The notes under the pieces: model-generated
Seen by the model: the letters and a program-made list of their open reading frames with translations, nothing else
The model's database searches: none
Told to the model about the DNA's origin: nothing
Program-made: the position numbers and the translations under genes
Sequence record: NC_010583.1
Length of the DNA stretch: 64,000 nt
Direction: 5' to 3' (one strand)
Source: Escherichia phage Eps7
Part shown: positions 1 to 64,000 of the stretch, in pieces
Numbering within the stretch: the stretch's first letter is position 1
Layout: each line of letters starts with the position of its first letter

Positions 1-33
1 CATAATTATGTCCTTTATTGTTGTAGAAAACTA

Positions 34-246
34 TTAAAGAGCTGTCTCTTTAATAGACTCCCACTGTTTGGGGTCTTTCAGAGGAAGTTCCTCTTCTTCA
101 AACAGGTCTGTTCCATTTTCACTAACATCCCAGTTTTCTTCCATGATTTCTTCTAGAAGCTCATGTTTAGAAAGACGAGTGTAGTCTCTAGCAGACTTGT
201 GAGTGCTAGCACGGTTAAAATCATTCTTTGCAACGAAGTTACGCAT
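34..246 (-). CDS. hypothetical protein (70 aa, acidic)
   Basis: ORF followed by a GC hairpin; RBS-like GGAGAAACT upstream of the ATG on the minus strand. Confidence 0.4.
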   Translation of the reverse strand: MRNFVAKNDFNRASTHKSARDYTRLSKHELLEEIMEENWDVSENGTDLFEEEELPLKDPKQWESIKETAL

Positions 247-261
247 AGTTTCTCCAAATAA

Positions 262-279
262 GAGGGGCTTTCGCCCCCT
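262..279 (-). terminator. GGGGC-TTTC-GCCCC hairpin (GAAA tetraloop on the minus-strand RNA) followed by a T-rich tract
   Basis: perfect 5-bp GC stem with tetraloop; the transcript continues UCUUAUUUGG. Confidence 0.5.
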
Positions 280-287
280 GATTTAAA

Positions 288-503
288 TTACTTGCCCAGC
301 AGTTTAAGGATATTTTCCTTAATAGTTTGAGCAGATTTTTCACTCTTATTGGTTTCAGCCAGTTTCAGAGCGAGTTCTTCCTGCTGTTTCTGAATATCAG
401 CAGCAGTTTTCTGGTCAGCTTCAATACGAGCTTGAAGTTCATCAGTAATAGTGGTAAAGGAAGCAACGATTTCAGTAACGGAACGTGGTTTCTTAGAGAA
501 CAT
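288..503 (-). CDS. hypothetical protein (71 aa, coiled-coil-like)
   Basis: ORF with AAGGA RBS upstream; terminator hairpin immediately downstream. Confidence 0.45.
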   Translation of the reverse strand: MFSKKPRSVTEIVASFTTITDELQARIEADQKTAADIQKQQEELALKLAETNKSEKSAQTIKENILKLLGK

Positions 504-540
504 AAAAATATCCTTAATTAGTCAGAGAAAGAGTTAGTAT

Positions 541-557
541 ATGGGGCTTTCGCCCCA
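541..557 (-). terminator. second copy of the GGGGC-TTTC-GCCCC hairpin
   Basis: ATGGGGCTTTCGCCCCAT lies directly 3' of the 565..1080 gene on the minus strand. Confidence 0.4.
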
Positions 558-564
558 TCAATCA

Positions 565-1080
565 TTACTTCGCTTTACGCTTACGAGTAGGTTTAGCGGA
601 TTTACGATCAGAAGCACCAGTAAACTTAATACCGATACCGTAGCACAGAGCGCGAACGTTGTCACGGCTATACTCTACACCGAAAATATTCGGTTTAACG
701 GAGCCAAACTGTCCACGGGATTCACGCATTACGTCAGCCATTGGCTTACGCTTCTGATTGACTGCTTTTTCGTAGTCTTTCAGAGCCATACCGTTGCGGG
801 CGAACATCTCAGCACCGCCGTTAAAGCTCAGAGTTACCGGTACAGACTTATGACCTTCACCCTTGATGAACACAACCTGCTTAGCAGTTGCGCGAGTAGA
901 GTTCTTGGCCTTCGGCTTCTGGCGAACCGGAGCCGCAGACTTCAGGGCAGTCTGAGCCTGAGCATCAGTAGGATGCTTACGCAGATGACGTTCCAGACGA
1001 GCCTTACGATTGGCTTCGGTCTGAGCGAAAGTTTTAACTGCCGGAGCTGCCTGAGTTTTTGCGTTTTTCTGCTTAGCCAT
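565..1080 (-). CDS. basic (Lys/Arg/Ala-rich) protein, probably highly expressed; function unknown, possibly nucleic-acid binding
   Basis: 171-aa ORF with E. coli-optimal codons (CTG, CGT, GGT) and higher GC than neighbours; strong T5-type promoter just upstream. Confidence 0.6.
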   Translation of the reverse strand: MAKQKNAKTQAAPAVKTFAQTEANRKARLERHLRKHPTDAQAQTALKSAAPVRQKPKAKNSTRATAKQVVFIKGEGHKSVPVTLSFNGGAEMFARNGMALKDYEKAVNQKRKPMADVMRESRGQFGSVKPNIFGVEYSRDNVRALCYGIGIKFTGASDRKSAKPTRKRKAK

Positions 1081-1118
1081 TATTTGTTTTCCTTTTTGTT
1101 GATCAATTTATGAGATAT

Positions 1119-1147
1119 ATTATACGAAATTTTGAAGCGTTTAGCAA
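1119..1147 (-). promoter_or_regulatory. sigma70-type promoter (TTGCTA-17-TATAAT) with the T5-like downstream box ATATCTCATAAATTGA
   Basis: read on the minus strand; -35 complement at 1142-1147, -10 complement at 1119-1124. Confidence 0.6.
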
Positions 1148-1163
1148 ATGAATTTTTTAAAAA

Positions 1164-1442
1164 TTATCTGCCGATCATCTTAGCTTGTTCCTCACTGGAA
1201 ACGTACTGATAACCACCCTTATTGTATGCAGGAGCAGTACACAGTTTCTTACGCTCAATTTCTTCTTGAGCCTTGCGTTCCCTTTCGGCTAACTCTTCAT
1301 CTAGGTAAATTAGACGTTGCTCCGGAGGTGGTGGAAGCCTAGTTTCTGGCTCACCAATATTTGCCTTTCTGATCTGACGCGGAGATTGTGCGCGTTTTCT
1401 CAAAGGTTTAAATCCTAATGAATTTGAGTTGTAAATTCGCAT
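1164..1442 (-). CDS. hypothetical protein (92 aa)
   Basis: ORF with GAGGAGGG RBS; promoter TTGCTT-17-TATAAT upstream. Confidence 0.5.
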   Translation of the reverse strand: MRIYNSNSLGFKPLRKRAQSPRQIRKANIGEPETRLPPPPEQRLIYLDEELAERERKAQEEIERKKLCTAPAYNKGGYQYVSSEEQAKMIGR

Positions 1443-1467
1443 AAAGCCCTCCTCACTTTCAATACGA

Positions 1468-1496
1468 ATATTATACTAAATTAGAGGGCTTTAAGC
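1468..1496 (-). promoter_or_regulatory. sigma70-type promoter TTGCTT-17-TATAAT
   Basis: minus strand reads ACTTGCTTAAAGCCCTCTAATTTAGTATAATATTCG. Confidence 0.55.
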
Positions 1497-1518
1497 AAGT
1501 GAATTTTTAATTTATTTA

Positions 1519-2007
1519 TTACATCTCAGCAAGTTCTTGCTCAGTAATTACAGTATTGCATAGAGCATCAACTTCTTCATTACCACGAATACCTGAGTGA
1601 CCTTTAACCTTAACAAAGGTTGGATTGGTATCATGGAAGTTAATATACTGTTGAGTTAGTTTAAATGCTTCTTGCCAGAGTTCTAGATTAAGAGGAGTTT
1701 CACCATCTCCCTTCTTCCAGCCTTTCTTCTGCCAAGACCACATCCAGCTTTCCATACCATTTTTGCAGTAAGCAGAATCAGTGTAGATAATTACTGGACG
1801 ATTATCTTTCTTAGTAGACCAACGAAGAACTTCTACAATTGCAGTAAGTTCCATTTCGTTATTAGTAGTTTTAGGGCTGAAGCCAGATTTAGAGCCAATA
1901 CGATCATCATTATCATTATAGACAACGAATCCCCACGCACCTAAACCAGGATTGCCTTTACATGCACCATCTGTATATATGTGGAAAACCGACATTATTT
2001 GCTCCAA
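1519..2007 (-). CDS. rnh: ribonuclease H (RNase HI family)
   Basis: N-terminal YTDGACKGNPG motif, TNNEMEL, and C-terminal KGHSG..GNE..D motif; 162 aa. Confidence 0.9.
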   Translation of the reverse strand: MEQIMSVFHIYTDGACKGNPGLGAWGFVVYNDNDDRIGSKSGFSPKTTNNEMELTAIVEVLRWSTKKDNRPVIIYTDSAYCKNGMESWMWSWQKKGWKKGDGETPLNLELWQEAFKLTQQYINFHDTNPTFVKVKGHSGIRGNEEVDALCNTVITEQELAEM

Positions 2008-2264
2008 TCAATTTCAAGCCAAAAACCTTCACGCTGTTCATACTTAGCTTCTACAACATAACCTAGTTTGCTAAGTTTTTGCATGACGCTATTTCTAGCG
2101 TTTTCTGAGTATTCAGTTAATCCCTGGATGTGACAGTTAAATTCTTTATCTTTAATAGCTTTGTCAATCTCTACGGCAATAAGTGATTCTAGGTCAATTA
2201 CTTCCTTTTTAATGCTAGCAATAGTATTTTGTTTTGCTTCTAAAGCAGATAAAAGAATAGACAT
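1995..2264 (-). CDS. hypothetical protein (89 aa)
   Basis: ORF overlapping the rnh start by 13 nt (translational coupling). Confidence 0.45.
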   Translation of the reverse strand: MSILLSALEAKQNTIASIKKEVIDLESLIAVEIDKAIKDKEFNCHIQGLTEYSENARNSVMQKLSKLGYVVEAKYEQREGFWLEIDWSK

Positions 2265-2266
2265 AT

Positions 2267-2845
2267 TTATTCTCCAATTACTAAAACATCATGTTGGGAA
2301 GATACACCACACATATAATCTGCACAATGCGTAAAAGCCAGATCAATGATTTCAAATATATCATCTACATCTAAATCTGTGGCTCGACAATCCGCAATAG
2401 CTAAACCTGTACGAATACTGGAAAGTACATCTTCTCCTCCACAGCCTACACCGGCATATTCAACTTCTAGAATAGAAGCATTAGATTGGAAAATAAAGAT
2501 TCTTCCTTTGTAGAGCATAATAAATTGTCCCAGATTAGGTTCAGCATATTTTTCATTTTTCTTTTCGCCAAAATCTTTCTGGTTAAACATATCACGTAAT
2601 TTAGGTACTATTTCCGTATATAAATATTTATCATCGGAAATATCTGCTAAACGTGGTGGTACAGTAAAGCTATGCTCTAGTAATTGTCCCATGTAGAAGG
2701 AACTAGTGTATCCGAAGTACAAATCATCAGAGATTTTGAATACTTTCGGATTTTTAACCAGCAGTTTCGTATAGCCATTAGAACCCATACGATCACCAGC
2801 TAAGTATACTTTATCTTTATATTTAAATGCTACTATGGCTGTCAT
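2267..2845 (-). CDS. HslV/proteasome beta-like Ntn-hydrolase peptidase
   Basis: MTAIVAF..VYLAGDRMGS N-terminus (Thr2 nucleophile, AGD) and GVGCGGED matching the HslV GSGG region; 192 aa. Confidence 0.7.
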   Translation of the reverse strand: MTAIVAFKYKDKVYLAGDRMGSNGYTKLLVKNPKVFKISDDLYFGYTSSFYMGQLLEHSFTVPPRLADISDDKYLYTEIVPKLRDMFNQKDFGEKKNEKYAEPNLGQFIMLYKGRIFIFQSNASILEVEYAGVGCGGEDVLSSIRTGLAIADCRATDLDVDDIFEIIDLAFTHCADYMCGVSSQHDVLVIGE

Positions 2846-2875
2846 TATTAAATCCTTCTGTCAAATTAGAAGTAT

Positions 2876-2904
2876 ATTATATTTGAATTTCACTCAGTAA
2901 GCAA
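2876..2904 (-). promoter_or_regulatory. sigma70-type promoter TTGCTT-17-TATAAT
   Basis: minus strand reads CATTTGCTTACTGAGTGAAATTCAAATATAAT, upstream of an AAGGAT RBS. Confidence 0.55.
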
Positions 2905-2920
2905 ATGAAATTTAAATATA

Positions 2921-2938
2921 ATAGCCCCGAAGGGCTAT
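2921..2938 (-). terminator. hairpin with UUCG tetraloop, followed by a T-rich tract
   Basis: ATAGCCCCGAAGGGCTAT; minus-strand RNA forms C(UUCG)G stem-loop then UUAUAUUU. Confidence 0.5.
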
Positions 2939-2943
2939 TTGAA

Positions 2944-3297
2944 TTAGATTATAATCAAGATTATTAGGGCGTATGTCAGATAATGCAGTAACTGATCAAA
3001 TCCTAAAGCTATCCAAAACTTAGCATCGCTTATAGCATATTTACAGCGTTGTGCTTTCCAATAATCTATAATAAAGTGTAGAATTAATTCCATAATAGCT
3101 AAAGCTATAGACATTCCTGGTGATGTGAATAGGATTAGAATTGCAAATGTTAATCCAGCATGTACTAGCGAATGGGTTAATAATGGAAGTTTCCACCCTA
3201 TTTTATGCGTCTTTCTTAGCATATATGGTGTTTGGAGTGGATAATCGGCCATAAAATGTTTTAGAAAGAATATGACAAATAATAGTATAATTAACAT
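2944..3297 (-). CDS. hypothetical multi-pass membrane protein (His-rich)
   Basis: 117-aa ORF with three or four hydrophobic segments. Confidence 0.5.
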   Translation of the reverse strand: MLIILLFVIFFLKHFMADYPLQTPYMLRKTHKIGWKLPLLTHSLVHAGLTFAILILFTSPGMSIALAIMELILHFIIDYWKAQRCKYAISDAKFWIALGFDQLLHYLTYALIILIII

Positions 3298-3300
3298 ATG

Positions 3301-4155
3301 TTACACCGTAAATGGATATGCAATAGCAGGATGGTGTTCATAGCCACGAACAGTAAAATCATCCTTACTTACCCACGTTAATACATCATCCAAAGTTCTA
3401 ATATTTGGATTGATTTCTAAAGTAGGAGGTGCAAAAGGTTCACGATCGAATTGCTTGTGCTCCATCAGAACATTATACTGATCTTCATAGATATGAAGAT
3501 TAATAATCTTTTGACGAGCAATACCTGGCTTAAGACCTGTAATCTGTGCCATAATAGCTAGAAGTGCATAGCATTGCACCATATTAAATACTTGGCCCAG
3601 CAAGAAATCATTAGACCTCTGGAAAGAGTTTAGGTATAGTGTATCACCTAAAATAGAGAATTGATGGGTATGCATACACGGACGTAGGCATCCTTTACGA
3701 AATTCCCCACGGGTTCCAAAAGTTAAAATTTCTCCACGATCGTCAATCCCTCTTTTCAAATTATGATAGACTTTGGCTAACTGATCAAATACCATACCAT
3801 CAGAATTAGTCCAATGACGTCCTTGAACACCATAGACTCGTCCCATATCATCCTCGCCTTTACGGAATGGATTACCTAGCCAGGCAATATTTTCATTTGC
3901 ATTAGCATTCCATGTATTAACACCAATAGCGCGGAATTGTGCTGCTGAGTCGTACCCACGGAGATATCCGATCATTTCCATTATTGCTTGTTTAGCAAAT
4001 GCTTTACGAGTAGTTACTAGCGGCAGTTCTCCTGCTCCTACGTTAAAGGTAAAGTCTGCATCAATAATGGTTAGGCAACGAACCCCTGTTCTAGGATTCG
4101 TTACCCATACACCCTCTTCAAGAATACGTTTTCCAGTTTCAATATATTGCTTCAT
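3301..4155 (-). CDS. thyA: thymidylate synthase
   Basis: active-site region [10 protein letters not shown] (Cys nucleophile) and overall ThyA-like layout; 284 aa. Confidence 0.95.
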
Positions 4156-4680
4156 TTAAATATCACCAATTCTTGTAAGAATGAAAGCGTTTTATCTGCA
4201 TTCTGTCCTGCCACATAGTCCATTCTAGTTGCCATTGAATTATAAGTAATATGATGATGCAGATGTACATCAGCAGATAATGGTGTGGCTGAAGTAATAG
4301 TAGAGATATACGCCATATCTAGATGATTTTTTGACATACATTTCAAGAAGCAGAGTTGCTCCCCCTAATACTACAGTTACCTCTTCCTTGAGAAAATCAG
4401 GCAGACGGTATCCAATGTTGCTTATGCGTGTAGCTGATCTTATAGAGTTCGGTAGTGGTCTATTTGCATAAATAAATAGGTCAGAATCTCCTAGTATTCT
4501 TTTTTGCAGAGTCTCAGGGAATGCTAACCAAGTTCCTGCTCCTACAATAATATTGTCAGGTGCCAGAGAATCCAATGTAGCATAGAAGATATCTAGTTCT
4601 TCTTTGAAAGAACCCCAGGGGAGCTTACCATTGAGGCCGAACTCCCCATTCGGCCCAGTTGCATAGATTGCTGCTATCAT
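4152..4680 (-). CDS. frd: dihydrofolate reductase, interrupted by a frameshift in a homopolymer
   Basis: N-terminal [22 protein letters not shown] and GGATLL motifs; frame is lost at T6 (4327-4332) and a DHFR-like C-terminus resumes in the overlapping 64-aa ORF; total ~166 aa. Confidence 0.8.
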
Positions 4681-5825
4681 TAGAACATATCCTCAAATTC
4701 GTTGCCAAGATCTTTCAGAGTATCAGCAGATGTTTCTGTTACTTGACCTACACGATACGCTGCGCCAATCTGAATCTCTTGCGGAGCAGGTTGTAAAGAT
4801 GTAGTATCCAACCAGTTCATAATCCACGGAATAGGGTTCTTAGTAATTACAGGTAAGTGGCTTGGCCATTCTACACCAATGTGCATAAATGCGTTACGTC
4901 CTACAAAGTAAAGGTATTCTTCAAGCAGTTCTGCGTTCAAACCAATCAGACTGCGGCCTTTAAAGATAAAGTGGCCCCATTCAATCTCAGTTTTCAGAGT
5001 TTTTAGGAGTTGTGTTGGTGCTTTAGCTAATGCTTCATCTACCAGATCTTTATCAAATTGCTGGAACATAATCTGGATGATAGCTTTAGACATTTGAGTA
5101 TGTAGAGCTTCATCTTTAGCGATTAATTGCAGGTTCTTAGCAATACCTTGCAGAATATCGTTCTCTGCTAGAGCAAAGGTACATGCAAAGGATGCGTAGA
5201 ACTGCATTGCTTCCAGACCGTAGATTGCAAAGTAAGCATCTAACAGCTTAGCCTGAGTTTCACGTTTAACTTCAGGGAACTCAGTTTCTGGATAAGTATT
5301 ATCACCACGATGATCACGTACTGCAAGGAAATACTGACCTAACAGATACAATTCATCAAACAGTTCAACAGAATCTGCGATACGTGCAAATGCTTCTTGG
5401 TTTTTAGTTACAGAATCAATAAATTCTGCTGGATCAGTCAGAACGTTACGAATAATATTACTATACGCACGGCTGTGCAGATCTTCGAAGTAGCTCCACT
5501 GCTTGAGCATACCCTCCAATTCAGGACGGCTTACAAGCGGCATAATAGCTGCTTCAGGAGCACGGCTAATGAAAGAATCTGTTTGGGTCTGCCATGCTAA
5601 GTTCAGGAGAGTAATTTCCTGAATATCACGCGGAAGGTTTGGCCATTGTTTCTTATCGGCTTCCAGACTGATTTCAGTTTCAGTCCAAAATTGAGAACGT
5701 TGCAGAAGTGCTAGACGCTCAAGTTCAGGATGTGCTACACGAACGTAATCTGCGATACCAAGAGAATCGCCCAGGAAAAGGTCAGCGTTAGTATGATCCC
5801 AATTCAGGTTTAGTAAAGTAGTCAT
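4680..5825 (-). CDS. nrdB: ribonucleotide reductase class Ia beta subunit
   Basis: collinear with E. coli NrdB (EDLHSRAYS, FYASFA, AKDEALH iron-ligand regions); 381 aa. Confidence 0.95.
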   Translation of the reverse strand: MTTLLNLNWDHTNADLFLGDSLGIADYVRVAHPELERLALLQRSQFWTETEISLEADKKQWPNLPRDIQEITLLNLAWQTQTDSFISRAPEAAIMPLVSRPELEGMLKQWSYFEDLHSRAYSNIIRNVLTDPAEFIDSVTKNQEAFARIADSVELFDELYLLGQYFLAVRDHRGDNTYPETEFPEVKRETQAKLLDAYFAIYGLEAMQFYASFACTFALAENDILQGIAKNLQLIAKDEALHTQMSKAIIQIMFQQFDKDLVDEALAKAPTQLLKTLKTEIEWGHFIFKGRSLIGLNAELLEEYLYFVGRNAFMHIGVEWPSHLPVITKNPIPWIMNWLDTTSLQPAPQEIQIGAAYRVGQVTETSADTLKDLGNEFEDMF

Positions 5826-5856
5826 TGATTTTCCTCTTTCTCACTATTTCAGGAAT

Positions 5857-5885
5857 ATTATAGCAAATCTGGTAGCGATTAGCAA
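5857..5885 (-). promoter_or_regulatory. sigma70-type promoter TTGCTA-17-TATAAT upstream of nrdB
   Basis: minus strand reads ACTTGCTAATCGCTACCAGATTTGCTATAAT. Confidence 0.55.
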
Positions 5886-5891
5886 GTAAAA

Positions 5892-6374
5892 TTATAAACT
5901 ATCAAGCTCCAATAGTTTAGCATCGCGCCATTCTATAGCATCCTCTAATTCTTTAAATGTTTTAGTATGTTTTACACCTTTCCTAGCTATTTGGACTTGA
6001 TAAGATCCACTTGCTTTTTGGTGTATATTTTTAATACCTAACTTATTGTCCTTATGTGCTCCAACGTTCTTTCCATTACTAAATCTGTTAGAGGCTAGTA
6101 AATTAATTGCTCTATTATCATGACGTATTCTATTATCATGATCTACTTCTTTTGGGATGTACCCATGCGTAATATAGAATGCTAGGATATGTGCGTAGTA
6201 TTTTGTACCTCTTACCTGCATTACTATGTATCCTGAGCATTTTTCCAAAGAGCCTGCCTCTTTGCCTGCAAACTTAGTATTAAATGATTTATCTTCTCTA
6301 GGTTTGTGGGTAAAGATTCCGGTTTCTGGATTATAGTCAAATAACTCAGCTATTTCTTTGTATTTTTCTTCCAT
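5892..6374 (-). CDS. HNH homing endonuclease with AP2-type DNA-binding domain
   Basis: HILAFYITHGYIP..VDHDNRIRHDNRAINL (HNH) plus GVKHTKTFKELEDAIEWRD (AP2-like); sits between nrdA and nrdB. Confidence 0.8.
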   Translation of the reverse strand: MEEKYKEIAELFDYNPETGIFTHKPREDKSFNTKFAGKEAGSLEKCSGYIVMQVRGTKYYAHILAFYITHGYIPKEVDHDNRIRHDNRAINLLASNRFSNGKNVGAHKDNKLGIKNIHQKASGSYQVQIARKGVKHTKTFKELEDAIEWRDAKLLELDSL

Positions 6375-6406
6375 AATCTAAAATTACAGCCATTATAGGC
6401 CTAATA

Positions 6407-6425
6407 AAGGGGCTTTCGCCCCTTA
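6407..6425 (-). terminator. third copy of the GGGGC-TTTC-GCCCC hairpin, T-rich on both sides (possibly bidirectional)
   Basis: AAGGGGCTTTCGCCCCTT directly 3' of nrdA. Confidence 0.55.
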
Positions 6426-6429
6426 TTTA

Positions 6430-8822
6430 TTATAATTGACAACCACCAGATGCGCATCCAGCAGCAGCTTCCTCTCCTGCACCTCCACCATTTTCAGTGT
6501 TGAAGTTTGCATAATAAAAGGTTTTCCAACCGTACTTAACAGCAGTCATAAAGTCACGAACTACTACTGGGCCGGGAATGATTTCATTCTCGAACTTGGT
6601 GTAGTCATAGTACATATTCGTACTGATAGACTGGCTGAAGAATTTCTGCATGGTTGCTACCCATTTGATCCACTCGATACGATCTACATCATAAGCCAGT
6701 TTATAGCTCATTAATGTATCCCAATCAGTTGCACCTGGAGCAATTGCAATTACTTTATTAACTGCACTACCCTTGATAGATACGATCTTACGGGGCGGTT
6801 CGATAGAGTTAGTAACACCTAGCAGTACAGAGGAACTTTCACCTGGCATCTGAGCAGTCAGAACAGAGTTGCGCATACCATATTTCAGAATATCTGCACG
6901 CAGAGATTCCCAATCCATTTCTAGACCTACAGTTACCAGTTCATCAACAGTTTTCTTGTACGTGTCGATTACCAGAGTTCCTTGCGAAGGCTTAGTACGA
7001 TTAAACCAGTCACATGCACCTTGTTCTTTAGCCAGACGTACAGAGGCTTTATGTAGGAAGTAGGACAGCTTTTCAGCTTCACGGTGAATCCAGTTACGTG
7101 CTTCAACACCTTCGTAAGCCAAACCTTCTGCTGCCATTGCACCTGCTGCGTTCATCAGACCAATACCAACGTTACGACGTTTCTTAGCCGTGTACTTCCA
7201 TAGTTGGGAATGGGTAATCCTGAATCTCGATGATTGTATCAACGAATTTCAGAAGGATGTAGCAAGTTTTCTCCCATTCAGCCAGAGATTCCATGCGGCC
7301 TAGTACAACACCACCTAAGTTACACAGAGATACTTCACCAATATCTTCTGGACGCATATCGTCTAACTGATCTTGGGTTTTATACAGTTCCGTAACGTGA
7401 TGGAATGGACGGGTGGCTGAGTAATTCAACACAAAAGGGTTGGTCATACGAATCGGGTCAAGGAAGTTACCATGACGGTTAGATTCACCAATGTGATGAG
7501 CATACATACGCCCTGTTTCCATACGGATACGTAACCAAGTATCTAGGATTTCTTTTGCAGAGATTCTAGGAGCTGCTGGAATTGTTTTTCCTTCGTGGTC
7601 GATCTTTGTAAGAGAAGCCACACGTTTCTCCGCTGCCACGTAGATTTCTTCAAACTTAGCCTCATCTTCACCATAAAACGCTTCATGAACTTCTGGTGCG
7701 TAGAAGTAGGACATTAGCGTAATATCTTCGTTTTTCAGGTAACGTTTTAACAGAAGGTTGTTAAAGCTCAGAGAATAATCCATCTTATCGATTTTATTCT
7801 CGTCTGTAGCACGTTGCTGCTTAACCTGCATCAACTGAATGATTTCAGGATCGAAGTATGGATAAGACACAGTAGCAGAACCGCCACGGGTTTGCTGAGT
7901 GTTAGCTTTTACTGATCGGTCAATGTGTCGATAATATGGCAGTTTTCCGGAATGCGGGAATGCCCCATTTCGCACCGGATCAGCAATTGATCGGCTTTCA
8001 AGATGATACCCGATTCCCGCTCTGGCTGCGACCATTTTGAAGACGATGTGCTCGGCTGTGTCGATTGAATCCAGCGTGTCAGTGGAATCCACGAGACAGC
8101 AACTAGCAAATCCACGGTCACTAGAGCGCAGGCCAACCAGTGGCGGCGTAGGAACGTTGATTTTGTGGAGCGACATTGCATTGTAGAGGTCGATTGCATC
8201 TAGGATTGTCCAGTTAGGTTGAGATAACATCGCCATTGCCATACCCATGTAGGCAAACTGCGGGGTTTCATAAATTTCACCAGTTGCAATATTACGACGA
8301 GAATACTTGTCGAAGAACTGTTTCAGTCCACCACTGGTGAATAAACGATCGCGATCATGATCAATAACTTGGTTCAGAGCGTCAAACTGATCATCGCTAA
8401 TCCATGCACTCATGTCTTCCCAGCGCCAACACGAACCATATGATCGTGGAAGAAACGCAGAGAAGGGGTTCAAAGGAATCATATAGGCGTTTACGCATCT
8501 GCGCAAGACGTAATTCCTTTGCTACAGTATCATATGCTGGGTTGTCTTTGATAAGACCTTCAGCGGCTTTAATTAACACATCTTGGAGGGTATCGGAATC
8601 TACAACACCTTTTGGTAGATTTTTCTGGGCAGACATAACGACGGCAGACCAACTTACGTCAGTTGCTTTACATGCCCATGCAGCCCAATCATTGAGTTTT
8701 TCAGGAGCAAAGTCCTGAACAGTACCGTCACGTTTAATTACTTTTTCAATACTATGGCTCATTGGGGTTTCCTTTTTGTAGTTATCAGGATTTAGGAAAT
8801 ATTCTACTTTGTTTTGGGTCAT
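6430..8822 (-). CDS. nrdA: ribonucleotide reductase class Ia alpha subunit, split over three frames by single-base indels
   Basis: ATP-cone N-terminus (8397..8822), catalytic core (7184..8506) and C-terminus GIGLMN..CASGGCQL (6430..7242) are collinear with E. coli NrdA; frame breaks at G4 (8465-8468), CCC (8419-8421) and about 7181-7190. Confidence 0.9.
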
Positions 8823-8885
8823 TATGCAAGTACAATTTTACAGATAAAAAGAGCCCGGATATTTTCATACCCAGGCTCGTCTGTC

Positions 8886-9128
8886 TTACCATTTAAGTTT
8901 ATCGGTTATATCAATTAGCTTCTGTTGTATTTCTCGGTTGAAGAGAATATCTACAGAAGTACTTAGTTCATTATAGTTGAAAGGCCGATTTGGATTAGAG
9001 GCTACAATTTTCCACGCTAGGGTAGTCTTAGGACTTTCTTCCCCTTCCTTACGTGTAATCATGTTAGCAGCACTCAGTGAAGTACGGTGGATCTTAGTTT
9101 TGCGGTGCAGATGTACGACGTTTCCCAT
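8886..9128 (-). CDS. hypothetical protein (80 aa)
   Basis: start overlaps the stop of the upstream PhoH-like ORF (TAATG coupling). Confidence 0.45.
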   Translation of the reverse strand: MGNVVHLHRKTKIHRTSLSAANMITRKEGEESPKTTLAWKIVASNPNRPFNYNELSTSVDILFNREIQQKLIDITDKLKW

Positions 9129-9129
9129 A

Positions 9130-9429
9130 TTACACCTTCCCCATATCCTTAAAGATATCGTAGAATGCTTTAGACTCCGGTGAGCGAACGTTGTCGATCA
9201 GTTCGATCATAGAGAAAGGAGAGTTTTCGTACTTCTCATAGACTTCCATAAGAAGTGCTAGACCTGAATCACCCTTGATGTCTTTCTGAGCTATATCCCC
9301 ACAGATAATTAAACGACAATCTTGTCCTACACGAGTCAGGAGACAGATCATTGCTTCAACGGAGATATTCTGAGCTTCATCGACAATTACATAGGAGTTG
9401 TTGAATGTTGCCACGCTTTCTTGAACCAT
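9130..9429 (-). CDS. PhoH-like ATPase, C-terminal half only (Walker B onward)
   Basis: VIVDEAQN, LTRVG, GDIAQKD, SGL and VRS motifs; no Walker A upstream; an out-of-frame ATG with AGGAG RBS lies at about 9463. Confidence 0.65.
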   Translation of the reverse strand: MVQESVATFNNSYVIVDEAQNISVEAMICLLTRVGQDCRLIICGDIAQKDIKGDSGLALLMEVYEKYENSPFSMIELIDNVRSPESKAFYDIFKDMGKV

Positions 9430-9536
9430 TGCGGTTCTCTCTTTTTTGACGTGCTTTTCCCATAAATAACACTCCTATAGTGTACTTCGCTAACAGAGGA
9501 TCAACAAAAAGATCTTGTTTATCAACTTACAAATAT

Positions 9537-9565
9537 ATTATACCAATATATGCGGGAGAAAGCAA
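9537..9565 (-). promoter_or_regulatory. sigma70-type promoter TTGCTT-17-TATAAT with downstream ATATTTGTAAGTTGATAAAC box
   Basis: minus-strand reading of the divergent intergenic region. Confidence 0.55.
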
Positions 9566-9756
9566 CTACAATTTTAAATAAGCCTATGATATTGCATTTA
9601 AATAAAAAATTTGCTTGCTTTTATTGGGAGATGTATGGTACTAGATAATCATTTTATATCGCGTACACGGGCGCGTGATTATACTATTTTTAATAGAGGT
9701 TGGCAAATAAAATTTTTTGACCCAGATCAATTTACAGAATGTTATAGTAAAATATT

Positions 9757-9786
9757 GTTGACATCCGCCTTCGAATGAGTTATAAT
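9757..9786 (+). promoter_or_regulatory. sigma70 promoter TTGACA-18-TATAAT for nrdD
   Basis: TTGACATCCGCCTTCGAATGAGTTATAAT, then GAGAAGGAGGG RBS. Confidence 0.6.
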
Positions 9787-9815
9787 AGTAGTCTTAGTTA
9801 GAGAAGGAGGGTATA

Positions 9816-11690
9816 ATGAATCGCAATGAAGAACTAAAATATAAAGGAATGCAGTCCTTAATTCGAAACTGCAAAGAAATTATCGAAGGTTCAGCAGATG
9901 AAGAGCTGCTGTTTAATAATGCCAATAAACCCTCAGAACGTTTCCCTACACAAAGGGATATGCTTGCAGGGGAATTGAGTAAATATCTGATTCTGGAAGA
10001 AATGCCAATACAGATTCGAAATGCTCACATGATTGGTGATATTCACTTCCATGATGCTGATTACGCTGCGTTAGGTATGACTAACTGTTGCCTGGTTGCT
10101 TTGGAAGATATGTTGAAGAATGGTATGAAGGTTGGTAATGCTGAAATCAGTACACCAAACTCTATTACTACTGCGGCTGCTATTACAGCTCAGATTATCA
10201 CTCAAGTTAGCTCCCATCAGTATGGTGGTACTTCTGTAGACCGATTAGATGAAGTATTGGCTCCTTATGTTCGTAAGTCTTACGATAAGAATCATGCGTT
10301 TGCAAAGCGTTGGACTAAGGATGAAGCCAAAGCATCTGTAATGGCTACGGAAATGACTGAGAAAGAAGTGTACGATGCCTGTCAAGGTCTAGAATATGAA
10401 ATCAATACGATGTTCAACTCTAATGGTCAGAGTCCATTTATTACCTTTGGGTTTGGTCTAGGAACTTCTTGGGAAGCACGTCTTGTACAGAAAGCAATCC
10501 TAGAAGTGCGTATGGATGGTTTGGGTATCAATAAACGTACTGCTATCTTCCCTAAACTGGTATTTGTTCTGCGAGATGGCGTAAACATGAAGCCTGGAGA
10601 TGTCAACTACGATATCAAGAAGTTGGCTATGAAGTGTACTGCCGAACGTATGTATCCTGACTATATCAGCTATGATAAGGTTGTAGAAGTTACGGGAGAC
10701 TACAAAGTCTCTATGGGCTGTCGTTCATTCCTGGCTGCTGCGGAAGATGGTGAAACTTCTGGTCGTAACAACTTAGGCGTTGTTTCCGTAAACCTTCCTC
10801 GAATCGCTATCGAAGCGGAAGGAAATATTGATCTATTCTTCGATCTGCTTGAGCTGCGTGTGGATACCGCGTTAAAAGCATTGGAGTGGAGAGTTGATCG
10901 CTTAAAATACATTCAAGCTAACGCTGCGCCCATCCTCTATATGTCAGGAGCCTTTGGATTACGTCTGGGGCCAGATGAATATGTATTTGATCATTTCTAC
11001 AAGCGTGCTTCTGTATCCCTAGGATATATTGGCTGCCACGAAATGTTGCAGCTCATGTTTGGTAAAGATGTTGATACAATGTCTGAGTCTTGTATCAAGT
11101 TCGTTCAACGTGTGTTACAATACATGCGTGATCGTGCTGATCAGAAGAAGGAAGAGACTCAATTAGGGTATAGTCTGTATGCTACACCATCTGAATCTCT
11201 ATGTGATCGCTTCTGTCGTCTAGATCGTGAGTATTTCCCAGAGCATGAAGATATTCTGGCTAAAGGATATTACACTAACTCTCATCACCTTGATGTGGAG
11301 CGTAAGGTTGCTCCAAATGTGAAGTTTGATTATGAGTCTAACTTTACTCCTATTGCTTCTGGTGGGTGCATTTCCTATGTGGAATTACCCGATATGAAAC
11401 GATTCCCAGATGCGCTGGAATGGGTTATTAACTATGCTGCAAGTAAGGTTCATTACTTCGGTATTAATACTCCAGTAGACTCCTGTGGGGAATGTGGGTT
11501 CTTGGGTGAGACTATAGCTTCTGAGGATGGTTTCAAATGCCCTATTTGTGGCAACCATGACCCTGAGACTCTTGAGGTAACTCGTCGAGTTTGTGGATAT
11601 CTTGGAAATCCAGGTGCTCGTCCGTTTAACCCAGGCAAACAGCATGAGGTAATGGGTCGAGTGAAACATCAGGACATTCGCGCTAAATAA
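9816..11690 (+). CDS. nrdD: anaerobic ribonucleoside-triphosphate reductase (class III, glycyl-radical enzyme)
   Basis: C-terminal Zn ribbon CGECGF..CPICG and glycyl-radical motif RVCGYLGNP; 624 aa. Confidence 0.95.
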   Translation: MNRNEELKYKGMQSLIRNCKEIIEGSADEELLFNNANKPSERFPTQRDMLAGELSKYLILEEMPIQIRNAHMIGDIHFHDADYAALGMTNCCLVALEDMLKNGMKVGNAEISTPNSITTAAAITAQIITQVSSHQYGGTSVDRLDEVLAPYVRKSYDKNHAFAKRWTKDEAKASVMATEMTEKEVYDACQGLEYEINTMFNSNGQSPFITFGFGLGTSWEARLVQKAILEVRMDGLGINKRTAIFPKLVFVLRDGVNMKPGDVNYDIKKLAMKCTAERMYPDYISYDKVVEVTGDYKVSMGCRSFLAAAEDGETSGRNNLGVVSVNLPRIAIEAEGNIDLFFDLLELRVDTALKALEWRVDRLKYIQANAAPILYMSGAFGLRLGPDEYVFDHFYKRASVSLGYIGCHEMLQLMFGKDVDTMSESCIKFVQRVLQYMRDRADQKKEETQLGYSLYATPSESLCDRFCRLDREYFPEHEDILAKGYYTNSHHLDVERKVAPNVKFDYESNFTPIASGGCISYVELPDMKRFPDALEWVINYAASKVHYFGINTPVDSCGECGFLGETIASEDGFKCPICGNHDPETLEVTRRVCGYLGNPGARPFNPGKQHEVMGRVKHQDIRAK

Positions 11691-11695
11691 TGAAT

Positions 11696-11729
11696 CAGCC
11701 AGATCGCTAGTCGATCTGGCTTTTATTTT
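11696..11729 (+). terminator. rho-independent terminator
   Basis: GCCAGATCG-CTAG-TCGATCTGGC followed by TTTTATTTT. Confidence 0.7.
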
Positions 11730-11731
11730 AT

Positions 11732-11760
11732 TTGCTTTCGAGCTAAAACTTATGTATAAT
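11732..11760 (+). promoter_or_regulatory. T5-type promoter TTGCTT-17-TATAAT with downstream TGATTTATAAATTTGAGAGGAG box
   Basis: sequence match to the promoter family recurring on this strand. Confidence 0.65.
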
Positions 11761-11789
11761 TGATTTATAAATTTGAGAGGAGAAAGACT

Positions 11790-12071
11790 ATGAGCAAATT
11801 GCTTCCGAAAGTAGATGTTTCCCATCTTGGAGAGCCTAGTGAAGAACGTAAGGCTCTTGATTGGCTAGGTGGATTTGATTATCGTCGTGTTGTTGCAACA
11901 TGGAATACTGGTAAGGTTAAAAAATTTCGTGTGCATTATGTTGGCAAAGATAAGTGGCTCTGGATCGATTATGAAGAATCGAAGGGATCTACTAAGGCTG
12001 TAAAAGTCTATCGTATGAATGGGTATTATTATGCTCATTGTGATAAGAATGAATTTACAGTACAGAACTAA
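11790..12071 (+). CDS. hypothetical protein (93 aa from ATG 11790)
   Basis: GAGAGGAGAAAGACT-ATG RBS; the track ORF extends to 11760. Confidence 0.5.
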   Translation: MSKLLPKVDVSHLGEPSEERKALDWLGGFDYRRVVATWNTGKVKKFRVHYVGKDKWLWIDYEESKGSTKAVKVYRMNGYYYAHCDKNEFTVQN

Positions 12072-12080
12072 GGAACAAGA

Positions 12081-12284
12081 ATGAAGAACGTAAGACATCT
12101 TAAATATCGCTTAATTTACAACGGACGTATGGAAACAGAAGATCTAGCTCAGCTAGCGATCAATTCAGATGAAGTTACGGTTCGTGCTTTATCTATTGAG
12201 AAGCTGCGTGCTTCTTACGAAAATCGTATTATGGAACTGGAGGAGAAACTGTATGGACTTCTTGAATCAGAATCTAAAAAATAA
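12081..12284 (+). CDS. hypothetical protein (67 aa)
   Basis: AAGGAACAAGA-ATG RBS. Confidence 0.45.
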   Translation: MKNVRHLKYRLIYNGRMETEDLAQLAINSDEVTVRALSIEKLRASYENRIMELEEKLYGLLESESKK

Positions 12285-12447
12285 TCTAGAAAACATGCTT
12301 ATGGAGCAGTGGAACTCTGGGTATAATGCTGGGGTGGCTACTTGTATTGCGGGGTTGGATATGCTTATTAAGCAAGAAAAGGTACGTCCAGAAGAAGCAA
12401 TTCTACTCCAAAATATCATCGAAGGATTCAAGCAAGGAATCGTATAA
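12253..12447 (+). CDS. hypothetical protein (64 aa)
   Basis: GGAGGAG RBS 7 nt upstream of ATG 12253; overlaps previous ORF. Confidence 0.4.
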   Translation: MDFLNQNLKNNLENMLMEQWNSGYNAGVATCIAGLDMLIKQEKVRPEEAILLQNIIEGFKQGIV

Positions 12448-13261
12448 TGCGTAGACTAATCGTTGTTAGTGGTGCAGGTTTGAGTGTAGATAGTGGTGTT
12501 CGTGCTTTCCGTACTGATACTGCTAGTGGTAAAGCGTTGTGGGATGATTATGACCTAGAAGAGGTATGTAATATTCATGCCTTTCGTGGTAATTTTACCA
12601 TAAAACTCATATGTTTTACAACAAACGTCGTGAAGAGTTACAAACTGTTGAACCTAACCTAGCTCATTTGCGTATTGGTGAATGGTATAAACGGTATCCA
12701 AATCAAGTGGTAAACCTTACTACCAATGTTGATGATCTAATCGAACGTGCTGGAGTGCCGAGAGAAGATATACTCCATATTCATGGATATCTGAAAGAAA
12801 TTATTGTAGAGCATGCGTTCGACCAGACACGTGATGTTATTGATATTGGGTATAGTTCTATTGATCCAGATGACTTTGATTGGGTTAAACCTAACGTTAT
12901 CTTCTTTGGTGAGGTTGCTCCTGCCTATAAAACAATGTATGAGGTTTTTGATGGTATCACCAGTCATGATATGATCATCATTGTTGGGTGCTCTAACCAA
13001 GTAATTAACTTCTACTGGGAGCTATTTCCTGTTCTGAATCTTACTGCTGCAAAACTTATGGTAGTTAACTATTACGATAGTGCAGTAGCTATGGAACCAG
13101 GCTATCAGGGCATGACTCGTAGTGAAATGTATCAGTTAGAAGAACGTGGTATTCCTTACTGGAGTAAAGGTGCTGTGGATGCCTTTAGTGATCCCGATTT
13201 TATTGCTCGTGTGGAAGCTCATCTAGAAGGTAAACCCTATGTTCAACAAAAGCATGTGTGA
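12447..13261 (+). CDS. Sir2-family NAD-dependent deacetylase / ADP-ribosyltransferase-like protein, frameshifted
   Basis: VVSGAGLSVDSGVRAFR (GAGxS..SG..FR), TTNVDDLIERAG, HG, KPNVIFFGE, IIVGCS motifs; frame break at T4 (12594-12597). Confidence 0.8.
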
Positions 13262-13401
13262 TCTTTTAGTGTGGCCGGATGGTAGTTGGTGCTACCGTTT
13301 CGAATTTGCTACCGATGATTTCTCATGGAAGAGTGATGATTTCTGTGTTATCTATGAAGATACAGCAGAATGGAAAGAGTTCCTTATTAAGGAGGGAGAA
13401 T

Positions 13402-13587
13402 ATGGTGAAGAAGATTTTTAAGGGTATCTGGAAAGGTCTAGTATGGTTTGTCAACCTAATCGGTATGATTACCATTTATTCTCTGTTCCTATCTGTTATG
13501 TGGGGTAAAGGTGAATTGAAGGTTCCAGTTCCTTTTACTGATGAAGTTAAAGTCTGGACGTGGGATGCTACTGGTGGAAATAAGTAA
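13402..13587 (+). CDS. small membrane protein (61 aa)
   Basis: AAGGAGGGAGAAT-ATG RBS; hydrophobic segment GLVWFVNLIGMITIYSLFLSVMW. Confidence 0.4.
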   Translation: MVKKIFKGIWKGLVWFVNLIGMITIYSLFLSVMWGKGELKVPVPFTDEVKVWTWDATGGNK

Positions 13588-14080
13588 TACTCCTATAATT
13601 TTCCTGGATATTGATGGGGTGCTCAATTCGAGCATCTCTCACCATCATGCTCCAGATAGTGAAAAGCTATTCTTTGGTAGTGATTGGGTTTATAAGCCAT
13701 TACTCCAGGCTTTTCAGAACTTCCTTAAACCTTCTCCAATAATGATTGTTGGGGTATCTTCATGGTTTTCTGTACGAAACGAGATGGAGAACGTCCAGAG
13801 TATGACCGGGCTCGGTTTGATCGATCGTTTTCTTGGTACAACAGATTTTACTGGTGGCGGTTTATCTCGTGGTAATTCTGTCTTACGTTTCGTAGAAAAA
13901 CATAAGCTCAAGCATTGGTGCGTCCTAGATGATGCTGGTGCTATGATGTATCAATTTCCTACTGTTATTGTAAATGGCAGGACTGGAATAAACCTTCAAG
14001 ATTTAAATGCTATCAGCTATATGCTGGAGTTTAGTCCAGATCTTGAAATGTGTAAGGCTCTTCAGAAACTCAAGGTGTAA
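13541..14080 (+). CDS. HAD-superfamily phosphatase-like protein
   Basis: IIFLDIDGVLN (DxDG[V/T] motif I); true start may be ATG 13565. Confidence 0.6.
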   Translation: MKLKSGRGMLLVEISNTPIIFLDIDGVLNSSISHHHAPDSEKLFFGSDWVYKPLLQAFQNFLKPSPIMIVGVSSWFSVRNEMENVQSMTGLGLIDRFLGTTDFTGGGLSRGNSVLRFVEKHKLKHWCVLDDAGAMMYQFPTVIVNGRTGINLQDLNAISYMLEFSPDLEMCKALQKLKV

Positions 14081-14082
14081 AT

Positions 14083-14511
14083 ATGTTCGATAATCTTTTC
14101 ATGAAAGAGGTAAACCCTATGCTCCTCAACTTCTGGCGATCTCTCCCTGATGGTATGTATAATGAAACCATCAATCTGCTCAAGATTTGGTGTGAGAATA
14201 ACGATATCTTCTTATCCTTTAAAGGCCCACTAGAGGAAGCTCCGTGTATTGGAGTTAGCGTGGATTTAGGGGAGGGAGTAGAAGAGATTGTAGACTGGAA
14301 AGAACTAGATGAAATGGGTCTGGTTTTTGCCTTGAACCATAAGCTGTTTATGCCTGCAAATCACCGTCTTATTGTAAACTATCGCACTGGTGAAGCTCCT
14401 GCTTTCCAGGTAAATGAACGGGAGGGCTGGTCATATTCGCCCGAAGAAGTAAATGAGGGGATTCAGAAACTTCGTCGTTTCGGGTATATGATCCCAGGTT
14501 TAACTGCTTAA
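14083..14511 (+). CDS. hypothetical protein, tandem paralogue A
   Basis: shares W-EL-EMGL-ALN ... TGE-P ... R-GY-PGL pattern with the next ORF. Confidence 0.55.
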   Translation: MFDNLFMKEVNPMLLNFWRSLPDGMYNETINLLKIWCENNDIFLSFKGPLEEAPCIGVSVDLGEGVEEIVDWKELDEMGLVFALNHKLFMPANHRLIVNYRTGEAPAFQVNEREGWSYSPEEVNEGIQKLRRFGYMIPGLTA

Positions 14512-14520
14512 GGAGGCAGA

Positions 14521-14916
14521 ATGGAACAAGTATTTTGGCGTCAGATAGATCCTAGTTTGGTAGAGCGTGCTGAGGGGCTCCTTGCACGTTGGTTGGGGGT
14601 TGACAAGGTTAGTGTAACATTTCCGTTTACTTCTGTAACAGACCCTAGTGTAGGTGTCTTTGTGGACGAAGATGAAGATGATGGTTGGGAAGCTGACTGG
14701 AATGAATTGTCCAGTATGGGCTTGATTGTTGCCCTCAACTTCTCTATATTCCACCCACGTGGTTTAGCTATTACACGTGATCCCGAAACCGGTGAATCCC
14801 CTTATCTTTTGCAAGTAGAAGATGATATTTGGGAGTACACCGAAGATATTCTCGAAGAAGCTAAAGGTCAATTAAATCGCATTGGGATCTATGTTCCAGG
14901 CCTAAATGATGATTGA
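14521..14916 (+). CDS. hypothetical protein, tandem paralogue B
   Basis: paralogue of 14083..14511; AAGGAGG RBS. Confidence 0.55.
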   Translation: MEQVFWRQIDPSLVERAEGLLARWLGVDKVSVTFPFTSVTDPSVGVFVDEDEDDGWEADWNELSSMGLIVALNFSIFHPRGLAITRDPETGESPYLLQVEDDIWEYTEDILEEAKGQLNRIGIYVPGLNDD

Positions 14917-14939
14917 TTTTCATTAGTCCAATCCTGATT

Positions 14940-14967
14940 ACCGAGTCATTTTGGCTCGGTTTTCTCT
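14940..14967 (+). terminator. rho-independent terminator
   Basis: ACCGAG-TCATTTTGG-CTCGGT followed by TTTCTCT. Confidence 0.6.
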
Positions 14968-15010
14968 GTGCTCAAAGACACTGATAGCACCTTACGGAAA
15001 AATTTTACTT

Positions 15011-15038
15011 GCAGGATGGTCAAAATCTTGATATAATA
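15011..15038 (+). promoter_or_regulatory. T5-type promoter with extended -10 (TGATATAAT) and downstream ATTTATATTGAATTGAGAGAC box
   Basis: sequence match to the promoter family; no ORF follows for ~500 nt. Confidence 0.6.
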
Positions 15039-15533
15039 TTTATATTGAATTGAGAGACATTAGTAAAAATTGATTTTGCTAATTTTTCTTGTTTACAATC
15101 CGCAATACGGAACAGTTAGGCTGCCCCATTAAGGGTTGTTTTAACTATTACTAGTGTTTATACTGCATTAGTTAATTATCAATTAAGTGATCTGCGTACC
15201 CTGAATTCGGAAAGGTAAATCCAAACCGTGCATATTTAGCTCGTTATATAGGCAGAGCTTTATATGGGGGTGCGAACGAAAAGAGCAGCGAATGGTGACA
15301 CGTCCAGTAGCCACCTACCAATAGGATAGTGAGGGCAATCAGAATCGGCTTAGCGGCCAATGACCTAGGTTCTGATCTGGATAAGAGTTAAGAGAGCGCA
15401 GCACTGAGGTATGATAACTTATTCATACTGCTTGATGATGATTAATGTTTGTGTAAATGGTAGTAATAGTTGTTCTATTCTTTTGAATAGTCCTAAAGAA
15501 AGATATTCGAATAACCAACATAGGAGTATTGTT

Positions 15534-18323
15534 GTGTTCTCAATCCTACAAGGTCACGCAGGATTTTCCAGAGATAAAGCTACTGGCATCTGGAAAGAGA
15601 TCAAAGTGGAAGATTACACCTTTGCAAAGCGATTCTCTAAAGAGCATCCAGAAGGTAAACCAGCTTCCATGCCCTTCAAATTTGATGTACTTGAAGAACT
15701 TGACCCGCAAAACCTTGCTGAAATGTTACCTATCATGCGTCGTCTTACCAAAGACCCGCATATTGTAGCTATTCGTGGTAAATGTTTAGCCCCAAAAGAT
15801 AATGTGCGTCGTACCAGGGGAAACTTTAACGTATCCAATCCTAGTCATATTATTGCTATGGACGTGGATGGTATTGTAGATACTGGTGGCTATGACAAGT
15901 TTAATCTTGTTGGCATGGCACGTCATATTATTAAGATGTTGAATAGTATTAGTGAGGATATGTTTCCTCTTGATGCAGGGTTTATTGCCCATGCATCGTC
16001 TTCGGCTGGATTAAAACCAGGTATCCGAATGCACTTAATGCTAGAATCTAATGTCAAGGTAACGCAGGGACAGTTAAAGTTCTTATTTACATCTATCAAT
16101 GATAGTAGTAAGCAAAAGTACGGCTTTGATATTGCTGACTTAGCTTATTATTCTTCTGTTCAGCTTCACTATTTCGCAGATCCCTTATTTGATGATGGTA
16201 TAGTCGATCCGTTTAAAGCGGAGAATAAACCACGTCTTGTGTATGTTAAGGGTTCGAAGGTAAATCTACCTAATAACCTAGTTGACTTTGAAACAACTAG
16301 AGGTGAGTTTAAAGAAGAGTTCTACTCCTTACTTGACCAAATTAAAGGCAAGAAGGCTGCATCTGATAAAGTGGAAGAAACCATCAGCGAACTAGAAGAA
16401 GCTGAGGATGGAGTGTACCTGCGTATTATTCCAAAACTTTATCACAGAGCGTTAGAAGATGGTGTTGACTTTACGTGGTTAGAACGTGAAATTAAACCAG
16501 CTTTATCTGAGTATATTGCGACTAAAGATAATAGTCGTAATATTCAAGATTACTTTAATAACGGTCGTAAGCAGGCTCTCAAAGCCTTTGTAAATAACTC
16601 CAAACGTGAGATTCCACCAAACTTAAAAGGTGTACCATTAAAACGTCTAGACACAGATTCTCCACCAGAAGTTCCATACCTGAAAATTAACATTGTACCA
16701 CCAAAAGGACATTTAACATTTGTTAAGGCAAGTCTTGGTACGGGTAAAACTACCGCAGTAACTAAGTGGCTAGATGCAGGTGTTCTTCCAGGAAACTTTA
16801 TTGCAATCACAAATACTAGGGCACTTGTATCTTCTAACGCGAAGAAATTCGGTGCTGGCCAGTATGATAAGTCAGTTGATATGCTGAACTTCAAACGTGG
16901 TGCCATTGATCGTATGTCTTCAACTATTCACTCTATCCATAAGTTCAAGAGCTTTGTGGGTCAGATTGATACGATCTTTATTGATGAATGTGACGCAGTA
17001 ATGAATGATCTGTTATTCGCTCCGGTTGTTAAAAACCGTCGTGAATGTATTCAGGTTCTTCGTGATATCCTTATTACTGCTAAAACTGTTATCTTATCCG
17101 ATGGTGATATCAGTGCAGAAACGATTGAAGCCTATGGTTCTTTGATTGATTTTGATAAACCAGTCGCATTTTATAATCACCACCGTAAAATGCTGGCGAA
17201 AGCTCATGCTTATGAATTCCCTGATGAATCCAGTATTTGGGTTGCACTTCAAACATCTTTAGAGATGGGGGAGAAATCAATCCTAGTATCTGACTGTGGC
17301 CCGGATGAACTGAATGAGAAGGGAATGGCATTACGTCGTAATACTGGTGCGTTAGTTAAAGAAATTCACTCAAACTCTACGTCTGATGTAGATATCCGAC
17401 GTATTCTGGATTATACAACTAATGAGCTAATTGATCAACAGATTGATTGTTTATTATGTAGTCCATCTGTAACGAGTGGTGTTGACTTTAACTATTTTGA
17501 TAACGTATTCGTAATCACTAGAACCTCAAACCAAGCGCCAAACATGCGTTTTCAAGCAATCAGGCGCGACCGTGGTGCTCAGAACATTTATTATTTTATT
17601 GATAAATCTACGAGTGGATTTTCTGCGGGTTCCGAGCAATATAATATTGACGAAGGTTGGATTGAGTTAGCCCAACAACTGTACGCACGTCGTCGTGAGC
17701 TGGAATCTAGAAACTATACCAGTACTTTGCGGTATTATCTTCTCGATCAAGGTGCAACTATTGATATTTTCAGTGAAAGCTGGGGAACTATCGAAGGTGC
17801 AGGCAAAGAGTATACAGAAGAGCGAATCAAAGCTATTTTGCACTCAACTCCTGAATATTGCGCACCACGTCATGCAGACGCATATGAAGCTAAATTGCTT
17901 CTGGTTCGCTATTATCATCTGGATTCTATCAAAGATGTAACAGTGGAACATGTTGAACAGTATATCAAGGATAAACCGAATGATCGAGCTGCATTTTTCC
18001 ACAAGATGCACGACATGTTCTGGGAAGATATTAAAAAGTGTTCAAACGTAACAATCAAACCGTTTATCGAAGCTCTTAAGAATAAGAAGAAGGATTTCTT
18101 CCTTAAGACAGGTCAGAGCGCTAACCCAAAATATGCTCGTATGTATCTTGGCATGATGGGTATCGGTAAAGATCTGGATACGGAAAAGATTGTGGACTGG
18201 TACAGAACTTACTGTAAGATCGAATGTATGCCGATTCCAGTTAAGTTTATGACAGACGAAGAACGTCAGATGCACGAGGAAGCTCTTGCTGAATTGGGAG
18301 CTAGAAATGACAGTGAAGAATAA
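15534..18323 (+). CDS. replication helicase (SF2 ATPase) with an N-terminal primase-polymerase-like domain
   Basis: Walker A ASLGTGKTT, DExD box FIDECD, motif VI QAIRRDRGAQ, N-terminal AMDVDG; likely start GTG 15534 with AGGAG RBS (track ORF starts 15411). Confidence 0.75.
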   Translation: MFSILQGHAGFSRDKATGIWKEIKVEDYTFAKRFSKEHPEGKPASMPFKFDVLEELDPQNLAEMLPIMRRLTKDPHIVAIRGKCLAPKDNVRRTRGNFNVSNPSHIIAMDVDGIVDTGGYDKFNLVGMARHIIKMLNSISEDMFPLDAGFIAHASSSAGLKPGIRMHLMLESNVKVTQGQLKFLFTSINDSSKQKYGFDIADLAYYSSVQLHYFADPLFDDGIVDPFKAENKPRLVYVKGSKVNLPNNLVDFETTRGEFKEEFYSLLDQIKGKKAASDKVEETISELEEAEDGVYLRIIPKLYHRALEDGVDFTWLEREIKPALSEYIATKDNSRNIQDYFNNGRKQALKAFVNNSKREIPPNLKGVPLKRLDTDSPPEVPYLKINIVPPKGHLTFVKASLGTGKTTAVTKWLDAGVLPGNFIAITNTRALVSSNAKKFGAGQYDKSVDMLNFKRGAIDRMSSTIHSIHKFKSFVGQIDTIFIDECDAVMNDLLFAPVVKNRRECIQVLRDILITAKTVILSDGDISAETIEAYGSLIDFDKPVAFYNHHRKMLAKAHAYEFPDESSIWVALQTSLEMGEKSILVSDCGPDELNEKGMALRRNTGALVKEIHSNSTSDVDIRRILDYTTNELIDQQIDCLLCSPSVTSGVDFNYFDNVFVITRTSNQAPNMRFQAIRRDRGAQNIYYFIDKSTSGFSAGSEQYNIDEGWIELAQQLYARRRELESRNYTSTLRYYLLDQGATIDIFSESWGTIEGAGKEYTEERIKAILHSTPEYCAPRHADAYEAKLLLVRYYHLDSIKDVTVEHVEQYIKDKPNDRAAFFHKMHDMFWEDIKKCSNVTIKPFIEALKNKKKDFFLKTGQSANPKYARMYLGMMGIGKDLDTEKIVDWYRTYCKIECMPIPVKFMTDEERQMHEEALAELGARNDSEE

Positions 18324-18540
18324 AAAGTGGGAAACAAGGAAGTTTCCAGTAAAAGAACGTAAAACTTCTGTTTACGATACTGCGGAGAAACTATGTAGGG
18401 TTGTACCACCTCGTCTCGCTGGCATCCCTAATGTCTCCATATGGTTACTTAAACAACGGAAGACTCGTGTGTCTCTTCGCATTGGCTTTGAGTTAGATAA
18501 AGTCTATGCTGAACTTGCTTCTTTGCTCAAAGAATCATAA
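18307..18540 (+). CDS. hypothetical basic protein (~77 aa)
   Basis: small ORF overlapping the helicase 3' end. Confidence 0.35.
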   Translation: MTVKNKKWETRKFPVKERKTSVYDTAEKLCRVVPPRLAGIPNVSIWLLKQRKTRVSLRIGFELDKVYAELASLLKES

Positions 18541-18549
18541 AAATTTTAT

Positions 18550-18578
18550 TTGCTTTCAGGAAAAATTTTCTGTATAAT
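18550..18578 (+). promoter_or_regulatory. T5 PN25-type strong early promoter
   Basis: ATTTGCTTTCAGGAAAAATTTTCTGTATAATAGATTCATAAATTTGAGAGAGGAGTT matches the PN25 sequence as I recall it. Confidence 0.85.
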
Positions 18579-18609
18579 AGATTCATAAATTTGAGAGAGG
18601 AGTTTAAAT

Positions 18610-19314
18610 ATGGCTGGTTCTCGTAGAAAGAAACTTATCCATGAAATCCCTGATGAAACCTTTAAAAAGGTTATTGAACATCTGGAGAATGGTGGTACTA
18701 AGAAAGCAGCCTGTGAGATGCTCGGTGTTTCTTCTAACCCAACTATGGAACGAATGATCGAGGAATGGAGAGATCGTCAGGTTCAAGTTGCGGAAATGAA
18801 AAAGAAGAAGCGCGGAACACTAATTGAAGGTGTTGAGCTTGCAAACGTAATTGAACAGTATCTTTCTGGTGATTCTTTTGAAGAAATCGCAGATCGTAAC
18901 TATCGTTCTGTAGCGATGATTAAATCTGTTCTGGAACGTTATGGTGCTCTGCTTCGTTTAAACGATATTGTTGATCCATTGAATCCTCCATTGATTCCTG
19001 ATGATGCAATGGCAGAAGAATTTGAAGTTGGCGAACTTGTTTGGGTTCCCGGCTACCAGTGTATTGGTGAAATCAAGAAAGCAATGACTAACCCAGTTGG
19101 CTGCTACCGTGTTTGGTTGTTATCAGAAGGTAAACAACAGAACGTTCACTATATGCACTACGAATTAGCTTCTGTTAAACATCTGGAAAAGCTGGGAGTT
19201 GATGTTAAAGCTCTGGGCTTTAAATGGAGCCGTGAAGAAGTTATCACGTTGGTTAATGAAGCTGTTAAAGCCGCCCTGAAACTCGATAAAGAGAAAGGAA
19301 AACGTCGTGAGTAA
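18610..19314 (+). CDS. putative HTH DNA-binding protein
   Basis: N-terminal HTH-like GGTKKAACEMLGVS; 234 aa, directly downstream of the PN25-like promoter. Confidence 0.55.
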   Translation: MAGSRRKKLIHEIPDETFKKVIEHLENGGTKKAACEMLGVSSNPTMERMIEEWRDRQVQVAEMKKKKRGTLIEGVELANVIEQYLSGDSFEEIADRNYRSVAMIKSVLERYGALLRLNDIVDPLNPPLIPDDAMAEEFEVGELVWVPGYQCIGEIKKAMTNPVGCYRVWLLSEGKQQNVHYMHYELASVKHLEKLGVDVKALGFKWSREEVITLVNEAVKAALKLDKEKGKRRE

Positions 19315-19540
19315 ACTAACTGATCTGTTAAAAGCTGGAGACGTGAAATATCTCCAGCGAGATAGCTGGAAGAACACCCGAGACTTTACATTCTTGTTAA
19401 AATTTGATGTAGATAGTGACACTGTTAAGCTATATGAGTGGCCTAGTATACACTGCGTACGCCCGATAGTAACAGTAGTTAATCTTAGTCTAGAAGAAGC
19501 TCTGGCCGACGATTGGGAGATCGTTGAACTAGATGTGTAG
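19307..19540 (+). CDS. hypothetical protein (77 aa)
   Basis: overlaps the preceding stop. Confidence 0.4.
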   Translation: MSKLTDLLKAGDVKYLQRDSWKNTRDFTFLLKFDVDSDTVKLYEWPSIHCVRPIVTVVNLSLEEALADDWEIVELDV

Positions 19541-19560
19541 CAGTTACTGAAAAATTTCAG

Positions 19561-19589
19561 TTGCTTAATCCTGTAATTCTTGATATAAT
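19561..19589 (+). promoter_or_regulatory. sigma70 promoter TTGCTT-17-TATAAT
   Basis: TTGCTTAATCCTGTAATTCTTGATATAAT. Confidence 0.6.
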
Positions 19590-19647
19590 ATTCTCATAGT
19601 TTGAAAGAACTATTCTGTTTAATTCTTAATTAAGGAAATCGAAAAAT

Positions 19648-20058
19648 ATGACTACTCCAACTCAGTGGACTGATGAACTGTTCGAAAAAATGTCTTCCGA
19701 CTACGTTGCTCGTATGGAGCAATTCCCAGAAGATGAGCGTCCGGGCGTTAGCATGGAAATTGTTAGCGAAATTGCTCAGGAAAATGGTGTAACTCCGAAC
19801 GGTTTCCGTATGAAGCTGACCAAAGCAGGTCTGTATATCAAGAAAGCTGCTGGCTCTACTTCTAAATCAAGCGCATCTACTGGAGAAAAAGCTTCTGGTG
19901 GTTCTCGTACTTCCAAAGCTCAGGCGCACTCCGATCTTCGCTCTGCATTCTCTGATGCTGGCTTAGCACCGGACTTCCTGGACGACGCAATCATCGACAA
20001 GCTGACCGGTAAAGCAGCTGCTCATCTGGCAGAAGCTATCCGAGCTATCACTAAGTAA
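19648..20058 (+). CDS. hypothetical protein (136 aa), probably highly expressed
   Basis: strongly E. coli-optimal codon usage. Confidence 0.55.
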   Translation: MTTPTQWTDELFEKMSSDYVARMEQFPEDERPGVSMEIVSEIAQENGVTPNGFRMKLTKAGLYIKKAAGSTSKSSASTGEKASGGSRTSKAQAHSDLRSAFSDAGLAPDFLDDAIIDKLTGKAAAHLAEAIRAITK

Positions 20059-20094
20059 TTCTTAGATAAATCCACCAACACAAGGAATACAGTT

Positions 20095-20391
20095 ATGAAT
20101 AAAGCTGAAATTATTGCTCAATGCGAAAAATTTGGTGAGTTTTATCTTCATTACGAAAAACTTCGTCAGAAAGGAACCACGTACCTTCAGGGTACGATGG
20201 AGTTTGATCCAGCTCAGGATAAATACCTGGCTGAGCGTATTAAACGTGAGCGCATCCGTAAGCCGAAAGAAGATGAAATCCTAGTTTTCTCTCGTACTAA
20301 CGATAGCTTCCGTTTCATTCCTGTTGTGAAAGTTCGCCGTGTGACGAGCCTCCAGTCAGAGTTAGATCGTGCTTCTCCAGTAGGCCGATAA
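20095..20391 (+). CDS. hypothetical protein (98 aa)
   Basis: ORF followed by terminator. Confidence 0.5.
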   Translation: MNKAEIIAQCEKFGEFYLHYEKLRQKGTTYLQGTMEFDPAQDKYLAERIKRERIRKPKEDEILVFSRTNDSFRFIPVVKVRRVTSLQSELDRASPVGR

Positions 20392-20401
20392 GAAACCAAT
20401 T

Positions 20402-20423
20402 AGCCCCTATATGGGGCTTTTTG
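20402..20423 (+). terminator. rho-independent terminator
   Basis: GCCCC-TATAT-GGGGC followed by TTTTTG. Confidence 0.7.
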
Positions 20424-20441
20424 TGTATTTGGGATATGTAA

Positions 20442-20750
20442 ATGAGCGATCAGGTAAATCAAAACTATGAAGGACACATTGACGACCAGTCCATCATGCT
20501 TTGGGAGAAGGACGGGGAACAAGTAAGACTAACCGTATCTGAATTTCGTGGGAATCTATACATGGGAATTCGTTACTGGCTCCAAGATATTACTGGAGAG
20601 TGGTTTCCAACGAAATCCGGCTTCTCTTTTCCTTATACCCTAGAAACTACATCACAGCTATTTTACGCTTTTACGCAAATCCTCAGTGAATCCGAGGTCT
20701 TGCATGAAGTACAGAAACGAGCTGAAGAACTCAAAGCCAAGAATGCCTAG
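20442..20750 (+). CDS. hypothetical protein (102 aa)
   Basis: ORF between terminator and next promoter. Confidence 0.5.
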   Translation: MSDQVNQNYEGHIDDQSIMLWEKDGEQVRLTVSEFRGNLYMGIRYWLQDITGEWFPTKSGFSFPYTLETTSQLFYAFTQILSESEVLHEVQKRAEELKAKNA

Positions 20751-20777
20751 TTCTTGGCTTTTTCTTTATAAATGTAC

Positions 20778-20806
20778 TTGCTTTCGACTCAGTTTTGTTA
20801 TATAAT
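20778..20806 (+). promoter_or_regulatory. T5-type promoter TTGCTT-17-TATAAT with downstream ATTTATATAAATTGATGAGAGA box
   Basis: sequence match to the promoter family. Confidence 0.65.
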
Positions 20807-20837
20807 ATTTATATAAATTGATGAGAGATATAAATAA

Positions 20838-21809
20838 ATGACTAATGTAAAAGAATTTATTAAACGCTGTCAAGAAGCATATTATCAAGGTATGTCTTTA
20901 ATCTCTGACGAAGAATATGATCGTCTGATTAAAAGATTCCCACTAGAGGAAGAAATCGGACCGAAAGGTGATATTCCTCATTTGTATCGTATGTATTCTT
21001 TGCAGAAAGTCTATTACGGTCGCGGTGATAAAGCTCCATTCAATCCATTAGGTCAGGTTGAAACTGATAAGTTAGATGGTTGTGCGATTTCTCTATTATA
21101 TATTAATGGTGAATTTGTTCAAGCGTTAACTCGTGGTAACGGTATTCTAGGGAATGATGTAACGCATAATGTTAAAATGCTGAACATCCCCAAAACTATT
21201 TCCCAAAAAGTACCAACTCAAATCACTGGTGAAGTTCTCATTACTAAAGAAGTAGAGAACAAACGTAACTACGCTTCGGGTGCTATTAACCTGAAAGACA
21301 GCGATGATTTCATCCAACGTATTGGTGAAGGTGGTTTAATCTTCGTTGCATACGGTATCCAGTGTTCAGCGGAAACAGTCGGTATTACAGAAGCCTATTT
21401 AAAAGATATGCTTTGGCTAGAGAATGAGAACTTCTTGACAGTTGTTAATGTTCGTTCCTTTTTTAAATGGATTCCGACGGACGGTAAAGTTGTTCGTATT
21501 AACGACAACAATAAATTCTTCCGTGAAGGTTGGACTAATAAATTTCCTCGTGGTGCATTTGCTATTAAAGAGGATGAAGAAGGCGAAATTACCACACTTG
21601 TTAAAGTTGAATGGCAAGTAGGGGCTTCTGGTAAAGTAACTCCAGTTGGTTATTTCGAACCGGTGATTATTGATGATGCCACAATCGTTAAAGCAACTCT
21701 TAATAACGTTGATTATATTAACGCTCTCGATTTAGAGATCGGTTGCCAGATTCGAGTGATTCGTGCTGGTGGTGTAATCCCTTGTATAGTAGAGCGAGTA
21801 TACGACTAA
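20838..21809 (+). CDS. ligA: NAD-dependent DNA ligase, subunit A (adenylation domain)
   Basis: EYDRL N-terminal motif, KLDG adenylation lysine, TRGNG motif; 323 aa. Confidence 0.9.
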   Translation: MTNVKEFIKRCQEAYYQGMSLISDEEYDRLIKRFPLEEEIGPKGDIPHLYRMYSLQKVYYGRGDKAPFNPLGQVETDKLDGCAISLLYINGEFVQALTRGNGILGNDVTHNVKMLNIPKTISQKVPTQITGEVLITKEVENKRNYASGAINLKDSDDFIQRIGEGGLIFVAYGIQCSAETVGITEAYLKDMLWLENENFLTVVNVRSFFKWIPTDGKVVRINDNNKFFREGWTNKFPRGAFAIKEDEEGEITTLVKVEWQVGASGKVTPVGYFEPVIIDDATIVKATLNNVDYINALDLEIGCQIRVIRAGGVIPCIVERVYD

Positions 21810-21862
21810 TTCGTAACCCTTTGCTACCCGTTTACCATGTCGGAATTATAAAGTGGTTATTG

Positions 21863-21891
21863 ACATTTTCGCCGCTTAGGTATATACTATT
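21863..21891 (+). promoter_or_regulatory. sigma70 promoter TTGACA-17-TATACT
   Basis: in the spacer between the two ligase halves. Confidence 0.5.
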
Positions 21892-21953
21892 ATCATTCAG
21901 TTGAGGGATAGAAAGTTATGGCGAGGGTAAGCAAAGTTAGTTAAAATTGTAGT

Positions 21954-21981
21954 TGCTAAATGCTTAAATACTTGCTATAAT
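21954..21981 (+). promoter_or_regulatory. T5-type promoter with downstream ATTTATATAAATTGATAAGGAAG box
   Basis: TTGCTA-16-TATAAT. Confidence 0.6.
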
Positions 21982-22008
21982 ATTTATATAAATTGATAAG
22001 GAAGAAAT

Positions 22009-22790
22009 TTGATGAAAATCGAAATTCCAACACAATGTCCCTCTTGTGGTTCTAAGCTAGATCTTGTCAACGGGCAATTATTCTGTAGGAATAAGTCCAA
22101 CTGTCCAGCGCAATCAAGTAAGTTAATCGAGAACTTCTGCACAAAAATGAAGTTAAAGGGCTTTGGCCCGAAAACTATTGAGAAGCTGGAGCTGACTAAG
22201 ATCTCAGAACTGTTTTACCTGACCGAAGAAGATTTGGTCGGAGCTGTGGGTAGCAAGGTTGCCGCTAAATTGATTAGCGAGTTAAATACAAGGTTCGCGG
22301 AGACATTGACTTTGGTTCAGTTCTCGGTTCTTTAGGAATTCCTCTTATTGGAGAGGTTGCAGCAAAGAAACTGTCCCAAAATTGCACTAGCTTCCACGAT
22401 GTGAAGGCTGACGGCAAGGCTGGAGAAAATTACAAAACCTGGCTAAATTCCCCACAAGGCAAGGATGTTATTGAATTACCGTGGAAATTCTCAACTGGTA
22501 TCCGAGGTGCTAAAGCTGACATCATCATTACAGATGATTTAGTTGCCCAGCCAAATGGAATCACGGTCTGTATTACCGGATCTTTGCAAGATTTTGCAAA
22601 TCGAACGGATGCAACAAACTATTTAGAAAGTCTAGGGTATACGGTTAAGAAGTCCGTTACCAAAGACGTCAAATACCTAATCTGTGAGGATGAATCAAAA
22701 CGTTCTTCCTCATCTTATAAGAAAGCCGAAACGAATGGGATAGAAATCCTGTCGATTAAAGAACTATTGGAGAAAAATAATAATGTCTAA
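22009..22790 (+). CDS. ligB: NAD-dependent DNA ligase, subunit B (Zn finger, HhH, BRCT), frameshifted
   Basis: [15 protein letters not shown] Zn finger, [10 protein letters not shown] Hh[19 protein letters not shown]; frame break about 22303-22312. Confidence 0.85.
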
Positions 22791-23550
22791 ACTGAACTGG
22801 AACGTAGAAGGTGTAACCGAGTCTCTGAAAGCAAAAGCCACTGCTCTGGGTGTTGCTGTAATCTCTCAAGAACAAGTAGCTGCTATCGCTGCTGAACTGG
22901 CTACCGAGACTGGTAAAGACGTTACCGCTCGCTCTGTTGGCTCTAAGCTGCGTAAAGAAGGTTTCGAAGTACAGAAAGCTAACGAAGTACAGAAATCCCC
23001 GTGGACTCCTGAGCAGGAAGCTGAACTGGTTGATTTCCTGAACGCTCATGCGGGTCAGTATACTTACGCTGAAATCGCTGCTGCTGTAGCTGGTGGTCAG
23101 TTCGGTGCTAAGCAGGTTCAGGGTAAGATCCTGAGTCTGGAAATGACTGCTTCTGTTAAGCCAACCGAAAAAGCTGCTGCTGTTCGTTCCTTCACTCCTG
23201 ACGAAGAAACTGATTTCGTTAATCAGGTTGTTGCTGGTGCTACTATTGAAGCTATCGCTGCTCACTTCGGTCGCAATATTAAGCAGATCCGTGGTAAAGC
23301 TCTGAGTCTGCTTCGTGAAGGTCGTATCGCTGCTATGCCGGTACAGGAAACTTCAAGTGCTAAAACTCGTGAAGATCTGTTAGAAGGTCTGGATCTGGCT
23401 AACATGACTGTTGCTGAGATCGCTGAGAAAACTGGTAAGTCTGAGCGCGGTGTTAAATCTATGCTGTCTCGTCGTGGTCTGGTTGCTAAGGACTATGATG
23501 GTGCCGCTAAGCGTGCTAAACTGGATGCAAAAGCTGCGGCTGCTGAATAA
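22783..23550 (+). CDS. Ala-rich protein with four internal HTH-like repeats, putative DNA-binding protein
   Basis: repeated ..EIAA..G...V.(S/G)K..SL.. modules; optimal codon usage; 255 aa. Confidence 0.55.
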   Translation: MSKLNWNVEGVTESLKAKATALGVAVISQEQVAAIAAELATETGKDVTARSVGSKLRKEGFEVQKANEVQKSPWTPEQEAELVDFLNAHAGQYTYAEIAAAVAGGQFGAKQVQGKILSLEMTASVKPTEKAAAVRSFTPDEETDFVNQVVAGATIEAIAAHFGRNIKQIRGKALSLLREGRIAAMPVQETSSAKTREDLLEGLDLANMTVAEIAEKTGKSERGVKSMLSRRGLVAKDYDGAAKRAKLDAKAAAAE

Positions 23551-23567
23551 TCTGGTAAATTAAACCT

Positions 23568-23599
23568 AAGGGGAGGGGGCTATGCTCCTTCCCCTTTTT
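23568..23599 (+). terminator. rho-independent terminator
   Basis: AAGGGGAGG...CCTTCCCCTT followed by TTTTG. Confidence 0.7.
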
Positions 23600-23620
23600 G
23601 CATTTAGAAGGCACGAAAGC

Positions 23621-25105
23621 GTGCAAAGGAGAATGACCTTGTTTAACGTGCAAGCTGTAGTGTTGAAGATGCTTCTCGCTTCTGAACAGAAGCAAATAGC
23701 ATTGGAAACATTCTCAAAACTGCATAAAGATCATTTTAATGACGCTTTCTCCTCAATTTACCAAGCCGTCCAGAATTATTATAAGAAATATAACGCAATG
23801 CCGTCCATTGACGCACTGATGCTTGAGGCCAATAGGAACGCCCGCCTTTCTCAAGCTCTTGTCGTCTTAGCTAACACTCAAATTCCAGAAGTGAGCATGG
23901 AACAGGCGCTTGAAGTCCTAGAAGCCGAATATACACAGGATCTATTCCTGAAACTTCTAGAAACAGACGTGCTTCAAGATTTAACAATGCTGGATCAGGG
24001 AGAAATTCTCAACCGAGTTGCCTCCCTTCACTTAAAATTAGAAGAGAAAGTAACGAATACTGGAAAGGTATTCAACGCAGACACAATGCGTATTTTCCAG
24101 AGAGAAGAAGATACCAAACTGAACTTGATCGCTCTTGGTATTTGTAATGAGTTCGACGCTCAAATTGGTTTAGCTCGCACAGAAACGTTACTGCTTGGTG
24201 GTTGGCGTGGTACTGGTAAATCCATTATCTGTTCAAACATACAGGTTCAGCAATATTTGAATGGAGACATTGCTCCATATTTCTCAATTGAGATGAAGGA
24301 GCACGAAGTGTTTAGACGTAATCTGGCTATGTTAGCTGGAGTATCTGCATTAGCAATGCGTAATAACACTCTTGAAGGTGCTGCTCTGTTGAGATTAGCC
24401 AGAACTAGGGCTAGAATGTTTAATGGTGGTGAAGAGCTTTTCGATAACTTCGTTAAGCAATACACTATGGCTAAAATGAGTGACTTCTATGATATGGAAA
24501 GTAAACTCCTTGAAGGCTATGAGCTTCACACTCCTATGATCATCGTTTACGATCCTGAACTGTCTATTACGACGGTTGACGTAGAATTAAATAAACTAGT
24601 TGCTAAATATGGTGATAAGGTTACTGTAGCTCTTCTAGACTATATTAACCAAACAAGACTTCCAGATTCAAAGACCATTGACATGTATGACTGGAAAGAA
24701 CAGATGGTTGTTAGTTCATCTTTCAAATCTATCTGCCAGAAACATAACGTGGCTGGTGTTGCCCCTTACCAGATTGACCAAGATGGTAGAACGCGTATGT
24801 CTAAAGGGATTCTTGATTCCGCAGATATGGCTGCTAATCTTAACGCTGCAAAAGCTGATAATGGTCAAGGTGCTATTATGTTTGATTTCGTTAAGACTCG
24901 TTCCTCTGATAGTGTGAAGTTTATGCCTAAGATGAACTGGGAAACTCTACGAATGGATAACACTACCAACCTAGCAATGGAAGATATTGCGCAAATGGAA
25001 GCTGAGTTCGTTATTCCTATTGAAAAGGATAAACCAGCTCAACCTAAACGTGCTAAGAAAGACAAAGCTGAAAATTCAACAGGTGAACAGGCCAGCGATA
25101 TATGA
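23621..25105 (+). CDS. replicative helicase (DnaB-like / RecA-fold ATPase)
   Basis: Walker A LGGWRGTGKS and RecA-like core; start taken as GTG 23621 (track ORF starts inside the terminator). Confidence 0.75.
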   Translation: MQRRMTLFNVQAVVLKMLLASEQKQIALETFSKLHKDHFNDAFSSIYQAVQNYYKKYNAMPSIDALMLEANRNARLSQALVVLANTQIPEVSMEQALEVLEAEYTQDLFLKLLETDVLQDLTMLDQGEILNRVASLHLKLEEKVTNTGKVFNADTMRIFQREEDTKLNLIALGICNEFDAQIGLARTETLLLGGWRGTGKSIICSNIQVQQYLNGDIAPYFSIEMKEHEVFRRNLAMLAGVSALAMRNNTLEGAALLRLARTRARMFNGGEELFDNFVKQYTMAKMSDFYDMESKLLEGYELHTPMIIVYDPELSITTVDVELNKLVAKYGDKVTVALLDYINQTRLPDSKTIDMYDWKEQMVVSSSFKSICQKHNVAGVAPYQIDQDGRTRMSKGILDSADMAANLNAAKADNGQGAIMFDFVKTRSSDSVKFMPKMNWETLRMDNTTNLAMEDIAQMEAEFVIPIEKDKPAQPKRAKKDKAENSTGEQASDI

Positions 25106-25992
25106 GTAGAATAACAGAACTACTTGATCTGAAAGGCATTGAATACAAAGACACAGGTGGGGATATCCTCATCTGTTGTCTCAATCCAGATCATGATGAT
25201 AAACACCCAAGCTTGCGTATTGACCCTGAATCAGGTATTATGCATTGCTTGAGCTGTGGCTTCGGTAGAGGAATACCGAGCATTTACCATTATTTTAATG
25301 AGACTCAGTACAGACAGTCACCAAGATTGTCACAAGTACGTAAAAAGATTTCAGAGATTAGGAATGGATCTACGAATCTTGCAATTCCTGAATCTGCTTA
25401 CCTTTTCGAAGGTGATTTCCGAGGTATCAGTTCTAAGACCTTGAAGAAATATTTTGCTTTCCAACATCAAGCAGACTGGGAAGGCAGAATTGTATTCCCA
25501 ATAACAGATGCTGTTGGACGCAATATCCTATTCTTGGGACGTTCTATAAACAGTTCTGCCCCTCCTAAATACTTAGTAAAACCAAAACAAGTTTCACCAC
25601 CGATTTTCCCTGTACGATATAATACACCAGTTCTTATTCTAGTTGAAGGTATCTTTGATATGTTAAATCTAGAAGATAACGGTGTGGATTATGCTTCTTG
25701 CTGCTTTGGTACACATCAGTTTACATCTGATAACATTGCCGATAAGTTCAGTCCTTACATTATTGCTGGAGTAAGAGTAGTAGTTATCCTATTAGATAAT
25801 GATGCCTCTGGTAATAAAGCTGCGCAAGCATTGGCGAAGCTAATTCGTACAAAAACACGTTTAACACCTGTAATTGGTAACTTCCTTCTTCCAGAAGGCA
25901 AAGACCCAGGTGATTTAAATAAAGAAGAGATCGATATGTTGGCTCAACGTATTGAAATTTTAGTTGCCGAATCGCTCAAAGATTTGGTATAA
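25102..25992 (+). CDS. DNA primase (DnaG-like: zinc-binding domain plus TOPRIM)
   Basis: CLNPDHDDKHPSL..HCLSCGFG Zn motif; TOPRIM LVEGIFD and LLDNDASG. Confidence 0.85.
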   Translation: MSRITELLDLKGIEYKDTGGDILICCLNPDHDDKHPSLRIDPESGIMHCLSCGFGRGIPSIYHYFNETQYRQSPRLSQVRKKISEIRNGSTNLAIPESAYLFEGDFRGISSKTLKKYFAFQHQADWEGRIVFPITDAVGRNILFLGRSINSSAPPKYLVKPKQVSPPIFPVRYNTPVLILVEGIFDMLNLEDNGVDYASCCFGTHQFTSDNIADKFSPYIIAGVRVVVILLDNDASGNKAAQALAKLIRTKTRLTPVIGNFLLPEGKDPGDLNKEEIDMLAQRIEILVAESLKDLV

Positions 25993-25993
25993 T
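25985..25993 (+). promoter_or_regulatory. extended -10 element (TGGTATAAT) upstream of the polymerase gene
   Basis: lies inside the primase 3' end. Confidence 0.35.
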
Positions 25994-26054
25994 ATATTGG
26001 TAAGTTAGAGAAGAAACACTGAAGTTATACTTACTTACCAAAAGAAGACTAAAT

Positions 26055-28622
26055 TTGAAAATTGCAGTAGTTGATAAAGCTCTAAATAACACTCGTTATG
26101 ATAAACACTTCCAGCTTTATGGTGAGGAAGTTGATGTATTCCATATGTGTAACGAGAAGTTATCTGGCCGTTTGCTGAAAAAGCATATTACAATCGGAAC
26201 TCCAGATAACCCGTTCGATCCGAACGATTACGATTTTGTTGTACTAGTTGGTGCTGAACCTTTCCTGTATTTCGCAGGTAAGAAAGGTATCGGTGATTAT
26301 ACTGGTAAACGTGTAGAGCATGGCGGCTATGCCAATTGGATTGCAAGTATTAGTCCAGCTCAGTTACACTTTAAACCTGAAATGAAACCAGTTTTCGATG
26401 CAACTGTAGAAAGTATTCACGATATTATTAATGGTCGTGAGAAGATTGCAAAAGCTGGTGATTATCGTCCTATTACTGATCCAGATGAAGCTGAAGAATA
26501 CATCAAGATGGTATATAACATGGTTATCGGTCCTATCGCATTCGACTCCGAAACCTCAGCTTTGTACGCTCGTGATGGTTATCTGCTTGGTGTTTCTATG
26601 TCTCACCAAGAGTACCAGGGTGTTTATATTGACTCTGACAGCATCACCGAAGTAGCTGTACATTATCTCCAGAAAATTCTGGATAGCAAGAATCATCAGA
26701 TCGTTTTTCATAACTTGAAGTTTGATATGCACTTTTATTCCTATCATCTAGGACTTTCCTTTGAGAAAGCACATAAAGAGCGTAGACTTCACGATACCAT
26801 GTTACAACACTATGTTCTTGATGAACGTCGTGGTACTCACGGCCTGAAATCTCTGGCTATGAAGTATACTGACATGGGTGATTATGACTTTGAACTGGAT
26901 AAGTTCAAGGAGGATTATTGCAAAGCACATAAGATCAAGAAAGAAGATTTCAGCTATGATCTGATTCCATTTGATATTATGTGGCCTTATGCTGCAAAAG
27001 ATACCGATGCTACTCTGCGTCTGCATAACTTCTTCTTACCGAAAATTGAGAAGAATGAAAAGCTTTGCAGTCTATACTATGACGTTCTGATGCCTGGTTG
27101 TGTATTCTTGCAACGTGTTGAAGATCGTGGTGTACCAATTTCTGTTGATCGCTTGAAAGAAGCTCAGTATCAGTTAACTCACAACCTGAACAAGGCTCGT
27201 GAAAAGCTGTATACTTATCCAGAAGTCGTTCAGCTAGAGAAAGACCAGAACGAAGCATTTAACCCTAACTCTGTTAAGCAGCTCCGTGTTCTTTTATTTG
27301 ATTATGTTGGTCTGACTCCAACTGGTAAGCTGACAGATACAGGTGCAGATTCTACAAACGCAGAAGCTCTGAACGAACTGGCTACTCAGCATCCAATTGC
27401 TAAGACTCTGCTAGAGATTCGTAAGCTGACTAAGCTGATCTCTACTTATGTTGAGAAGATTCTTCTGAGCATTGATGCAGATGGTTGCATTCGTACTGGT
27501 TTCCATGAACACATGACTACTTCTGGTCGTCTGAGTTCTTCTGGTAAGCTGAACCTGCAACAGTTACCACGTGATGAATCTATTATCAAGGGTTGTGTAG
27601 TAGCTCCCCCTGGATATCGTGTAATCGCATGGGACTTAACAACTGCGGAAGTTTATTACGCTGCTGTACTGTCTGGTGACAGAAACATGCAACAAGTATT
27701 TATCAACATGAAGAATGAGCCAGATAAATATCCTGACTTCCACTCAAACATCGCACACATGGTATTTAAACTGACCTGTGAACCGCGTGATGTTAAGAAG
27801 TTGTTCCCAGCTCTGCGTCAGGCTGCTAAGGCAATTACCTTCGGTATTCTGTACGGTTCTGGCCCAGCTAAAGTAGCTCATTCTGTTAACGAAGCTCTTC
27901 TGGAACAGGCCGCTAAGACAGGCGAACCGTTTGTTGAATGTACCGTTGCAGATGCGAAGGACTATATCGAAACTTACTTCGGTCAATTCCCTCAGCTTAA
28001 GCGTTGGATTGATAAGTGCCACGATCAGATCAAGAACTTTGGATTCATCTACAGTCACTTTGGTCGTAAGCGTCGTCTGCACAATATCCATTCTGAAGAT
28101 CGTGGTGTTCAGGGTGAGGAAATCCGTTCTGGATTTAACGCAATCATTCAGTCTGCATCTTCGGATAGCCTGTTATTAGGTGCTATTGATGCTGATGAAG
28201 AAATCCTGTCCCTGGGTCTAGGAAAAGAGATGAAGATCGTCATGTTGGTTCACGACTCCGTGGTTGCCATTGTACGTGAAGATCTGATTGATCAGTATAA
28301 TGAGATTCTGATTCGTAACATCCAGAAGGATCGTGGTATTAGTATCCCTGGCTGCCCAATCGGTATTGATTCTGATTCTGAGAAAGGTGGTTCTCGTGAC
28401 TACTCTTGTGGTAAGATGAAGAAACAGCACCCATCAATCGCTTGTATTGATGATGATGAGTATACTCGTTATGTTAAAGGTGTATTACTCGATGCAGATT
28501 TCGAGTATAAGAAGTTAGCTGCAATGGATAAAGAGCATCCAGACCACAGCAAATACAAGGATGATAAGTTTATTGCTGTATGTAAAGATCTGGATAATGT
28601 GAAAAGGATTTTAGGTGCTTGA
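26055..28622 (+). CDS. DNA polymerase, family A with 3'-5' exonuclease domain (T5-type, 855 aa)
   Basis: TTG start; exo motifs IAFDSETS, Pol A motifs; length and N-terminus match T5 polymerase as I recall it. Confidence 0.97.
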   Translation: MKIAVVDKALNNTRYDKHFQLYGEEVDVFHMCNEKLSGRLLKKHITIGTPDNPFDPNDYDFVVLVGAEPFLYFAGKKGIGDYTGKRVEHGGYANWIASISPAQLHFKPEMKPVFDATVESIHDIINGREKIAKAGDYRPITDPDEAEEYIKMVYNMVIGPIAFDSETSALYARDGYLLGVSMSHQEYQGVYIDSDSITEVAVHYLQKILDSKNHQIVFHNLKFDMHFYSYHLGLSFEKAHKERRLHDTMLQHYVLDERRGTHGLKSLAMKYTDMGDYDFELDKFKEDYCKAHKIKKEDFSYDLIPFDIMWPYAAKDTDATLRLHNFFLPKIEKNEKLCSLYYDVLMPGCVFLQRVEDRGVPISVDRLKEAQYQLTHNLNKAREKLYTYPEVVQLEKDQNEAFNPNSVKQLRVLLFDYVGLTPTGKLTDTGADSTNAEALNELATQHPIAKTLLEIRKLTKLISTYVEKILLSIDADGCIRTGFHEHMTTSGRLSSSGKLNLQQLPRDESIIKGCVVAPPGYRVIAWDLTTAEVYYAAVLSGDRNMQQVFINMKNEPDKYPDFHSNIAHMVFKLTCEPRDVKKLFPALRQAAKAITFGILYGSGPAKVAHSVNEALLEQAAKTGEPFVECTVADAKDYIETYFGQFPQLKRWIDKCHDQIKNFGFIYSHFGRKRRLHNIHSEDRGVQGEEIRSGFNAIIQSASSDSLLLGAIDADEEILSLGLGKEMKIVMLVHDSVVAIVREDLIDQYNEILIRNIQKDRGISIPGCPIGIDSDSEKGGSRDYSCGKMKKQHPSIACIDDDEYTRYVKGVLLDADFEYKKLAAMDKEHPDHSKYKDDKFIAVCKDLDNVKRILGA

Positions 28623-29112
28623 TTTCAAATTGCCCGTATATGCTTTACGGGCATTTGTATCAATTGAGCAGGAAGGTGATTATTCCGTAATTACAACAAA
28701 ATATAATAAATATGTGCTAGATAACAGGAAGTTGCCCGGCACATTCTCCCAACGTAGGTTAGCCCTATTTGAGAAGCGGAAAGAATTACCGTATAAGCTC
28801 TATCCTATTCGTGGTAGAATATCAATGTTGTCCCAATTAGTAGGGTCAAAGCGTAGCCAGTTTATAGATTCTGATGGAAATCTTATTAACTGGAAGAAAA
28901 CTACGTTCTATGATGTTATCACATCTAAAGTTCTGCATTCTGCAAGAATTTATAATGGAAAGTATCAATGTTATGTGGCTAAAGTCCCATATCCATTCGT
29001 GCTATCCTATGTTCCAGCTTATATAAGCTATATTCTGGTAAATAATAGCCCTGTTATTTATCAAGTCCATCAAGAGGAGCCTGAAATTCCTAGACTTAGA
29101 ATAAAATTATGA
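28615..29112 (+). CDS. hypothetical protein (165 aa)
   Basis: ORF coupled between the polymerase and helicase genes. Confidence 0.5.
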   Translation: MLDFKLPVYALRAFVSIEQEGDYSVITTKYNKYVLDNRKLPGTFSQRRLALFEKRKELPYKLYPIRGRISMLSQLVGSKRSQFIDSDGNLINWKKTTFYDVITSKVLHSARIYNGKYQCYVAKVPYPFVLSYVPAYISYILVNNSPVIYQVHQEEPEIPRLRIKL

Positions 29113-30461
29113 AGGTTGTTATATCTAATAAAGCCTATTTCAAGCCCGATGATGAACTCTGGGATTACTGTAGTAAGCAAACCACTTATCACATCGAGAC
29201 AATGACTAGTAAATACCCTATTATGTATAAGAATAGTGGTGTTGTTGCTAAAGAGATTAAGTGGATTCCTATTACGCGTCTGGATTTACTAGATGCTAAG
29301 GGAGTAAAGTACGAATTAGTTGATAAACGTACGTTAGCTCCGGTAGAAATACCAGAACCTCAGTTCAAACTGCGTGAAGAAGATCAGCTTCCTATATATG
29401 AAGAGTGTGATGATACTTGTATTATCAATGGTAAGCCTGGGTTTGGTAAAACTATCCTAGCTCTTGCTCTTGCATATAAGTTTGGCCAGAAAACTCTGGT
29501 AATCTGCACCAACACATCCATTCGTGAAATGTGGGCTGCAGAAGTTCGTAAATGGTTTGGGTTTGAACCTGGTATTATTGGCTCTGGGAAGTATAATATT
29601 GATCCACCAATCGTGGTCAGTAATATACAAACAGTGAATAAACATGCGAATAATCTTTCTAAAGTGTTCGGTACTGTTATAGTTGATGAAGTACACCACT
29701 GTGTGGCTACAACTTTCACTAATTTCCTAGAGATCTCATGTGCTCACTATAAGATTGGTCTATCTGGTACGTTAAAGCGTAAGGATGGCCTGCAAGTTAT
29801 GTTCAAAGACTTCTTCGGATATAAGATCTTTAGTCCACCCGTTAATAATACTGTTCCACCTACAATCCATAGGTACTCCGTGCCTGTTGAGTTATCAGGT
29901 AACCAAAACGTACCCTGGGCATTACGTGCTAACGATGTGTATAATCATCCTGAATATCGAGAAACTATTATAAACCTAGCGCATTTATATGTGTCTATGG
30001 GACATAAGGTTCTCTTTGTAAGTGATAGGACGGAACTAATCCAAACAATACTAGAAGCTCTCGCACAACGTGGTGTTACAACCTATGAGATTATAGGTGC
30101 AACTCCTTTGGATGATCGATTGAGAATCCAGAAAGATGTAGCGGAGGGCGGACCTTGTGTACTTGCAGCAGCTCAGAGTATCTTCTCAGAAGGTATTTCT
30201 CTTAACGAGCTGTCTTGTTTAATAATGGGAAGTCTCATTAATAATGAATCTCTCATAGAACAGTTAGCAGGCCGCGTTCAACGTATTGTTGACGGAAAGC
30301 TAGATCCGATTGTTGTAGATTTAATTATGAAAGGAGGTACTGGTTTAAGACAGGCTTCTGGACGTATGGCCGTGTATCGCAATAATGCATGGAAAACTAT
30401 TACTATGACTCCGGAGAAAGCAGTACAATTAGCTAAAATTGCATTTGGCAACTGCTCATAA
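29109..30461 (+). CDS. ATP-dependent DNA helicase, SF2 (T5 D10-like)
   Basis: Walker A GKPGFGKT, DEVH box VIVDEVHH; 450 aa. Confidence 0.85.
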   Translation: MKVVISNKAYFKPDDELWDYCSKQTTYHIETMTSKYPIMYKNSGVVAKEIKWIPITRLDLLDAKGVKYELVDKRTLAPVEIPEPQFKLREEDQLPIYEECDDTCIINGKPGFGKTILALALAYKFGQKTLVICTNTSIREMWAAEVRKWFGFEPGIIGSGKYNIDPPIVVSNIQTVNKHANNLSKVFGTVIVDEVHHCVATTFTNFLEISCAHYKIGLSGTLKRKDGLQVMFKDFFGYKIFSPPVNNTVPPTIHRYSVPVELSGNQNVPWALRANDVYNHPEYRETIINLAHLYVSMGHKVLFVSDRTELIQTILEALAQRGVTTYEIIGATPLDDRLRIQKDVAEGGPCVLAAAQSIFSEGISLNELSCLIMGSLINNESLIEQLAGRVQRIVDGKLDPIVVDLIMKGGTGLRQASGRMAVYRNNAWKTITMTPEKAVQLAKIAFGNCS

Positions 30462-30473
30462 TTATTGTATAAT
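30445..30473 (+). promoter_or_regulatory. T5-type promoter TTGGCA-17-TATAAT with downstream ACACATAAATTTGAGAGAGAAAG box
   Basis: first of two tandem promoters. Confidence 0.6.
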
Positions 30474-30545
30474 ATACACATAAATTTGAGAGAGAAAGTT
30501 TCGGATTGATAAGAAAGTCCGAAGCAGAAAAAATAAAAATTGTAC

Positions 30546-30575
30546 TTGTCAAATCCTCCCGATTTAATGTATAAT
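30546..30575 (+). promoter_or_regulatory. T5-type promoter TTGTCA-18-TATAAT with downstream ATACATAAATTGATGAGAGAC box
   Basis: second tandem promoter. Confidence 0.6.
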
Positions 30576-30602
30576 ATATACATAAATTGATGAGAGACAA
30601 AA

Positions 30603-30965
30603 ATGAAATTCTTTGATTACGAGAGAATTTACCTCTTAGCTAGAGGAAACTCCGACCTGATTGTCAAGCTATTTAATAGAATGCTTGCAGAGCCTGATGC
30701 TCACCAGTTACTGGTCGGTTCTTCATTCATCTTGAATGAATCAACTATTGTTGATAACCCTTACAAATTGTCTAATAGACAACTGGCAGAATATCTAGGA
30801 ATTCTAAGTCTACGAAATTATGCCGAATATAAGTTTACAAACGATCCGAGTTTGGACATGCAATATGTTCCCATATGGATACCACGTTCTGTAATCGACA
30901 CTAACCCACTAATTGCAATCAATAAATCGAAGATAATCTTTAAAGAGGAAATAAAATATGGCTAA
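30603..30965 (+). CDS. hypothetical protein (120 aa)
   Basis: ORF downstream of tandem promoters. Confidence 0.5.
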   Translation: MKFFDYERIYLLARGNSDLIVKLFNRMLAEPDAHQLLVGSSFILNESTIVDNPYKLSNRQLAEYLGILSLRNYAEYKFTNDPSLDMQYVPIWIPRSVIDTNPLIAINKSKIIFKEEIKYG

Positions 30966-31731
30966 GTCTTGGGGCGAAACTACTGGCGGTTCTAACGATA
31001 AAATCGACTTCCTGAAATTCAACAACGGTGTAACTCGTGTTCGTATCGTTTCTGGTGTTCTTCCACGTTATGTCTACTGGCTGACTAACAAAGATGGTAA
31101 TGCAGCTCCGTTTGAGTGCCTGCGTTTCAACCGTACTAAAGAGAGCTTCGTTCGCGGTAAAGCTGACCCGATTCACGAAATGGGCTTCTTCGAGAAAGAG
31201 CTGGACAAAGATGGTAATCGTGTTCCGCTGAAACCGAAGAAAAACTACATCGCTTTCGTTATCGACCGTTCTGATAACAAACTGAAAGTTATGGAAGTTA
31301 AAGCTACTATCCTGAAAGGCATCCAGTCTATCATGAAGCAGCTTGAATTGGCAGATCCATTCGATATCGATATTTCTATCGAGAAGAAAGGTAAAGGCTT
31401 CGATACTGAGTACGATGTACAGCAGATCGCAGCAATGCAGTTCCAGATGAAACTGAAAGATCCTACCAGTGCTGAATCAAAACTGCACGCCGCAGATACT
31501 GATATTCTCGGTGAAGCACTGAGTGATGAAAATGGCGATTTCCTGAAGTTCGAAAAAGTTCCTTCTCTGGAAGAAACCTATCCGGTTCCGTCCTACGAAG
31601 AGCAGAAAGAAGCTATTCTCGCCTTCATGGAAGGTCGTGAGAAGCAAGACGGCGGTGACGCTAAGTCTGGTGGTGATGCTGGTTCTCAGAAAGGCATCGA
31701 CGCTGAAGCTGCTAGCGATCTGGACGACTAA
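30958..31731 (+). CDS. putative single-stranded DNA-binding protein (acidic C-terminal tail)
   Basis: optimal codon usage; acidic tail ending DLDD; function inferred only. Confidence 0.45.
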   Translation: MAKSWGETTGGSNDKIDFLKFNNGVTRVRIVSGVLPRYVYWLTNKDGNAAPFECLRFNRTKESFVRGKADPIHEMGFFEKELDKDGNRVPLKPKKNYIAFVIDRSDNKLKVMEVKATILKGIQSIMKQLELADPFDIDISIEKKGKGFDTEYDVQQIAAMQFQMKLKDPTSAESKLHAADTDILGEALSDENGDFLKFEKVPSLEETYPVPSYEEQKEAILAFMEGREKQDGGDAKSGGDAGSQKGIDAEAASDLDD

Positions 31732-31737
31732 TAAACC

Positions 31738-31765
31738 AAGGGGAGCTACGGCTCCCTTTCTTTTT
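31738..31765 (+). terminator. rho-independent terminator
   Basis: AAGGGGAGC-TAC-GGCTCCCTT followed by TCTTTTT. Confidence 0.7.
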
Positions 31766-31770
31766 AACTT

Positions 31771-32748
31771 ATGAGAATACTATTTAGTGCTGATCATCAT
31801 ATCAAACTAGGACAAGATAAAGTTCCAAAGGAATGGCAGAAGCGTCGCTTCCTGATGCTAGGAGAACGGTTAAATGACATATTCCATAATCATAACTGTG
31901 ATCTGCATATTGCTGGTGGTGATATTCTTGATGTTGCCGACCCATCGTCGGAAGAAATAGAACTTCTTGAGCAGTTCATGTCAAGACTTGATCATCCAGG
32001 CAAGATCTTCACTGGGAACCATGAAATGTTAACTAAAACTATTTCATGCCTGTATCATTATGCAGGGGTTATTAACAAAGTAACAAACGGAAATTGGGAA
32101 GTCATTACTAAACCATATCGTTCTCCTGAATTTGATATTATCCCTTACGATGAAATTCACAAACCAAAGTGGAAACCCTCTGAATCAAAATTATGTTTCA
32201 CGCATGTTCGTGGTGAAATCCCTCCACATGTAAAACCAGAGATTGATCTAACGAGGTATAACTGTTACGACACTGTAATTGCTGGCGATTTACATTCTTA
32301 TACTAATAGTCAAACTGTTGGTTCTACTAGACTTCTTTATCCAGGATCTCCATTAACTACATCGTTCCATAGAGAACGCACAAAAGGTACAAATGGTTGT
32401 TTTATCATTGATACCGACACATTAAAAGTAGAATGGATTGAACTTGGTGACTTACCACAACTGATTCGTAAAACAATCGGAGTCGGTGAGGAAATGGAGC
32501 CTAGTGACTATGACCGTGTAATTTATGAAGTCACTGGTGACGTCGTTCAGTTAAAGTCTATTAAAGATTCCGATCTCCTAGATAAAAAGATTAACCATCG
32601 AGTTACTAAAGATGCTAAGTTAAATCTTGTCGATCTTGATATGTTAGGCGAGCTTGAGCTTTACTTCCGTGAAGTTGAAAAGCTGTCTCAAGGCGACATT
32701 GATAGAATCTTAGCTAGAGCTGCTAAATATGTCAAAGATTACAATTAA
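31771..32748 (+). CDS. SbcD/Mre11-like nuclease (T5 D12-like)
   Basis: calcineurin-like phosphoesterase motifs SADHH, GGDILD, GNHE. Confidence 0.9.
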   Translation: MRILFSADHHIKLGQDKVPKEWQKRRFLMLGERLNDIFHNHNCDLHIAGGDILDVADPSSEEIELLEQFMSRLDHPGKIFTGNHEMLTKTISCLYHYAGVINKVTNGNWEVITKPYRSPEFDIIPYDEIHKPKWKPSESKLCFTHVRGEIPPHVKPEIDLTRYNCYDTVIAGDLHSYTNSQTVGSTRLLYPGSPLTTSFHRERTKGTNGCFIIDTDTLKVEWIELGDLPQLIRKTIGVGEEMEPSDYDRVIYEVTGDVVQLKSIKDSDLLDKKINHRVTKDAKLNLVDLDMLGELELYFREVEKLSQGDIDRILARAAKYVKDYN

Positions 32749-34567
32749 GACACTAAAATTCAGCAACGTTATGTCTTACGGTAAGGATATCGTAATTCAT
32801 TTCGATAAGAATCCAGTTACTCAGTTAATTGGAGGAAATGGTCTAGGGAAGTCCACTATTGCTACTGTTATTGAGGAATTGTTTTATAACAAGAACTCAC
32901 GTGGTATCAAGAAGGACGCCCTATTCTCTTGGGGTTCTCCGAAGAAAGAGTATGATATGCACGCTTACTTCTCGAAAGATGAAGATGAGTATGAATTGCA
33001 TAAAGTAGTTAAATCAACTGCTAAGGTTACGCTGATTAAGAACGGGGAAGATATCAGTGGGCACACAGCAACTCAAACGTACAAGATGATTGAAGAGATT
33101 ATGGGTGGTGACTTCCAAACATTCACTAAACTGATCTATCAATCTGTTGGTTCCAATCTAGACTTCCTCAAAGCAACTGATGCAACACGTAAAGCTTTTC
33201 TTGTTAATCTGTTCAATCAGGAACAGTATAAAGAGATGTCAGAAACTATTAAGGCTGATCGTAAAGAAGTGGCAAGTACGTTAAGTAACTTGCAAGGCCA
33301 GATGGCCGTAATTACGAAGATCCTCAATGGAAAAGGTAATCTCGGAAGTTTACAAGAACCAGTTGAAGTTCCAGAGTTTGATGAAGAACCGTTAGCACAA
33401 GAACTTACTGAATCGAAAATTAAGGCGGCATTAGCCAAGTCACAAGAGGCTAATATTACTAAACTCCGTAATTTGGACAAAGCTGTACAAGTTGCCGAAC
33501 AATCTTTCGAGCCTTTCAAAAATTTCCCTGCGCCCACTGACCAATCTGAAGAGATCTCAAGTGTTACGCGTGACCTAACGATCGTTACCTCACGTGCGGG
33601 AGAAGTCAAGAAACGTTATCAGAAGTTCAAGCAAGAGGCTTCAAATACTGAATGTCCTACTTGTGGCACTCACCTTGATACAACTGCTGCTCAAAAAGCC
33701 ATGGATATGGCTAGAACAGAATATGATCCTCTGTTTAAAGAGAAACAATCTCTTGAAGCTACATTGGAGCAGTTGAAGAAAGAACAAGTCGAGTACACTG
33801 CGTATACTAGAGCTAAGGATGCTTTGGATAAGGCAGTAGCAGCTAGAGACGAATTCAAAAATTCAATGAGTGATTCTTCTTTTGAAGAACTCAATGTGCA
33901 AATCCTACAGGTGCAAATCCGACAATTAGAACAGGAAATCGCAGATGGACGTTCTAAAGTTGCAATTGCCAAAGAACATAATGCAAATGTCGAATTAGCC
34001 AATGCAAAGTATAAAGCGAAACTAGAACAGATTGAGAAAGCTGAGGCAGAAATGTCTGAGATAACGTCCAAACTGGAAGGAGTATCAGAAGCTGTTGCTG
34101 ATCTTGATATTCTGATCGCTGCATTGAAAAATCTGGTAGGATATAAACTAGAGCATAGTGTGAAAGTATTTGAGGAATTAATTAATAAATATCTTTCTAT
34201 TATGACTGGTGGTAAGTTCGCACTTGGATTTGAACTTGATGAAACTAAATTACAAGTAGTAATCTTCAATGATGGAAATCGTACTAGTATGGAGAACTGC
34301 TCCACTGGTCAGCAAAGTAGAATTAATTTAGCAACTCTGTTAGCTATTCGAATGCTGTTAACATCTATCAGCAAAGTTAATATTAATCTTCTGTTCCTTG
34401 ACGAAGTTATTAGCTTTATTGATACGAAAGGACTTGATACTCTCGTTGAATTATTAAATGAGGAAGATAGTCTAAACTCTATCATTGTTTCTCATGGGCA
34501 TACGCATCCATTAGCCCATAAGATTACTGTCAAAAAAGATGCAGAAGGATTTTCCTACTTAGAATAA
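32729..34567 (+). CDS. SbcC/Rad50-like ATPase (T5 D13-like)
   Basis: Walker A GGNGLGKST, long coiled coil with CPTCG zinc hook, Walker B LLFLDEV. Confidence 0.9.
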   Translation: MSKITIKTLKFSNVMSYGKDIVIHFDKNPVTQLIGGNGLGKSTIATVIEELFYNKNSRGIKKDALFSWGSPKKEYDMHAYFSKDEDEYELHKVVKSTAKVTLIKNGEDISGHTATQTYKMIEEIMGGDFQTFTKLIYQSVGSNLDFLKATDATRKAFLVNLFNQEQYKEMSETIKADRKEVASTLSNLQGQMAVITKILNGKGNLGSLQEPVEVPEFDEEPLAQELTESKIKAALAKSQEANITKLRNLDKAVQVAEQSFEPFKNFPAPTDQSEEISSVTRDLTIVTSRAGEVKKRYQKFKQEASNTECPTCGTHLDTTAAQKAMDMARTEYDPLFKEKQSLEATLEQLKKEQVEYTAYTRAKDALDKAVAARDEFKNSMSDSSFEELNVQILQVQIRQLEQEIADGRSKVAIAKEHNANVELANAKYKAKLEQIEKAEAEMSEITSKLEGVSEAVADLDILIAALKNLVGYKLEHSVKVFEELINKYLSIMTGGKFALGFELDETKLQVVIFNDGNRTSMENCSTGQQSRINLATLLAIRMLLTSISKVNINLLFLDEVISFIDTKGLDTLVELLNEEDSLNSIIVSHGHTHPLAHKITVKKDAEGFSYLE

Positions 34568-34570
34568 AAC

Positions 34571-35053
34571 ATGGCCGTAGATAGTAGAGAGAAAGGTAAA
34601 CGTGGTGAATATCAGGTAAGAGATATACTGCGTGAACGTACAGGTCTTGAGTGGGAACGTGTTCCAGGCTCTGGTGCTTTTGGCCAGAGCCATGGACTGA
34701 AGGGTGACATCTACCTCCCACCACAAAGCGGACACATTAGTAAATACTGCTTCGAAGTTAAGTGGTATAAAGATGATAACATATCAAGTAATTTATTTAA
34801 CGTTGGTGAATCCACTCTAGAGAAGTGGTGGCAGCAGTGTTCCCGTGAAGGTGAACAGATGAACTCCAAACCAGCCTTAATATTCAAGAAAGACAGAGGA
34901 CAGTGGTTAATTGCTTTGGATAGCTCAGACCCGATGGTTGACAACTTAATGAGTCGTACCCATATGGTGTTAAATAAGAAAGACATGGAAATCGTAATAG
35001 GGTTATTCGAACCGTGGTTACATCACGCATCTGTTGAGGACTTAATTAAATAA
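34571..35053 (+). CDS. PD-(D/E)xK nuclease, Holliday-junction-resolvase-like (T5 D14-like)
   Basis: KGKRGEYQVRDIL, GDIY, FEVK motifs. Confidence 0.6.
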   Translation: MAVDSREKGKRGEYQVRDILRERTGLEWERVPGSGAFGQSHGLKGDIYLPPQSGHISKYCFEVKWYKDDNISSNLFNVGESTLEKWWQQCSREGEQMNSKPALIFKKDRGQWLIALDSSDPMVDNLMSRTHMVLNKKDMEIVIGLFEPWLHHASVEDLIK

Positions 35054-35928
35054 TGAGTAAATCCTGGGGAAAATTTATTGAAGAGGAAGAAGCTGAGCTG
35101 GCTTCTCGTCGCAACCTAATGATTGTTGACGGAACTAACTTAGGCTTCCGCTTTAAGCATAATAACAGTAAGAAACCTTTTGCTTCTAGTTATGTATCAA
35201 CGATTCAATCTTTAGCGAAATCTTACTCTGCTAGAACTACGATCGTCCTTGGTGATAAAGGGAAGTCTGTGTTCCGTCTTGAACATCTTCCTGATTATAA
35301 AGGCAATCGTGATGAAAAGTATGCACAACGTACAGAAGAAGAGAAAGCTCTAGATGAGCAGTTCTTTGAGTATCTTCGTGACGCTTTCGAGTTGTGTGAA
35401 ACTACATTTCCAACCTTCACTATTCGCGGTGTAGAAGCAGATGATATGGCAGCTTATATTGTTAAGCTCATTGGTCACTTATATGATCACGTTTGGCTGA
35501 TCTCTACTGATGGTGACTGGGATACTTTATTAACTGATCGAGTTTCTCGCTTCTCCTTTACCACACGTCGTGAATACCATCTTCGTGATATGTATGAACA
35601 CCATAACGTTGATGATGTTGACCAGTTTATCTCTCTGAAAGCAATCATGGGAGATCTTGGTGATAACATTCGTGGTGTTGAGGGCATTGGTGCAAAACGT
35701 GGTTATAATATTATACGTGAATTTGGTAATGTTCTGGATATTATTGATCAACTCCCGTTGCCTGGGAAACAGAAATATATACAGAATCTGAACGCATCGG
35801 AGGAGTTGCTTTTCCGAAACTTGATTCTGGTTGATTTACCGACCTATTGTGTAGATGCTATTGCTGCTGTAGGTCAAGACGTATTAGATAAGTTTACGAA
35901 AGATATTTTGGAGATCGCAGGACAATGA
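35053..35928 (+). CDS. D15: 5'-3' exonuclease / flap endonuclease (T5 D15)
   Basis: 291 aa; N-terminus MSKSWGKFIEEEEAELASRRNLMIVDGTNLGFRF matches T5 D15 as I recall it. Confidence 0.95.
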   Translation: MSKSWGKFIEEEEAELASRRNLMIVDGTNLGFRFKHNNSKKPFASSYVSTIQSLAKSYSARTTIVLGDKGKSVFRLEHLPDYKGNRDEKYAQRTEEEKALDEQFFEYLRDAFELCETTFPTFTIRGVEADDMAAYIVKLIGHLYDHVWLISTDGDWDTLLTDRVSRFSFTTRREYHLRDMYEHHNVDDVDQFISLKAIMGDLGDNIRGVEGIGAKRGYNIIREFGNVLDIIDQLPLPGKQKYIQNLNASEELLFRNLILVDLPTYCVDAIAAVGQDVLDKFTKDILEIAGQ

Positions 35929-36371
35929 TTAAAATTAAACTAACTCATCCAGATTGCATGCCGAAGATTGGTTCTGATGATGCCGCAGGTATGGATCTGC
36001 GTGCATTCTTCGGTACTAACCTTGCAGCAGATTTACGTGCTATTGCACCAGGCAAATCCCTTATGATTGACACCGGTGTCGCGGTGGAAATTCCGCGAGG
36101 TTGGTTTGGTTTGGTAGTTCCTCGCAGCTCTTTAGGTAAGCGTAAACTGATGATCGCAAACACCGCAGGAGTGATCGACTCAGACTACCGTGGTACTATT
36201 AAGATGAACCTTTATAACTACGGTTCTGAAATGCAAACTCTGGAGAATTTCGAGAGACTTTGTCAGCTAGTGGTACTACCACACTATTCAACCCATCATT
36301 TTGAAATCGTTGACGAACTAGAGGAGACTGATCGTGGAGAAGGCGGCTTTGGAAGCTCAGGAAGTAAATAA
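35925..36371 (+). CDS. dut: dUTPase
   Basis: AAGMDLRA, PRSSLG, GVIDSDYRG motifs; 148 aa. Confidence 0.95.
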   Translation: MIKIKLTHPDCMPKIGSDDAAGMDLRAFFGTNLAADLRAIAPGKSLMIDTGVAVEIPRGWFGLVVPRSSLGKRKLMIANTAGVIDSDYRGTIKMNLYNYGSEMQTLENFERLCQLVVLPHYSTHHFEIVDELEETDRGEGGFGSSGSK

Positions 36372-36600
36372 TTTTGCTGATCCTAATATGGTAGGGGTAG
36401 ATGTAGACCAACCTAATTTTTGCAAGATTGATATTAAATACGTTGAACCTGAGAAAATAGTATTGAGGGTTGATGTATCTGGTGTAGTAGAACAGTGGGA
36501 TGAAGAAGGATTTATCGCACTTTGCACTGAATCTCAAGATCATATGCTTAAAGCCATGCTAGCAGTATATAACTTAGGTAGTATTGCAGGTAGTAGATAA
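36334..36600 (+). CDS. hypothetical protein (88 aa), GTG start overlapping the dut 3' end
   Basis: GAGGAG RBS 7 nt upstream of GTG 36334. Confidence 0.4.
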   Translation: MEKAALEAQEVNNFADPNMVGVDVDQPNFCKIDIKYVEPEKIVLRVDVSGVVEQWDEEGFIALCTESQDHMLKAMLAVYNLGSIAGSR

Positions 36601-36606
36601 TAATAA

Positions 36607-36640
36607 ACCCCAGTGGACAATCCACTGGGGTTTTCTCTTA
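36607..36640 (+). terminator. rho-independent terminator closing the rightward early block
   Basis: CCCCAGTGGA-CAA-TCCACTGGGG followed by TTTTCTCTT. Confidence 0.75.
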
Positions 36641-36718
36641 TTTAGTAAGGAGTTGTTTTACTAATTCCTTTATTTTATTAATCTTTTTTTTTTTGAAAGG
36701 GTGCAAAACGAACCTCTT

Positions 36719-36748
36719 GCATTTTGCATTTTGCATTTTGCGTTTTCA
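36719..36748. repeat. tandem heptamer (GCATTTT) x4 next to a T11 tract at the convergent early/late junction
   Basis: TTGCATTTTGCATTTTGCATTTTGCGTTTTC; T11 run at about 36684-36694. Confidence 0.6.
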
Positions 36749-36882
36749 TATTGTACATAAGAACAGCCTAAGAATCAGCGAACTGTTAACATAGCAGAAC
36801 ACGCGTTGCGTTGCTAGGATAATCAATGTTCAGGCTTGTTTCGCAGCAATATTTTTCAGTGACAGATTGCACTCCACTTATA

Positions 36883-39833
36883 TTATGGTAGTTCTGTAAT
36901 TGTTGGAGCATTTCCGTTAAGCATTGATTTTACAAGGTTTTTCAGTTCATATAACTCATTGCGTAATACGTTAATTTCCTCCTGTTGATTATCAATCTTT
37001 GCTTTTTGCTCTTTGAATGCGTTAACAAGAAGTGCGACAACACCATTATAGTTAATGCCTTTGATTGCCTCGCCTTTTGGGTCTAGCTGACCATCGTTAT
37101 TCAAAGAATGAACCGCTTCCGGCAAAACCCTTTCAACATCTTGTGCGATCAATCCAGCCTCAATACTATAAACGCTGTTTTCATCTTCAATTAGATTGTT
37201 GCGCTTGTAGTAAGTATAACCAGTTAGATAATCAATTTTGTCGGATGCCGTTTCGATCTCTTTTAGATGTGCTTTTAATCTAATGTCAGACCTGCTAACC
37301 CAATTTGATGCGCTACCATTTCCAGCACTATCAAAAATAAAGTCAGCGCCCTTAACATAAAGATGTGTTTCAGCGCCGCCAGAAGTCCACGGAACAACAT
37401 CCATGCCAGCTATCCAATCTTTCCCCAATAAACAGATTTAAATATGGCAACCGCAGAATCAAATCCAATGTGCTCAACAAGCAATCCAGACGCACGACTA
37501 CGCCAGTCGGCAAATGAACCACCCTCAACTTGACCAGCAATAAGAGCGTTTGGATCACCGCGCCTAACTCCATTTACATACATACCCCTTGCGTTATCAT
37601 CAACATAAGATGATATGACCCTGTAAGTGTTTATTCCTGATGGAGTCCATGCAAATATTCTCGCTGAATCAGCAAACGCGCTTATGTGACCATCACGATC
37701 CCATTTAAGACCTGAATCATGATCCCCAATTGCTATAGAGTAATCACCAAGAGCCGATTGAGCATCCGGACTTAATAACATCAATTGCCTATCAGATCTT
37801 GCTATCCTGTACCATCCACCCCAAGAGCCAGCACTGCAAATGATACCCCATTTATTACCGTTCATTGCGGTTGCAACAATATTTCCATACTCAACATGAC
37901 CGTTTGCATTTTTACCGTGAACATGCAATTCATACATCCACCAACCAGAGGCTTCAGGTGGTTGATATGTAACAAGTTCTCCGCTTGAGTAATAACCGCT
38001 TTCTGCGTATGTTGACATAAACCCAAGAATGTTTGAATTATTAGGAATAATAATTGCTTGACCACCAACAGGAGTATTTAAGTTCTTTCTTGCTCCAACT
38101 TCAGTATTAGATCCAGTGCCGCCAGCATCAATTGAAAGAGGAATCCATCTTCCAGTTTCATCAGTCCAAACACCCCACGCCGCATCAGGTCTAATTGTGA
38201 TTCGATAAGGTGAGTTACTCCCTGGTGCATACATCATAGTTTCTGTTTCTGTTTGCTTTAAACGATCAATGCCAAAGTTTATTTTTGCGCCCTCAACGTT
38301 TTCAGCACCAGTACCGCCAGCACCAATAGAAAGCGCAGATGTGCTGTTATTGTCATTACGCGCAACGCGCCATTCCCCATTGTTAGCGATCCGTAATTCA
38401 TAAGTCCATGCAGGATTACGAAAAGAATTATAAGCGCCAGCATATTGATCTTTTACAGAATTAACAGCCTCAACTTTTAGCGCCTCCCTTGCAAGGTCTT
38501 TGTTTGCAAGATCATTAAGGTTCTGATCCTTCTTTAACGACGCTTGCATAACCTGTTCTGCTGATGCAGCCGCTGTCTCCGCTCTATCTGCTGCACTGGT
38601 GGCATTAGTAGCTTTCTCTCCTGCTATTGTAGCGCTACCAGCGGCCTCCAGGGCCTTGTCTGTTGCTGTCGTTGCAGCAGTAGTGGCGGTATTTTTAAAT
38701 ACCTCTGCTTCGTCTCTGTAGCCTTTGGTTGTGGTCATCGCTTGCGTAGCTGTATTCGCACTACCTGATGCACTTTGCTGAGCTAGCTTAGCAGCGTCTT
38801 CACTAGCTTTTGAGTTAATTTCACTAGTCTTTGTATTAGTTTCTGAGTTTTTTGCTGCTAATGCTGATGTGGAGGCTTGTGCAGCGAATGCTTCTGCTTC
38901 ATCCCTGAATCCTTTGGAGTCAGAAGCAGAGGCAGCGGAATCAGCAGCATTAGTCTCACTAGTTTTTGCTGCTGCTGCATATGCTGCTGCATTAGTCTCA
39001 CTAGTTTTTGCATTAGTCTCACTAGTTTTTGCATTAATCTCACTAGTTTTTGCTGCAGCTGATGATTCTATAGCAGTAGTTTCACTAATTTTTGCTGCAG
39101 CTGATGATTCTGCAGCTTTAGTAGCGGATGCAGCAGATTGAGAAGCAGAAATAGCAGACTGAGAAGCAGAAGCTTCAGAAGCTTCAGCAGAAATAGCAGA
39201 TTCATTCTCAGAATTCTTAGCATTAAGTTCTGAAGTCTTAGCAGCTATCTCGGAGTCTTTTGCAGTAGTAGCGTATTCTCCCGCCTCTGTAGCAGAACCA
39301 GCAGCAGCAATAGCCTGATTGGTAGACTCAGTAGCAGATGTAGCAGCATTTTGCTCAGAAGTAGCAGCAGCAGTCTTAGCAGCCTCAGCGTCCTTCTTAG
39401 CTTGTTCAGCTAATAGACGACTCTGTTCAGCATTTTGTGCAGCAAGTTCAGCAGAATCACGGAATCCTTTGGATTCCTCAGCTGACGTAGCAGAGGCATC
39501 AGCACTATCTTTAGATAAACCAGCTTGTCTCTCCGCTTCAGTAGCAGAAGCAGCAGATTGAGTTGCAGAAGTTTCTGAAGAGTTAGCGTAAATTGCAGCT
39601 AGGTTCTCCGAGTCCTTAGCATTTGTTTCAGATTCTTTTGCTGCAATTTCAGAATCTTTTGCTGCCGCAGCAGAAGCAGCAGAGGCCTCAACAGCCCCTG
39701 TTAGTTCACTAGCAGTAATAGAACTAATAGAAGTACCTAAAACTACCGTATACTTAGGATATTTACTAGCAGTAGTTGTAGTGTCATCTATGTTCAGAAT
39801 CTGCTGTACAATAATTTTAGTTTTAAGTGCCAT
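36883..39833 (-). CDS. ltf: L-shaped tail fibre (pb1-like) with C-terminal intramolecular chaperone domain, frameshifted
   Basis: Ala/Ser/Thr-rich fibrous repeats, then a Gly-rich globular domain, then chaperone motif IEAGLIAQDVERVLPEAV; frame break at C4/G4 (37423-37426). Confidence 0.8.
38947..39115. repeat. 21-bp tandem repeats inside the tail fibre gene (encoding KTSETNA heptads)
   Basis: ATTAGTCTCACTAGTTTTTGC x3 in tandem at 38990-39052 plus further partial copies. Confidence 0.7.
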
Positions 39834-40255
39834 TATTGAGTTACTCCATCGCTGATGTATACTTTACCTTCCATAATACGGAAAGAATTGACTTCAGAGC
39901 CAATTACATCACGAGTCATTAGGATATCATAATAACCAGCAAAACGTTGTCTTGGGTTATACTTATCACGTTCTTTAGATGCTTTTTCACCAATATTAGT
40001 AGTGTCTGCAATGGAAAGACTAATTGCAGCAGCACCTTGAGCAGCATCAATAACATGAGTTTTAAAATTAGCTAGAACCTCGGCGTTCTCATCTAAACTA
40101 GATTTAATAGTTCCTCTGAGTGAATACCCTGTCAAGTTAACAGGAAATTCTGTTGGCGGATATACGCTATCATCAACATCCATAAATTGCATGATAAGAC
40201 TATAAGGCACTTTCTCATCAACAACAATATCAATAACTCGGTTTTCTGTACTCAT
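39833..40255 (-). CDS. collar protein (T5 p132-like)
   Basis: 140 aa; position between pb4 and the tail fibre gene. Confidence 0.55.
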
Positions 40256-40260
40256 TATAA

Positions 40261-42319
40261 TTACCTTATATGGATATACCCACTATTTAGGTCTATCTTC
40301 ATCTTGTAGTATGCTTCAGGGTTTCCTGATAACGCAGCATTTCTATCGTAGATTATATTAACACCTATTTGTGATAAGAAGGCATTTCCTGCCACAATCT
40401 TATCAGCAGTTACAGTTCCATTAACAATCATGTTGCCATGAAGAACCATTGCAGGGTTAATCCATCCAGCCCCGTTCCATTGACGGGTAAATGCTGTTTG
40501 TGGAGCATTACTGTTAAATTGTGTTAGAACATCGTATTTAACCGGAGGTTTTCCAAAGTTATTTTGAAAGAATGCGTTAGCTTGTCCATCATCCCAACCG
40601 CCTAATCCAGGAATACCCATGGAGTACATCCCAGGACCACGCTGTCCATCATGTCCTATAGTACCTTCAGTACCACTCCATTGAACTACATCAGACCAGC
40701 TAGTACCTTCAAGAAGTTTGTTAGTAACTGGATCAAGTGTACCTGTAGTCGCATAGATATTTTGTGTCATATCTGTACGATTAGGTGGAGTTTTTGACCA
40801 ACCAGGAGGTGGATAATCTTGTTCTAACGGTTTGGCCGGTAAAGATGTTGCTAACTTATAAACAAATACTGTTTGCTTACCTTGTAAACCAGTTCCAATA
40901 TCTACGTCACCATTTGGTGTTCCAATTACTACACCACTAGAAATACGCAGAGTAGTACCATCATAACGTATCCATTGTGTAGCATTACCAATGTCTAACT
41001 TAGCTTTGGCAGAGGTATTATCCATACCCATCCAAATACCAGAGTTATTATCTCCCCAAGATTTACCTTGAGTATAAATTGCTGGATTATCTTTACCAGA
41101 TAAGTTAGTCATGATAAAGTTCGCAGCATTAATATCTCTAGTAATTACTTTACCATCGACGTTAACAACACGATTTATAGGGTCGAAAGAAATAGGTGCT
41201 TTTCCTTCTTCATCTAGCAGACCAATGTTAATAGCACCAGTAGCTGCATCAATTAAGAATGTCTGTCTCCAGATTTCTCCATCTTTCATACTACCCTTAA
41301 TAAAGGCATAGTTAACATCAATACCAGTCTCATTGACAAAACTATTATCTAGAGGAGTATCTTCATTCAATATAAATGTTACAGGAGCTGATTCTGTTAT
41401 ATCTTGCTTATTTGGTCCCCAGGCAATTGATGAAACCTTAAAGGTATGTTCAACTTTCCATGGGAATGATATAATCGTTGCAGCTCTAGCAGCACCCACG
41501 TTTATCTTTTGAGCTTTAGCCCATCCGGTTTTAGCGTATTCCTCGGAGTTTATATAAGTAACCAAGAACTCACGAACGTTAGCACCAGCACCACGTTCCC
41601 ATTCCCACTCAATTCTAACATCATATCGTTCTTTACCATCAGCAATTCGTGCAGCTTTAAAAACAATATCGATAGGTGCAGTAGGTGGAACAAAGTTATA
41701 AGCTACAGTTAGAATATTAGGAAACTCGTAGTATCCTGAAGAATCAACTGTAACACCATCAGGCATAGTTACTTGACCAGATATTCTGATCTTATAGTCT
41801 CCGATAGGAACTCCACCAAATTTAATAGTAGAACCTAAAGCCCCAATATAATATTTAGTCCAAGGACTGTCTTCAGTGGCTGTACTTTTTAACTCAATAG
41901 TACAGTAACTTGCTTCACCAGTTGTTTCCACAACAACTATCGGTGCGCCCACCCCAACATCCACAGGTTCTGACTCAGATCTTGCTGCGACAATTATTGG
42001 CTTCTCTTTTGTTTTAAAGTTAGTTTCATTAGAGAGGTTAATACCAATTTTTGCATTTAAAAGTTCTGAGTCAATAATCGAGTCATAAAAAAGCTCCCTG
42101 AACCTGATAGGTAGTTGAGGGAGTTAAATTATTGATCATAACAAAGAAAGTGTCGATTCCAGTGAAATCTCTTCTATCCACTTCTTCGCCAAGTTTAAGC
42201 CAGAATGATCTACCGATAACATCGTAGTCGGTATAGATAGAATGCTGGATATACGCCATCGTATACCCAGTCATAATACTATTTAAGACCATCTTGGCTG
42301 GTGCATTATTCGAAATCAT
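40261..42319 (-). CDS. baseplate/tail-tip protein pb4-like, frameshifted
   Basis: 78-aa and 567-aa ORFs join into ~686 aa if the A6 run (42087-42092) is read as A5. Confidence 0.7.
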
Positions 42320-45169
42320 TTAAATAGATGCCCAATCCACAGATTGCTCGCCATTATCACCTTCTGCTCTTATACGGAAGCGTAACTTCCTATTAATACC
42401 CAGAGCATCCTCATTATGAAGAGCATAGTCTGCCTTATTGTATATCAGTAGATAATCGTAGACATACTGATCTTCAATTCGTACACTTCTTAATAAACGA
42501 TCTAGGTTATCGTAGATTTCGAGAGTGTAGAAGATTCCATCAATGATATCTTCTTCTGGAATTCTATCCCAGGCCAATTTAACGTCTGGTCCTACAAACT
42601 CCGAAGCATCTCCTGAAGCTGTATTAGTAACCCTGAAGTTACTAACGACGCTTAAGTTTTTAGCAGAGTTAAGTTCTACTGATAATGTTACAGGAGAACT
42701 TCGTCTACCATTAATATCTACAGCTCTAATCTCAAAGACTGCTAAACCAGCAGGTTCTCCAATAATTTCTTGGATCATTCGTAGATTTGGATTAGTTTCT
42801 AGTTGCTGTACGATATAAGGATCAGCATGTCCAGAATGAACGATGGAGTAATAAACAACGTTATTAGTTAAGCTAGGAAGCCAAGATAGCTCACCATTCT
42901 TACCAATAGACCCTACTTGTCCACCTGGTGTTGGTGTATACATAAAGTCTCTAGGAGGCAGTACGTTATTACTAACATCAGGGATATCGTTACCACTATT
43001 ATCAACCTGCTCGGAGTTAATGAATACATCCTCACCATACTCTTGCAGTGTAATATTAATCTTACCTTCTCTAGAGTTTTCAACTTCATCAACTAGGAAG
43101 TATTTCTTATCCCAACCATAACGACCATATGTAAAAGCAACCGGATCGTTAGGCTCAATACCTATGAAATGATATGGTAATGAGAATGTGAGAGTTCGTG
43201 AGTAACGAGATTTTTTCAGTTCTCTATCTGCAAAGCTACGTGCAGTATAATAGTTAGTGATGTTTGCAAAAGAAAGCTGAAGTTTTTTATCTAATCCTTT
43301 ATCTTGTTCTTTAAATATAGAGTTAAAGAATGTAATGGAGTTAGTTTTCCAGCTTAATGCGGGATCTAGTATAGAGGCCTGTACTGAGTTGAATTTATTT
43401 CTGCCAGTAGTATCTGACAATTCCAGATCACCATAGGTATCTAAGAAGTCAATCTCCAGTGGAGTATTCGAGAACTTCTCAACAGTTATTCTATACTGAC
43501 CAGATAAGTTGTTGATAGCACCCCCATAAGACTCTATTAATCCCTGCACGTTTTTAAATACTGACTCAGAGGTATCGAGAATAGTGTTCATTTGAACTAT
43601 TTGTCTATTCTCTCCTACAGCATCAGTCCATCCAACGTATCTCCAGTAGGGTTGCCAAGAAACCTGATAGGATTCATCAATTATATCCAGAATAGCTGCT
43701 TCTTGAATAAGTTGCTGGAGAGGGAACTGATCAATAGTGATATTAGCACCATAGCGATCAGAGGTTAGGTAGTCCAGAGTTTGCCAGATACCATTTAAGC
43801 TAGTCTTATCAGCAGTTACTCTACCATCTGAATGATAGATCTTAATCTTCTTACCTTGAACTTCAGCGCTAACTTCTGGAATTTCTGTTCTGTTTTCATT
43901 AATAGTAAAGCGAACAATAGCGTAAGCAGTATCTAACAGTTTATAACGAGAGTCCCAGTATTCTGGTCCATTCTCATTCATGTTCTGTAGGTAGAAACCT
44001 TTCTCTTTTGCAATGTTAACTAGAACATCCGCAGCAGATTGGTCTGCTTTACCATGATAAGTCCAGATACGTATATCGCCATTACCATCGTTATACCTAT
44101 ATTCCTGTCCATGAACAGAGGGTTCAGAGCTTGATTGACCAGAAGCAATACGTTGCATGGTATCTCCAGCTACTTTCTTAGTACCAAAGCAAGTACGAGA
44201 CTTACTATCGTTAGGATCAATACAGATCATTGGTACATCACCAAAGTAGAAATCTAGAAATCCATCAATCTCACCCTCACAGAAGGCATATACTATATAT
44301 ACGATATTAGGGTTATGCAGCTCAGTATCCGCAAATACGGGGATTCCAGGGATTTTCTGAGTTCCATACACTACTGGAAGGAACTTAGCCGCTAAGTTAA
44401 AATCGATGTCAACTTCCTTAGTCACAGTCTCATAGTATTTCTTTAGGCTATAGCTTCTAGAAAGACCAAATAACTTTTTCTTAGACTGTAACTTGTAACG
44501 TTCTTCCTGAACCTGATACTTAGCGAGAATAGAAATACTTTTATTAGCATGGAAGAATCCGTAGTCCTCTTGATACTCAGGTCGCTTAGCACCATTAGAT
44601 GGAACTAATTGGCCAGCAACAATCTCAAGTCCCCTATGGTCAGCATCGTCTGTGAAACGTCCGTTTACTCTATCAAAGTCGTAAAACTGGTTCGAACAGT
44701 TCCATGTGATAGTGGATGTGCTAATTCCAGAAGTACCAATGTTATCCTTAATACCACCACCAGTGATTTTACCACGGAAGTAAAGTAAAGGACCATTAGT
44801 GTCTGGATCCACAGGAAGAATGTTACCTTCTTCATCAATAACCGCTTGATGGATTGAGATGGATCTATCTAGGAATGATACACCATTTTGGACTAGTTTT
44901 AATACTTCATCCTCAGCAGTACCTGTGATAGTAAAAGAAAGACTACCAATGGAAAGATCTCTATTTTGTTTATGTGTTGTTATAGACTTAACCTTACCGG
45001 ATGTATAAAGAATCCCATTATATCTTACATCTCTAAAATAATCTGTAAGATATATGTAGGCAGAACTTGATCCAGTAGAGCTTGGCAATTCAAGAGTAAT
45101 AAGGCATGCAGTTTTTATTTTATTATTAGTTCTTAAATACTCTCTTGCACTGTCAAGAATTTTCTTCAT
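42320..45169 (-). CDS. baseplate hub protein (pb3-like)
   Basis: 949 aa, immediately downstream of the distal tail protein. Confidence 0.75.
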   Translation of the reverse strand: MKKILDSAREYLRTNNKIKTACLITLELPSSTGSSSAYIYLTDYFRDVRYNGILYTSGKVKSITTHKQNRDLSIGSLSFTITGTAEDEVLKLVQNGVSFLDRSISIHQAVIDEEGNILPVDPDTNGPLLYFRGKITGGGIKDNIGTSGISTSTITWNCSNQFYDFDRVNGRFTDDADHRGLEIVAGQLVPSNGAKRPEYQEDYGFFHANKSISILAKYQVQEERYKLQSKKKLFGLSRSYSLKKYYETVTKEVDIDFNLAAKFLPVVYGTQKIPGIPVFADTELHNPNIVYIVYAFCEGEIDGFLDFYFGDVPMICIDPNDSKSRTCFGTKKVAGDTMQRIASGQSSSEPSVHGQEYRYNDGNGDIRIWTYHGKADQSAADVLVNIAKEKGFYLQNMNENGPEYWDSRYKLLDTAYAIVRFTINENRTEIPEVSAEVQGKKIKIYHSDGRVTADKTSLNGIWQTLDYLTSDRYGANITIDQFPLQQLIQEAAILDIIDESYQVSWQPYWRYVGWTDAVGENRQIVQMNTILDTSESVFKNVQGLIESYGGAINNLSGQYRITVEKFSNTPLEIDFLDTYGDLELSDTTGRNKFNSVQASILDPALSWKTNSITFFNSIFKEQDKGLDKKLQLSFANITNYYTARSFADRELKKSRYSRTLTFSLPYHFIGIEPNDPVAFTYGRYGWDKKYFLVDEVENSREGKINITLQEYGEDVFINSEQVDNSGNDIPDVSNNVLPPRDFMYTPTPGGQVGSIGKNGELSWLPSLTNNVVYYSIVHSGHADPYIVQQLETNPNLRMIQEIIGEPAGLAVFEIRAVDINGRRSSPVTLSVELNSAKNLSVVSNFRVTNTASGDASEFVGPDVKLAWDRIPEEDIIDGIFYTLEIYDNLDRLLRSVRIEDQYVYDYLLIYNKADYALHNEDALGINRKLRFRIRAEGDNGEQSVDWASI

Positions 45170-45780
45170 AGACTTTCCCTCAAGGAAAGTGAAATACCAG
45201 TATATGTACCATTGCTATTTAACGTAGAGCCGAAGCTGTCTCCATTCATTAATTTAGTTCTAAATAGAATACCATTAAATACCGGTTTCTCACTACCCGT
45301 AGTAGTAATGAATAGATCAGGATAAACACTTATATTCCAAGTATTTCCTGCTGTGTTGATAGAAGTGATTTTATACACTTTTGGATGATTGGACAACTTA
45401 AATAAATCTCCTGGTTTAGGCAGTCCACGAAGTGTACCTTTAGTGTCCATAATAACTGTTGAACCTTTTTGTCCAGCAGGAATATTTACAGCACTAGTAT
45501 CACCACGAACTCGGAAAGCCTCATATTGTGGTAATAACACATCAATATAGCTACCTGTTCTTTTATAATCTAGGATGAATGAGTCTAATTTAGCAAATTC
45601 ATCTGGGAATAATTCTGGATAAGAGATATTAATACCCCAATATTGAGCAGACACCTTAACCTCCCTAACTTTACCATTAGGTAATTCATCACGAATCATA
45701 GGGTCATTGTCTACTAAGTTAACGCTTTCAAAACCTAACCCTGATAGCTCTGGGTTCGTGTATGGGTCTGGTAGTCTCAT
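45166..45780 (-). CDS. distal tail protein (Dit, pb9-like)
   Basis: 204 aa, directly downstream of the tape measure; AGAGGAG RBS. Confidence 0.65.
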   Translation of the reverse strand: MRLPDPYTNPELSGLGFESVNLVDNDPMIRDELPNGKVREVKVSAQYWGINISYPELFPDEFAKLDSFILDYKRTGSYIDVLLPQYEAFRVRGDTSAVNIPAGQKGSTVIMDTKGTLRGLPKPGDLFKLSNHPKVYKITSINTAGNTWNISVYPDLFITTTGSEKPVFNGILFRTKLMNGDSFGSTLNSNGTYTGISLSLRESL

Positions 45781-45844
45781 AGTTAATTTCTCCTCTTAAT
45801 AACAATATTATAATAGGATTGGAAAATTTTATCAAGAAATTTTT

Positions 45845-45882
45845 ATTTTTCCATAAAGAAAGGAGGACATAAAGTCCTCCTC
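45845..45882 (-). terminator. rho-independent terminator after the tape measure gene
   Basis: AGGAGGAC-UUUA-GUCCUCCU followed by a U-rich tract on the minus strand. Confidence 0.6.
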
Positions 45883-45887
45883 CAGTA

Positions 45888-48800
45888 TTAAGAATTACCA
45901 AGTGATTTCAGGGTGGTTCCATTCTCATTAAGAGCCTGTTCCACGGCATCCCTGAAAGCAGCACTGTTACTCGAAGCAAAGTCTCGGAAGCTAGCCGCAT
46001 CCATCGTACTGATGTTCAGCACAATAGGCCTACCCGATGTACCCTTTGAAGATCCTTTGAGTTCATCAGTAGGAGTAGCCTTCATCGGAACCATAGGAGT
46101 GATTACTTCGGTACCATGCTCACCCATCTGGTAACTAACTCCAGGGTACATATTACCACCTTCTGCACGAGGTACGAAAGAGTTCGCATTACCAATCCCT
46201 TGATCTCCTCGAATATAAGAAAGTTCTCCTGCGTTAGCCGACATAGAAACGTCTACGTTCTTCTGGCGCTCTCCAAGAGACAAGTATTGAGCTGTCTCAG
46301 TACCCGAGTCTCCAATAGAAGACATACCAGATGCAGAGGATGCTTGTGCAAGAGACAATGCACCTGCAACACCTGCTGCAATCATAAGAGGGATAGACCA
46401 CGGGTAAGGAACAGCTGTTGCTGCTTGCATCACCGCTACTGCCGTCTGAATTATGATCTGCTTCTTAGCTGCGTCTTGCTGGATCTTAACCTTTTCCGCT
46501 TCCAGTTTCTTGAGCTTAGCTTTAGATGCTTCGGATTTACCGTCACGTTTTTGCTCTGCTGCAATAGCCTGGTCAATAGCTGATACTTGATTACTTACTC
46601 CCATAGCAATCATTGAAGAAACCATCTGCATACCTGCCGCCACAGTGCTAACAGTATCTAAAGATCCCTGAGAGAACTGCATCATGGCATTAGTAAGATT
46701 TCCCATACTCTGGCCAACTTCCGTTGCTTGGCTATTTAATGCTCCAAGTTTAGAAATAGCTTCGTCGTAAGAGGCCATCTGGTTCTGCATATCAGCATAC
46801 TTCTTATCATCCCCAGATAAACCAGTCGTAGGAGTATAAGTAGCTCCAACAGAAGAACCTACCTGTTGCTGCATCTGAGCATTACGTTGTGCTGTTAAAG
46901 CCGACATCTGAGCCCTTGTCTTGGCTATTTCAGCATTCCAGCGCATTTGCTCGTTAGCATTACCTTTGGTAAGTTCTTTCATCTTGGTATAAAAATCTAA
47001 CTGCATTTCCATTTTTTTGCATTTCCCCTGCCAGAGGGAACATGGAAGTTAGAGTATTTTCAAAGGCTTCTTGCCTTTTACTGGTCATTTCAGCTTGCTG
47101 GTCTTGGCGGAATTTCCAGATTTCACGCCCTATCTGTGCTTGAGCACGTCTTGATTGTTCAGCTTCTTTCTGCTTATCAGCTTGTTTTGTATACCATTCG
47201 TACTTCTCTTTTTCAATAGTCAATTCAAGATTTAACTGTGCTAGACGATACTGAGTATCTGTCATAGTACGGTTATTTAAGAGAGCTATTTCACGATCAA
47301 CACCAAGAATCTTATCCGTATAGTCCTTAACTTTCTTCTGAGCTTCCATGTCCTGGTTAGTAATTTTGATACGTTCTAACTGAACCTTAGCTATTTCATT
47401 CTCAATTGCCTTGTTACCTTTGTTAGTTTCTAGGACACGCTTAAGAGCTGCTTCCTGTTCTTCTAACTGTTGGATTTCTAGACGTCTACCCGCTTCCTGT
47501 GCTTTCTCTTTATCCTTGGTCTGGTTGTACACTTCGGCAATCTTTTGCTGAACTTCTAGCTGATTTTTAGTCTCATTACTAGTTAATTTTACATAACCAG
47601 CAAGAGCTTGTGAGGCAGTCTTCATCTCACTAAGAGTATTATACCCTAAGTTCAGACTCTTAACATACTCATCAGCATTTTTACCAGTGCCGGCAGATAG
47701 AGACTCAATAGTCTTAATCGTATCCGATAGGGATGCACTAGTTTTAGCCGCAGTATTAGTATTTTCGGCAATGTTCTGGATATCGTTAGCTAAATCACTA
47801 GCAGTTTTCTTAGCCTGATCATATGCTTTCTGCTGTTCCGTCAGTCCTTTCAGAGTTGCGGAGTTAAAGTCATAAACCGCATCAGGGTCATTCATATCCT
47901 TCTGCAGATTAATCTGCTTCTGAAATTCTGGATTAGTCTTAGCAGCCGCAGCACCAGCAGCTTGATACGCAGATTTCCAAGCATTAAGGTTTTCAGTAGA
48001 GTCATCAACTTCTTTACCTAACCTTGCTACCTGTAGTCCCATAGCTGCGGTTTCTTCTACAAACTTTTTGTTAGCTTCGGAAGAACCTATGCGCACTCCC
48101 CCTACTTCAAATCCCCCAGCAGCTAATCCAACAGGCATTCCCTCACCCACTAATCTAATAGCGGCAGCAGTACTAGCATCTGCTTGGGACATACGTTTAT
48201 CAAACTCAGTCTTTAGTTTATTACGCTTATCCAGAGACTCTTTATACATATCAAGAGCTTTATTATATCCTTCCTCGGAAGCGGAAAGACTTAAAGCTAC
48301 AGCACCAACGTTAGTTGGGTCAATCTGACGGTTAGTTTCTTCTTGTGCTCTAGCAGCAGAAGCCGAGATAGATGCTTGAGAAGTATAGAATACTGCGTTA
48401 ATAGAATCAATTACCGGCCCTAAATACTTAGCAGCAGCCTGTTGAACCTTTCTTAGTGCAGCATCAGCGTTAGCAGCAAACTGTTCCCATGGAGTTGCAC
48501 GGAGTACGTCATCCAAGTAGCCGAAACGTTTAGTAGATTCAGCAATTACTGCGTTAGCATATGCTTGTTGCTTTTGGAAAGTGGAAAGACTATTGACGTT
48601 ATATGTGATACCTGTGTTAGCAGCATTTAACTGTTTAACGTAGTCAGCGTAAGCATCATTAAGACGAATAGTAACACCAAGTTCGTCCAGAAGTTCGATT
48701 TCTTGTTTAGATACACCTTTGATTACACGGTTAAGTGCATCAGTCATATCAACACCAAGAACAGCAGCAGCACGACGGGCTACTAGACCAAATTTATTAA

Positions 48801-49599
48801 GTTGTTCAGCATCGAATCCATATGCAGAAGCAGAGGATGCCTGTCTCATTGCTTCTTCGAAGGAGATTGCATAACCAGCAGCCTCTTGTAGAGATCTAGC
48901 TAGAGTTTGTACCGGAGTACCTGTTTGAGTACCTACAATAGTACCGAACTTCTCCAGACGGTTTAACTGGTCACCCATCTTAAGTTGTTCGAATGCAGAT
49001 TGTAGAACGAACACGTTAGATGCGATAGCAGCATACATAAGAGGTAGAGAACCACCAACTTTAGCCATTGCTGCGAAGTCACGAGTAGCACCACGTGCAG
49101 AACCAGAGGTATTACCTAGAGCACGACTAGCACGACCTGCGGATGTGGTAGTATCATTGAAGCCTCTAGTAGTACCCGACAAAACACGGTTTGTATCATA
49201 TAATCTATCTTGAACTTTTTCAGTTGCAGCAGCTACATCGTTACCCATCGCCTTAACAGATTTACCAACATGTGTAAATCCAGACTCTAGCTTATCGGAT
49301 ACCTCAATCATAGCAATAGCAAGGTCATCTAACTTAGCACCAATACTATCCATAGATTTGGTGATACCCATCATACCTCTGCTAGCCTGCATTTTTGTTA
49401 GACTTTTAGCTGCTCTATCCGCCGCCCTCTCAATGGAGTAAAGAGTTTTGGGCATTTTTCCCAACTGCTCGTTAGTCAGTTCGGAAGCGGCAGCAGCATT
49501 TTCTAACGCATCGGAAACGTTCTCAATAGATTTTGCAGTACGGGTTGCCCCTTTCTGCTTTACATCTATAAGTAGTTCTCGTATTAGCTTATCAGTCAT
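45888..49599 (-). CDS. tail tape measure protein (pb2-like), frameshifted
   Basis: long coiled-coil protein; 879-aa and 374-aa ORFs join (~1236 aa) if the T7 run (47013-47019) is read as T6. Confidence 0.9.
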
Positions 49600-49610
49600 T
49601 TATTTTTCCC

Positions 49611-49645
49611 AATAAAAAAAGGCTCTGGGCAAATCACCCAGAGCC
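49611..49645 (-). terminator. rho-independent terminator immediately upstream of the tape measure start
   Basis: GGCUCUGGG-UGAUUUG-CCCAGAGCC followed by U7. Confidence 0.7.
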
Positions 49646-49680
49646 AAGCCTCATCGTGGAACGCCCATTGGAGGAAACTT

Positions 49681-50049
49681 TTACTGAGCTCGAGATCTAG
49701 CATGCGGTTTAATGTTCGGAGTACGACCATTAGGTTTACTATGCTTCTCGGCTCTCTTACGAGCTGCATCTACAGCTTTCGAATCAAATATATTGATGAT
49801 GTGTAGAACAAACTCTTTTTCTATAGGATCAGTAACCCCATAGATATCAAATAAAACACCTAGTGCACTTTTATCTTTTCCTATAAAGATAGGAAAGTCA
49901 CCTGGTATGAAACAGTCAATAAGGCTGTTATAAATATTCATACTAGTAGATACAATAGGTGGAAAATCTTCGAGTTCAACAGGCATTGCCTTAGGATCAG
50001 GTTCAATACCTAGTGAATCACAAAGCATTAAATATTGTTGTTTTGTCAT
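49681..50049 (-). CDS. putative tail assembly chaperone
   Basis: 122-aa ORF directly upstream of the tape measure. Confidence 0.45.
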   Translation of the reverse strand: MTKQQYLMLCDSLGIEPDPKAMPVELEDFPPIVSTSMNIYNSLIDCFIPGDFPIFIGKDKSALGVLFDIYGVTDPIEKEFVLHIINIFDSKAVDAARKRAEKHSKPNGRTPNIKPHARSRAQ

Positions 50050-50110
50050 TTTAGACGCTGAGGATTTAATACATTTATCTGCAAAATCGGCAACAGCATC
50101 TAGTAACTGC

Positions 50111-50515
50111 TTACGCTTTTGAGCTACGAAAAGTGTCTAAGTGGAACACTGTCTGGTTGATCCAAGAATCAAACGCAGCAGAGTTCTGCATAAGCATGAT
50201 AGCGTTATCGCGACTAAATGGAACTTCAGTAGTAGGATCAGCTTCAGTTTCGATAAGCATCAGCTTCTCAACATCTCCAATCGTCAAGCCAGTCCAGCCA
50301 GCAATTGCAGTGTCAACGAAAGCTTCAATAAACTTATCATCGTCCTGAACTTGAATCATAGTACCGTTAACCCACTCATCACGCTTAGCGGAAGAGATAA
50401 CACGCTTAGATGCAGCACGAGACATGTAGTTTAGTTGCAGCTTGAAGTTAGGCATACCTGGGTAAGCCAGCTCAATAGTACGAGTTTCAAGGGTAATATC
50501 TTTTAAATTGATCAT
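50111..50515 (-). CDS. putative tail assembly chaperone
   Basis: 134-aa acidic ORF upstream of the tape measure. Confidence 0.45.
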   Translation of the reverse strand: MINLKDITLETRTIELAYPGMPNFKLQLNYMSRAASKRVISSAKRDEWVNGTMIQVQDDDKFIEAFVDTAIAGWTGLTIGDVEKLMLIETEADPTTEVPFSRDNAIMLMQNSAAFDSWINQTVFHLDTFRSSKA

Positions 50516-51410
50516 TTCTTTATTTCTCCAAAGAAGTCGATTCTTACCGGATCAGAGTCTGCAGTAGGGATTACATCCCATTCAACTCTGTATATATCCG
50601 AGAATTGTAGGCGTTTTGTTATACGTGCTGAAGGAAAATCAATCGAAATATGTTCATTTCGGATGGTTAATGGTATGTCAGTTTCGGGTTCAATATTATA
50701 AAACATATCACCAGCAAATCGCTTGGTGTAGTAAAATGCAATTGTTGCCGAAGCATTCATCTCATTAACATAAGCTCTCTTATTATTATATATTTTGTTT
50801 ATGTCAAATACGCTTTTATCTTCTCTCCAAGAACATTGTTGCTGGAATGACATAGAAGCGGATAAAAGAGCCGGTAAAACGTTACTGTTAGTAGATACTC
50901 TAGGAGGACTATATGACATAACTTCACCCTGAATAATAGAACCAGCAGGAGTAAAAGTAGACACCTCAGAGAACTTACCAGATTCAATTCCTACGTTTAG
51001 AATAGGAACGCTTTTATCTAGAGAAAAGTCTACAGTAGATACATAGCAATTCTCAAAATACACACAGTTATTATCTTTATTAACTATGTATATATTAAAC
51101 ATTATTGGCTCAATATTTGTACTATAAAGTGGTAGTAGGAATGTGTTACCCCCTCGGTCAAAGCCCATCCATTCAAAGAAGTTAGCTTCAGTAAGGGTAT
51201 TATAAAATTTATAGCCAGCGATATTGAAGATGGAGTTTGTGCATTAATAATAGAGTCAGCATAGTTGGTTCTACGATGTATAGTCCTACGAAGAGTTTTA
51301 AATTCCTCATAGGACGTATTTATATCATAGTTTGACAGGGCATCAAAATGATAAGCCCTGCCATCGTACTCAACTATAACTTTTGACTCTCGCATTAGAG
51401 AGTAGTACAT
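50512..51410 (-). CDS. tail protein (~300 aa), frameshifted
   Basis: 102-aa and 218-aa ORFs overlap out of frame at 51102-51168; the upstream reading frame of the 218-aa ORF encodes plausible protein back to about 51235. Confidence 0.45.
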
Positions 51411-51414
51411 TTAA

Positions 51415-52824
51415 TTAGCCACCAGAAGCAGTAACTGTAATGCTCTTAGTACCTTCTACACCAGAACCATCTTTAGCTACGGCTTTTACAGTAACTGCAC
51501 CAGTCTTAGAAGCATCAGCGGTCAGTAAACCAGAAGTTGCATCAATAGTAGCAGCAGTACCAGAGGAAATAGACCAAGTTACTTCCTTATTAGTAGCTTC
51601 AGCAGGCAAAACATCTACAGTCATCTGAAGAGTTGCGCTATTCTCAACGGAAGTTGCATCACCCGCAGATTTAACAGTAATACCTGTTACCTTAACAGGA
51701 GCTGCTTTACCACCATCACCAGTTGCAATCAGATTTGCAATAGTAGTTTTAGTATACTTATTAGAGAAACCAAGATAACCTTCATCACCAGTATCCAGAT
51801 CAGTAGGAATTGCTTTGAACTCTACAGAAGTACCAAGTACATCGTCAGTCTCAATAGTTGGGATGTTTACGTGAGCTTGCTTAGCAACCAGAACAGCAGC
51901 AGGGCGCTCATCATCATATTCACCACCAAGTACTAGAGCGATTTCGAAACGGTTAACTACTTTCAGGGTCTTAATTAGATCTTTGTACAGATCCATAGAA
52001 CCTAGAGCTTTATCGTTAAGATAAGCAGTTAGAGAACCAGTTAATTCGAATGCACCAGTAAATGAACCGATTGGGATGTTAACACGGGACATGACGTTCG
52101 GAGTCAGATAGGTGATGTTGTTGTTGATTGTAAAGCTACCACCAGTGATCGGAATGTCATACGCCTTACCAGTATCCATATCCTTAATTTTGAGGATAGT
52201 CAGTTTGTTCTTGATGTAAGAACCCTGGATAGTCATGTAAGTTTCATCATCAATACCTACAGTATCAGGATCAAATGGGGCAGCATCCAGAGGGATTAGC
52301 TGGTTACCATTACCTGACCAAGTTACACGACCGATATCTTCGATATCAACGTTTACTTCAGCCTGGTTGATCTGGCAGGAATCGATGTAGCTCCATGCTT
52401 TATCAGTAAGGATGTAAATATGTAGCATTGCCAGTTCGTGGTATGCGTTATCCTTAAAGTTAACCATGAAGTTAGTTTCGTTAGTGTGTGCACCTGTATC
52501 ACCATCTAGGTTAATAGGTTTACCGCTAGAAAGAGCATGCCACAGCATGTAGTCCGGAACGATCTGCTTACTAGTAGTCTTATCTAAGTAAGGCAGGATG
52601 TAAGTAGAGAAACTCCACTCAGCTGCGTTCAGGGAGTCGTTGAAACGTTTTGAACCACGAGTTGGACGCGGACCAGCTTCGTTAACAGTAATATCGGTTG
52701 AGTTACTGTCCTGACCCCAAGAAATATCATCTTGAACTAGAATCTCTTGCGTGTTGGTCTTATCGTGACCAGTCTTAACCGTAGACACGAAGATTCGAGT
52801 ATTACGTAATAGTTGTAAAGACAT
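51415..52824 (-). CDS. major tail tube protein (pb6-like) with C-terminal Ig-like domain
   Basis: 469 aa; C-terminal Ig-like region TVKAVAKDGSG..TKSITV. Confidence 0.85.
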   Translation of the reverse strand: MSLQLLRNTRIFVSTVKTGHDKTNTQEILVQDDISWGQDSNSTDITVNEAGPRPTRGSKRFNDSLNAAEWSFSTYILPYLDKTTSKQIVPDYMLWHALSSGKPINLDGDTGAHTNETNFMVNFKDNAYHELAMLHIYILTDKAWSYIDSCQINQAEVNVDIEDIGRVTWSGNGNQLIPLDAAPFDPDTVGIDDETYMTIQGSYIKNKLTILKIKDMDTGKAYDIPITGGSFTINNNITYLTPNVMSRVNIPIGSFTGAFELTGSLTAYLNDKALGSMDLYKDLIKTLKVVNRFEIALVLGGEYDDERPAAVLVAKQAHVNIPTIETDDVLGTSVEFKAIPTDLDTGDEGYLGFSNKYTKTTIANLIATGDGGKAAPVKVTGITVKSAGDATSVENSATLQMTVDVLPAEATNKEVTWSISSGTAATIDATSGLLTADASKTGAVTVKAVAKDGSGVEGTKSITVTASGG

Positions 52825-52850
52825 TTATTTATATTCTCCTAATCTGTAAC

Positions 52851-53337
52851 TTATCTGCGAAGTGCCCTACGAGGTGGCTGATACCTCACTGTTACATTTA
52901 TTTCCGCTAAACCATATGGGGCCAGTAGACCTTCATCTGTAGCTACTGAGGTAATGCTCATATCAGTTGCCTCACATGGGAAGGTCGATCCATTAGGTTT
53001 ACTAACAGTATATTCTAAATTTCCACCTGTGTCAATGACGGTTTTTTATGTCAGCTACGAGTTTTTCAAGTTGCTCTTGAATATCTGTTTTCTCTTTGTC
53101 ATACACGAAGATTGGAAGTTCTAAAAACATCCACTGTTGGCCTGAAGGAAGATACTGCCCAGTTTCAGTTCCGATATGGACTGCCACATAAGGAAATTCT
53201 CGGATTTCCTCAAATTTATAAGTTTGACGAGAAACGTTTCCATAAAGGTTATTGAAATACTCGTCAGGTTGTGAACCATCCATTTGTGTGGCGATTCGGT
53301 CAACCACTGCTTGTGCAATACTTGTTCTGTGATCCAT
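52851..53337 (-). CDS. neck/tail-terminator protein candidate, probably frameshifted
   Basis: 101-aa ORF continues 58 codons to the pb6 RBS if the T6 run (53042-53047) is read as T5. Confidence 0.4.
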
Positions 53338-53340
53338 TTA

Positions 53341-54108
53341 TTAGGTTCCTTGATTAACCTTGATTTTATATCTAGAGTGAATCAGGTCTCTTGCAGCTTT
53401 TGCGATTGCTTCCCCAATAAGTTTTTGAGGGTTTCGAGCGCCAGGGTAAGGTCGTAGAGAAAGTCTTCGATATGTAGAAACTGCGGGGTTGAACACAGAA
53501 TAAGGACGAACCATATAATTATACGTCACATTCAGCTCTGAAGCACCTTTACTAGTTTCTGCATCACGTAGCATAACGTCTTTAATCTTTAAGGAGTTAG
53601 CAAAGCGACCAGTTCTGAACTTCAATGGTGCTCCTGCTTTTTTCATATCCTTGATTAAGTATTCCTTAGCTACTATCTCAAGAATAGCACGCATGTTACT
53701 ATTCGATACGAAACGACCGGAAGCACCTGTTACTGCACCAGAATAGCCATCTTCAGTATCTCTAGGATCTCCAAAGTTTACCTGAACTCTACCGGTAGAA
53801 CGTTTTTTACCAACAGCAGAACGTTTACCTGCGGTTGCTTGAATTAGATTCTCTAGAGCACCTAAATCACCAGAAAGATCTAAGTTAGAAGAGACGGCCT
53901 TCAATATAGATGCTGTCCTAACATTTAATAAGTCTTGAGATACTGGTTTTGAGAATTTGAAAGATACCTGTGCAACTGTACCATCTCTTGTAGGATCTTT
54001 CAAACCTGTCTCAACTGTATACACAACAGTATTCTTATTATTCTCAGATCGTCCTGCAGTATCTAGCTGCTCTTTAATAATTTGTCTAGCTAGATCAGAA
54101 AGAGCCAT
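53341..54108 (-). CDS. structural protein (255 aa), neck or tail completion candidate
   Basis: position between head and tail genes. Confidence 0.45.
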   Translation of the reverse strand: MALSDLARQIIKEQLDTAGRSENNKNTVVYTVETGLKDPTRDGTVAQVSFKFSKPVSQDLLNVRTASILKAVSSNLDLSGDLGALENLIQATAGKRSAVGKKRSTGRVQVNFGDPRDTEDGYSGAVTGASGRFVSNSNMRAILEIVAKEYLIKDMKKAGAPLKFRTGRFANSLKIKDVMLRDAETSKGASELNVTYNYMVRPYSVFNPAVSTYRRLSLRPYPGARNPQKLIGEAIAKAARDLIHSRYKIKVNQGT

Positions 54109-54620
54109 TATACTCTCCTATAGACTTCGATGATTGTACGAATATGCTCTGGAATACCAGACTTAGTATTGTTAAACGTAACTGTCTCACCACCAATAGT
54201 CTTGGCTTGACGATAATCTTGCTTATGCCAGTGATCTACTAACAGACATGCCGCCAGTTTAAGATCTTCAGGCATTGGATTGAAACCACCTTGAGTATAC
54301 TCTACATCCATGTATCCTTCAGGAGGATTAAACTTAAGGAGAATAACACCATCAGGATACAGTTTAAACTGTTCCGGGTCTATTTCATTCTCGTTAATAG
54401 TCATCTTTGTAATAGATGTGGCTGAGGGAGAACTCAGGAAATATTTCCTACGGCTAGGTTTAGTAGTGATTAATTGATCTACCGCATCCGCGTCGTCCAT
54501 ACCTAAAAGGCTAGTAATCAGCGTATTGGCAGATTTAATCATCATATCTACTTGAGTTTCAATTTCAGGACGTTTTGCGTTAGCATATAGTCTGTAATCT
54601 TCAACAGTGATGATTTGCAT
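54108..54620 (-). CDS. head completion / head-tail connector candidate (170 aa)
   Basis: immediately downstream of the capsid gene. Confidence 0.45.
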   Translation of the reverse strand: MQIITVEDYRLYANAKRPEIETQVDMMIKSANTLITSLLGMDDADAVDQLITTKPSRRKYFLSSPSATSITKMTINENEIDPEQFKLYPDGVILLKFNPPEGYMDVEYTQGGFNPMPEDLKLAACLLVDHWHKQDYRQAKTIGGETVTFNNTKSGIPEHIRTIIEVYRRV

Positions 54621-54632
54621 TTATTTTTCCCA

Positions 54633-54660
54633 ATAAAAAAGGAGAGCCGAAGCTCTCCTT
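54633..54660 (-). terminator. rho-independent terminator after the capsid gene (UUCG tetraloop)
   Basis: AAGGAGAGC-UUCG-GCUCUCCUU followed by U6. Confidence 0.7.
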
Positions 54661-54679
54661 ATCGGCTGAAAAGCCTGTA

Positions 54680-56056
54680 TTAAGCGGCAGCGTAAGCACC
54701 AGATACAACGCCGTTCTCGAAGTAACGTTGCAGGTTAACACGCTGAGTAACGTAGTATGCGTCACGCTGTTTGCCAGCTTGGCGCTCACGTTCAACAGTA
54801 ACAGCACGCTGACGCGGCATTACGAAGTTATCTTTATAAACAATAACTGCGAATTCTGCAGAAGCAGCTTTAGCTGGGAAATACTCAGAAACTACAACCG
54901 GCAGACCGTAAATACGACCAACCTGACCTTGCAGTTTAACAGCATCGTTACCAACCTGGGCAACATCCTGCCATTCTTCATCTTCCAGCAGATCGTAGTA
55001 AGCATCCATAGATACGATCAGTACCAGTTTGCTCAGTTTCAGACCATGACGGCCCAGTTTACGACGCAGCTTGGAGATAGTCTTAGCAGTTACCAGAACA
55101 GAACCGTCAGCTTTAGCTTCGGTAACAACCTTAGCACCATCATCAGCAGCCAGTTTCAGCAGACCCTTAGGCTGACCAGTACCATTACCAGACATGAAAG
55201 CTTCTTCGATAGAAACAGCGTGTGCTTCGATCAGACGCTTACGCAGCAGAGGCAGCAGGGAGAAGATTGCATCTTCTTCAGTTTCATCAGTGATGAAGGA
55301 TTTAGCAGCCAGCTTGTAAGTTTTGAAGCTGATTTCAGTCAGTTGACCTTTAACTTCGTCACCAACAGTTTCGTCAGTACCGAATTTGGAAGCATCTACC
55401 CAAGTAGCGCGACCAGCTTCTGGTTCAACGAGCATAGTAAGGATTTTGCTGGACATTGGCAGTTCATCGAACAGTGCACCAACTACCAGTTCCTTCTGCA
55501 GGTCACGAATAATACGGGTAGAGAAGATAGTTTCGTATGCTTCGCTAGACATGGAAACGGAAGAAGAACCGTTAACAGCTTTAATGTGAGCCTTACCATG
55601 TTCAGTTTCGAATACGTCTTTCTCCATCATATAAGACAGAAGAACCAGTTTCTCAACTTCATCTTCGAAAGCATCCTGAGTGCCATAAAGAGCTTTAGCT
55701 ACGCTATCACCAACGAAGGAACGACCTTCACGAGCTGCCAACAGAGACTTGATTTCGTCCTGAAGACCAACGATGGTTTCCTGTTGCTTTTCTACAGTCT
55801 GTGCAAACAGTTCTGCGCTCTTCTTAGACTTCTCATCCAGGTTCTTAACCAGATCCAGAGCTTCTTCCAGACGCTTACGGTCTTCACCAACAGCTTTAGA
55901 TACTAGGTCGTTCATACGAGCCAGTTCTTTTTCTTCCTGCTCTTCACGCAGACGCTTAGCTTCCGCAGCTTTCTGAGCAGCGGTCAGACCTTCCAGAGAT
56001 TTAGCCAGATCACCCAGACCAAGTTCTTCCTTCAGCTTATTAATATCAATAGTCAT
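54680..56056 (-). CDS. major capsid protein precursor (pb8-like, HK97 fold, with N-terminal scaffold/delta domain)
   Basis: 458 aa; coiled-coil N-terminal ~160 aa then capsid core; optimal codon usage. Confidence 0.9.
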   Translation of the reverse strand: MTIDINKLKEELGLGDLAKSLEGLTAAQKAAEAKRLREEQEEKELARMNDLVSKAVGEDRKRLEEALDLVKNLDEKSKKSAELFAQTVEKQQETIVGLQDEIKSLLAAREGRSFVGDSVAKALYGTQDAFEDEVEKLVLLSYMMEKDVFETEHGKAHIKAVNGSSSVSMSSEAYETIFSTRIIRDLQKELVVGALFDELPMSSKILTMLVEPEAGRATWVDASKFGTDETVGDEVKGQLTEISFKTYKLAAKSFITDETEEDAIFSLLPLLRKRLIEAHAVSIEEAFMSGNGTGQPKGLLKLAADDGAKVVTEAKADGSVLVTAKTISKLRRKLGRHGLKLSKLVLIVSMDAYYDLLEDEEWQDVAQVGNDAVKLQGQVGRIYGLPVVVSEYFPAKAASAEFAVIVYKDNFVMPRQRAVTVERERQAGKQRDAYYVTQRVNLQRYFENGVVSGAYAAA

Positions 56057-56073
56057 TTTTAAATAATTCTCCG

Positions 56074-56706
56074 TTATTCTTTAACGTAGCCTAAAGCTAT
56101 CGCAAGTTTTTCTAGTTCAGAAAGATTACGTTCTTGAGCTGGGACAGCCTTAGAACTTGTTGCAGTAAAAGATTTGCGCCATTCAGTGTAATCGTGGCCA
56201 TTCATACTCTTAGCGAGGTTGAACGTTGAGTCCTGATTACAGGGTACAGAAACTACCGAAACTTCGTATAGTTCTAAATCTTTAATAATAAATATGTCAG
56301 TAGCTTCATCCCATTCTGCGTCTAGGCAGCGGAATCCGATACTGAAGGTTTTCAGTACACCGTTTTTAATTAGTGAGAAGATAGCTGGATCAGAACTTTC
56401 ATAAATCTCGCATTCAATTTCGAGACCCATTTCAGTAGGGTTAAGATCAATACACTTGCCGATTGGACGACGATGGTCGTGGCCGAAAAGAATAATCGGG
56501 TTTTTCATGTAGTTAGCAAGTGCATTAGACGTTTTCCATGCCGAAGCAGGAATTACGTCACCAGCGCGATCTTTACTAATTGTATTAGCGAATCCACGGA
56601 TTTTTACAACACCCTCTTTGGATTCGCTATCAATAGACTTAATGTAAGCGTCTAAATGAACCGGTGCTGATTTTAACTTGTTATAGTCAATAGCAGCATT
56701 TGTCAT
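56074..56706 (-). CDS. prohead protease (HK97-type serine protease)
   Basis: GHDH and SIGF motifs; 210 aa. Confidence 0.8.
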   Translation of the reverse strand: MTNAAIDYNKLKSAPVHLDAYIKSIDSESKEGVVKIRGFANTISKDRAGDVIPASAWKTSNALANYMKNPIILFGHDHRRPIGKCIDLNPTEMGLEIECEIYESSDPAIFSLIKNGVLKTFSIGFRCLDAEWDEATDIFIIKDLELYEVSVVSVPCNQDSTFNLAKSMNGHDYTEWRKSFTATSSKAVPAQERNLSELEKLAIALGYVKE

Positions 56707-56709
56707 TTA

Positions 56710-57192
56710 TTAAGCCTCCGGCGCAGGGTTGATAGTTGTTACGCACTCGTTAGAAGTAATAGAAGTAGATTTACTATCCGTTACAACAACTTTGTAAGTA
56801 CCAGCATCTTCTGCAGCAGCTGTAGCTTTGTTGAAATTAGGACCAGTAACACCACTAAGTGGAGAACCGTCTTTAGTCCAAGCATAAGTATATGGTGCAG
56901 TACCACCAGTAACTGTTACGCCCAGATTAATTGCTGCACCAGTATCAACAGCTAGAGTTTTAGCCAGATTCTTCGTGAAAGCTAGAGCCGGAACAACCGG
57001 AGCAGTAACTTCGTATACTTCTTTGAACTTATTCCAAACCTTGCGGTTGGTATGTGCAGTGGTCATTCCAAACTCTTTACGTAGAGTAGCGTAGTTTGGA
57101 ACGAACTTGTGTGCTGCAACCGTAGCAAAGAAGATATGAGATTCTGGCAGCTTTTCACCAAAAATGGCCTTTAGACCATCATAATCAATCAT
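56710..57192 (-). CDS. capsid decoration protein candidate with C-terminal Ig-like domain (pb10-like)
   Basis: 160 aa; C-terminal Ig-like region GTYKVVVTDS. Confidence 0.55.
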   Translation of the reverse strand: MIDYDGLKAIFGEKLPESHIFFATVAAHKFVPNYATLRKEFGMTTAHTNRKVWNKFKEVYEVTAPVVPALAFTKNLAKTLAVDTGAAINLGVTVTGGTAPYTYAWTKDGSPLSGVTGPNFNKATAAAEDAGTYKVVVTDSKSTSITSNECVTTINPAPEA

Positions 57193-58406
57193 TCTTTATC
57201 CCCATCGGCAGTGCCTTGCGGTCTACCACCTTCTTGACCAGATACACCTGTTGCAGAACCAGCAACGTTAGCAGGAATACGAATCTTATTCATCTGCTCA
57301 TCATCTAAAGGTTCAAGGTTAAGCTCTTCACGAGCTTCGTTACCAGTCATGATACCGTTATTAACCAAAGAGGTTAAATGTTTAGCCTCAGCTTCTTTAT
57401 CTGGCGTCAGTGCAGCTACTTCCTTAGTATTAGGAGTAACCTTGTAGCCAAAGAAGAAAGTAAGAGAACTAGTCAGCTTGTTCAGCATAGGAATGATAGT
57501 CATGTAATAGAACAATTCGATGTTTGGTCGAATGTTAGCGTTATTACCACCATCAAGTAGCACTTGCGGAACACCAAAGGCAAGACAGATGGATTTATTA
57601 AATCCTTCGATATCTTCCTTGAAGTCTAGATCTTTAAAAGAGGATATTTGGGAGTACGGTTTTGCTTTCATACCACCATCTAGAATCAGGACAGTAGACT
57701 GACCCGTACTAGGATTATAATCGAGTTGTAATTCTTCTTGTTTACGCTCACGCAATTTCTTGTTCAGGATTTCATCCGTCTCAAGAATAAGACCAATCAC
57801 AGTGCCGTTATCGAGGAATTTCTCTTTAAAGTTAAGCATTTTAGAACGCTTCTCAAGAGAGTCAATAACTGTAGCAACACGAGATTGTCCAGAAATTTGG
57901 GAGTTTGTGCCACACACGTAACTGTTATCCTTTATAAAGATAATCTCATCTACGCGATAGTCTATCTGGTTATTAAATATGAATTTTTTGATAAACTTAT
58001 TGGCATCTGCCTCTACTTGCATTAGTGCAGCAGGGACATGGTAAAGTGCTGTGCCATCCCAATAGATGTATGCACAACCCTCAAAAAGTAGGTCAGTGAC
58101 TACAAGTCTACGGAATGTGCTTATATCCATGAATGGATTAGGTCGTACATTTAAGAGAGTGTCTAGAGTCTTTGCCTTGACGCCATTAGCGTACGTGACA
58201 ATATTATATTTATCTCCGACAGTATAAGAACACTCAGCCGCACTATCAATAACCATGTTAGCAGTTCGGTTGAGAATCTCAATCTTACTGTAGGCTTGTC
58301 CAGTGGTAAATGGCTTACGGTTAGTACGATGACTAACTGGTTCCATGTCTCTTATAATACGTTGACCCGGATTTAGCTTTTCAGTAATCCAGCTTTTTAA
58401 ACCCAT
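57189..58406 (-). CDS. portal protein
   Basis: 405 aa, between terminase and protease; acidic/Gly-rich C-terminus. Confidence 0.8.
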   Translation of the reverse strand: MGLKSWITEKLNPGQRIIRDMEPVSHRTNRKPFTTGQAYSKIEILNRTANMVIDSAAECSYTVGDKYNIVTYANGVKAKTLDTLLNVRPNPFMDISTFRRLVVTDLLFEGCAYIYWDGTALYHVPAALMQVEADANKFIKKFIFNNQIDYRVDEIIFIKDNSYVCGTNSQISGQSRVATVIDSLEKRSKMLNFKEKFLDNGTVIGLILETDEILNKKLRERKQEELQLDYNPSTGQSTVLILDGGMKAKPYSQISSFKDLDFKEDIEGFNKSICLAFGVPQVLLDGGNNANIRPNIELFYYMTIIPMLNKLTSSLTFFFGYKVTPNTKEVAALTPDKEAEAKHLTSLVNNGIMTGNEAREELNLEPLDDEQMNKIRIPANVAGSATGVSGQEGGRPQGTADGDKE

Positions 58407-58946
58407 TATAAGAACCTTGCGAATCCTGATTTAGTTTCAGTCTTGACTTGTGTCTTTTCTTGAGGATTCTGTAGCTTTTCCTTTTGTTTAAGAACCCATG
58501 CCTTCTGCTTATTAGCAGAGAAAAGGGGAGGTTCTTTAGTGTACACCTTATGTAATAGTTGGTGATGGTGGACACAAAGGGTAACAGTGTCATCTACTAG
58601 CTCATGCCTATATCTTTCATAGAATGCCGTCCTATTTGAGAGGACTGTTTCTTCGTCAGTGAAATCCAACTGGAGTTCTTTAGCAAATTTTTTAACTAGT
58701 AGAGACACTGTATGGTAATGATGAAGCTCTAATTCTTCACCACAACCACAGATTTCGCAGCGATCGGCTTTTTTTATATTGACTTTTTATACCGTCTCGC
58801 ATGAGTGATATAGCATCACGTTTATATTTTACATTTCCTGCCACAGTATTCTCCTCAACTGTATGAATATAGTATACATAATCATGTCGAATTTGTAAAG
58901 GGATTTTAAAATGCAGGAATGGGATACCAACTGAGTAGTATCCCAT
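58406..58946 (-). CDS. HNH endonuclease, frameshifted
   Basis: CEICGCGEELELHHYH ... LCVHHHQLLH motifs restored if the T7 run (58769-58775) is read as T6. Confidence 0.65.
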
Positions 58947-58957
58947 CCTATACTTAT

Positions 58958-60274
58958 TTATTTCCCACGGGAAATTGAGTAAATTCCATAACGCAGTGCG
59001 TCACAAAGGTGAGAGTTCGCATCATGACGTGGTTTTTCACGTGATAATTTCTCTTCGCCTTCCTGGAAGTCCCACTTGTAGTTCGCTAGGGCGTGGATCA
59101 ATGAGGTACATGAAGCATCTACGATGATCTTGCCTTGCTGGAACAGTGCTTGTAGACATGCCAAACCATCTAGGACAGATTTCTTAGCAGGTGCAGAAGC
59201 GATTTCATGTTCATATGCTAAGTCTTGACGGAACTGAGCAGCAGCGGAGTCTACAAATATACGATCAACATTATAACGATCTATGCAGTGTTGGATATAA
59301 GTAGCGTGTTGAGCTGTAGTCTTTTCAGCTTGCTGATATTCTTCCAGTACGTAATAAACATCAGTATCATAGTGATACTTGATAGTAAGAACTGCTGTAG
59401 GGTCACGATAACCAACGTCGATACCAAGTAGTGTTTCGAAAGCCTCATCATCTTTAAAGAAGTGGCGCATACCTTTGAGGTCTTTAACATGTTCGATAGC
59501 ATTGAAGGTGTCAAAGATCTGACCTTCGAATACAGAGAAGTCAGCCTCATATTCTTGACGGAAGTAGTTTTTACTAACAGTACGACGCGCTTCTTCGATA
59601 TCGTTCAGATCAGCACGTGGGTTATCACGATATGTACCATGAATAGATACCCAGTTAGGTAGAGTTTCGTTAAATCCTTTCTCATAGAACTCTTTAAACC
59701 AGTTACCACCACGAGGTGTGGAAATAAACAGAGCTTTAGAGTTTGGCTTATCTAGAGTAGGACGTAACTGAATATCGAAAGCTGCACCACCAACGTCGGA
59801 AATCGCTGCTTCGTCAAAAATGATGAAGTCATATGAACGACCAACCGCGGAGTCAGCCTGCGCCGCAGAAGCCAGCTTAAAGAGAGAACCATTCGCTAGT
59901 TCAATCTCTTTATCTTTTGCGTTCTCACGTTCAGTCTGTAATCCATACTTCTTAATAAGACCACGAATCTGTGACCAACCTATGTTAGCCAGTGAGTAGT
60001 TAGGTGCAACTACCAGCACCTTCACATTGGGTTCCAGAAGTTTTAGGAACCCAAGTGTATATGCGATGAATGACTTACCTACACGACGTGATACACATGC
60101 AGTCACGAAGCGGTGTCTTGGGTCTTCCAGCGCATTAATGATTGCAATCTGAGGGGCATTAGGTGTAATTCCCTCTTGAGCTAGAATGCTAGAGACTGGC
60201 AGACGGAAGAATCGTTTGTCAATACCAAAGTCAATAACATCTGTGGTGTTAATATAGTCTCTAGAGACTTTCAT
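58958..60274 (-). CDS. terminase large subunit
   Basis: Walker A-like RRVGKSF, Walker B FIIFDEAA, C-terminal nuclease domain; 438 aa. Confidence 0.9.
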   Translation of the reverse strand: MKVSRDYINTTDVIDFGIDKRFFRLPVSSILAQEGITPNAPQIAIINALEDPRHRFVTACVSRRVGKSFIAYTLGFLKLLEPNVKVLVVAPNYSLANIGWSQIRGLIKKYGLQTERENAKDKEIELANGSLFKLASAAQADSAVGRSYDFIIFDEAAISDVGGAAFDIQLRPTLDKPNSKALFISTPRGGNWFKEFYEKGFNETLPNWVSIHGTYRDNPRADLNDIEEARRTVSKNYFRQEYEADFSVFEGQIFDTFNAIEHVKDLKGMRHFFKDDEAFETLLGIDVGYRDPTAVLTIKYHYDTDVYYVLEEYQQAEKTTAQHATYIQHCIDRYNVDRIFVDSAAAQFRQDLAYEHEIASAPAKKSVLDGLACLQALFQQGKIIVDASCTSLIHALANYKWDFQEGEEKLSREKPRHDANSHLCDALRYGIYSISRGK

Positions 60275-60756
60275 TATCTCTTACCTCCTCCTGCTAGAGC
60301 GGTAATAAGATTCATATAGTTTTCGTCACCACTTCCAGCAATAATATTATTCTGAATATTAGTCTGGTTAGCCGGAGTACGGGCTGCTGCCTTCACTTTC
60401 TCCAGTTCTACCATCATTTTCATTTCTTCCATCTTCATCTTGTGCGCCTTCCAGAGAATATCCATGATATCCTGGTCAGAACCCATGCCAGTTTCTTCGA
60501 GTTCTTCCAACTTGCGCTTGATAACTTCATCAAGAACTCCGAATAAGCGGTCACGATTACGGAAGCCGCTTTCCATAAAGATATCGTTAAGATAGTTTTT
60601 AACTTCCCCACGATTCATTATATCACGGAATGCAATCTCGGACATCCCAAGACTACGAGCAGCGGCAGGAACATCACTACCGCACTGTAAATAGGCTTCA
60701 ATAACATCCATGCCTTCGGGAGACATGAGATCGGGAACTAATACATCATTTGCCAT
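60274..60756 (-). CDS. terminase small subunit candidate (HTH)
   Basis: 160 aa immediately upstream of TerL; HTH-like [14 protein letters not shown]. Confidence 0.55.
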
Positions 60757-60860
60757 ATATCCTCCTTTAGGTTAGGCGTTGAACTGTTACACGTAGTCTT
60801 GGCAAGAAAACAGCTGCCGCTTCTGCAGCGTGAATGATAACACCCAACTCAACGTTGCCA

Positions 60861-62548
60861 TTACCAAGGTTTTTTATTATAAATATATCCATTTCTACGA
60901 AAAGCCATCTCATCAGGTCTACTAGCCCACGTTTGGGTATAGCTATATGAAGTTGTACTGTGATATGGTACTAGATAGCCAGGTGGCAGAGTAAGAATCT
61001 GATGAAATACACCATCACCAGCTGTATAACTTTGTTGACGTCTACCTTGTACCTGCCAAGCACTACCACCGTAAGTACGTACAGGCATACCAGCAGTATT
61101 AAGATTACCCATAATAACTTCAGTAGTTAATATAACAGTAGAGTGAGCATTTGGTAATCCCAACCAAACTGTAGCCAAAGGTGTGTAGAAGTCACCAGCA
61201 CCAGGGTAGGATGGAGTTATATCATCCCCAACATAAGTACTCGCAACGTTGCCTGGGAATAATCTAAGTGGTACGGTACTAGGACTCCATACAGGGCCAT
61301 GCTCATTACCTATAGAGTTGGTATTAGTATCTACATACCACTGTTTACCAACACCAAATTTATAAAGGCTAATTTGAGAAGCAGCACCCCCATAGTTAAC
61401 AGGAGACCACAAACCCCCATTACTAGAGCCGATAAATTCACATCGTGCAGTATTATCACCAAAAACTCCGGTATACGCGGTATTATTACCAACATACTCC
61501 ATATCAGGGCGATAACCTAAGTTTCCAAAAGCATTCTGGTTAATAAATTTATAGCCTGAGTTGGGTAAGCTAACACCTTTAATAGTAAAGTTAGATGGAG
61601 ATATCAGGATATCTGAACCAGTAAATGGATTACCAGAAATCCCCATACTACCATTAGAATAGCGTAGATTTAGCACATACCAAATAACTTTAGTAGGTGT
61701 AACATTATACCAGTCTTGCACATATACCTTTCTAGCTGACTGAGCAGCCATATTAGAAGTAGAACCTCTACAAACATATATTTTTTCTGGGTATGCAGGA
61801 GATTGGTAAAGAACGTTTACGTTATCTGGTAGTACTACCTTTTTTTACCGGCAAAGCCACGAATATTGGAACTACAAACGTAAAACCAATCATGACCTCT
61901 ACCAGCAGACCCGATAGGCGCTTGCCAGTTAGGCTCCCAATAGTCTGCATTACCACCATCTATAGGAACTGTAGATACACCCGTTGGAAAGCCCATTAAT
62001 CCCCAGGCTCTAGAAATAGCTTCACCAGCAGAAACACCACCAGGTCTAAAGATCTGGAAACCGGAAGATTGTAGCAAAGTACCGCCAGTTCCTTGTCTAG
62101 CAATAGATTCCTCATGACCTAGGCTACCATTATAAATATAGGTACCATGAGCTAAACTATCACCGATTGCAAAGGCAGATGTTATTGCCAATTCAGCACC
62201 AGCACGTGGTTGGTCTTCAAAGAATGTTAAAAACTGGCCAACCTGAGATTGTGTACCATTAAGGAAACCCCTATGAGTACCGTTTATCTCAATAGCAGTT
62301 AATATAACTCTACCAGGATCATTGGATTTAATGTTTATAATATCCCAAGGCATCTGAGTAACAAAATACCCATTACCTGCATCACCTAGAGCAGCCTCGT
62401 AAGTCCCATCAACTAGGACAAATGGCATATCTGAGTGGAAGATACTATTAGTATTTGGAGAGTAGTGCTGATTTATATCACCACCATTAGCAGCGTTTAG
62501 AGATAATACAGTTTTACCATCACTAAATTTTCCTGCGAAAAAACTCAT
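60861..62548 (-). CDS. receptor-binding tail protein (functional analogue of T5 pb5/Oad), frameshifted
   Basis: 237-aa and 296-aa ORFs join (~560 aa) if the T7 run (61840-61846) is read as T8; divergent from an Llp-like lipoprotein gene. Confidence 0.6.
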
Positions 62549-62573
62549 ACAATCTCCTTCTTTAAAAATGTAT

Positions 62574-62602
62574 TTGCTTAGATCCCTCTATTTTGCTATA
62601 AT
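62574..62602 (+). promoter_or_regulatory. T5-type early promoter TTGCTT-17-TATAAT with downstream ATTTATAAATTAAACAGAGGAACG box
   Basis: sequence match to the promoter family. Confidence 0.65.
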
Positions 62603-62631
62603 ATATTTATAAATTAAACAGAGGAACGATT

Positions 62632-62901
62632 ATGAAAAAGTTACTAGCCATCGTAGTTGCAGCAGCAGTAGTGTTGACGGGTTGTGTACCAGCTCCCGAG
62701 CCATTCTGTAAGGCATACGTGAAGTCTTATGGTCATGTTGGTGAAGAACACTATGCTTTAGATATTCGAGAAGCACGTACTGTGGGCTACCGATTCCCTA
62801 AAACTCAGTTACGCACTAAGTTTGGGTGGTGGGATTTGTCACAGTTTGCTCTCAAATATGGCGATTGCAAATTTAAACTAGAACAATCTGGTCACTTGTA
62901 A
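62632..62901 (+). CDS. llp: Llp-like lipoprotein (putative receptor-blocking superinfection-exclusion protein)
   Basis: signal peptide MKKLLAIVVAAAVVLTGC with LTGC lipobox; 89 aa; divergent from the receptor-binding protein gene. Confidence 0.75.
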   Translation: MKKLLAIVVAAAVVLTGCVPAPEPFCKAYVKSYGHVGEEHYALDIREARTVGYRFPKTQLRTKFGWWDLSQFALKYGDCKFKLEQSGHL

Positions 62902-62975
62902 TTAGTATAAAGTAAAAAGATCTCGAAGTAAACAAAAATTTTTATTTCTGGGATGAGGTACAGGTAGCAAACACA

Positions 62976-63290
62976 ATGCAAGATGAAGAAAAGTCCTTTC
63001 AGGAACCTGTTAACTTTGAAATAGATCCCAGGACTAAAGCAATACATGATGCAATTAACGAAATCATTCAAGACGTCATAGAAGATACAATAGAAGACGT
63101 GATGAGAACATCCTTCTTACTAGAAGAGTCCGGCTTCGACGAAGTAATGGATCTAATCGGGACAGTCGTAATGGTTCGTGCAATTGCTAGGATATTCCAA
63201 ATACCGGGCTTACAGGAGAAGCAAAGAGATGTCAGACGACAACAGAAGAAAGAACAGACGCGGGGAAGTGTACGAAAGTTGGATAAATAG
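62976..63290 (+). CDS. hypothetical acidic protein (104 aa)
   Basis: ORF with weak RBS. Confidence 0.35.
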   Translation: MQDEEKSFQEPVNFEIDPRTKAIHDAINEIIQDVIEDTIEDVMRTSFLLEESGFDEVMDLIGTVVMVRAIARIFQIPGLQEKQRDVRRQQKKEQTRGSVRKLDK

Positions 63291-63363
63291 TTTCGGATTC
63301 GGAACTGTATTATTCTTTATCTTTGTACTCTTTTGGTTAGCAGCTATGGCGGGGTGGTTATAA
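63239..63363 (+). CDS. small membrane protein (41 aa)
   Basis: AGGAGA RBS; basic N-terminus plus C-terminal TM segment. Confidence 0.3.
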
Positions 63364-63467
63364 TGGAAGTAGTGATTATTGCTTTACTAGTTGTGGTAAT
63401 TATCGGACAGTGCATTCTAGATAACCACTTAGCTCGTATAGAATGTAAGCTGCGGGGAGATAAATAA
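63363..63467 (+). CDS. small membrane protein (34 aa)
   Basis: TAATG coupling; TM segment VVIIALLVVVIIG. Confidence 0.3.
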   Translation: MEVVIIALLVVVIIGQCILDNHLARIECKLRGDK

Positions 63468-63661
63468 TGGATTGGCTAGGACTTATTACACTTGTAGTAT
63501 GGCTTGTCTGGATTGTTGGATATATGACGTCACATCGTAATCGTATACAGCGGCTAGAGGATAAAGTCACCCAACTGAACATTAATATGGATAAGTTACT
63601 GGACTCCCAACGTAATGATCGGGCACGTATTCACCAACTTGAGAGGGAATTAGATGTTTAG
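63467..63661 (+). CDS. small membrane protein with N-terminal TM and coiled coil (64 aa)
   Basis: GGGGAGATAAATA-ATG RBS; LITLVVWLVWIVGY. Confidence 0.45.
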   Translation: MDWLGLITLVVWLVWIVGYMTSHRNRIQRLEDKVTQLNINMDKLLDSQRNDRARIHQLERELDV

Positions 63662-63881
63662 TTTTGTAGCTATCTTCATTATCGGGGTGCTTGCGGGAAT
63701 CTTCGGAACACTCGGGGCGATTAATAAGCATCGTGAATATATTGCGGGAGTATCGCGGGAGCTTTCGGAAAGGGAGCGGAAGTTTGCGGAGAAACGTGCG
63801 GAGTTTGAGCGAGAGTGGTCGGAGGGATCTCGGGCGTCGCGGCGGAGATTTCGGGCTGATTCCGTGAGTTCCCCTAAATAG
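63654..63881 (+). CDS. small membrane protein with N-terminal TM and charged C-terminus (75 aa)
   Basis: overlaps the preceding stop; FVAIFIIGVLAGIFGTLGA. Confidence 0.45.
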   Translation: MFSFVAIFIIGVLAGIFGTLGAINKHREYIAGVSRELSERERKFAEKRAEFEREWSEGSRASRRRFRADSVSSPK

Positions 63882-64000
63882 CGCTAATTTGACTTTTGCC
63901 AAATCTCATAAGATTACACATGAAGGTGTGCCCAGAGGTTCCCTAGATGAGAATGAGTCTCATTACCGCCCCGGTACTTAGCAAGCTAATAGTCACGGCA

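What the first reader, a model, noticed from the sequence alone, without database searches (positions are those of the whole stretch)
60861..62901. Divergent receptor-binding protein and lipoprotein module that differs from T5 pb5
A lipobox protein (LTGC) under an early T5-type promoter is transcribed divergently from a ~560-aa Gly/Ser/Asn-rich late protein next to the terminase genes. This is the arrangement of the T5 oad/llp pair (adsorption protein plus receptor-masking lipoprotein), but the large protein is shorter than pb5, suggesting a different outer-membrane receptor such as BtuB or FepA.
Basis: partly seen in the sequence, partly recalled or inferred. Interest (0 to 1): 0.6.

Follow-up and report, generated by a model that had tools for sequence, protein, structure and literature searches.

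The report
Known BtuB receptor-binding/blocking module of EPS7
This is the already described adsorption module of a T5-like phage (almost certainly phage EPS7): a tail-tip protein that binds the vitamin B12 transporter BtuB, plus a small lipoprotein that blocks that receptor, and the "frameshift" and short length are most likely sequencing errors.

Summary
The window is an Epseptimavirus, 97-98% identical in DNA to phage PSa2. Its 89-aa lipoprotein is identical to the one deposited for phage EPS7.

The large minus-strand gene spans 60767-62548. That is 1782 nt, or 593 codons, the same length as in PSa2, Sepoy and Sds2. It is not about 560 aa.

Between the lesions, substitutions against relatives are almost all synonymous in the ancestral frame. 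Ten other genes in the window, including tape measure and tail terminator, carry similar frameshifts. The breaks are therefore most likely sequencing errors.

The repaired protein is 99.5% identical to the PSa2 receptor-binding protein (RBP). It is 96.8% identical to TrudiRoth, 82% to SPC35, 76% to BF23 Hrs and 63.5% to DT57C; papers read here report all four as BtuB-dependent. It is only about 29% identical to T5 pb5 (FhuA) and 28% to H8 (FepA).

The divergent lipoprotein (62632-62901, lipobox LTGC) is 66% identical to the BF23 receptor-blocking Llp. It sits behind the conserved TTGCTT-17-TATAAT promoter.

The parts
60767..62548 (-). Receptor-binding tail-tip protein gene (hrs/oad/pb5 homologue, BtuB type). 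It is 1782 nt (593 codons) once repaired. As given, it is broken into three ORFs: 61835-62548 (237 aa), 60861-61751 (296 aa) and 60767-60913 (C-terminal frame).
   Evidence: Both large fragments match phrog_4815 'receptor binding tail protein' (E 3e-107 and 6e-143). The gene has the same length as in PSa2 and Sepoy. The repaired protein is 99.5% identical to PSa2, 75.8% to BF23 Hrs and 29.3% to T5 pb5.
61836..61846 (-). First frameshift site: two 1-nt insertions (61836, and a T7 run at 61840-61846 where relatives have T6). The net change is +2.
   Evidence: Alignments to PSa2, Sepoy and Sds2. The relatives read GGTAAAAAAGG(T/C)GTACTACC; the window reads GGTAAAAAAAGGTAGTACTACC on the coding strand.
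60874..60881 (-). Second frameshift site: a 2-nt deletion inside a variable Thr-Val/Thr-Ile dicodon. It returns the reading to the original frame and creates the false stop at 60861.
   Evidence: The relatives read TATAC(A/T)(G/A)T(A/T)AAAAAC; the window reads TATAATAAAAAAC.
62574..62602 (+). Early sigma-70 promoter of llp: TTGCTT, 17 nt, TATAAT, with TGC immediately before the -10 hexamer.
   Evidence: Conserved in the alignment of window, PSa2, BF23, SPC35 and T5. The same hexamers are annotated as -35/-10 signals in BF23 record DQ097178. T5 annotates 'putative early promoter T5P41' at this position.
62632..62901 (+). llp: receptor-blocking (superinfection exclusion / lytic conversion) lipoprotein precursor, 89 aa. 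The signal peptide ends in the lipobox LTGC. The mature protein has Cys at mature positions 9 and 62.
   Evidence: phrog_1119 E 4.6e-23. It is 66% identical to BF23 Llp. G17, C18, C26 and C79 are invariant in 11 homologues. The sequence is identical to EPS7 ACB97610.1.
60274..60756 (-). Small terminase subunit gene, immediately downstream of the receptor-binding protein gene. This is the context that defines the locus.
   Evidence: 100% identical to the PSa2 small terminase subunit. [quoted passage not shown]
62976..63881 (+). Four small ORFs co-oriented with llp (62976-63290, 63363-63467, 63467-63661, 63654-63881). They are counterparts of BF23 Orf1-4 and T5 ORF148-151 and probably form one early transcription unit with llp.
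   Evidence: Positional and sequence correspondence with PSa2, BF23 and T5 annotation. No informative Pfam match.

Best explanation
The locus is the host-recognition module of an EPS7-type T5-like phage (Epseptimavirus), almost certainly EPS7 itself.

The minus-strand late gene (60767-62548) encodes the 593-aa receptor-binding protein (RBP) carried at the tip of the central straight tail fibre. It is a distant homologue of T5 pb5 but belongs to the BF23 Hrs cluster. It binds the outer-membrane vitamin B12 transporter BtuB irreversibly and triggers DNA ejection.

The divergent gene llp (62632-62901) is transcribed by host RNA polymerase from a strong T5-type early promoter. It encodes a lipoprotein precursor that is lipidated at Cys18 and sorted to the inner leaflet of the outer membrane (Val, not Asp, at +2). 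There it inactivates BtuB as a phage receptor, which prevents superinfection and stops progeny being lost on cell debris. By analogy with T5 Llp on FhuA, it probably binds the periplasmic face and plug of BtuB and closes extracellular loops allosterically.

The two frame disruptions in the RBP gene are errors in the deposited sequence, not biology.

Shown here: homology, gene order, the conserved promoter, the lipobox, clustering with BtuB-type RBPs, and the error-like nature of the frameshifts.
Taken from papers read here: BtuB dependence of TrudiRoth, DT57C and BF23; blocking activity of the BF23 and DT57C Llp; BtuB use by EPS7 and SPC35, known to me only as those papers cite the primary reports (Hong 2008; Kim and Ryu 2011).
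Inferred: the periplasmic plug-jamming mechanism for this Llp.
For: Identity of the phage:
- 98.2% nt identity to PSa2 (species Epseptimavirus EPS7) over the locus, and 97% over 25 kb.
- The 89-aa Llp is an exact match to EPS7 ACB97610.1/YP_001837090.1, on a 111,382-bp contig, in a UniRef100 cluster of one.
- Neither EPS7 accession is in the phage collection searched.

RBP family and receptor class:
- phrog_4815 matches both fragments.
- T5 pb5 structures 8b14_B and 8a8c_B match at E about 1e-46.
- tblastn identities of the repaired protein: PSa2 99.5%, TrudiRoth 96.8%, SPC35 82.4%, BF23 Hrs 75.8%, DT57C 63.5%, T5 29.3%, H8 27.9%.
- TrudiRoth's btuB dependence was shown with complementation. 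RBP clusters are reported to predict the BtuB, FhuA or FepA receptor, and EPS7 is cited as BtuB-dependent (PMC8594841).
- DT57C and BF23 use BtuB, and their Llp blocks infection by them but not by T5 (PMC4728585).
- btuB mutations arise in hosts coevolved with JNwz02, whose locus is 95% identical in DNA to the window (PMC11014889).

Llp:
- 66% identity to BF23 Llp.
- T5 Llp and the window and BF23 Llp all match phrog_1119 over its full length.
- hhalign of the BtuB-type Llp alignment against T5 Llp gives probability 92.9% and aligns PFCKAY with IKCEAY.
- C26 and C79 are invariant. This parallels the Cys11-Cys58 disulphide of T5 Llp (PMC9586334).
- The promoter is conserved.

Frameshifts as errors:
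- The gene length is exactly 1782 nt, as in relatives.
- In the 318 out-of-frame codons there are 7 synonymous and 0 nonsynonymous differences from PSa2, and 33 and 1 from Sepoy.
- Eleven of the 74 PSa2 proteins, the RBP included, align to the window in two or more reading frames. They include tape measure, the pb4-like fibre, tail terminator, minor tail protein, nrdA and ligase.
Against: - No experiment could be run. BtuB binding is inferred from sequence clustering and from an identification of the phage that rests on one exact protein match plus DNA similarity.
- I could not read the primary EPS7 paper. I know its result only as other papers cite it.
- As literally given, the sequence does not encode an intact RBP.
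- Neither lesion is a simple homopolymer miscount. Site 1 has one run error plus one extra base 3 nt away. Site 2 is a dinucleotide loss. The two cancel exactly (+2 and -2), which is a coincidence under the error model.
- The AlphaFold model of Llp (pLDDT 82) found no significant match in the PDB, and the T5 Llp chain was not among the matches listed. A shared fold with T5 Llp rests on profile matches only, partly driven by the signal peptide.
Confidence: 0.9

Rival explanations
1. The large protein is a FhuA-binding pb5, as in T5 and as the GenBank record of phage Sepoy labels its 96.5%-identical locus.
For: The Sepoy annotation reads 'FhuA receptor-binding tail protein'. The protein is homologous to pb5 over most of its length.
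Against: Identity to pb5 is only 29%, against 76-99.5% to RBPs of phages reported as BtuB-dependent in the papers read here. Identity to T5 falls to 13-34% across residues 101-300. The partner lipoprotein is of the BF23 type (66%) and shows no significant pairwise similarity to T5 Llp (E 0.067). The DT57C Llp of this type does not protect against T5 (PMC4728585). The Sepoy label looks like a name transferred from pb5.
Confidence: 0.02
2. The protein binds FepA, like the receptor-binding protein of phage H8, or another TonB-dependent transporter.
For: A FepA cluster exists among T5-like receptor-binding proteins (PMC8594841).
Against: Identity to H8 is 27.9%. The protein sits firmly inside the BtuB cluster, and near-identical proteins (TrudiRoth 96.8%) are experimentally BtuB-dependent.
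Confidence: 0.02
3. The frameshifts are real. Either this genome carries a dead receptor-binding protein gene, or the full-length protein is made by recoding: a -1 slip on the A7 run at site 1 and a +1 slip on the A6 run at site 2, by ribosomal or transcriptional slippage.
For: Both lesions lie at or next to A-runs on the coding strand. By reading the sequence, a -1 slip at GGT AAA AAA A and a +1 slip at AAT AAA AAA C would restore the conserved frames. The indels cancel exactly.
Against: The same A6 runs occur in PSa2, Sepoy and Sds2 with an uninterrupted frame. All sampled relatives give a single-piece, full-length tblastn match. Ten other genes in the window, several essential for the virion, are broken in the same way, which no viable plaque-forming phage could tolerate. 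An exact search for the window's version of site 1 found no match in viral contigs. The middle segment shows strong purifying selection in the ancestral frame.
Confidence: 0.04

Closest known systems
Phage EPS7 receptor-binding module (Hong et al. 2008, FEMS Microbiol Lett 289:202; GenBank CP000917 / NC_010583)
   Same: Probably the very same sequence. The Llp protein is identical, the contig length is 111,382 bp, and the closest genomes belong to the species Epseptimavirus EPS7. EPS7 is cited as BtuB-dependent (PMC8594841, PMC8624392, PMC9424859).
   Different: Nothing detected. I could not read the paper or fetch the record, so I could not check how the broken receptor-binding protein gene is annotated there.
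Phage BF23 hrs/llp module (Mondigler, Ayoub & Heller 2006; DQ097178)
   Same: It has the same divergent architecture, the same TTGCTT-17-TATAAT llp promoter, and the same four small ORFs downstream. Hrs is 75.8% identical and Llp 66% identical. The receptor is BtuB, and Llp blocks it (PMC4728585).
   Different: The receptor-binding protein is 593 aa here against 595 aa. Divergence is greatest at residues 151-250 (58-68% identity). The window's Llp has one extra Ala in its signal peptide. The genomic backbone is Epseptimavirus rather than Tequintavirus.
Phage T5 oad (pb5) / llp module; structures of FhuA-pb5 (8a8c, 8b14) and the FhuA-Llp crystal structure (PMC9586334)
   Same: It has the same position upstream of the terminase genes, the same divergent early lipoprotein gene and promoter, and a homologous receptor-binding protein fold family (E 1e-46). 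The lipoproteins fall in the same PHROG (1119) and share the same Cys pattern.
   Different: The receptor is FhuA, not BtuB. The receptor-binding proteins are 29% identical (640 aa against 593 aa). The Llp proteins (77 aa against 89 aa) show no significant pairwise similarity. The periplasmic plug-jamming mechanism has been shown only for T5 Llp on FhuA.
Cor superinfection-exclusion lipoproteins of T1, phi80 and N15-type phages
   Same: They are small outer-membrane lipoproteins that inactivate a TonB-dependent transporter used as a phage receptor. RefSeq names the window's protein 'Cor superinfection exclusion protein', and it falls in phrog_1119 of that name.
   Different: Cor proteins target FhuA and are encoded in other genomic contexts. 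The relationship is remote: about 20% identity is reported even between Cor and T5 Llp (PMC9586334).

Membership tests
Markadamsvirinae receptor-binding tail-tip protein (pb5/Oad/Hrs family, PHROG 4815) | Sequence homology to pb5/Hrs along the protein | tested here: met
   The two fragments match phrog_4815 at E 3.4e-107 and 6.1e-143, covering profile positions 1-253 and 304-611 of 650. PDB pb5 chains match at E 1.4e-46.
Markadamsvirinae receptor-binding tail-tip protein (pb5/Oad/Hrs family, PHROG 4815) | Gene lies directly upstream of, and co-oriented with, the small and large terminase subunit genes | tested here: met
   The receptor-binding protein gene stops at 60767. The small terminase subunit gene occupies 60274-60756 and the large subunit gene 58958-60274, all on the minus strand. 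The rule is stated in PMC8594841.
Markadamsvirinae receptor-binding tail-tip protein (pb5/Oad/Hrs family, PHROG 4815) | One uninterrupted ORF of about 585-640 codons | tested here: not met
   In the window as given, a +2 change at 61836/61840 and a -2 change at 60877-60878 split the gene into three ORFs. I judge these to be sequencing errors: substitutions are synonymous only in the ancestral frame, and ten other genes are broken.
BtuB-specific cluster of T5-like receptor-binding proteins (BF23 Hrs, EPS7, SPC35, DT57C, TrudiRoth) | Clusters by sequence with proteins of experimentally BtuB-dependent phages and apart from the FhuA and FepA clusters | tested here: met
   63.5-99.5% identity to BtuB-type proteins against 28-29% to T5 and H8. 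The predictive value of the clusters is stated in PMC8594841.
BtuB-specific cluster of T5-like receptor-binding proteins (BF23 Hrs, EPS7, SPC35, DT57C, TrudiRoth) | Infection depends on btuB, or the protein binds BtuB | not testable with these tools
   Known only from the literature on EPS7, TrudiRoth, BSP22A, SPC35, BF23 and DT57C.
Llp/Cor receptor-blocking lipoproteins (PHROG 1119) | Signal peptide with lipobox and lipidated Cys; no Asp at +2 (outer-membrane sorting) | tested here: met
   The N-terminus reads MKKLLAIVVAAAVVLTG|C VPA. G17 and C18 are invariant in 11 homologues. The +2 rule comes from established knowledge of Lol sorting.
Llp/Cor receptor-blocking lipoproteins (PHROG 1119) | Profile-level homology, including the conserved Cys pair that forms the intramolecular disulphide in T5 Llp | tested here: met
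   phrog_1119 matches at E 4.6e-23 (window), 1.8e-26 (BF23) and 1.1e-19 (T5). hhalign gives probability 92.9% and aligns the first Cys. The second Cys is aligned. C26 and C79 are invariant. The T5 Cys11-Cys58 disulphide is described in PMC9586334.
Llp/Cor receptor-blocking lipoproteins (PHROG 1119) | Same three-dimensional fold as T5 Llp bound to FhuA | tested here: inconclusive
   The AlphaFold model (pLDDT 81.8) is a five-strand beta unit plus a C-terminal helix. The Foldseek search of the PDB found nothing at E <= 0.001, and the T5 Llp chain was not among the matches listed. The authors of the T5 structure report that AF2 also mispredicted T5 Llp.
Llp/Cor receptor-blocking lipoproteins (PHROG 1119) | Divergent from the receptor-binding protein gene and behind an early promoter | tested here: met
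   The 83-bp intergenic region carries the conserved TTGCTT-17-TATAAT promoter.
Llp/Cor receptor-blocking lipoproteins (PHROG 1119) | Expression makes cells resistant to the cognate phage by inactivating its receptor | not testable with these tools
   Shown for the BF23 and DT57C Llp, which are about 66% identical to this one (PMC4728585). Not tested for the EPS7 protein in anything I could read.

The most novel reading that the evidence does not exclude
The two lesions are genuine, and the phage still makes a full-length receptor-binding protein by slippage on the adjacent A7 and A6 runs: -1 at 61840-61846, then +1 near 60868-60873. This would be a doubly recoded, perhaps expression-throttled, adsorption protein.

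A milder and more likely untested point: the BtuB-type Llp may jam the BtuB plug from the periplasm by the same reverse allostery shown for T5 Llp on FhuA. No structure of that complex turned up in the PDB sequence search.
Probability: 0.03. Interest if true: 0.6.

Novelty: already known. Interest (0 to 1): 0.08.

Why it matters
It matters little as a discovery. The hrs/llp BtuB module of BF23, EPS7 and SPC35-type phages has been known since 2006-2008, and hundreds of sequenced Epseptimavirus and Tequintavirus genomes carry it (244 records; 532 records).

The practical value lies in annotation:
1. The public sequence behind this window carries many frameshift errors, so its gene calls, including the receptor-binding protein, should not be read as biology.
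2. Some relatives carry misleading labels, such as 'FhuA receptor-binding tail protein' in Sepoy and 'superinfection exclusion protein' placed on the receptor-binding protein gene in 8sent1748 and phiLLS.
3. The BtuB-type and T5-type Llp, described in the literature as lacking homology, fall in one profile family with a conserved Cys pair. This makes the T5 plug-jamming model a reasonable hypothesis for BtuB.

Tried and rejected
- Pfam scan of both receptor-binding protein fragments, the intact PSa2 protein and Llp: no family matched.
- The generic sigma-70 scan did not list the llp promoter, because its -35 hexamer TTGCTT scores only 3 of 6. I established the promoter by alignment to the annotated BF23 and T5 promoters instead.
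- Fetching EPS7 by accession (NC_010583, CP000917): not in the collection.
- Reading Hong et al. 2008 (PMC9021807): not held.
- Exact search of viral contigs for the window's frameshifted 33-mer: no match.
- Exact look-up of the 237-aa and 296-aa fragments as deposited proteins: not in the collection.
- Look-up of contigs encoding the EPS7 Llp: none on record.
- PDB sequence search with Llp: nothing, even at E 10.
- AlphaFold plus Foldseek for Llp: no significant structural neighbour.
- A check of the window against the published figure of 97.85% between the Sds2 and EPS7 receptor-binding protein genes gave 92.9% nt but 97.3% aa identity. It is uninformative about the window's identity; the published number may refer to protein.
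- Rejected: FhuA or FepA specificity, a real pseudogene, and programmed recoding (see the rival explanations).
Full report
**What is in the sequence**

ORF listing and direct reading show an 89-aa ORF on the + strand at 62632-62901. It begins MKKLLAIVVAAAVVLTGC, a classical lipoprotein signal peptide with the lipobox LTGC.

An 83-bp intergenic region separates it from a divergent minus-strand gene that starts at 62548 behind an AAGGAG ribosome-binding site. That gene is not one ORF in the window. Frame 1 runs 62548-61835 (237 aa), a second frame carries 61751-60861 (296 aa), and the first frame resumes to a stop at 60767 (the ORF listed as 60767-60913). The small terminase subunit gene (60274-60756) and the large subunit gene (58958-60274) follow immediately on the same strand.

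**Which genome this is**

Megablast of the locus found 244 phage records. The best is Escherichia phage PSa2 (species Epseptimavirus EPS7) at 98.2%, then Salmonella phages faergetype and Sepoy at 96.5%. A 25-kb stretch elsewhere in the window gives 97% identity to the same group.

The 89-aa lipoprotein is an exact match to ACB97610.1/YP_001837090.1 of Escherichia phage EPS7. That protein lies on a 111,382-bp contig and forms a UniRef100 cluster of one. Neither EPS7 accession is present in the phage collection. The window is therefore almost certainly part of the EPS7 genome.

**The frameshifts**

In PSa2, Sepoy and Sds2 the homologous gene is one ORF of 1782 nt, or 593 codons. The window's stretch 60767-62548 is also exactly 1782 nt, but it differs by two lesions:
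- Two 1-nt insertions at 61836 and 61840. On the coding strand the window reads GGTAAAAAAAGGTAGTAC, where the relatives read GGTAAAAAAGG(T/C)GTAC.
- A 2-nt deletion at 60877-60878, inside a variable Thr-Val/Thr-Ile dicodon.

Its end coordinate of 60861 and its estimate of about 560 aa are therefore artefacts.

Three results point to sequence errors rather than biology:
1. In the 318 codons between the lesions, read in the ancestral frame, the window differs from PSa2 by 7 synonymous and 0 nonsynonymous changes. It differs from Sepoy by 33 synonymous and 1 nonsynonymous change. This is strong purifying selection on a frame that the window's own ATG cannot reach.
2. A tblastn of all 74 PSa2 proteins against the window shows 11 genes, this one included, split between reading frames. 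The other ten are dhfr, nrdA (three shifts), ligase subunit B, the 983-aa tail protein, the pb4-like fibre, tape measure, minor tail protein, tail tube terminator, the nicking endonuclease and phoH; phoH also carries an internal deletion of about 407 nt. Many of the underlying indels are one-base changes in homopolymer runs. No plaque-forming phage could carry all of these.
3. Every sampled relative gives a single-piece, full-length match to the repaired protein. The window's version of site 1 has no exact match in viral contigs.

One caution remains. The lesions in this gene are not pure homopolymer miscounts, and they cancel exactly. Both also sit beside A-runs where a -1 slip and then a +1 slip would restore the frame. 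I keep that recoding reading as a rival at about 4%.

**What the large protein is**

Both fragments match PHROG 4815, 'receptor binding tail protein' (E 3e-107 and 6e-143). Pfam has no model for it. The only solved relatives are T5 pb5 in complex with FhuA (8b14_B, 8a8c_B; E about 1e-46), aligned over residues 1-188 and 274-593.

The repaired 593-aa protein has these identities:

| Phage protein | Identity | Receptor |
|---|---|---|
| PSa2 | 99.5% | not stated in sources read |
| TrudiRoth (Bas30) | 96.8% | BtuB |
| SPC35 | 82.4% | BtuB |
| BF23 Hrs | 75.8% | BtuB |
| DT57C | 63.5% | BtuB |
| T5 pb5 | 29.3% | FhuA |
| H8 | 27.9% | FepA |

The window-by-window profile shows that similarity to T5 is highest in the first 50 residues (53%) and falls to 13-34% across residues 101-300. 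BF23 is most divergent at residues 151-250.

[quoted passage not shown] It reports that they form three clusters that predict the BtuB, FhuA or FepA receptor. It also shows btuB dependence of TrudiRoth with complementation and cites EPS7 as BtuB-dependent (PMC8594841). Further support comes from work on DT57C and BF23 (PMC4728585), phiR2-01 (PMC8624392), JNwz02 (PMC11014889) and Sds2 with BSP22A (PMC9424859).

The receptor is therefore BtuB, with high confidence. The Sepoy GenBank label 'FhuA receptor-binding tail protein' is best read as a name transferred from pb5.

**What the lipoprotein is**

It is 66% identical to the BF23 Llp, annotated 'receptor-blocking protein', and 97-99% identical to the PSa2 protein. 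It differs from PSa2 by one extra Ala, from a GCA repeat expansion at 62659.

Pairwise it has no significant similarity to T5 Llp (E 0.067), which matches the literature statement of 'no homology'. Nevertheless:
- The T5, BF23 and window proteins all match the full length of PHROG 1119, 'Cor superinfection exclusion protein'.
- A profile of 11 BtuB-type Llp sequences aligns to T5 Llp with 92.9% probability and pairs PFCKAY with IKCEAY.
- The two non-lipid cysteines (C26, C79) are invariant. They correspond to the Cys11-Cys58 disulphide of T5 Llp (PMC9586334).

An AlphaFold model (pLDDT 82) shows a small beta unit plus a C-terminal helix, but it has no significant PDB neighbour. Fold identity with T5 Llp is therefore unproven.

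**Promoter**

TTGCTT (62574-62579), 17 nt, then TATAAT (62597-62602) is conserved in window, PSa2, BF23, SPC35 and T5. These hexamers coincide with the -35/-10 signals annotated in the BF23 record and with T5's 'putative early promoter T5P41'. From my own knowledge, TTGCTT is also the -35 hexamer of the classical T5 PN25 promoter.

Four small co-oriented ORFs follow llp (62976-63881). They correspond to BF23 Orf1-4 and T5 ORF148-151.

**How it most likely works**

Late in infection the 593-aa protein is assembled at the tip of the central tail fibre. On a new host it binds BtuB irreversibly and triggers DNA ejection, as pb5 does on FhuA.

Early in infection host RNA polymerase transcribes llp. 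The precursor is lipidated at Cys18 and, having Val rather than Asp at +2, is sorted to the outer membrane. There it inactivates BtuB as a receptor, which excludes superinfecting phage and protects progeny from adsorbing to debris. Blocking has been shown experimentally for the BF23 and DT57C Llp (PMC4728585).

The molecular route is inferred from the T5 FhuA-Llp crystal structure (PMC9586334): binding to the periplasmic face and a non-native plug conformation, with inward folding of extracellular loops. It has not been shown for BtuB.

**Verdict**

- Novelty is nil. This is the published receptor-binding module of EPS7 and BF23-type phages, present in hundreds of genomes.
- The frameshifts reflect the quality of the sequence, not biology.

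Noticed in passing
window 4327-4364, 7195, 8422, 8467, 22290, 37423, 42087, 47017, 51203, 53042, 58769: Single-base indels relative to PSa2 split ten further genes between reading frames: dhfr, nrdA (three shifts), ligase subunit B, the 983-aa tail protein, the pb4-like fibre, tape measure, minor tail protein, tail tube terminator, the nicking endonuclease and phoH (listed separately with its deletion). Many sit in A, T, C or G runs. This indicates a low-quality deposited sequence, so gene calls across the whole window are unreliable.
   Followed up: yes
window 5892-6374 (- strand): A 160-aa ORF with an HNH_3 endonuclease domain (Pfam E 4.7e-09) lies in a roughly 530-bp insertion between nrdB and nrdA that PSa2 lacks. 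It is probably a homing endonuclease. One paper says EPS7 has a single homing endonuclease.
   Followed up: partly
window about 9406-9415: Relative to PSa2, about 407 nt of the phoH-like gene (roughly residues 20-158 of 250) are missing. The junction has a 10-nt overlap between the flanking alignments. This could be a real deletion or an assembly error; I could not tell which.
   Followed up: partly
window 62659-62661: A 3-nt GCA expansion in a GCAGCAGCA repeat adds one Ala to the hydrophobic core of the Llp signal peptide (89 aa against 88 aa in most relatives). It is in frame and presumably neutral.
   Followed up: yes
window 36684-36723: The intergenic region after the dut-side operon differs from PSa2 by a T-run that is 4 nt shorter and by a 7-bp tandem duplication (TTGCATT TTGCATT).
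   Followed up: no
window 14083-14508 and 14521-14913 (+ strand): Two adjacent hypothetical genes are 31% identical paralogues of each other (a tandem duplication), as also seen in PSa2.
   Followed up: no
L002 (Sepoy MK728825) 1568-3349; hits H74 (8sent1748) and H77 (phiLLS): Public annotation of this locus is inconsistent. Sepoy calls the BtuB-type protein 'FhuA receptor-binding tail protein'. The features annotated under the receptor-binding protein match in 8sent1748 and phiLLS are named 'superinfection exclusion protein'. RefSeq names the Llp 'Cor superinfection exclusion protein'.
   Followed up: partly
window 19307-19537: A small ORF is only 54.8% identical to its PSa2 counterpart (hyp145) within an otherwise 97-100% identical replication-gene block. 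This looks like a local mosaic replacement.
   Followed up: no

What the first reader, a model, noticed from the sequence alone, without database searches (positions are those of the whole stretch)
63239..63881. Chain of four translationally coupled small membrane proteins beside the lipoprotein gene
Four ORFs of 34-75 aa, each with one predicted transmembrane helix, have overlapping start and stop codons; two also carry coiled-coil or charged tails. This resembles holin/spanin or superinfection-exclusion cassettes, but the exact function cannot be read from sequence.
Basis: inference. Interest (0 to 1): 0.5.

Follow-up and report, generated by a model that had tools for sequence, protein, structure and literature searches.

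The report
T5-type small membrane-protein gene chain
Four tiny back-to-back membrane-protein genes beside the receptor-blocking gene of this T5-like phage are real and present in nearly all relatives (they are T5 genes 159-162), but they are not the lysis genes and their function is still unknown.

Summary
Window 63229-63881 (+) carries four coupled ORFs: A (44 aa), B (34), C (64) and D (75). The junctions are TAATG, TAATG and ATGTTTAG, and each start has a conserved Shine-Dalgarno-like motif. In all four, the called frame has the lowest pN/pS of the six frames (0.16-0.41).

The window is a T5-like Epseptimavirus, and its closest relatives are BD13 and JN-S202001. The ORFs are orthologues of T5.159-T5.162 and BF23 Orf1-4 (PHROGs 8596, 6369, 5851, 6447). 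tblastn finds them in about 310-446 phage records, against about 442 close T5-like records. All known homologues are in T5-like phages.

They follow llp, and a hairpin that the window end cuts closes the unit just inside the right terminal repeat. No terminator was found between llp and the chain.

The holin/spanin reading is not supported. T5 and BD13 carry holin, endolysin and spanins elsewhere. No ORF here has a lipobox. The charged tails are predicted to be cytoplasmic. C is missing from roughly a quarter of relatives.

The most likely role is as accessory inner-membrane proteins co-expressed early with Llp, perhaps for exclusion or protection of the infected cell. This is untested. The genes are already annotated and of modest interest.

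The parts
62574..62602 (+). llp promoter-like site: TTGCTT, 17-nt spacer, TGcTATAAT (extended -10), 30 nt upstream of the llp ATG. Presumed start of the transcription unit.
   Evidence: Read directly from the sequence. The pattern scanner missed it because the -35 matches only 3 of 6. The position matches the -35/-10 signals annotated for llp in the BF23 record and the promoter annotated upstream of llp in T5.
62632..62901 (+). llp: receptor-blocking outer-membrane lipoprotein (Cor/Llp type, BF23/BtuB-like), 89 aa, lipobox LTGC.
   Evidence: phrog_1119 'Cor superinfection exclusion protein', E 4.6e-23. Annotated as receptor-blocking protein in BD13 and Stitch. 66% identical to BF23 Llp.
62976..63290 (+). 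Accessory 104-aa ORF with an acidic N-terminal half, a hydrophobic patch and a basic tail. Its last 62 nt overlap ORF A.
   Evidence: phrog_16810, E 4e-69. Intact in Stitch, BD13 and C13; split in Seafire and polluks. Only a degenerate remnant with stop codons remains in T5.
63229..63363 (+). ORF A (T5.159 orthologue), 44 aa. Basic N-terminal 18 residues, invariant RGEV..W.N..G.G motif, then a C-terminal transmembrane anchor. Predicted N-in, tail-anchored.
   Evidence: phrog_8596, E 2.4e-28. pN/pS 0.16, the lowest of six frames. tblastn finds it in 446 phage records. It is the only member also found in divergent lineages: AAS21, KKP_3711, L015 and L016.
63363..63467 (+). ORF B (T5.160 orthologue), 34 aa. 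N-terminal transmembrane helix and a short basic tail. Start overlaps the stop of A (TAATG).
   Evidence: phrog_6369, E 1.8e-23. pN/pS 0.18. Found in 409 records. Profile-profile match to C: probability 66%, E 5.7e-5.
63467..63661 (+). ORF C (T5.161 orthologue), 64 aa. N-terminal transmembrane helix followed by a six-heptad leucine zipper. Start overlaps the stop of B (TAATG).
   Evidence: phrog_5851, E 6.4e-36. Heptad pattern. AlphaFold2 models a single helix at pLDDT 91. pN/pS 0.41. Found in only 310 records. Precisely deleted in Seafire.
63654..63881 (+). ORF D (T5.162 orthologue), 75 aa. N-terminal transmembrane helix and a charged helical tail with the invariant EFEREW..GSRASR.RFR motif. 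Overlaps C by 8 nt (ATGTTTAG). In this lineage the C-terminal tail is a deletion/fusion derivative.
   Evidence: phrog_6447 'membrane protein', E 1.6e-41. 39 invariant columns. pN/pS 0.29. Found in 432 records. Breakpoints relative to Stitch are at window 63853 and 63871.
63930..64000 (.). Approximate start of the right terminal repeat. The chain is the last unique-sequence gene set before it.
   Evidence: The Stitch repeat_region starts at L001 4608. This maps to about window 63930 through the alignment. In T5, T5.162 ends 42 nt before the repeat.
63988..64000 (+). 5' arm of a terminator-like hairpin, cut by the window end. The full hairpin plus T-run is seen in BD13.
   Evidence: BD13 L002 4436-4474: 11-bp stem followed by TTTTATTTTT, dG -19.1 kcal/mol, z -5.3, 0 of 200 shuffles fold as well. 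T5 has a hairpin of different sequence at the same place.

Best explanation
SHOWN: these are four genuine, translationally coupled genes. They are the orthologues of T5.159-T5.162 (BF23 Orf1-4) and form a lineage-restricted set found in essentially all close T5-like phages. Each encodes a single-pass membrane protein.

INFERRED, fairly firm: they are transcribed together with the early receptor-blocking gene llp from the llp promoter, and the transcript ends at a hairpin just inside the right terminal repeat. SD motifs buried in each upstream gene, together with overlapping stop and start codons, tie their translation together.

The products should insert into the host cytoplasmic membrane. 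A is predicted to be a tail-anchored peptide with its basic N-terminus in the cytoplasm. B, C and D are predicted N-out/C-in, with helical tails in the cytoplasm: a leucine zipper in C and a conserved charged helix in D.

INFERRED, weak: they are non-structural accessory factors that modify the inner membrane of the infected cell soon after DNA entry. In this view they complement Llp's outer-membrane receptor block with an inner-membrane, receptor-independent layer of exclusion or protection. They are not the lysis machinery.

Confidence in gene identity and architecture is about 0.95. Confidence in co-transcription with llp is about 0.7. Confidence in the exclusion/protection role is about 0.3-0.35.
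For: - Identity: PHROG matches at E 1e-23 to 1e-41. T5.159-162 are annotated 'contains single transmembrane domain'. BF23 Orf1-4 are annotated in DQ097178.
- Selection: the called frame has the lowest pN/pS of six frames in all four ORFs, and pairwise dN/dS is below 1.
- Coupling: overlaps and SD motifs are conserved in ten loci. Where C is lost (Seafire), the deletion runs exactly from ATG to ATG and keeps TAATG coupling between B and D.
- Distribution: A in 446, B in 409, C in 310 and D in 432 phage records, against 442 records with TerS at 60% identity or more. Searches of 5.8 billion proteins (D and C) and 1.84 billion cluster representatives (A) found only T5-like homologues.
- Transcription unit: same strand as llp. 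The only terminator-like pattern between llp and D (63287-63308) is weak, with 3 G-C pairs, and lies inside coding sequence. The pattern count is at the level expected by chance. A strong hairpin plus T-run follows D. Llp is an early protein (title of Decker et al. 1994, cited in PMC9586334).
- Topology and shape: charge distribution and hydropathy; single-helix AlphaFold2 models.
- Accessory character: modular gain and loss. C is lost in many genomes; Es2 has an extra B-like paralogue; a fifth gene is present or absent; divergent lineages carry other tiny hydrophobic ORFs after A.
- Independence from receptor type: T5 (FhuA-type llp, not homologous to the window's) and BF23 (BtuB-type) have identical A and near-identical B. 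AAS21 and KKP_3711 keep A next to the RBP gene with no llp at all.
- Not lysis: the lysis genes lie elsewhere.
Against: - No experiment or publication on these genes was found in the held library.
- There is no sequence similarity to any known exclusion protein. Nothing passes a cut-off in Pfam, NCBIfam or PADLOC.
- Topology rests only on the positive-inside rule.
- Co-transcription rests on the absence of a predicted terminator, not on RNA data.
- Cloned llp alone is enough to block the receptor, with a 100-fold or greater EOP drop (PMC4728585). The chain is therefore not needed for Llp function.
- T5 carries many other small transmembrane ORFs in its early region. Adjacency to llp may simply reflect a permissive site next to the terminal repeat.
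Confidence: 0.4

Rival explanations
1. Host take-over or counter-defence. The conserved cytoplasmic tails (the D motif EFEREW..GSRASR.RFR and the C zipper) bind and inhibit a host inner-membrane protein or a membrane-associated abortive-infection or defence system. This would be unrelated to superinfection exclusion.
For: - D's cytoplasmic segment is as conserved as its transmembrane helix (mean entropy 0.48 against 0.47). C's soluble part is more conserved than its transmembrane helix (0.36 and 0.10 against 0.75). This points to specific protein contacts rather than pore formation.
- The pattern of modular gain, loss and duplication is typical of arms-race accessory genes.
- The chain does not co-vary with the receptor module.
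Against: - No homology to known anti-defence proteins, and no PADLOC-related hits.
- No target can be named.
- Part of the conservation at the 3' end of C is forced by the overlapping start and SD motif of D.
Confidence: 0.25
2. Lysis-related. The proteins act as a holin, antiholin or spanin-like set that controls the timing or completion of lysis.
For: - Small single-transmembrane proteins. C has the i-spanin-like layout of an N-terminal transmembrane helix followed by a coiled coil.
- Weak PHROG hits of C to a holin family (E 0.02) and to Rz-like spanin families (E 0.021 and 0.073).
Against: - Complete lysis sets exist elsewhere in T5 (lys T5.040, holin T5.041, spanins T5.044/045) and in BD13 (holin, lysozyme, i-spanin).
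- There is no adjacent endolysin.
- No lipobox ORF in any frame, so there is no o-spanin.
- The tails are predicted to be cytoplasmic.
- C is absent from about 120-135 genomes that keep A and D.
- The genes sit in an apparently early unit with llp.
Confidence: 0.08
3. DNA-entry or membrane-repair function. The proteins help complete second-step DNA transfer, or reseal the inner-membrane channel opened by the tape-measure protein.
For: - Predicted inner-membrane location.
- T5 infection is known to depolarise and then repolarise the membrane (general knowledge of T5 biology, not tested here).
Against: - The genes lie at the extreme right end of the unique sequence. T5 DNA enters left end first (PMC10644984 and bioRxiv 10.1101/866236). 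They therefore arrive last and cannot assist transfer itself.
- A1 and A2 are the known transfer factors.
- C is dispensable.
Confidence: 0.07
4. The ORFs are not functional proteins. They would be chance open frames, or be translated only to couple expression of something else.
For: - They are very short (34-75 aa).
- Two of the three antisense frames of D are also open in nearly all relatives, so openness alone proves little.
Against: - Frame-specific purifying selection in all four ORFs.
- Intact ORFs and conserved SD motifs at about 74% nucleotide identity.
- Invariant sequence motifs.
- Found in more than 400 genomes.
Confidence: 0.03

Closest known systems
T5.159-T5.162 of phage T5 (NC_005859), equal to Orf1-Orf4 of BF23 (DQ097178); PHROGs 8596, 6369, 5851 and 6447
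   Same: Orthologues. Same order, strand, sizes, overlapping junctions and single transmembrane segment. Same position between llp and the right terminal repeat.
   Different: In the window, a 104-aa ORF precedes and overlaps A, whereas T5 has only a decayed remnant. The window's C belongs to the Epseptimavirus type and is only 38-44% identical to T5-type C. D has lost its normal tail and the following fifth gene through a deletion of about 230 nt. None of these proteins has a known function.
Llp/Cor receptor-blocking lipoproteins (T5 Llp, BF23 Llp)
   Same: Same strand and apparently the same early transcription unit. Small, envelope-targeted, non-structural accessory proteins.
   Different: Llp is an outer-membrane lipoprotein that jams its cognate TonB-dependent receptor (PMC9586334). 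A-D have no signal peptide or lipobox and are predicted to be inner-membrane proteins. They do not co-vary with the receptor type, and A persists in phages with no llp.
Inner-membrane superinfection-exclusion proteins such as T4 Imm and HK97 gp15 (recalled from general knowledge)
   Same: Small phage-encoded inner-membrane proteins, made independently of virion genes, that block DNA entry of later-arriving phages. This is the mode of action proposed here.
   Different: No sequence similarity was detected in PHROGs, Pfam or NCBIfam. No exclusion phenotype has been tested. The system here has four components and is translationally coupled.
i-spanins (lambda Rz; T4 PseT.3 type, T5.044/045)
   Same: C has an N-terminal transmembrane helix followed by a coiled coil, like an i-spanin.
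   Different: PHROG hits reach only E 0.02-0.07. There is no o-spanin partner. The predicted orientation is the opposite one. C is dispensable. The true spanins are encoded elsewhere.
PspB (envelope-stress response membrane protein)
   Same: Similar size of about 70 aa. N-terminal transmembrane helix with a leucine-zipper-like C-terminal helix.
   Different: Pfam scores 16.7 bits against a cut-off of 25.6. NCBIfam scores 15.8 bits against 90. hhalign probability is 15%. This is a resemblance in architecture only.

Membership tests
T5.159-T5.162 orthologous set (PHROGs 8596/6369/5851/6447) | Significant full-length profile match of each ORF to the corresponding family | tested here: met
   E 2.4e-28, 1.8e-23, 6.4e-36 and 1.6e-41, each covering essentially the whole profile.
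T5.159-T5.162 orthologous set (PHROGs 8596/6369/5851/6447) | Conserved synteny: downstream of the RBP and llp genes, on the llp strand, immediately before the right terminal repeat and dmp | tested here: met
   The same arrangement is seen in T5, BF23, Stitch, BD13, polluks, SE11, C13, Seafire and Es2.
T5.159-T5.162 orthologous set (PHROGs 8596/6369/5851/6447) | One hydrophobic transmembrane segment per protein | tested here: met
   Kyte-Doolittle 17-residue maxima of 2.25-3.25. The T5 record notes a 'single transmembrane domain' for all four.
Holin | Encoded in a lysis cassette next to an endolysin gene | tested here: not met
   The neighbours are llp, a 104-aa ORF and dmp. Holin and endolysin lie about 88-90 kb away in BD13 and T5.
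Holin | Homology to a described holin family | tested here: not met
   The best hit is phrog_1296 at E 0.02, for C only. No Pfam or NCBIfam holin hit was found.
Holin | Lethal, timed permeabilisation of the cytoplasmic membrane | not testable with these tools
   This needs inducible expression and lysis or depolarisation assays.
Two-component spanin (i-spanin plus o-spanin) | A cognate outer-membrane lipoprotein gene embedded in, overlapping or adjacent to the i-spanin gene | tested here: not met
   No ORF in any of the six frames of 63150-63950 has a lipobox within its first 35 residues.
Two-component spanin (i-spanin plus o-spanin) | i-spanin with N-in/C-out topology and a periplasmic coiled coil | tested here: inconclusive
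   C has a transmembrane helix and a coiled coil. However, its N-terminus carries no positive charge and 4 K/R follow the transmembrane helix, which favours N-out/C-in. This is a rule-based prediction only.
Two-component spanin (i-spanin plus o-spanin) | Homology to Rz-like families | tested here: not met
   phrog_214 at E 0.021 and phrog_7584 at E 0.073. The Rz-like spanins of T5 are T5.044/045.
Superinfection-exclusion proteins (functional class) | Expressed early or independently of virion genes, together with a known exclusion gene | tested here: inconclusive
   Same strand as llp, with no convincing terminator between them, and a strong hairpin after D. No transcript data were found.
Superinfection-exclusion proteins (functional class) | Sequence relationship to a characterised exclusion protein | tested here: not met
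   No hit passes a cut-off in PHROGs, Pfam, NCBIfam or PADLOC.
Superinfection-exclusion proteins (functional class) | Expression reduces infection by the same or related phages | not testable with these tools
   This needs EOP assays. The only related published data concern llp alone (PMC4728585).
PspB | Score above the curated family cut-off | tested here: not met
   Pfam PF06667: 16.7 bits against 25.6. NCBIfam NF006993: 15.8 bits against 90. hhalign probability 15%.
MotB/ExbD/TolR-type transmembrane anchor (considered for ORF A) | Profile similarity, including the conserved transmembrane Asp | tested here: not met
   Pfam MotB_plug: E 0.049, 13.7 bits against 24. hhalign probability is 1.4% against MotB and 0.5% against TolR. 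The Asp position aligns with Phe.

The most novel reading that the evidence does not exclude
A-D assemble, through the B/C zippers and the D tail, into an inner-membrane complex. This complex would give the infected cell receptor-independent immunity, for example by stopping the tape-measure channel of any later T5-like phage (FhuA-, BtuB- or FepA-dependent) from opening the cytoplasmic membrane. It would be a second exclusion layer behind Llp. A is the conserved core subunit and the downstream small proteins are interchangeable modules. The idea could also bear on the unexplained gap between the two published llp clones: a 100-fold EOP drop for the DT57C clone, which ends at the start of A, against more than 10^6 reported for BF23. 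What the BF23 clone contained could not be checked here.
Probability: 0.15. Interest if true: 0.6.

Novelty: already known. Interest (0 to 1): 0.3.

Why it matters
These genes are among the most conserved unexplained genes of the T5-like phages. They occur in more than 400 sequenced genomes, many of them Salmonella and E. coli phages under study for biocontrol or therapy. They sit in the one locus already known to reprogram the host envelope (RBP and llp).

If they form an inner-membrane exclusion or host-manipulation module, that would affect how T5-like phages compete in cocktails. It would also add a multi-subunit system of tiny proteins to the short list of understood inner-membrane exclusion mechanisms.

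As things stand, this finding adds no new kind of element. It re-identifies annotated hypothetical genes, rules out the lysis reading, and defines their boundaries, coupling, variability and likely topology well enough to design the experiments.

Tried and rejected
- **Literature.** Searches for T5.159-162 (only numeric noise), for llp and downstream genes, for T5 transcriptomics, for phage gene-essentiality screens and for T5-like, receptor-blocking and transmembrane terms found no functional data. The BF23 genome paper, the phiR2-01 proteogenomics paper (no supplement held), Davison's injection preprint, the accessory-gene screen and the DT57C paper do not discuss these ORFs. Mondigler et al. 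2006 is not held.
- **Remote homology.** Nothing passes a cut-off in Pfam, NCBIfam or PADLOC. Profile searches with D and C against 5.8 billion proteins, and an exhaustive HMM search with A against 1.84 billion cluster representatives, returned only T5-like phage proteins plus one spurious repeat protein.
- **Architectural look-alikes.** PspB-like and MotB/TolR-like readings were rejected. C and D are not detectably related to each other.
- **Paralogues.** None were found elsewhere in the window or in the T5 early region.
- **RNA elements and repeats.** No Rfam match and no meaningful repeats.
- **Internal promoter.** The promoter-like hit at 63337-63364 was rejected. Its -10 hexamer overlaps the ATG of B and is not conserved in T5-type sequences.
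- **Source names.** 'Tail assembly protein' for C homologues and 'tail fiber protein' for a B homologue look like propagated mis-annotations. The BF23 virion proteome text lists no such component.
- **More distant Demerecviridae.** Proteus phage Stubb and Klebsiella phage KPN4 were uninformative because of how the records are permuted or left unannotated.
- **Fold search.** Not run, because single-helix models give meaningless matches.
Full report
**What the window is**

The 1.45 kb around the finding is 99.7% identical to Salmonella phages BD13 and JN-S202001. It is 95-98% identical to many Epseptimavirus genomes, a genus of T5-like phages in Demerecviridae, Markadamsvirinae. The four-ORF stretch itself is 100% identical to JN-S202001.

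Annotated relatives show the local map:
- terminase genes and the pb5/Hrs-like receptor-binding protein gene on the minus strand;
- the receptor-blocking lipoprotein gene llp on the plus strand;
- several small plus-strand ORFs;
- the right terminal repeat, which begins with the minus-strand dmp gene.

**Checking the observation**

The four ORFs are A 63229-63363 (44 aa), B 63363-63467 (34 aa), C 63467-63661 (64 aa) and D 63654-63881 (75 aa). The start is 10 nt too far downstream.

A/B and B/C share one base (TAATG), and C/D overlap by 8 nt (ATGTTTAG). Each ATG has a Shine-Dalgarno-like motif 6-14 nt upstream, inside the coding sequence of the previous gene. These motifs are conserved in nine other loci.

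Each protein has one strongly hydrophobic segment. C has six regular heptads and D has a very charged tail. AlphaFold2 predicts C (pLDDT 91) and D (pLDDT 73) as one long helix each.

One correction is needed. The chain is not directly beside llp (62632-62901). A 104-aa ORF (62976-63290, phrog_16810) lies between them and overlaps A by 62 nt.

**Are they genes?**

Openness alone is weak evidence, because two antisense frames of D are also open in nearly all relatives. I therefore compared substitution patterns in all six frames across eight loci at about 74% nucleotide identity.

For every ORF the called frame has the lowest pN/pS: A 0.16, B 0.18, C 0.41, D 0.29. Most other frames are near or above 1. 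The main exception is the antisense frame that shares the third codon position, as expected. Pairwise dN/dS values agree.

All four ORFs match their own PHROG at E 1e-23 to 1e-41. They are the orthologues of T5.159-T5.162, each annotated 'contains single transmembrane domain' in the T5 record. They also correspond to Orf1-4 in the BF23 llp-region record. A is real even though it overlaps the 104-aa ORF, because A is intact in phages that lack that ORF (T5, BF23, SE11, Es2).

**Distribution and variability**

tblastn against 50,697 phage records finds A in 446, B in 409, C in 310 and D in 432. The small terminase subunit finds 442 records at 60% identity or more, plus 465 more distant Demerecviridae. 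The chain is therefore close to universal in the close T5-like phages and undetectable beyond them.

Wider searches returned only T5-like phage proteins:
- profile searches with D and C against 5.8 billion proteins;
- an exhaustive HMM search with A against 1.84 billion cluster representatives, which found four small clusters plus one spurious hit.

The chain is modular.
- C is missing from about 120-135 genomes that keep A and D. In Seafire the deletion runs exactly from the ATG of C to the ATG of D, which preserves TAATG coupling.
- Es2 has an extra B-like paralogue.
- B and C are probably paralogues themselves (hhalign E 5.7e-5, probability 66%).
- Stitch and Es2 have a fifth, soluble acidic gene coupled to D. 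The window lineage has lost it through a deletion of about 230 nt that also replaced D's tail.
- A is the constant element. Pantoea phage AAS21 and Enterobacter phage KKP_3711 have no llp, yet an A homologue sits next to the RBP gene. In AAS21 it is followed by three unrelated tiny hydrophobic ORFs.
- Two metagenomic lineages show llp, then A, then other small hydrophobic ORFs.
- T5 (FhuA-type llp) and BF23 (BtuB-type llp) have identical A and near-identical B, so the chain does not co-vary with the receptor module.

**Transcription unit (inferred)**

A sigma-70-type promoter (TTGCTT, 17-nt spacer, TGcTATAAT) lies at 62574-62602. This is the position annotated for the llp promoter in BF23 and T5.

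No convincing terminator lies between llp and D. The only terminator-like pattern there (63287-63308) is weak and lies inside coding sequence, and the pattern count is at chance level.

After D, BD13 has an 11-bp hairpin followed by TTTTATTTTT (dG -19.1 kcal/mol, z -5.3). The window ends inside its 5' arm, at 63988-64000. T5 has a hairpin of different sequence at the same place.

Llp is known to be made early (title of Decker et al. 1994, cited in PMC9586334). The chain ends about 50 nt before the terminal repeat.

**What it is not**

T5 encodes endolysin (T5.040), holin (T5.041) and Rz-like spanins (T5.044/045) in its early region. BD13 encodes holin, lysozyme and i-spanin about 88 kb from this locus.

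No ORF in any frame of 63150-63950 carries a lipobox. Hits of C to holin or Rz PHROGs reach only E 0.02-0.07. B, C and D have no positive charge before the transmembrane helix and 3-4 K/R just after it, which predicts cytoplasmic tails. C is also dispensable. The holin/spanin reading is therefore not supported.

Resemblances to PspB and to MotB/TolR anchors fall below every threshold. There is no RNA family match, no meaningful repeat, and no paralogue elsewhere in the window or in the T5 early region.

**Most likely mechanism**

- Shown: four conserved, coupled, single-pass membrane-protein genes.
- Inferred with fair confidence: an early polycistronic message shared with llp, and insertion into the cytoplasmic membrane. 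A would be a tail-anchored peptide, and B, C and D would have cytoplasmic helical tails.
- Inferred weakly: an accessory role in modifying the inner membrane of the infected cell, most plausibly receptor-independent exclusion or protection that complements Llp.

The genes lie at the far right of the unique sequence, and T5 DNA enters left end first. They therefore reach the cell last, which argues against a role in DNA transfer itself.

The main rival is host take-over or counter-defence through the conserved cytoplasmic motifs. I found no experimental data on these genes.

One published oddity is a lead only. DT57C llp was cloned with a reverse primer that sits on the start of A, so the clone excludes A-D. 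It reduced plating 100-fold, whereas more than 10^6 was reported for the BF23 clone, and the authors could not explain the difference (PMC4728585).

**Verdict**

The genes are already annotated in T5, BF23 and hundreds of relatives and already have PHROG families, so this is an already known element of unknown function. Interest is modest (0.3). It would rise if the inner-membrane exclusion reading were demonstrated.

Noticed in passing
window 60767-62548 (- strand): The receptor-binding protein gene (pb5/Hrs-like) carries a 2-nt insertion near 61836-61837 and a 2-nt deletion near 60874 relative to Stitch and BD13. Residues 235-559 are therefore read in another frame, and the gene splits into ORFs 61835-62548 and 60861-61751. 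The shifted middle part is still 98% identical to Stitch at protein level. This points to a sequencing or assembly error, or to a very recent disruption.
   Followed up: partly
window 62976-63290 (+): A 104-aa ORF (phrog_16810, function unknown) lies between llp and ORF A and overlaps A by 62 nt. It has an acidic N-terminal half, a hydrophobic patch and a basic tail. It is intact in Stitch, BD13 and C13 and split in Seafire and polluks. T5 keeps only a remnant with stop codons. In polluks an HNH homing endonuclease gene lies between this ORF's remnant and ORF A.
   Followed up: partly
window 63853-63871; Stitch L001 4301-4549: The window lineage (with BD13 and JN-S202001) lacks about 230 nt that Stitch has. 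The deletion removes a fifth, soluble acidic gene coupled to D (Stitch gp165, 71 aa; Es2 homologue, 67 aa). It fuses D at about codon 67 to that gene's last codons and stop codon.
   Followed up: yes
L009 (Escherichia phage Es2) 1623-1790: Es2 has an extra 55-aa B-like paralogue between A and B. Its sequence looks like B with an inserted heptad segment. This shows tandem duplication within the chain.
   Followed up: partly
L011 (Pantoea phage AAS21) 2064-2502; L012 (Enterobacter phage KKP_3711) 3492-3940: These divergent Markadamsvirinae phages have no llp between the RBP gene and dmp, but they keep an ORF A homologue. In AAS21 it is followed by three unrelated tiny hydrophobic ORFs. In KKP_3711 it is followed by a 110-aa ORF. 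The A homologue is not annotated in KKP_3711.
   Followed up: partly
window 63988-64000; BD13 L002 4436-4474; T5 L003 4101-4139: A strong hairpin followed by a T-run lies just inside the terminal repeat, between D and the convergent dmp gene. T5 has a hairpin of different sequence at the same position. Because it lies inside the repeat, a copy must also sit at the extreme left end of the genome.
   Followed up: partly
public annotations of homologues: Homologues of C are named 'tail assembly protein' in several NCBI and UniRef entries. A B homologue in phage SE11 is named 'tail fiber protein'. Nothing in sequence, context or the BF23 virion proteome text supports these names, so they look like propagated errors.
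   Followed up: partly
T5 NC_005859 10.9-27 kb (L010): The T5 early region holds many other small ORFs annotated with one or two transmembrane domains: T5.020, .021, .027, .029, .030, .031, .048, .049 and .052. Small membrane proteins are therefore common in this phage. None is detectably related to A-D.
   Followed up: partly
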